Positions 1-12,677 of a stretch of DNA of 12,677 nt are shown piece after piece. Position 1 is the stretch's first letter. Each line of letters opens with the position of its first letter. The notes beneath the pieces are model-generated. The model was given only the letters and a program-made list of their open reading frames with translations. It did no database searches and was not told the origin of the DNA. This DNA is from Candidatus Hodarchaeota archaeon (lineage in GTDB: Archaea > Asgardarchaeota > Heimdallarchaeia > Hodarchaeales > Hodarchaeaceae), in contig JAEOTQ010000149.1 in assembly GCA_016839785.1 (NCBI GenBank), positions 1 through 12,677 on the forward strand. Reading direction: 5' to 3'. The position numbers and the translations under genes are program-made.

Positions 1-57
1 AATTAACTCTTTCTGTTGTTCATAATATAATTTTAACTGATCACTTGAGTCCGTCAT
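1..57 (-). CDS. 5' end of a CDS running off the left edge (MTDSSDQLKLYYEQQKELI...), function unknown
   Basis: ATG at 57 on the minus strand opens 19 stop-free codons to the window edge. GGTGA (minus strand, 69..65) lies 7 nt upstream and an in-frame TGA lies just further upstream. Not in the ORF track because it is truncated. Confidence 0.6.
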   Translation of the reverse strand, partial: MTDSSDQLKLYYEQQKELI

Positions 58-351
58 CTCATATTCACCAAGAATTCATGATTTAATTGGGTGCGAAACT
101 CTTAAATTCGCTTATAATAAGGAAGATTCTCATTCCAAGTGTTTCTATGAATATTTAGTATTTTTTATACCAATCTACGCAAATAAGACTGTTTTTAATA
201 GCTTATCTCTTACTAAGTGATTGAAGATCTTTTTAGATTTTTCCAAGGTAGGAAACCTATGATGAATGTGTCATGACTTTTAAAAATAGAAGAATGGTTA
301 ATTGAGATAACCCCTTTCAATTTTTTTTATGACACTAACAGAGTTGAATAT

Positions 352-870
352 ATGGACTTTTTTGAAACCATCATTAAAAATAAGAGATATAATTCTTTCC
401 AGTCAGAAGAATCTCTTAATCATGATCAACTAAAACAATTACTAGCTTGTGCTCAGTTGGCTCCCTCTCTGAGTGACATTCAGAACTTCGCATATATAAT
501 CGTGACTGATCCCAGTTTAAAATCGGTAATTTCTGAAAAAATTGCGAACAATAAAATAGATATTATTAATGCGGCAGTGATATTTGCTGTTGTTGTCGTG
601 CGTGATGAAAAAGACGATAAAAATATTATTGATGCAATAATTGCAAGTAATCAATTGATGCTGGCCGCTACATCAATAAATTTGGGAACGAATCTAATAG
701 TTGATTTTGACGAATCTGTTGAAGAAATACTAGGACTTACTGCGGAATTGTCCATTGTCGGGTTGATTCCAGTTGGCATAGCAGTAGATAAAGGGCATCA
801 GGGCCTGAAACGATCTATAGTTGATTTGGCCTTCCATAATTCAATAAATACTAGATTTAGTTTTGATTGA
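352..870 (+). CDS. Nitroreductase-family (FMN-binding fold) protein with degenerate motifs
   Basis: N-terminal 'TIIKNKRYNSF...LKQLLACAQLAPSLSDIQNFAYIIVTD' follows the family pattern I..RRSxR.F...L..Il.aA..APS..N.QPW.FivV.D. Later 'DAIIASNQLMLAATSINLGT' and 'ILGL...GLIPVG' match the family core. Confidence 0.85.
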   Translation: MDFFETIIKNKRYNSFQSEESLNHDQLKQLLACAQLAPSLSDIQNFAYIIVTDPSLKSVISEKIANNKIDIINAAVIFAVVVVRDEKDDKNIIDAIIASNQLMLAATSINLGTNLIVDFDESVEEILGLTAELSIVGLIPVGIAVDKGHQGLKRSIVDLAFHNSINTRFSFD

Positions 871-1301
871 TTTTATCAATTGTATGCGGGGAAATCATCC
901 TGGTTCAAAAACGTCATTTTCTTATCGTCAAAATTGAAGATGAATATTTTTCGATAGAGTCAGAAGTTATTGATTCAATAGAAGATTACAACAATGTCAT
1001 TTTCAATGAAGATATGAGTGAATGCCTTACAGGAAATTTAACTGACTGGAATGACGGATTAAATGTCCTTAAAACGAGTAAAAACAATAATTTAAATGAA
1101 ATAGGAGATAATGAAAAAAAATTAGCACGCCTGGTTATTCTAAATGAGAAAAAGAAGAAAATACGAATAGCCCTGTTTGTGAATTCCATCTTAGGTGTAG
1201 TTACAAACTCCGAGGAAGGTAAGAGATTGATTAGTCAGCTTTATTTGGTGAAGAAGGCTAGACTGTCAAGATTTGATATTACAAATGTTTTTATTACATA
1301 A
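867..1301 (+). CDS. CheW-like domain protein (divergent)
   Basis: 'HFLIVKIEDEYFSIESEVIDSI' resembles the CheW N-terminal strands and 'LVILNE...IALFVNSILGVV' resembles the CheW 'iiv....GLlVD.V.gV' motif. The TTG start overlaps the upstream TGA stop (TTGA); the true start is uncertain. Confidence 0.6.
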   Translation: MILSIVCGEIILVQKRHFLIVKIEDEYFSIESEVIDSIEDYNNVIFNEDMSECLTGNLTDWNDGLNVLKTSKNNNLNEIGDNEKKLARLVILNEKKKKIRIALFVNSILGVVTNSEEGKRLISQLYLVKKARLSRFDITNVFIT

Positions 1302-1339
1302 TCTTCTACTACGAACTATATACAGAGGGTCTTATCGTC

Positions 1340-2791
1340 TTGGAAATTAGACAGACGAAAGTTTTTTGCTTTTTTGAAAAAATGAAAGATCTAGAATCTT
1401 TCTTTCTTAGTGATCTCGCCCAATCTGATATTCTACGATGTATTTTTTCAATTAGCGCGGAAGGAAAAGCGCCTGTAGGATTTCAAGCACAAATAATGGA
1501 AAAATATGACGTAGAACTTCTAGAAATACCTTCTAAAAGACGGATAAAAACATTTCAACCTTTACTAATGGAAAAAATGAATCTTTGTCTTTCTAACGTC
1601 CCGAAATCATCACAGGGGATTCATATTTTTCTTGACTATTTAAATGTAAAATTACCTACAAAACAAATATTGACTATTATTGACTCTTTTGAATCCTTTC
1701 TCATTAAAAATGACTTCCAGTATACTATCTATGCAATTTTTAGTGAGAAACAAGTATCAAAACAGCAATCCCGACAGTTAGTTGTAACATTTCCATATAT
1801 ATGCCTCTCTCCATCTCAAATCTACCCAAACTTCTTCTATGATGATGGTTCTAAGAAAAAGTTTCCAGAATCACTTAGAGAGTTATATCAACCTATAGAG
1901 ATTCTAATAAAGGAAGTAAAAGCAGAAAAACTCGAAATAGAAAGATTAGAAAAGGAATATTTTCAAATATCAACTCAACGCAACATTTTAGAATCAACAC
2001 TTTCATTTTATTCCGCCCAAGAGGAATCATCCAGTAATTCCAATGGAGTTCCCGCAGATTTAATCTCATTAATGGAATTTCATTCTCTAAAACAAAAATA
2101 CAATCAAAAAACCCAAATCCTTTCAACGGTCATCCATGATTTAAAATCTCCATTGGCATCGATTCAGGGTTATTCAGAAGTTATTCTTCATGGAATGTCT
2201 GGACCTATTACTCCAGAAATTAAAAAACAACTTGGAACCATCATAACCAATACACAACGTCTCGCTCGCATGGTTGACAGTCTCCTTGAGTTCGAACAGT
2301 ATGATCGCTCAACTTACATCGCAGAAAGAGAGACATTTGATCTAATTACAGTACTCGAAGATGCTAAAATGGCGGTTCTTCCTCAGATGATACATAGGGG
2401 TCAAAAAATATCTTATTTTGTCCCAGAATCATTAGAAATAGTAGCAAACAAAGAATTAATTGTAAGAGCCTTACAAAATCTACTGGATAACTCAATTAAA
2501 TATTCTCCTCAGGAAAGAGGCCATGTAGAAGTATATGTGGAGGAGAAAAAAGCAGGAAAGCGGAACATAGTAATAATTACAATTCGTGACAACGGTTTTG
2601 GTTTCCGGAAAGCTGATTTAAAAAGAATTTTTCAACCATTCTCTCGATTCGAGACACATTCCAAATCTACAGGTTTAGGATTGTCTATTACAAAAAAAAT
2701 TATTGAAGAAATTCATGGGGGAAAAATCAGCATAGAATCTCCCGGCAGAAATAGAGGGAGTTCTGTAAAAATTATATTGCCCAAGACGTAG
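1340..2791 (+). CDS. Soluble sensor histidine kinase (HisKA + HATPase_c) with an N-terminal MEDS-like domain and coiled-coil linker
   Basis: H-box 'STVIHDLKSPLASIQGY' (H266), N-box 'ALQNLLDNSIKY', G1 'IRDNGFGF', F-box 'IFQPFSR', G2 'STGLGLSITKKII..HGGKI'. No obvious transmembrane segment. TTG start. Confidence 0.93.
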   Translation: MEIRQTKVFCFFEKMKDLESFFLSDLAQSDILRCIFSISAEGKAPVGFQAQIMEKYDVELLEIPSKRRIKTFQPLLMEKMNLCLSNVPKSSQGIHIFLDYLNVKLPTKQILTIIDSFESFLIKNDFQYTIYAIFSEKQVSKQQSRQLVVTFPYICLSPSQIYPNFFYDDGSKKKFPESLRELYQPIEILIKEVKAEKLEIERLEKEYFQISTQRNILESTLSFYSAQEESSSNSNGVPADLISLMEFHSLKQKYNQKTQILSTVIHDLKSPLASIQGYSEVILHGMSGPITPEIKKQLGTIITNTQRLARMVDSLLEFEQYDRSTYIAERETFDLITVLEDAKMAVLPQMIHRGQKISYFVPESLEIVANKELIVRALQNLLDNSIKYSPQERGHVEVYVEEKKAGKRNIVIITIRDNGFGFRKADLKRIFQPFSRFETHSKSTGLGLSITKKIIEEIHGGKISIESPGRNRGSSVKIILPKT

Positions 2792-2876
2792 CAAAGTAAG
2801 TTACAGAAGTGAAGATAATAGGGAAATAACCTAATCCTTAAAAAAGATCAAAATAATTCTTGGATGGGATAAATAA

Positions 2877-3209
2877 ATGACAGGAAATCCTCTAAAACAA
2901 CTCGAACAAGAGTACATTCTTCTTATACTTCAGTACTTACATTTGAATCCCCGAGGGAAAACTTTTAGTCAGATATGTGCATCAATCGAACACGATGCAA
3001 ACCCTAAAAAAGTCACAGCTAGCCTTAAAACCCTTTCTTCAATTGGACTAGTTTATGAGATTAAAACTGAAGATAATACAGAAATACTGTACGTATTATC
3101 AAATCGGGGGCGTTATGCAAGTGAGATTGTTTGGGATCTATTTCGTATTATTCTTAACCCACATGAGACTGATGAGGACGATCCTGGGCTACTAGATTTC
3201 TATCGCTAA
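2877..3209 (+). CDS. Winged helix-turn-helix protein (HxlR/ArsR/MarR-like), probable transcriptional regulator
   Basis: 'ILLILQYL...GKTFSQICASI...NPKKVTASLKTLSSIGLVYE......ILYVLSNRGR' follows the wHTH pattern ending in Y.LT..G. Confidence 0.8.
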   Translation: MTGNPLKQLEQEYILLILQYLHLNPRGKTFSQICASIEHDANPKKVTASLKTLSSIGLVYEIKTEDNTEILYVLSNRGRYASEIVWDLFRIILNPHETDEDDPGLLDFYR

Positions 3210-3319
3210 TTAATTTTAGGAGATATCTTCTTTTCTGGGAAAAATTCCTTTATCTTGTACTATCATTTTCCAGAATTCGCTTAAACAAAGATATTAACAA
3301 TAGCTCTACTCTGTGCATT

Positions 3320-4321
3320 ATGTCTTTTGCAGATCCAAAAATGCAAGCGCTGTTAAAAAAGCAGAAATACCAAATATCAGGAAAAAATACGGCTGTTAAG
3401 AAATGTAGGTGGACTCATAATTCGTTACGAGAAGATAGGTATTGTTATAAGCATTTTTACGGCATCAAATCACACCAATGTATTCAATTTTCACCAGTAT
3501 TAATTTGTAACTTTCTCTGTAAATTCTGTTGGCGAATACATGAATCTGATATTGGGGTTGAAAACATGTTCAGAAATTATGATCCACAGGATCAGGAAAA
3601 TCTGAAAGAAATTTTTGACTCCCCTAAAGATGTTGTAGATGCTTTGTTCGTGAGCCAACAGAAAATTATATGCGGTTACAAACCCTACGTTGCATCACAG
3701 AAATACGATGAAGCAATGAATCCGAAACATGCGACATTGAGTTTGACGGGAGAACCATTTCTTTATCCATGGATCCCAGAATTAATTCAGGAGTTAAAAA
3801 AACGAGAATTGACTGTTTTCATCGTTACTAATGGGAGCGTGCCTAGTACATTACAATCAATATTAGAAAAGCGAGCATATCCAACTCAATTGTACATCAC
3901 TCTTCCTACACCTGGAGTAGAAAATTTCCTAAAAGTACATAGACCTCTTGAGAAGGAAAAAGCCTTAGAAAATATTTATAAAAGTTTAAGGATAATAGGA
4001 AAAGGTGTACCTTTTCGTACAGTTGCGCGGTTAACTGTGGCTGAAGGATTGAATCTTATCGATCCAGAAGGGTATACAGAAATGATAAGTGGTATGATGA
4101 AACCATCTTTTATTGAAGTGAAGGGAGTAGTACATGTAGGAGCAGCTGAAAAACGATTACCACGTACAGCAATGCCCACACATTCTAGAATTGTGAATTT
4201 CGCCAAACAACTTGAAAAATTGACTGGATATAAAATCGTTGCAGAATCTGAAGTTAGTCGATTGGTTATATTATCTAATGAAACTGCTCCCCTGTTGATA
4301 CCTGATTTGAGTAGAGAATAG
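3320..4321 (+). CDS. taw1: 4-demethylwyosine synthase Taw1/TYW1 (radical SAM tRNA-Phe modification enzyme)
   Basis: Radical SAM motif CNFLCKFC followed by WR. Family-specific 'AVKKCRWT', 'CYKHFYGIKSHQCIQFSP', 'PKHATLSLTGEP', 'FIVTNG', 'PTQLYITL', 'FIEVKG' and 'MPTH'. No flavodoxin domain, so it is the archaeal form. Confidence 0.95.
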   Translation: MSFADPKMQALLKKQKYQISGKNTAVKKCRWTHNSLREDRYCYKHFYGIKSHQCIQFSPVLICNFLCKFCWRIHESDIGVENMFRNYDPQDQENLKEIFDSPKDVVDALFVSQQKIICGYKPYVASQKYDEAMNPKHATLSLTGEPFLYPWIPELIQELKKRELTVFIVTNGSVPSTLQSILEKRAYPTQLYITLPTPGVENFLKVHRPLEKEKALENIYKSLRIIGKGVPFRTVARLTVAEGLNLIDPEGYTEMISGMMKPSFIEVKGVVHVGAAEKRLPRTAMPTHSRIVNFAKQLEKLTGYKIVAESEVSRLVILSNETAPLLIPDLSRE

Positions 4322-4475
4322 CGATACAATTCTAATGTTACTCTGAATCCTGTTGTTATTTCGTAAAGCTACTATTGACCAAATAATTCAAATCCACCAA
4401 ATCTATTACTTTTCGAATACTTTTTTAGGAGGATACAGAAAAAGATAAACTAAGGTATGAAAAGGGGAATTACTC

Positions 4476-4679
4476 ATGAAGTTAGCTGAAAAAACCATCG
4501 ATTCTACAACTGGCCTTAAGATGAAATCTGGTGCAATAGTTGAAGTACATGTCATTCATAGCGAGAACAGCGATGAAAAAAGCTTAATGATAAAAACCGA
4601 TGACGGAGTTCTCTCCCTTGATCAAGATGATATCTATAGTTTCATGGACCTCTTTAGTAAGTTCTTAGAAAGCTTTTAA
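4476..4679 (+). CDS. Small hypothetical protein (67 aa; predicted beta strands plus a C-terminal amphipathic helix)
   Basis: ATG preceded by purine-rich AAGGGGA. Fills the gap in a plus-strand gene run and resembles the N-terminus of the next gene. Confidence 0.75.
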   Translation: MKLAEKTIDSTTGLKMKSGAIVEVHVIHSENSDEKSLMIKTDDGVLSLDQDDIYSFMDLFSKFLESF

Positions 4680-4699
4680 TTATTTAGGATTGATAGATT

Positions 4700-5689
4700 A
4701 TGGATGTTGAGTACCAAAAAAAGGAAGTAACTTGGTGTTTAGATCGTGTTGGTCCAAGAATATGTCTAAAAGCAATCGCGATAAATGATAAACTTAAGCA
4801 ACTCGAAATGACGAGTGATGAATTCAAATTAACACTCGAAAATGATGAAGCTAGGGAATTTCTGGGAATCATTCAGAACATTGTATCTACGAAACCAGAA
4901 ACTATTCCTTTGCCTGTACCTGAAGCTGAACCGAGTCCTCTTGAGGAATTTATTGAGAAACCTATAGAAAAACCTATTGAAATAGCTGTTGAGACACCTG
5001 TAGAAGAATTTCTCCCAGTTCCAGAAACAAAAGAGGTTGAACCAAAAACTGCTATAAAACTTGATACTGCAGAAATTTTAGAAGTATTAAAACAGTCTGA
5101 AAGTAGTGTAGAAGAAGAGAGGATTTCTTTCAGGAAAAAGTTTGCAGAAAATGAAGCTCTTGCGAAGGAGACTACTCCGCAATTACAACCAGAACAGGAG
5201 ATAGAGGAATCAGAACTGGGTATTTCTATTGAAGAAAAAGTCAGACCTTCAGAGATTTTTAAAGAGAAATTAGATACAGCATCATTTTTCCGTGAAGTAG
5301 AAGAGAAATCCCCTCTTGAGCAGTTGCTAGAGGAAACAGAAGATCGTACTGAAGATTATACAACAGTAGATCCTCCAATGTCTGATACAAGGTCAGTATA
5401 TGAGGAAGAAGGAAGCTTACCAGAATCAGATTCTACAGTCCCCTTTAGTCCAGATGATCTGGATTCTTCTTCTTTCCTAAGTAAATTTAGTTCTAAACCA
5501 TTTGAACAGGAAATAGAAACTAAAAAAGAAGAATCGGTAGAAAATATAGTAGATCCTGATCTCAGTCAGCAGGATACTGAATCTGTTCAACAATCCGGCT
5601 TTCAAACCGAGGAAGATCGAAAAAAGGAAATCGAGCGAGAACGAGCGGCTAGAAAAAAGCGACTATGGGAGCTTACACGCGGTTTTTAA
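4700..5689 (+). CDS. Hypothetical protein: about 62-aa N-terminal globular domain, long acidic Glu/Pro/Ser-rich disordered region, basic C-terminal helix
   Basis: 329-codon ORF with AGGA upstream and strong Glu/Pro/Ser enrichment from about aa 63 to 300. Ends in 'EEDRKKEIERERAARKKRLWELTRGF'. Confidence 0.85.
   Translation: MDVEYQKKEVTWCLDRVGPRICLKAIAINDKLKQLEMTSDEFKLTLENDEAREFLGIIQNIVSTKPETIPLPVPEAEPSPLEEFIEKPIEKPIEIAVETPVEEFLPVPETKEVEPKTAIKLDTAEILEVLKQSESSVEEERISFRKKFAENEALAKETTPQLQPEQEIEESELGISIEEKVRPSEIFKEKLDTASFFREVEEKSPLEQLLEETEDRTEDYTTVDPPMSDTRSVYEEEGSLPESDSTVPFSPDDLDSSSFLSKFSSKPFEQEIETKKEESVENIVDPDLSQQDTESVQQSGFQTEEDRKKEIERERAARKKRLWELTRGF
4952..5011 (+). repeat. Degenerate 12-bp in-frame tandem repeat (IEKP IEKP IEIA VETP VEEF)
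   Basis: attgagaaacct / atagaaaaacct / attgaaatagct / gttgagacacct / gtagaagaattt, read directly from the sequence. Confidence 0.65.
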
Positions 5690-5737
5690 ACTTATTTTTA
5701 TTTAAGATTATTTTTTGATAGTTCTCAGTGATTTTAT

Positions 5738-6940
5738 ATGGTAGACTCTAATATTACAAAGCCAGATATTGCCATCGTTTGTCATGCATATCAGCCACCA
5801 AATCAAACCCCAGAGGTTTTGGAAAGGATTATCCATAATTGCTACTTGCCAGTAGCAAACATGTTAGAGGAAAATCCAGAGATAAAAATTACCCTGAACT
5901 TTAATGCGAGTCTCAGTGAAATACTCGAAAATGGATATTCAAACATTATTGAGAGGTACGCAAATCTAGCAAGAAACGGACAGGTAGAATTTCTGGAATC
6001 AGGTGCTTATCACCCAATTTTACCTTTACTATCAGAAAAAGAGGCTCGTTTCCAGATAACCTTGAATCACCAAATGAATTTAAGGATATTTGGTTCTGTT
6101 TGGCATCCAGTAGGTTTTTGGCCTCCTGAATTAGCGGTGTCACCGACATTACTAAACCAGATAGAAAACCTAGGGTATCAATATTCAATAGTGCCAGAAA
6201 TTTCTATTAGGTCAAATAGTAACCATCCTACCCCGCTATTTGAGAAAATACCAACCCATACTTCTGCTTCAAATCTAGCACTAATTTATAGGAATCGGGA
6301 ACTTTCAAATAATCTGTCATTTAAGCGATATCCAAATGTTAGCAATTTTATGGAGCATGTAAATCTTTTAAAAGCTAAACAACCCCAAAGATCGGTTCTT
6401 ATCATGGCTACGGATTTGGAAACATTCGGAGAACATCATGCGGGTTACGAAATATTTCTAAAACATATATTAGAAAAATCTACTGTTCATACAATCAAAG
6501 ATATATTGAATTATCCTCGTGACAGAATTGAGAAATTTAGCGAAAGTAGTTGGAGTACATCAGAAGAAGATCTTTATAGGAACATTCCGTACCCTCTTTG
6601 GGCGTTTCCTGGTAATTCAATTCATGAAATCTTGAATTTCCATTCTGACATTCTATCGGAAACACTTGATTTTCTCCTAAGATCCAAGGATGAGAGTATT
6701 TTTGAGGTACGTCAGGCGTTAAAGGAAGTAGCTAAGGCACAATACAGCTGTCAAACATGGTGGGCATCTGCAAAGGATCATTTCAGTAAGGATCTAATCT
6801 TAAAAGGATTCGAAGAACAGAAAAAAGCGTTAAATATTACTTTAAAGGCGATAGGATCTGATTATCCTAATTCGATAATAAAAGCAACTTCCAACAGGCT
6901 TGAAGAACGTTTAAAACGTTACTTACAAAGAATAATGTAA
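5738..6940 (+). CDS. Glycoside hydrolase family 57 protein (alpha-amylase/amylopullulanase-like)
   Basis: GH57 conserved regions: 'HAYQP', 'GQVEFLESGAYHPILPLL', 'GFWPPELAVS' (nucleophile Glu), 'ATDLETFGEH' (acid/base Asp) and 'AQYSCQTWW'. Confidence 0.92.
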   Translation: MVDSNITKPDIAIVCHAYQPPNQTPEVLERIIHNCYLPVANMLEENPEIKITLNFNASLSEILENGYSNIIERYANLARNGQVEFLESGAYHPILPLLSEKEARFQITLNHQMNLRIFGSVWHPVGFWPPELAVSPTLLNQIENLGYQYSIVPEISIRSNSNHPTPLFEKIPTHTSASNLALIYRNRELSNNLSFKRYPNVSNFMEHVNLLKAKQPQRSVLIMATDLETFGEHHAGYEIFLKHILEKSTVHTIKDILNYPRDRIEKFSESSWSTSEEDLYRNIPYPLWAFPGNSIHEILNFHSDILSETLDFLLRSKDESIFEVRQALKEVAKAQYSCQTWWASAKDHFSKDLILKGFEEQKKALNITLKAIGSDYPNSIIKATSNRLEERLKRYLQRIM

Positions 6941-6966
6941 GAAGCGTGAGGAAGGATTGCTTAAGA

Positions 6967-8349
6967 ATGTCTCAGAAAGAAACAGGTCTAAAACTACTGA
7001 GGTATCTAATAGATTATAAAACCGTTAATAATCCAGGAAAAGGTCAATTTCCTGATTCGAATGTAATATCTTTTGTACAAGAAAGCCTTCTTCACTGGAA
7101 CTCTGAAATAAAATCTAAAATTTTTGAAACAGAAAACTATTCATCCATATATATGGCGAGCGATTTAACTACTCCTAAGGATATTGTTTTTCTTGGGCAT
7201 CTTGATGTTGTTCCAGTTACAAGTGAGTGGGATTCTAATCCGTTCGAATTAACAATAAAAAACAAAGTATTGGGTTTTGGGAGAGGTTCCAAAGACTGCA
7301 AAGGGTCTGTTGTATCCGCTCTTTTATTTATAAAAAAGATAAATGTTAATCGTAAAACAGATTCGTTAGTAAATAGAATTGGTTTATTCCTTTCAACAGA
7401 TGAAGAAAGTGGAGGGCAATATGGTGCTAAGGAATTCTTTGAGTATGCGAAAGAAAACAGTATTCTTCCAAAGTACATAATTAACGTTGATGGAGGTCCA
7501 AAAGTAGTTTTCAAAAGACGAGCAGGATTTAACTTACGATTGAAAGCCCCACCATTAATTAAAAAAGCTACAGCGACCGTGAAAGAGGAGGAGTTTAGCA
7601 CTAGAATAATGTTCGATAATAATCGACATAGTGCTTATTTTGTACCAGGAGTAGATTCTCATGCTCTACTGTCATTATCTAAATATCTCCACATTAATTC
7701 TCATGTAAGAATAAGTGCAATTTCCGGGGAGTGGGTAAAAGGAAACGTGATCCCAAGCAAAGTACAAGCCAAAGTTTTGGATTCACGCGCCAAATCAAAT
7801 CTGAAACAACTATTCAGCTATGATGAGAATTTAACAAAAATACTACGCTTACTACGTAGGATTGTCTTAATAAACATAATTACGGAGAAACCAAGTGAAT
7901 TTGGGGTAACTGTGAATCCAAACATTTTAACATACTCTGCTACAAAAGGAACCGAGCTACAATTCGATGTTCGGGCTTTCCTATCGCCTAAAGATAAAGA
8001 ACAGCTAATAAGCGCAGTTAGTAATTGTATTGGAGACTTAGCTAGTCAATTCAAAATAGAATGTAGGGGTTCCTCTGGTTATTTCTATACCGATCCTTCT
8101 GATCCACTTGTCTTAACTTCGACCGAGGTCATGAAAGAATACAACTTAATGGATGAAGATGAACTTCCTAAAGAGCAAGAAGGAGCATCAGATGCCCGTT
8201 ATGCGACAATGTTTGGAGTACCTGCAATTGATATTGGTCCGAAAGGAGGAAATATTCATGGAGACAACGAGTATATAGACTTAGAGTCAATGATCCAATT
8301 TTCTTCTATCTATGAAGATATTGTAAGGAGATTACTGATCAAAGATTAA
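6967..8349 (+). CDS. M20/M25/M40 family metallo-hydrolase (ArgE/DapE-like peptidase or deacylase)
   Basis: Metal-binding and catalytic motifs 'GHLDVVP', 'GRGSKDCKG', 'TDEESGG', 'GASDARY' and 'GPKGGNIHGDNEYI'. I prefer the ATG at 6967, with purine-rich GAGGAAGG upstream, over the GTG at 6946. Confidence 0.92.
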   Translation: MSQKETGLKLLRYLIDYKTVNNPGKGQFPDSNVISFVQESLLHWNSEIKSKIFETENYSSIYMASDLTTPKDIVFLGHLDVVPVTSEWDSNPFELTIKNKVLGFGRGSKDCKGSVVSALLFIKKINVNRKTDSLVNRIGLFLSTDEESGGQYGAKEFFEYAKENSILPKYIINVDGGPKVVFKRRAGFNLRLKAPPLIKKATATVKEEEFSTRIMFDNNRHSAYFVPGVDSHALLSLSKYLHINSHVRISAISGEWVKGNVIPSKVQAKVLDSRAKSNLKQLFSYDENLTKILRLLRRIVLINIITEKPSEFGVTVNPNILTYSATKGTELQFDVRAFLSPKDKEQLISAVSNCIGDLASQFKIECRGSSGYFYTDPSDPLVLTSTEVMKEYNLMDEDELPKEQEGASDARYATMFGVPAIDIGPKGGNIHGDNEYIDLESMIQFSSIYEDIVRRLLIKD

Positions 8350-8526
8350 ATGGAAGAATACGGGTATTCAACTGAATTCTAACAAGTAAACTCTTCTTTA
8401 ATTGTTCTATCCTATGTTTCTGGCTATTGAGTTCATCTCAATTCATTCCCTAAATGGTATAACTCTCATCTAAAGAAATATCAATTGAACCTCATGTGTT
8501 GCTGTACTGCGAGTAAATGATTACCA

Positions 8527-9324
8527 ATGCCATTAGAAATTAATCAAATTTACAATATGGATTGCATTAAAGGCCTTGCTCAACTTGAGAAAGATTCAAT
8601 TGATCTTTTACTAACTGACCCTCCTTTCGGAATAGATTTTCATAAAGTTGGTACTCAATACAATAGAAAGCAGAAAGAGCTTGGTAAAATGTACCATGAA
8701 GTCTCTGCTGATGATTATTATGATTTTACCTTAAAATGGTTAAAAGGTTGTAGGGATATTATGAAACCCAGTGCAAGCGGGTTTATATTCAGCGGTTGGA
8801 ATCACCTGGGAGATATTTTGAACGCGTTGACAGAACTGGGCTTTCGTATCATCAATCACATAATCTGGAAATATCAATTCGGAGTGTTTACGAAACTTCG
8901 GTTTGTTACAAGCCATTATCATATTCTATATTTTACTAAATTGGGGGCGAAACAGGATAAATTACGGACATTTAATAGGGTACCAGAATATAGCAATTCC
9001 CCTGGCAAGCTTTATTTTGAAGATGTCTGGAGAATTAAAAGAGACTATCAGAAAGGTGGAGAGAAGACACCAACCCGCCTCCCTTTAGCAATCACAGATA
9101 AGTGCATTCGAATGGCGAGTAATAAGAGTGATGTTATACTAGAACCCTTTCTAGGGAGTGGGAGTGTCGTATTATCAGCAATTAAGTATGATCGCCAATT
9201 TTTCGGTTTTGAAATATCTGAAGAGATATATCGAATAGCTGAAAAGCGAATAAAGAACTTTAAAGTCGATCTGAGCTCTAAGGATTCAAGCTTAGATTTC
9301 TGGTTAAGTGATAATGGGAAATGA
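8527..9324 (+). CDS. Site-specific DNA amino-methyltransferase (N6-adenine/N4-cytosine), beta class, apparently orphan
   Basis: 'MDCIKGL...DSIDLLLTDPPF' (motif IV, DPPF variant) precedes the SAM-binding motif I 'VILEPFLGSGS', followed by 'FFGFEI'. 'IIWKY' and 'DVWRI' are also typical of this family. Confidence 0.93.
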   Translation: MPLEINQIYNMDCIKGLAQLEKDSIDLLLTDPPFGIDFHKVGTQYNRKQKELGKMYHEVSADDYYDFTLKWLKGCRDIMKPSASGFIFSGWNHLGDILNALTELGFRIINHIIWKYQFGVFTKLRFVTSHYHILYFTKLGAKQDKLRTFNRVPEYSNSPGKLYFEDVWRIKRDYQKGGEKTPTRLPLAITDKCIRMASNKSDVILEPFLGSGSVVLSAIKYDRQFFGFEISEEIYRIAEKRIKNFKVDLSSKDSSLDFWLSDNGK

Positions 9325-9387
9325 TTCTTTAATTGTTCAGAAAACGAATTGATAAGTAATTTAAAGGATTAAAATGCTCATACCTCG

Positions 9388-10419
9388 GTGGTAAATATGG
9401 TTTTCTTAATTACTGGCGGTACAGGCTTAGTGGGGAGTTTTTTACTAGAGAAAATAGCCTCTGATCCTTCCTTAAACGAAATAGGTTGCCGTGTCATAGT
9501 ACGTAATGCTGAAGGTAAGAAGAAAGTTGAAAAGCTTGGATTAAATCCGATAAAAGCCGATTTAAATGATATTTCTAGCTTGAAAATAGCAATTAAAGAT
9601 GTTACTTCAGTTATCCATCTAGCAGCTAGAGCTGATGATTGGGCGTCTTGGAAAGAGCTTTACAGGGCCAATGTGGAAGGTATAGAAAATTTAGTCTCAG
9701 TTTGTCATAGTGCTAACACTGATCCTTTTATATCTCACACAAGTTCTACAGGAGTATATGGCCATTATATTCCTAGTACACCAATTACTGAGACTTATCG
9801 ATTTAATCCTACGAGTATATACCAAAAAAGCAAATATTTACAAGAAAAGTTTTTATGGAATCTTAAGGATCAGGAAGGATGGAATAATTTTAGTCTTGTA
9901 AGATCACCGAGTATAATCGGACCACGAGATACAAAAACGATAGGGGCCATATTTAAAGCAATATATGAGCATAAATTCCCGATATTAAGGGGAGGGGACA
10001 TGTATGCGACTTTTATTCATCCTTATGATCTTGTAATTGCATTGCTTCTGCTAGTGTCTAACAAATCACATTCAAAAGGACATGGATACAATATTAAATC
10101 TTTTGAATGTAAAATGATAGATTTCTTAGAAGAAATTGTAAACCTAGTTAATCCTTCAAAACCTCCTTCTCCGATGAATTATCGTGTTGTATATACCGTT
10201 GCTGTACTATCTGAACTTTTTTCCAAATTAACGGGTAGGAAAACCACTTTGAATAGGTATCGTGTAACCAAATTCGCGAGATCTCGGCGATACGATGATA
10301 CAAAAATAAAAACTGATCTGGGGTTCAATCCAGAAAAAAATATGAAAATTACACTGCAGGAGTCATATGATTGGTTAACTTCAAATGGACTTTTTCCCCC
10401 AAAACAGAAAGTGGAATAA
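9388..10419 (+). CDS. Extended SDR, NAD-dependent epimerase/dehydratase (3-beta-HSD-like)
   Basis: Rossmann motif 'LITGGTGLVG', plus 'VIHLAA', 'ANVEG', 'SSTGVYG', catalytic YxxxK 'YQKSK' and 'RSPSIIGPRD'. The start may be the ATG at 9397. Confidence 0.92.
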   Translation: MVNMVFLITGGTGLVGSFLLEKIASDPSLNEIGCRVIVRNAEGKKKVEKLGLNPIKADLNDISSLKIAIKDVTSVIHLAARADDWASWKELYRANVEGIENLVSVCHSANTDPFISHTSSTGVYGHYIPSTPITETYRFNPTSIYQKSKYLQEKFLWNLKDQEGWNNFSLVRSPSIIGPRDTKTIGAIFKAIYEHKFPILRGGDMYATFIHPYDLVIALLLLVSNKSHSKGHGYNIKSFECKMIDFLEEIVNLVNPSKPPSPMNYRVVYTVAVLSELFSKLTGRKTTLNRYRVTKFARSRRYDDTKIKTDLGFNPEKNMKITLQESYDWLTSNGLFPPKQKVE

Positions 10420-10537
10420 GGTCACTTTGCAGAAGTTCTCTTAGCCACAACAGGGAGGACTAAGACGGAGAATTTGTGAATATTTAGATATAAATAAAAA
10501 ACATAATTTTTCTAAACTGATTAAATCTAAATTCCCA

Positions 10538-11524
10538 ATGATATTCTTTGAAGGCATCCAGATGAGCGAAGAAAATCCAGATCCAATAATCAATGCTCGG
10601 ATACTTCTAGTTGAGGATTCAAAAGACCATCAGTTTCTGTTTGTGAACCGACTAAATAATCTTGGTATCAACAATATTACAATAAGCGAAACCGGAGAAC
10701 AGGCTGTTGATAAGATAAAGGGTGATCCAAATTATGACCTAATTTTGGTTGATTATAGTCTCCCAACTGGTCTTTCTGGTATTGATGTGATTCGCGAAAT
10801 TCGAAATCTAAACCCAGAAATACCGATAATAATGGTAACTGGTCTAGGTTCCGAACAAATTGCTGTACAAGCAATGAAATTAGGTATACAAGATTATATT
10901 ACTAAGGAAGATCTTCTCCAATCTGATCTTAAGGAAATAATTGTCCCCCTATTACTAGAACGAAAAATTTTACAGGAAACAGCTCTTGCTAAACGATTGA
11001 ACGCCGATCCAACCCAGTTGTCAATTTCTGTTTATAAATTTGGACAAGTAGGGCCAGAACCTTATCTTACCTCTCCCCTTCCATTTGAGAAAGCATTCGA
11101 ATCCGAGCAAATGCGAGAGAATTTTCTGGTAAAACTAGGGACACATTATATGTCAGCTACAGGAACAGGACACAACTATGCCCAAGGATTGTATGAACTC
11201 CCAGTACCGAGTCAGAGGGTTGATTTCGCCGTTGATACACAAAATGAGAAGGAACAACCTCTAAATCCATTTAGCAAATATCATAGTTTAGTTTATGGTT
11301 TCAGAATGACTGAAAAAGAACATTTCGATGAACGAATTAAGCTCAATAACTCATTGAATTATGGTTTAGTCGTTGTAATATTTCCAATACTCTACAGATC
11401 TATTTTACCAAATAGAGCGGTAATAGAAAGACGGTTGAAGGAATTATTAAGCGCCTATCAAGATATGGAAGAATTAGATCTAGAATTTATAAAACGAGCA
11501 CAAAACATTTTTTTCCTTTCATAA
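10538..11524 (+). CDS. Response regulator: N-terminal receiver domain plus an uncharacterised C-terminal alpha/beta domain (putative longin/uDENN-like)
   Basis: Intact receiver residues: 'ILLVED' acidic pocket, phosphoacceptor D72 in 'DLILVDYSLP', T101 in 'IMVTG' and K123 in 'DYITK'. The C-terminal ~170 aa match no standard output domain that I recognise. The start may be the ATG at 10562. Confidence 0.9.
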   Translation: MIFFEGIQMSEENPDPIINARILLVEDSKDHQFLFVNRLNNLGINNITISETGEQAVDKIKGDPNYDLILVDYSLPTGLSGIDVIREIRNLNPEIPIIMVTGLGSEQIAVQAMKLGIQDYITKEDLLQSDLKEIIVPLLLERKILQETALAKRLNADPTQLSISVYKFGQVGPEPYLTSPLPFEKAFESEQMRENFLVKLGTHYMSATGTGHNYAQGLYELPVPSQRVDFAVDTQNEKEQPLNPFSKYHSLVYGFRMTEKEHFDERIKLNNSLNYGLVVVIFPILYRSILPNRAVIERRLKELLSAYQDMEELDLEFIKRAQNIFFLS

Positions 11525-11539
11525 TGAGAGAATGACTAG

Positions 11540-12469
11540 CTACTGTTTCTCATCTATCAAATTCTGTTGTATACTCTGCAGGGAAGAGATTAATGCCAAT
11601 ATAATACTTTCTAAGTAGGTAAACGAGTTAATTAACTCTTTGTTTGATGCTTGTACACCTAAAATTGTTGATGATGGATCCTCGGATTTTAAAATCATAA
11701 AAAGTATTCCGTCCTCGCTTTCCGAATCGATTATGATGAGATTGGGTCGATTTTTCAAAAATTTTTCAAAAGGATCAATAAGAATACTGAAATCTATTAC
11801 TTTTTGATCAAAGATAGGAAGTTTAGAAATATCCCTCAGTTTACTTAAACTTGCTCCTGTTACGGAATGGGATATTAAATCTAATGAAACTTCTCTAGAT
11901 AAAATCACCAGTTCTTCATCTGTTAAAACAAGAGAAACATTTACACCACGTTGTTTGGCCTTTTCAAGTTCATCTTTAATTAATAGTACAAAAACAGGAA
12001 GCATATTTGTAAAAATCTTAGTTTTAGCTCCCTCAATATTTTTTTTCAATAGTCTGAAAATGTGATGTCTACCCTTGATAATCTGTACTTGATGAATTAG
12101 CTCTTCTTCGTTTCCTTCTTCCTCTAAACTATTTGAAATAAGGGTTAATTGATCCTGAACTCGTGTTGCTGCGTTCTCAATCGGTTCAGTTAGTTGTTTC
12201 TTTAGTATTAATGACAGTTTTTCAGGTTCGTATAAAAGGCTGTATACATTAGCTGATCCTGTTATTTCATCCATTTTAACAAGTTCTAACCCGATTAACG
12301 CTTCAAGAACTTGGTAAATTTTGTTTCGGGGTACTTGAGAAACAGAAACTAATTTTGAAGCTGGTAGTGAACGTCCTGATTTGACTAATGCTATAAGAAC
12401 TCTAGCTTCATACTCCTTTAGCCCCAAATGGACTAGATCTGATACCAAGGATTGTCCCAAACCTTCCAT
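11540..12469 (-). CDS. TrmB-family transcriptional regulator (N-terminal wHTH, C-terminal effector-binding domain)
   Basis: 'LGLKEYEARVLIALV...ASKLVSVSQVPRNKIYQVLEALIGLELV' is the TrmB HTH signature. 'IIKGRHHI...IEGAKTKI...ELEKAKQRGVNV' matches the start of the TrmB C-terminal domain. AGGAG lies at 12486..12482. Confidence 0.92.
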   Translation of the reverse strand: MEGLGQSLVSDLVHLGLKEYEARVLIALVKSGRSLPASKLVSVSQVPRNKIYQVLEALIGLELVKMDEITGSANVYSLLYEPEKLSLILKKQLTEPIENAATRVQDQLTLISNSLEEEGNEEELIHQVQIIKGRHHIFRLLKKNIEGAKTKIFTNMLPVFVLLIKDELEKAKQRGVNVSLVLTDEELVILSREVSLDLISHSVTGASLSKLRDISKLPIFDQKVIDFSILIDPFEKFLKNRPNLIIIDSESEDGILFMILKSEDPSSTILGVQASNKELINSFTYLESIILALISSLQSIQQNLIDEKQ

Positions 12470-12506
12470 AAGTCTAATTTTCTCCTAAAAATATACAACT
12501 TTTTGT

Positions 12507-12523
12507 TGTCACTACGAGTGGTG
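12507..12523. promoter_or_regulatory. Candidate TrmB-family operator 1 (TGTCAC-tacga-GTGGTG)
   Basis: 9/12 match to the Thermococcales glycolytic motif TATCAC-N5-GTGATA, with a perfect inner palindrome CACT-N3-AGTG. Confidence 0.45.
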
Positions 12524-12537
12524 ATGGGATGATAAGC

Positions 12538-12545
12538 CTTATAAA
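12538..12545 (-). promoter_or_regulatory. Candidate archaeal TATA box (TTTATAAG) for the TrmB-family gene
   Basis: Close to the TTTAWAWR consensus and about 70 nt upstream of the ATG. The core TTATAA is palindromic, so it could also serve a divergent gene. Confidence 0.5.
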
Positions 12546-12548
12546 TGT

Positions 12549-12565
12549 TACCACCCATGGTGAAA
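12549..12565. promoter_or_regulatory. Candidate TrmB-family operator 2 (TACCAC-ccatg-GTGAAA)
   Basis: 10/12 match to TATCAC-N5-GTGATA, lying immediately upstream of the candidate minus-strand TATA box (BRE position). Confidence 0.5.
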
Positions 12566-12677
12566 ACAGAAACAAAAGGAAGAGTCAAGGGATCTTTTAA
12601 AATATCGAATTCAACCTTGAGTGATATAAACCCATTGCGGAACTCCATATATACTAAATAGTGTTAAAAGATTCAAC

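Follow-up and report, generated by a model that had tools for sequence, protein, structure and literature searches.

Eukaryotic GAP longins act as heterodimers of longin-DENN proteins, and in their complexes a GP turn and an arginine between strands 4 and 5 flank the catalytic pocket; some other longin domains do not regulate GTPases. In SMCR8 and FLCN this arginine finger (R147 and R164, respectively) sits in the longin bL4-bL5 loop (bioRxiv 10.1101/2020.04.16.045708). The available part of PMC12290439 places the GP motif beside an arginine finger in FLCN, NPRL2, SMCR8, C9orf72 and Heimdallarchaeial longins, describes FNIP2, NPRL3, adaptins, TRAPP and DENND proteins as being without it, and nowhere mentions response regulators or two-component systems. 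A link between longins and two-component signalling was reported in 2020 by Liu et al. (bioRxiv 10.1101/2020.10.19.343400), whose preprint, in its available part, describes Asgard NPRL2-like longin proteins fused to two-component domains; a reading of the present gene from its sequence alone had proposed it as an undescribed system, a claim that this earlier report overturns. Among the matches listed in a literature search on archaeal response regulators and longins (titles and abstracts), no such fusion appeared.

The gene analyzed here belongs to the class of Liu et al., as far as the available part of the preprint describes it: the two have in common an Asgard host and a longin of the NPRL2/FLCN kind joined to two-component modules, although the class is called NPRL2-like and no match to Pfam NPR2 was obtained for the present family. 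With FLCN-FNIP2 (Lst7-Lst4), GATOR1 NPRL2-NPRL3 and C9orf72-SMCR8 it shares a predicted longin fold (structural Z 8.2-10.5), the GP motif and the strand 4-5 arginine. Unlike these eukaryotic longin GAPs, it has neither a DENN or NPRL2 C-terminal domain nor a known heterodimer partner, it carries a fused receiver where they are controlled by nutrient-sensing complexes, and sequence-profile similarity between them and the present family is not significant. Its closest structure is another Asgard protein, the dimeric Lokiarchaeota Roadblock-Longin protein (PDB 8yqg, 14% identity), in which the longin is fused to a roadblock domain rather than to a receiver. The Heimdallarchaeial FLCN/SMCR8-type longins, as described in the available part of PMC12290439, come from the same lineage and carry the same pair of motifs at apparently the same structural places. 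Finally, the Myxococcus MglA-MglB-RomR module provides a functional analogy: according to published abstracts, the receiver protein RomR and the roadblock-fold MglB control a Ras-like GTPase, but receiver and roadblock are separate proteins there, the partner fold is roadblock and not longin, and the host is bacterial, so that no homology is claimed.

The gene lies in a 12,677-nucleotide stretch of DNA (the window) from a Heimdallarchaeia (Hodarchaeales-like) Asgard archaeon, and its product is a two-component response regulator with the following features:

10538..11524, forward strand: response-regulator open reading frame of 328 aa plus stop, counted from the first ATG (sequence; 39 homologues at E <= 3e-49)
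10562..10564, forward strand: ATG of M9, probable start codon, inferred from homologue starts and low N-terminal pLDDT
10601..10909, forward strand: receiver (REC), aa 22-124 (Pfam PF00072 Response_reg, E 1.9e-21)
10751..10753, forward strand: codon of D72, predicted phospho-acceptor (sequence; homologue alignment)
10931..11005, forward strand: long helix linking receiver to longin, aa 132-156 (AlphaFold2 full-length model)
11018..11521, forward strand: predicted longin-fold output domain, aa 161-328 (AlphaFold2; VIA-align Z 12.2; Foldseek E 5e-4)
11051..11056, forward strand: G172-P173, the GP motif in the turn between strands 1 and 2 (alignments A1 and A2)
11216..11260, forward strand: variable, low-confidence insertion loop between strands 3 and 4, aa 227-241 (pLDDT < 50)
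11327..11335, forward strand: D264-E265-R266 in the strand 4-5 loop, with R266 as candidate arginine finger (alignments, model)

The open reading frame is present as the sequence-only reading had drawn it, and its 328-aa translation contains every string quoted there (SISVYKFGQVGPEPY, ENFLVKLGTHYMSA, GLYELPVP, YHSLVYGFRM, DER and YGLVVVIFP). Four aligned homologues of 321-322 aa (P0003, P0004, P0006 and P0009) have a first residue that aligns with M9, and residues 1-14 have pLDDT < 50 in the full-length AlphaFold2 model; the true start is therefore probably M9 (10562), correcting the first-ATG call. A single metatranscriptomic run contained a 232-base contig over positions 10715-10946 (5 differences) as well as two 151-base contigs from the epimerase gene upstream, in a type of library that can also contain DNA.

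In receiver domains, strand 1 is followed by an acidic pair, strand 3 by the phospho-acceptor Asp, strand 4 by a Thr or Ser and strand 5 by a Lys. Here D72, the pair E26-D27, T101 and K123 each occupy the expected place in sequence and alignment, the Pfam match, at 76.7 bits, clears its cut-off of 30.2, and the full-length model places receiver strands at 21-25, 46-50, 68-72, 97-101 and 119-122, alternating with helices, in agreement with the intact receiver recognized earlier by eye. Of 21 aligned homologues spanning the acceptor position, 17 have Asp there and four have Glu, the latter together with Gly in place of D27; phosphorylation control is therefore not universal in the group. The long linker helix (25 residues) may have a role in dimerisation. 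The full-length model has a pTM of 0.61, which leaves the orientation of receiver relative to longin undefined and the geometry of any autoinhibition unreadable, and a dimer prediction with two copies of the longin domain scored 0.16 against a mark of 0.42, a value that counts neither for nor against dimerisation.

When modelled in isolation with AlphaFold2, the C-terminal domain (~170 aa) reached a pLDDT of 91.8 and a pTM of 0.87, with its elements in the order strand-strand-helix-strand-strand-strand-helix-helix, which is the longin topology (as defined in PMC10933270). Strands 1 and 2 (162-168 and 173-178) flank the GP turn and are followed by a helix (190-210) and a short strand (217-222); strands 4 and 5 (247-258 and 273-283) enclose the loop that contains D264-E265-R266; and C-terminal helices span 284-289, 293-305 and 315-323. 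The models thus agree with the secondary structure first assigned by eye, and most of the homologues aligned in A1 and A2 lack the insertion loop between strands 3 and 4.

We then compared the model with 48,161 chains using VIA-align, where the best Z for unmatched models is typically 7-8, and found 8 chains at Z >= 8. The best match was the Lokiarchaeota longin 8yqg_B (Z 12.2, rmsd 3.1 over 133 residues), followed, by entry title, by the Lst4 longin (10.5), FLCN-FNIP2 (9.8 and 8.4), C9orf72-SMCR8 (9.0) and SEA/GATOR1 entries (8.3 and 8.2), with the AP2 and AP3 sigma adaptins (8.2 and 8.1) level with the GATOR1 entry. Foldseek returned the same Loki longin (8yqg) as its top match. AlphaFold, Foldseek and the structure search all pointed to a longin, the non-longin outcome that the sequence-only reading had allowed for did not occur, and on these models the C-terminal domain is almost certainly a longin fold. 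Of the original description as "longin/uDENN-like", the first half is upheld by the top solved matches and the second is a poor fit, with DENND1A at only Z 6.2 and no core DENN downstream, because the open reading frame ends (residue 328) directly after the longin helices; the DENN family was rejected on these grounds and also on the GP motif, which is foreign to DENND proteins in the available part of PMC12290439. Roadblock/LC7 (PF03259) was a second rejected candidate: the domain has no Pfam match to it, roadblock chains reach Z <= 6.7 and rank under the longin rows, and the model has two to three C-terminal helices instead of one and is without a roadblock-type N-terminal helix.

Both motifs that mark GAP-type longins are nearly invariant in the family. 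In the GP turn, Gly and Pro are each conserved in 38 of 41 sequences of alignment A2 and in 23/23 of A1, while in the strand 4-5 loop the Asp is found in 37/41 and the Arg in 38/41 (A2), again with 23/23 in A1. The "F....GP" turn picked out by eye corresponds to the GP motif already published for GAP-type longins, as presented in the available part of PMC12290439, and we consider it likely that the output module falls within this GP/Arg class (FLCN, SMCR8, NPRL2, C9orf72).

Sequence searches linked the domain to no known family. It is shared by 39 homologues (E 4e-112 to 3e-49) and recurs at nine orthologous loci in other genomes, and is therefore not a chance reading frame, and yet it had no Pfam match at E <= 1, no NCBIfam match (receiver models alone were matched in the protein) and no match to PDB sequences. 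A family profile searched against PDB (E <= 10) returned plastocyanin (E 0.38) and Prp24 (E 0.95), both at chance level, and did not retrieve 8yqg. Pfam searches at E <= 10 matched Folliculin (PF11704) or NPR2 (PF06218) in 0/15 family members, and genome scans with the same two models (E <= 1) either came back empty or picked up genes other than this one. The best Protein Atlas scores (0.89) were to Asgard clusters, with a cluster carrying Pfam NPR2 on 19% of its members at 0.83 and one carrying Robl_LC7 on 20% at 0.79; all are < 0.9 and serve as leads only. We also considered a bridge to the Folliculin family through the PF11704-positive protein encoded on contig C230 of the same genome, and rejected it, as alignment A3 gave a probability of 2.7% against that protein and hhalign one of 13% against a 17-row alignment of its family; by sequence comparison, the C230 protein is a separate family.

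To what extent the longin is tied to small GTPases can be approached from gene context. No small-GTPase gene adjoins the regulator in the window, and none is paired directly with it in the nine orthologous loci, all from related Hodarchaeota/Heimdallarchaeota-type genomes, where the only GTPase nearby is DRG-type (MMR_HSR1+TGS), 0-4 genes downstream. Elsewhere in its own genome, which has 36 Gtr1_RagA-model matches (32 above cut-off), two of four paralogues adjoin Gtr1/RagA-family GTPase genes (contigs C129 and C41), the one on C129 being a 268-aa longin flanked by GTPases of E 1.2e-31 and 1.2e-5; and in genome G054 a Ras-family GTPase (Pfam E 5e-24) and a copy of this longin domain (hhalign 96%, E 4.8e-9) are encoded in a single 342-aa open reading frame. 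Across 10 other genomes, three of 51 family members lie <= 5 kb from a Gtr1_RagA match (E <= 1e-8), in a test limited by fragmented assemblies, so any enrichment of Rag-gene adjacency across the family is at most weak. Asgard small-GTPase and longin/roadblock genes are in general rarely found in shared operons (PMC10933270).

This sparse linkage—to neither this gene nor its nine orthologues, and rare in the family at 3/51—is what would be seen if the longin were a protein-protein adaptor without GTPase contact, comparable to SNARE longins, sigma adaptins or SRX, through which phosphorylation would recruit or release another partner, e.g., a membrane or trafficking-like factor. In the structure search, too, sigma adaptins, the VAMP7 longin and TRAPP subunits (Z 7-8) come within about 1 Z of the GATOR1/SEA rows. 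We nevertheless regard an adaptor as unlikely, given that the GP motif and loop Arg are nearly invariant, that adaptin, TRAPP and DENND longins are without the GP motif (in the available part of PMC12290439), that the best structural rows are of the FLCN/Lst4/SMCR8 class, and that one GTPase fusion and Rag-operon paralogues exist.

Most longin/roadblock dimers serve small GTPases as GEFs, effectors or scaffolds, and the present protein could be a small-GTPase regulator of that kind, in the manner of Mon1-Ccz1, TRAPP or Ragulator. Mon1-Ccz1 (Z 7.9), TRAPP (7.8) and DENND1A (6.2) are indeed among the structural matches, but GEF-type longins rank below GAP-type ones in VIA-align, and the conserved GP turn comes with an Arg in the same strand 4-5 loop as the FLCN/SMCR8 finger, which makes a GEF, effector or scaffold role decidedly unlikely. 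That the longin output regulates a small GTPase in some way strikes us as evenly poised between true and false, and that it does so as a GAP, rather than as a GEF or platform, is a tentative proposal to which we give somewhat less than an even chance.

The genes around the regulator supply a possible phosphodonor, and a conserved pair of upstream neighbours:

1340..2791, forward strand: histidine kinase of 483 aa, possible phosphodonor (HisKA E 2.8e-12, HATPase_c E 1.1e-23)
8527-9324 and 9388-10419, forward strand: DNA-methylase-family gene and NAD-dependent epimerase gene, conserved upstream neighbours (Pfam)
11540..12469, reverse strand: TrmB-family transcription regulator, convergent downstream (Pfam TrmB E 5.2e-12)

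HisKA matches number 16 across the genome, this kinase among them. The order methylase-epimerase-regulator is kept on the same strand in 9/9 orthologous loci (51-85% identity) with varying outer genes, and a TrmB homologue is nearby in only two of the nine (L021 and L025). From this constancy one could argue that the regulator acts on the methylase, the epimerase or their pathway, with the longin binding one of the enzymes; however, the loci come from related genomes only and may reflect plain inherited synteny, 118 bp separate the epimerase gene from the regulator, and relatives partnered with PAS, TPR or GAF are found in other contexts, so that we judge this reading very improbable.

The same relatives speak to the role of the domain. 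Among 32 distant relatives, partners were REC in eight (two of them REC-PAS), PAS in five, GAF-PAS in one and TPR in three, with no Pfam domain in 14 and an unclear case in one; placed behind PAS, GAF-PAS, TPR and REC-PAS modules, the domain behaves as a signalling output. That it is instead a small-molecule sensor of the PAS/GAF-like alpha/beta class is extremely unlikely, as the PAS, LOV and GAF chains found by Foldseek at E 0.1-0.25 have TM-scores of ~0.3 and high rmsd, none appears by title in the best 45 VIA-align rows, and the longin lies C-terminal to the sensor or receiver, in the output position, in 14 of the 15 relatives that have REC, PAS or GAF, the exception being P0054 with its N-terminal longin.

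We favour a small-GTPase regulator gated by phosphorylation and acting through a GAP-type longin output, a reading that we hold at an even chance. A histidine kinase would phosphorylate D72, and phosphorylation would alter the receiver and linker, most likely favouring dimerisation; the altered receiver and linker would assemble or expose a longin platform that would bind a small GTPase of Rag-, Arf- or Ras-like type, of which the genome has many; and GTP hydrolysis would be stimulated with R266 as the arginine finger, the net effect being a His-Asp phosphorelay coupled to a small-GTPase switch. In its most specific form—a histidine kinase signal controlling whether a GP/Arg-finger longin dimer acts as a GAP on a Rag- or Arf-like GTPase—the proposal is doubtful, and we offer it as one possible version.

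With the fusion type known since 2020, the value of this gene is as a tractable test case. Asgard archaea have many small GTPases and longin/roadblock proteins, to which a receiver-wired longin gives an experimentally controllable entry point, as the protein should be switchable with BeF3-, with acetyl phosphate or through D72 variants, and the conserved GP turn and R266 are precise handles on whether GAP-type longin chemistry predates eukaryotes. If the protein is a phospho-gated GAP, it would be a direct bridge from the prokaryotic His-Asp phosphorelay to FLCN/GATOR1-type GTPase control, and this bridge to eukaryotic nutrient-signalling control would persist in the lineage of archaea most closely related to eukaryotes.

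The regulator is encoded by a forward-strand (+) ORF at 10538-11524 of 328 residues, and its translation contains all of the strings quoted in the sequence-only reading. Residues 22-124 match the Pfam Response_reg family (E 1.9e-21; 76.7 bits, over a cut-off of 30.2), and the intact receiver described in that reading is borne out by the sequence, in which D72 (the phospho-acceptor), T101, K123 and the acidic pair E26-D27 are all in place. Residues ~150-328 have no match in Pfam, no NCBIfam match (receiver models alone matched the protein) and no PDB sequence match. The closest homologues, at 84-86% identity, come from MAGs with the source names Candidatus Hodarchaeales/Hodarchaeota and Heimdallarchaeota, which points to an Asgard archaeon of this group as the host of the gene. 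Translation probably starts at M9, eight codons after the annotated start, since the aligned 321-322-aa homologues start at the residue aligned with M9 and residues 1-14 are disordered in the full-length model.

We modelled residues 150-328 with AlphaFold2 from an alignment (A2) whose 41 rows take in distant relatives, obtaining a mean pLDDT of 91.8 and a pTM of 0.87. In model numbering, two strands (13-19, 24-29) are followed by a helix (41-59), three strands (68-73, 99-109, 124-134) and C-terminal helices (135-140/144-156 and 166-174), an element order that agrees with the longin topology given in PMC10933270. Foldseek against the PDB returned a single match at E <= 0.001, namely 8yqg_B (E 5e-4, TM 0.51/0.57), the longin domain of a Lokiarchaeota Roadblock-Longin protein, followed by chains of SEA complex, GATOR1 and FLCN complexes at E 0.01-0.05. 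In an independent structure search of 48,161 representative chains (VIA-align, rows named by entry title), 8 chains reached Z >= 8, and 8yqg_B was again best (Z 12.2, rmsd 3.1, 133 residues aligned), followed by the Lst4 longin domain (4zy8_C, Z 10.5), FLCN-FNIP2-Rag-Ragulator (6nzd_H, 9.8), C9orf72-SMCR8 (7o2w_A, 9.0), FLCN-FNIP2 (6ulg_N, 8.4), SEA complex (8adl_S, 8.3), GATOR1 (8fw5_C, 8.2) and AP2/AP3 adaptor entries (2jkr_I, 8.2; 9c58_S, 8.1). By title, 47 of the best 50 rows were longin- or roadblock-bearing, with 9y6s_9g, 2gnx_A and 6oei_A unclassifiable; roadblock chains scored at most 6.7 and a DENND1A entry 6.2. The by-eye call of a longin/uDENN domain thus holds for longin, while the uDENN label fits poorly: on the model, the predicted closest fold class is that of FLCN/FNIP/SMCR8/NPRL, not uDENN. 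Between GATOR1 and the adaptins the rows differ by less than 1 Z unit, so that fold alone does not separate those classes.

At the strand 1-2 turn, G172 and P173 are each kept in 38 of the 41 rows of A2, as is R266 in the strand 4-5 loop, while D264, two residues ahead of R266, is Asp in 37/41 and P222 is kept in 41/41; across the 23 closer homologues (alignment A1), G172, P173, D264 and R266 are all invariant. PMC12290439 describes a GP motif where strand 2 begins in C9orf72, SMCR8, FLCN and NPRL2, with the catalytic arginine finger adjoining it; FNIP2, NPRL3, adaptins, TRAPP subunits and DENND proteins lack this motif, and Heimdallarchaeial longins carry it along with the Arg. In 10.1101/2020.04.16.045708, SMCR8 R147, which corresponds to FLCN R164, is assigned to the longin bL4-bL5 loop. 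R266 lies in this loop as well, an equivalence that is topological, not atomic.

A word-indexed search returned 39 proteins, all at least 53% identical over the C-terminal domain, with a receiver annotated by Pfam on 37 and none on the other two (211 and 212 aa). An exhaustive search by HMMER, for which the C-terminal domain alone was the query, gave 35 cluster representatives at E <= 1e-3, and the Pfam scan took in 32 of these, leaving out fragments of 40, 48 and 107 aa.

Architectures of the 32 relatives scanned with Pfam
Fused receiver: 8 (2 are REC-PAS; one below cut-off)
Fused PAS only: 5
Fused GAF-PAS: 1
Fused TPR: 3
Without Pfam domain, 139-271 aa: 14
Unclear architecture: 1

The domain behaves as a signalling output module, being C-terminal in 14 of 15 REC-, PAS- or GAF-bearing relatives. 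P0054 (422 aa) has the reversed order, with longin N-terminal (residues ~82-152 matched) and PAS after. When 151 sampled genomes of the phylum were searched with the family profile (E <= 1e-5), it matched 27/27 other genomes of the six families listed under same genus or same class, at 1-8 copies per genome, and 6/123 genomes of the other 21 families.

In four of the 21 aligned homologues covering the acceptor site (P0012, P0017, P0018 and P0022), the acceptor position is Glu and the D27 position Gly, so that judging by residues this receiver may be a phosphorylation-independent pseudo-receiver. T101 and K123 are also lost in two members of this clade (A1), the longin GP and Arg are invariant in all four, and one is named Kariarchaeaceae by source.

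Gene order in the window
Nitroreductase
1340-2791, histidine kinase
ArsR-like protein
Wyosine radical-SAM enzyme
4700-5689, acidic 329-aa protein
GH57 enzyme
M20 peptidase
8527-10419, DNA-methylase-family gene and NAD-dependent epimerase
10538-11524, + strand, regulator
TrmB regulator, convergent with the regulator

The full regulator was covered by nine of 80 related loci returned, with the receiver alone matched in the other 71. The methylase-epimerase-regulator order is kept in all nine orthologous loci (L018-L026), with varying outer flanks; no restriction enzyme gene was seen beside the DNA-methylase-family gene in the window. Downstream of the regulator, at a distance of 0-4 genes, five Pfam-checked loci carry a DRG-type GTPase with MMR_HSR1 and TGS domains (L019:11817-12995; L022:9714-10892; L023:8012-9226; L024:6988-8163; L026:9750-10931), an arrangement that we take for synteny inherited by related genomes and not for an operon. 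This GTPase (~392 aa) has an extension between its two domains and often a dihydrouridine synthase alongside; two further orthologous loci have a same-size ORF at the corresponding place, short of which the window's contig ends. Elsewhere in the window, the first ~250 residues of the histidine kinase have no Pfam match, nor does a 144-aa ORF just 5' of its gene (867-1301) that overlaps the nitroreductase stop by 4 bases. The Glu/Pro/Ser-rich, very acidic 329-aa protein, also without Pfam match, has 60-64% identity in L018-L020 and 32% in L026.

No small-GTPase gene adjoins the regulator within the window, and a Rag-model match (E <= 1e-8) lies within 5 kb of only 3 of 51 family members (10 other genomes; fusion included). 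Links to small GTPases are found among relatives. Four paralogous longin ORFs occur in the genome to which the window belongs (4.04 Mb, 84.5% complete), where the Gtr1_RagA model matches 36 times (32 of them over cut-off) and HisKA 16 times. One paralogue, of 268 aa, has a Gtr1/RagA-family GTPase gene on either side on contig C129 (one of 310 aa, E 1.2e-31; the other of 314 aa, E 1.2e-5), and another, of 346 aa, is convergent with a Rag-like GTPase gene on C41. In another genome, G054, one 342-aa ORF (L098:995-2023, G054:C4) encodes a fusion of a Ras/Roc-family GTPase (Pfam Ras E 5e-24) with a longin of the regulator's family that keeps GP and D-E-R (hhalign 96%, E 4.8e-9). The C129 locus (L004, G000:C129:10431-13895) looks like a compact archaeal Rag-plus-longin module, forming an apparent one-strand operon with a 180-aa RagA-C-terminal-like ORF; its 314-aa protein has a degenerate P-loop region and its longin bears GP and D-x-R.

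The gene content of an 11-kb cluster (L101, G000:C8:28500-39500) hints once more at two-component/GTPase wiring in the window's genome: genes for a Rag-like (467 aa), an Arf-like (293 aa) and a Ras-like (240 aa) small GTPase are interspersed with those for two histidine kinases, one of 580 aa and a PAS-rich one of 1015 aa, and for a receiver of 112 aa that stands alone. In profile comparisons the longin family is not significantly similar to either Pfam Folliculin or NPR2, and compared with the own genome's PF11704-positive family it scored 13%, not significant. That family's 438-aa member (L102, G000:C230:1-8500; PF11704 E 2.4e-6, over cut-off) has its own GP and A-R-G motifs and 72 homologues in Asgard MAGs, mostly 420-440 aa; its gene follows a 163-aa Roadblock/LC7 ORF, ~4 kb from a 322-aa Arf-family GTPase with a C-terminal extension. 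At L100:2993-5200 (G089:C20), a 735-aa ORF between a TPR-longin protein gene and a Rag-like GTPase gene matches Adap_comp_sub (adaptor-complex medium subunit) at 30.6 bits, just under the cut-off of 31.6.

We propose that one of the genome's histidine kinases would phosphorylate D72, which would change the receiver and its 25-residue linker helix (132-156), most likely through dimerisation. This change would present the longin platform for binding a small GTPase, to which it would supply R266 for GTP hydrolysis. The full-length model (AlphaFold2, pTM 0.61) does not fix the receiver-longin orientation.

The available text of Liu et al. (bioRxiv 10.1101/2020.10.19.343400) already proposes Asgard growth regulation via two-component systems with 'eukaryotic' regulators and describes this kind of fusion, so that the earlier label of an undescribed system does not stand. 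No receiver-longin fusion was found by title or abstract among the literature matches listed on response regulators, longin and archaea, and PMC12290439, whose Heimdallarchaeial longins share the GP/Arg signature of the regulator, mentions response regulators 0 times in its available text. From sequence and model, the regulator is a well-resolved new example of a published fusion type, with a predicted function. To this type we add a high-confidence model of the longin output domain, GP/Arg motif counts in receiver-fused longin members, a Ras-longin fusion and Rag-operon longin paralogues, and a clade with a degenerate acceptor site in its receiver.
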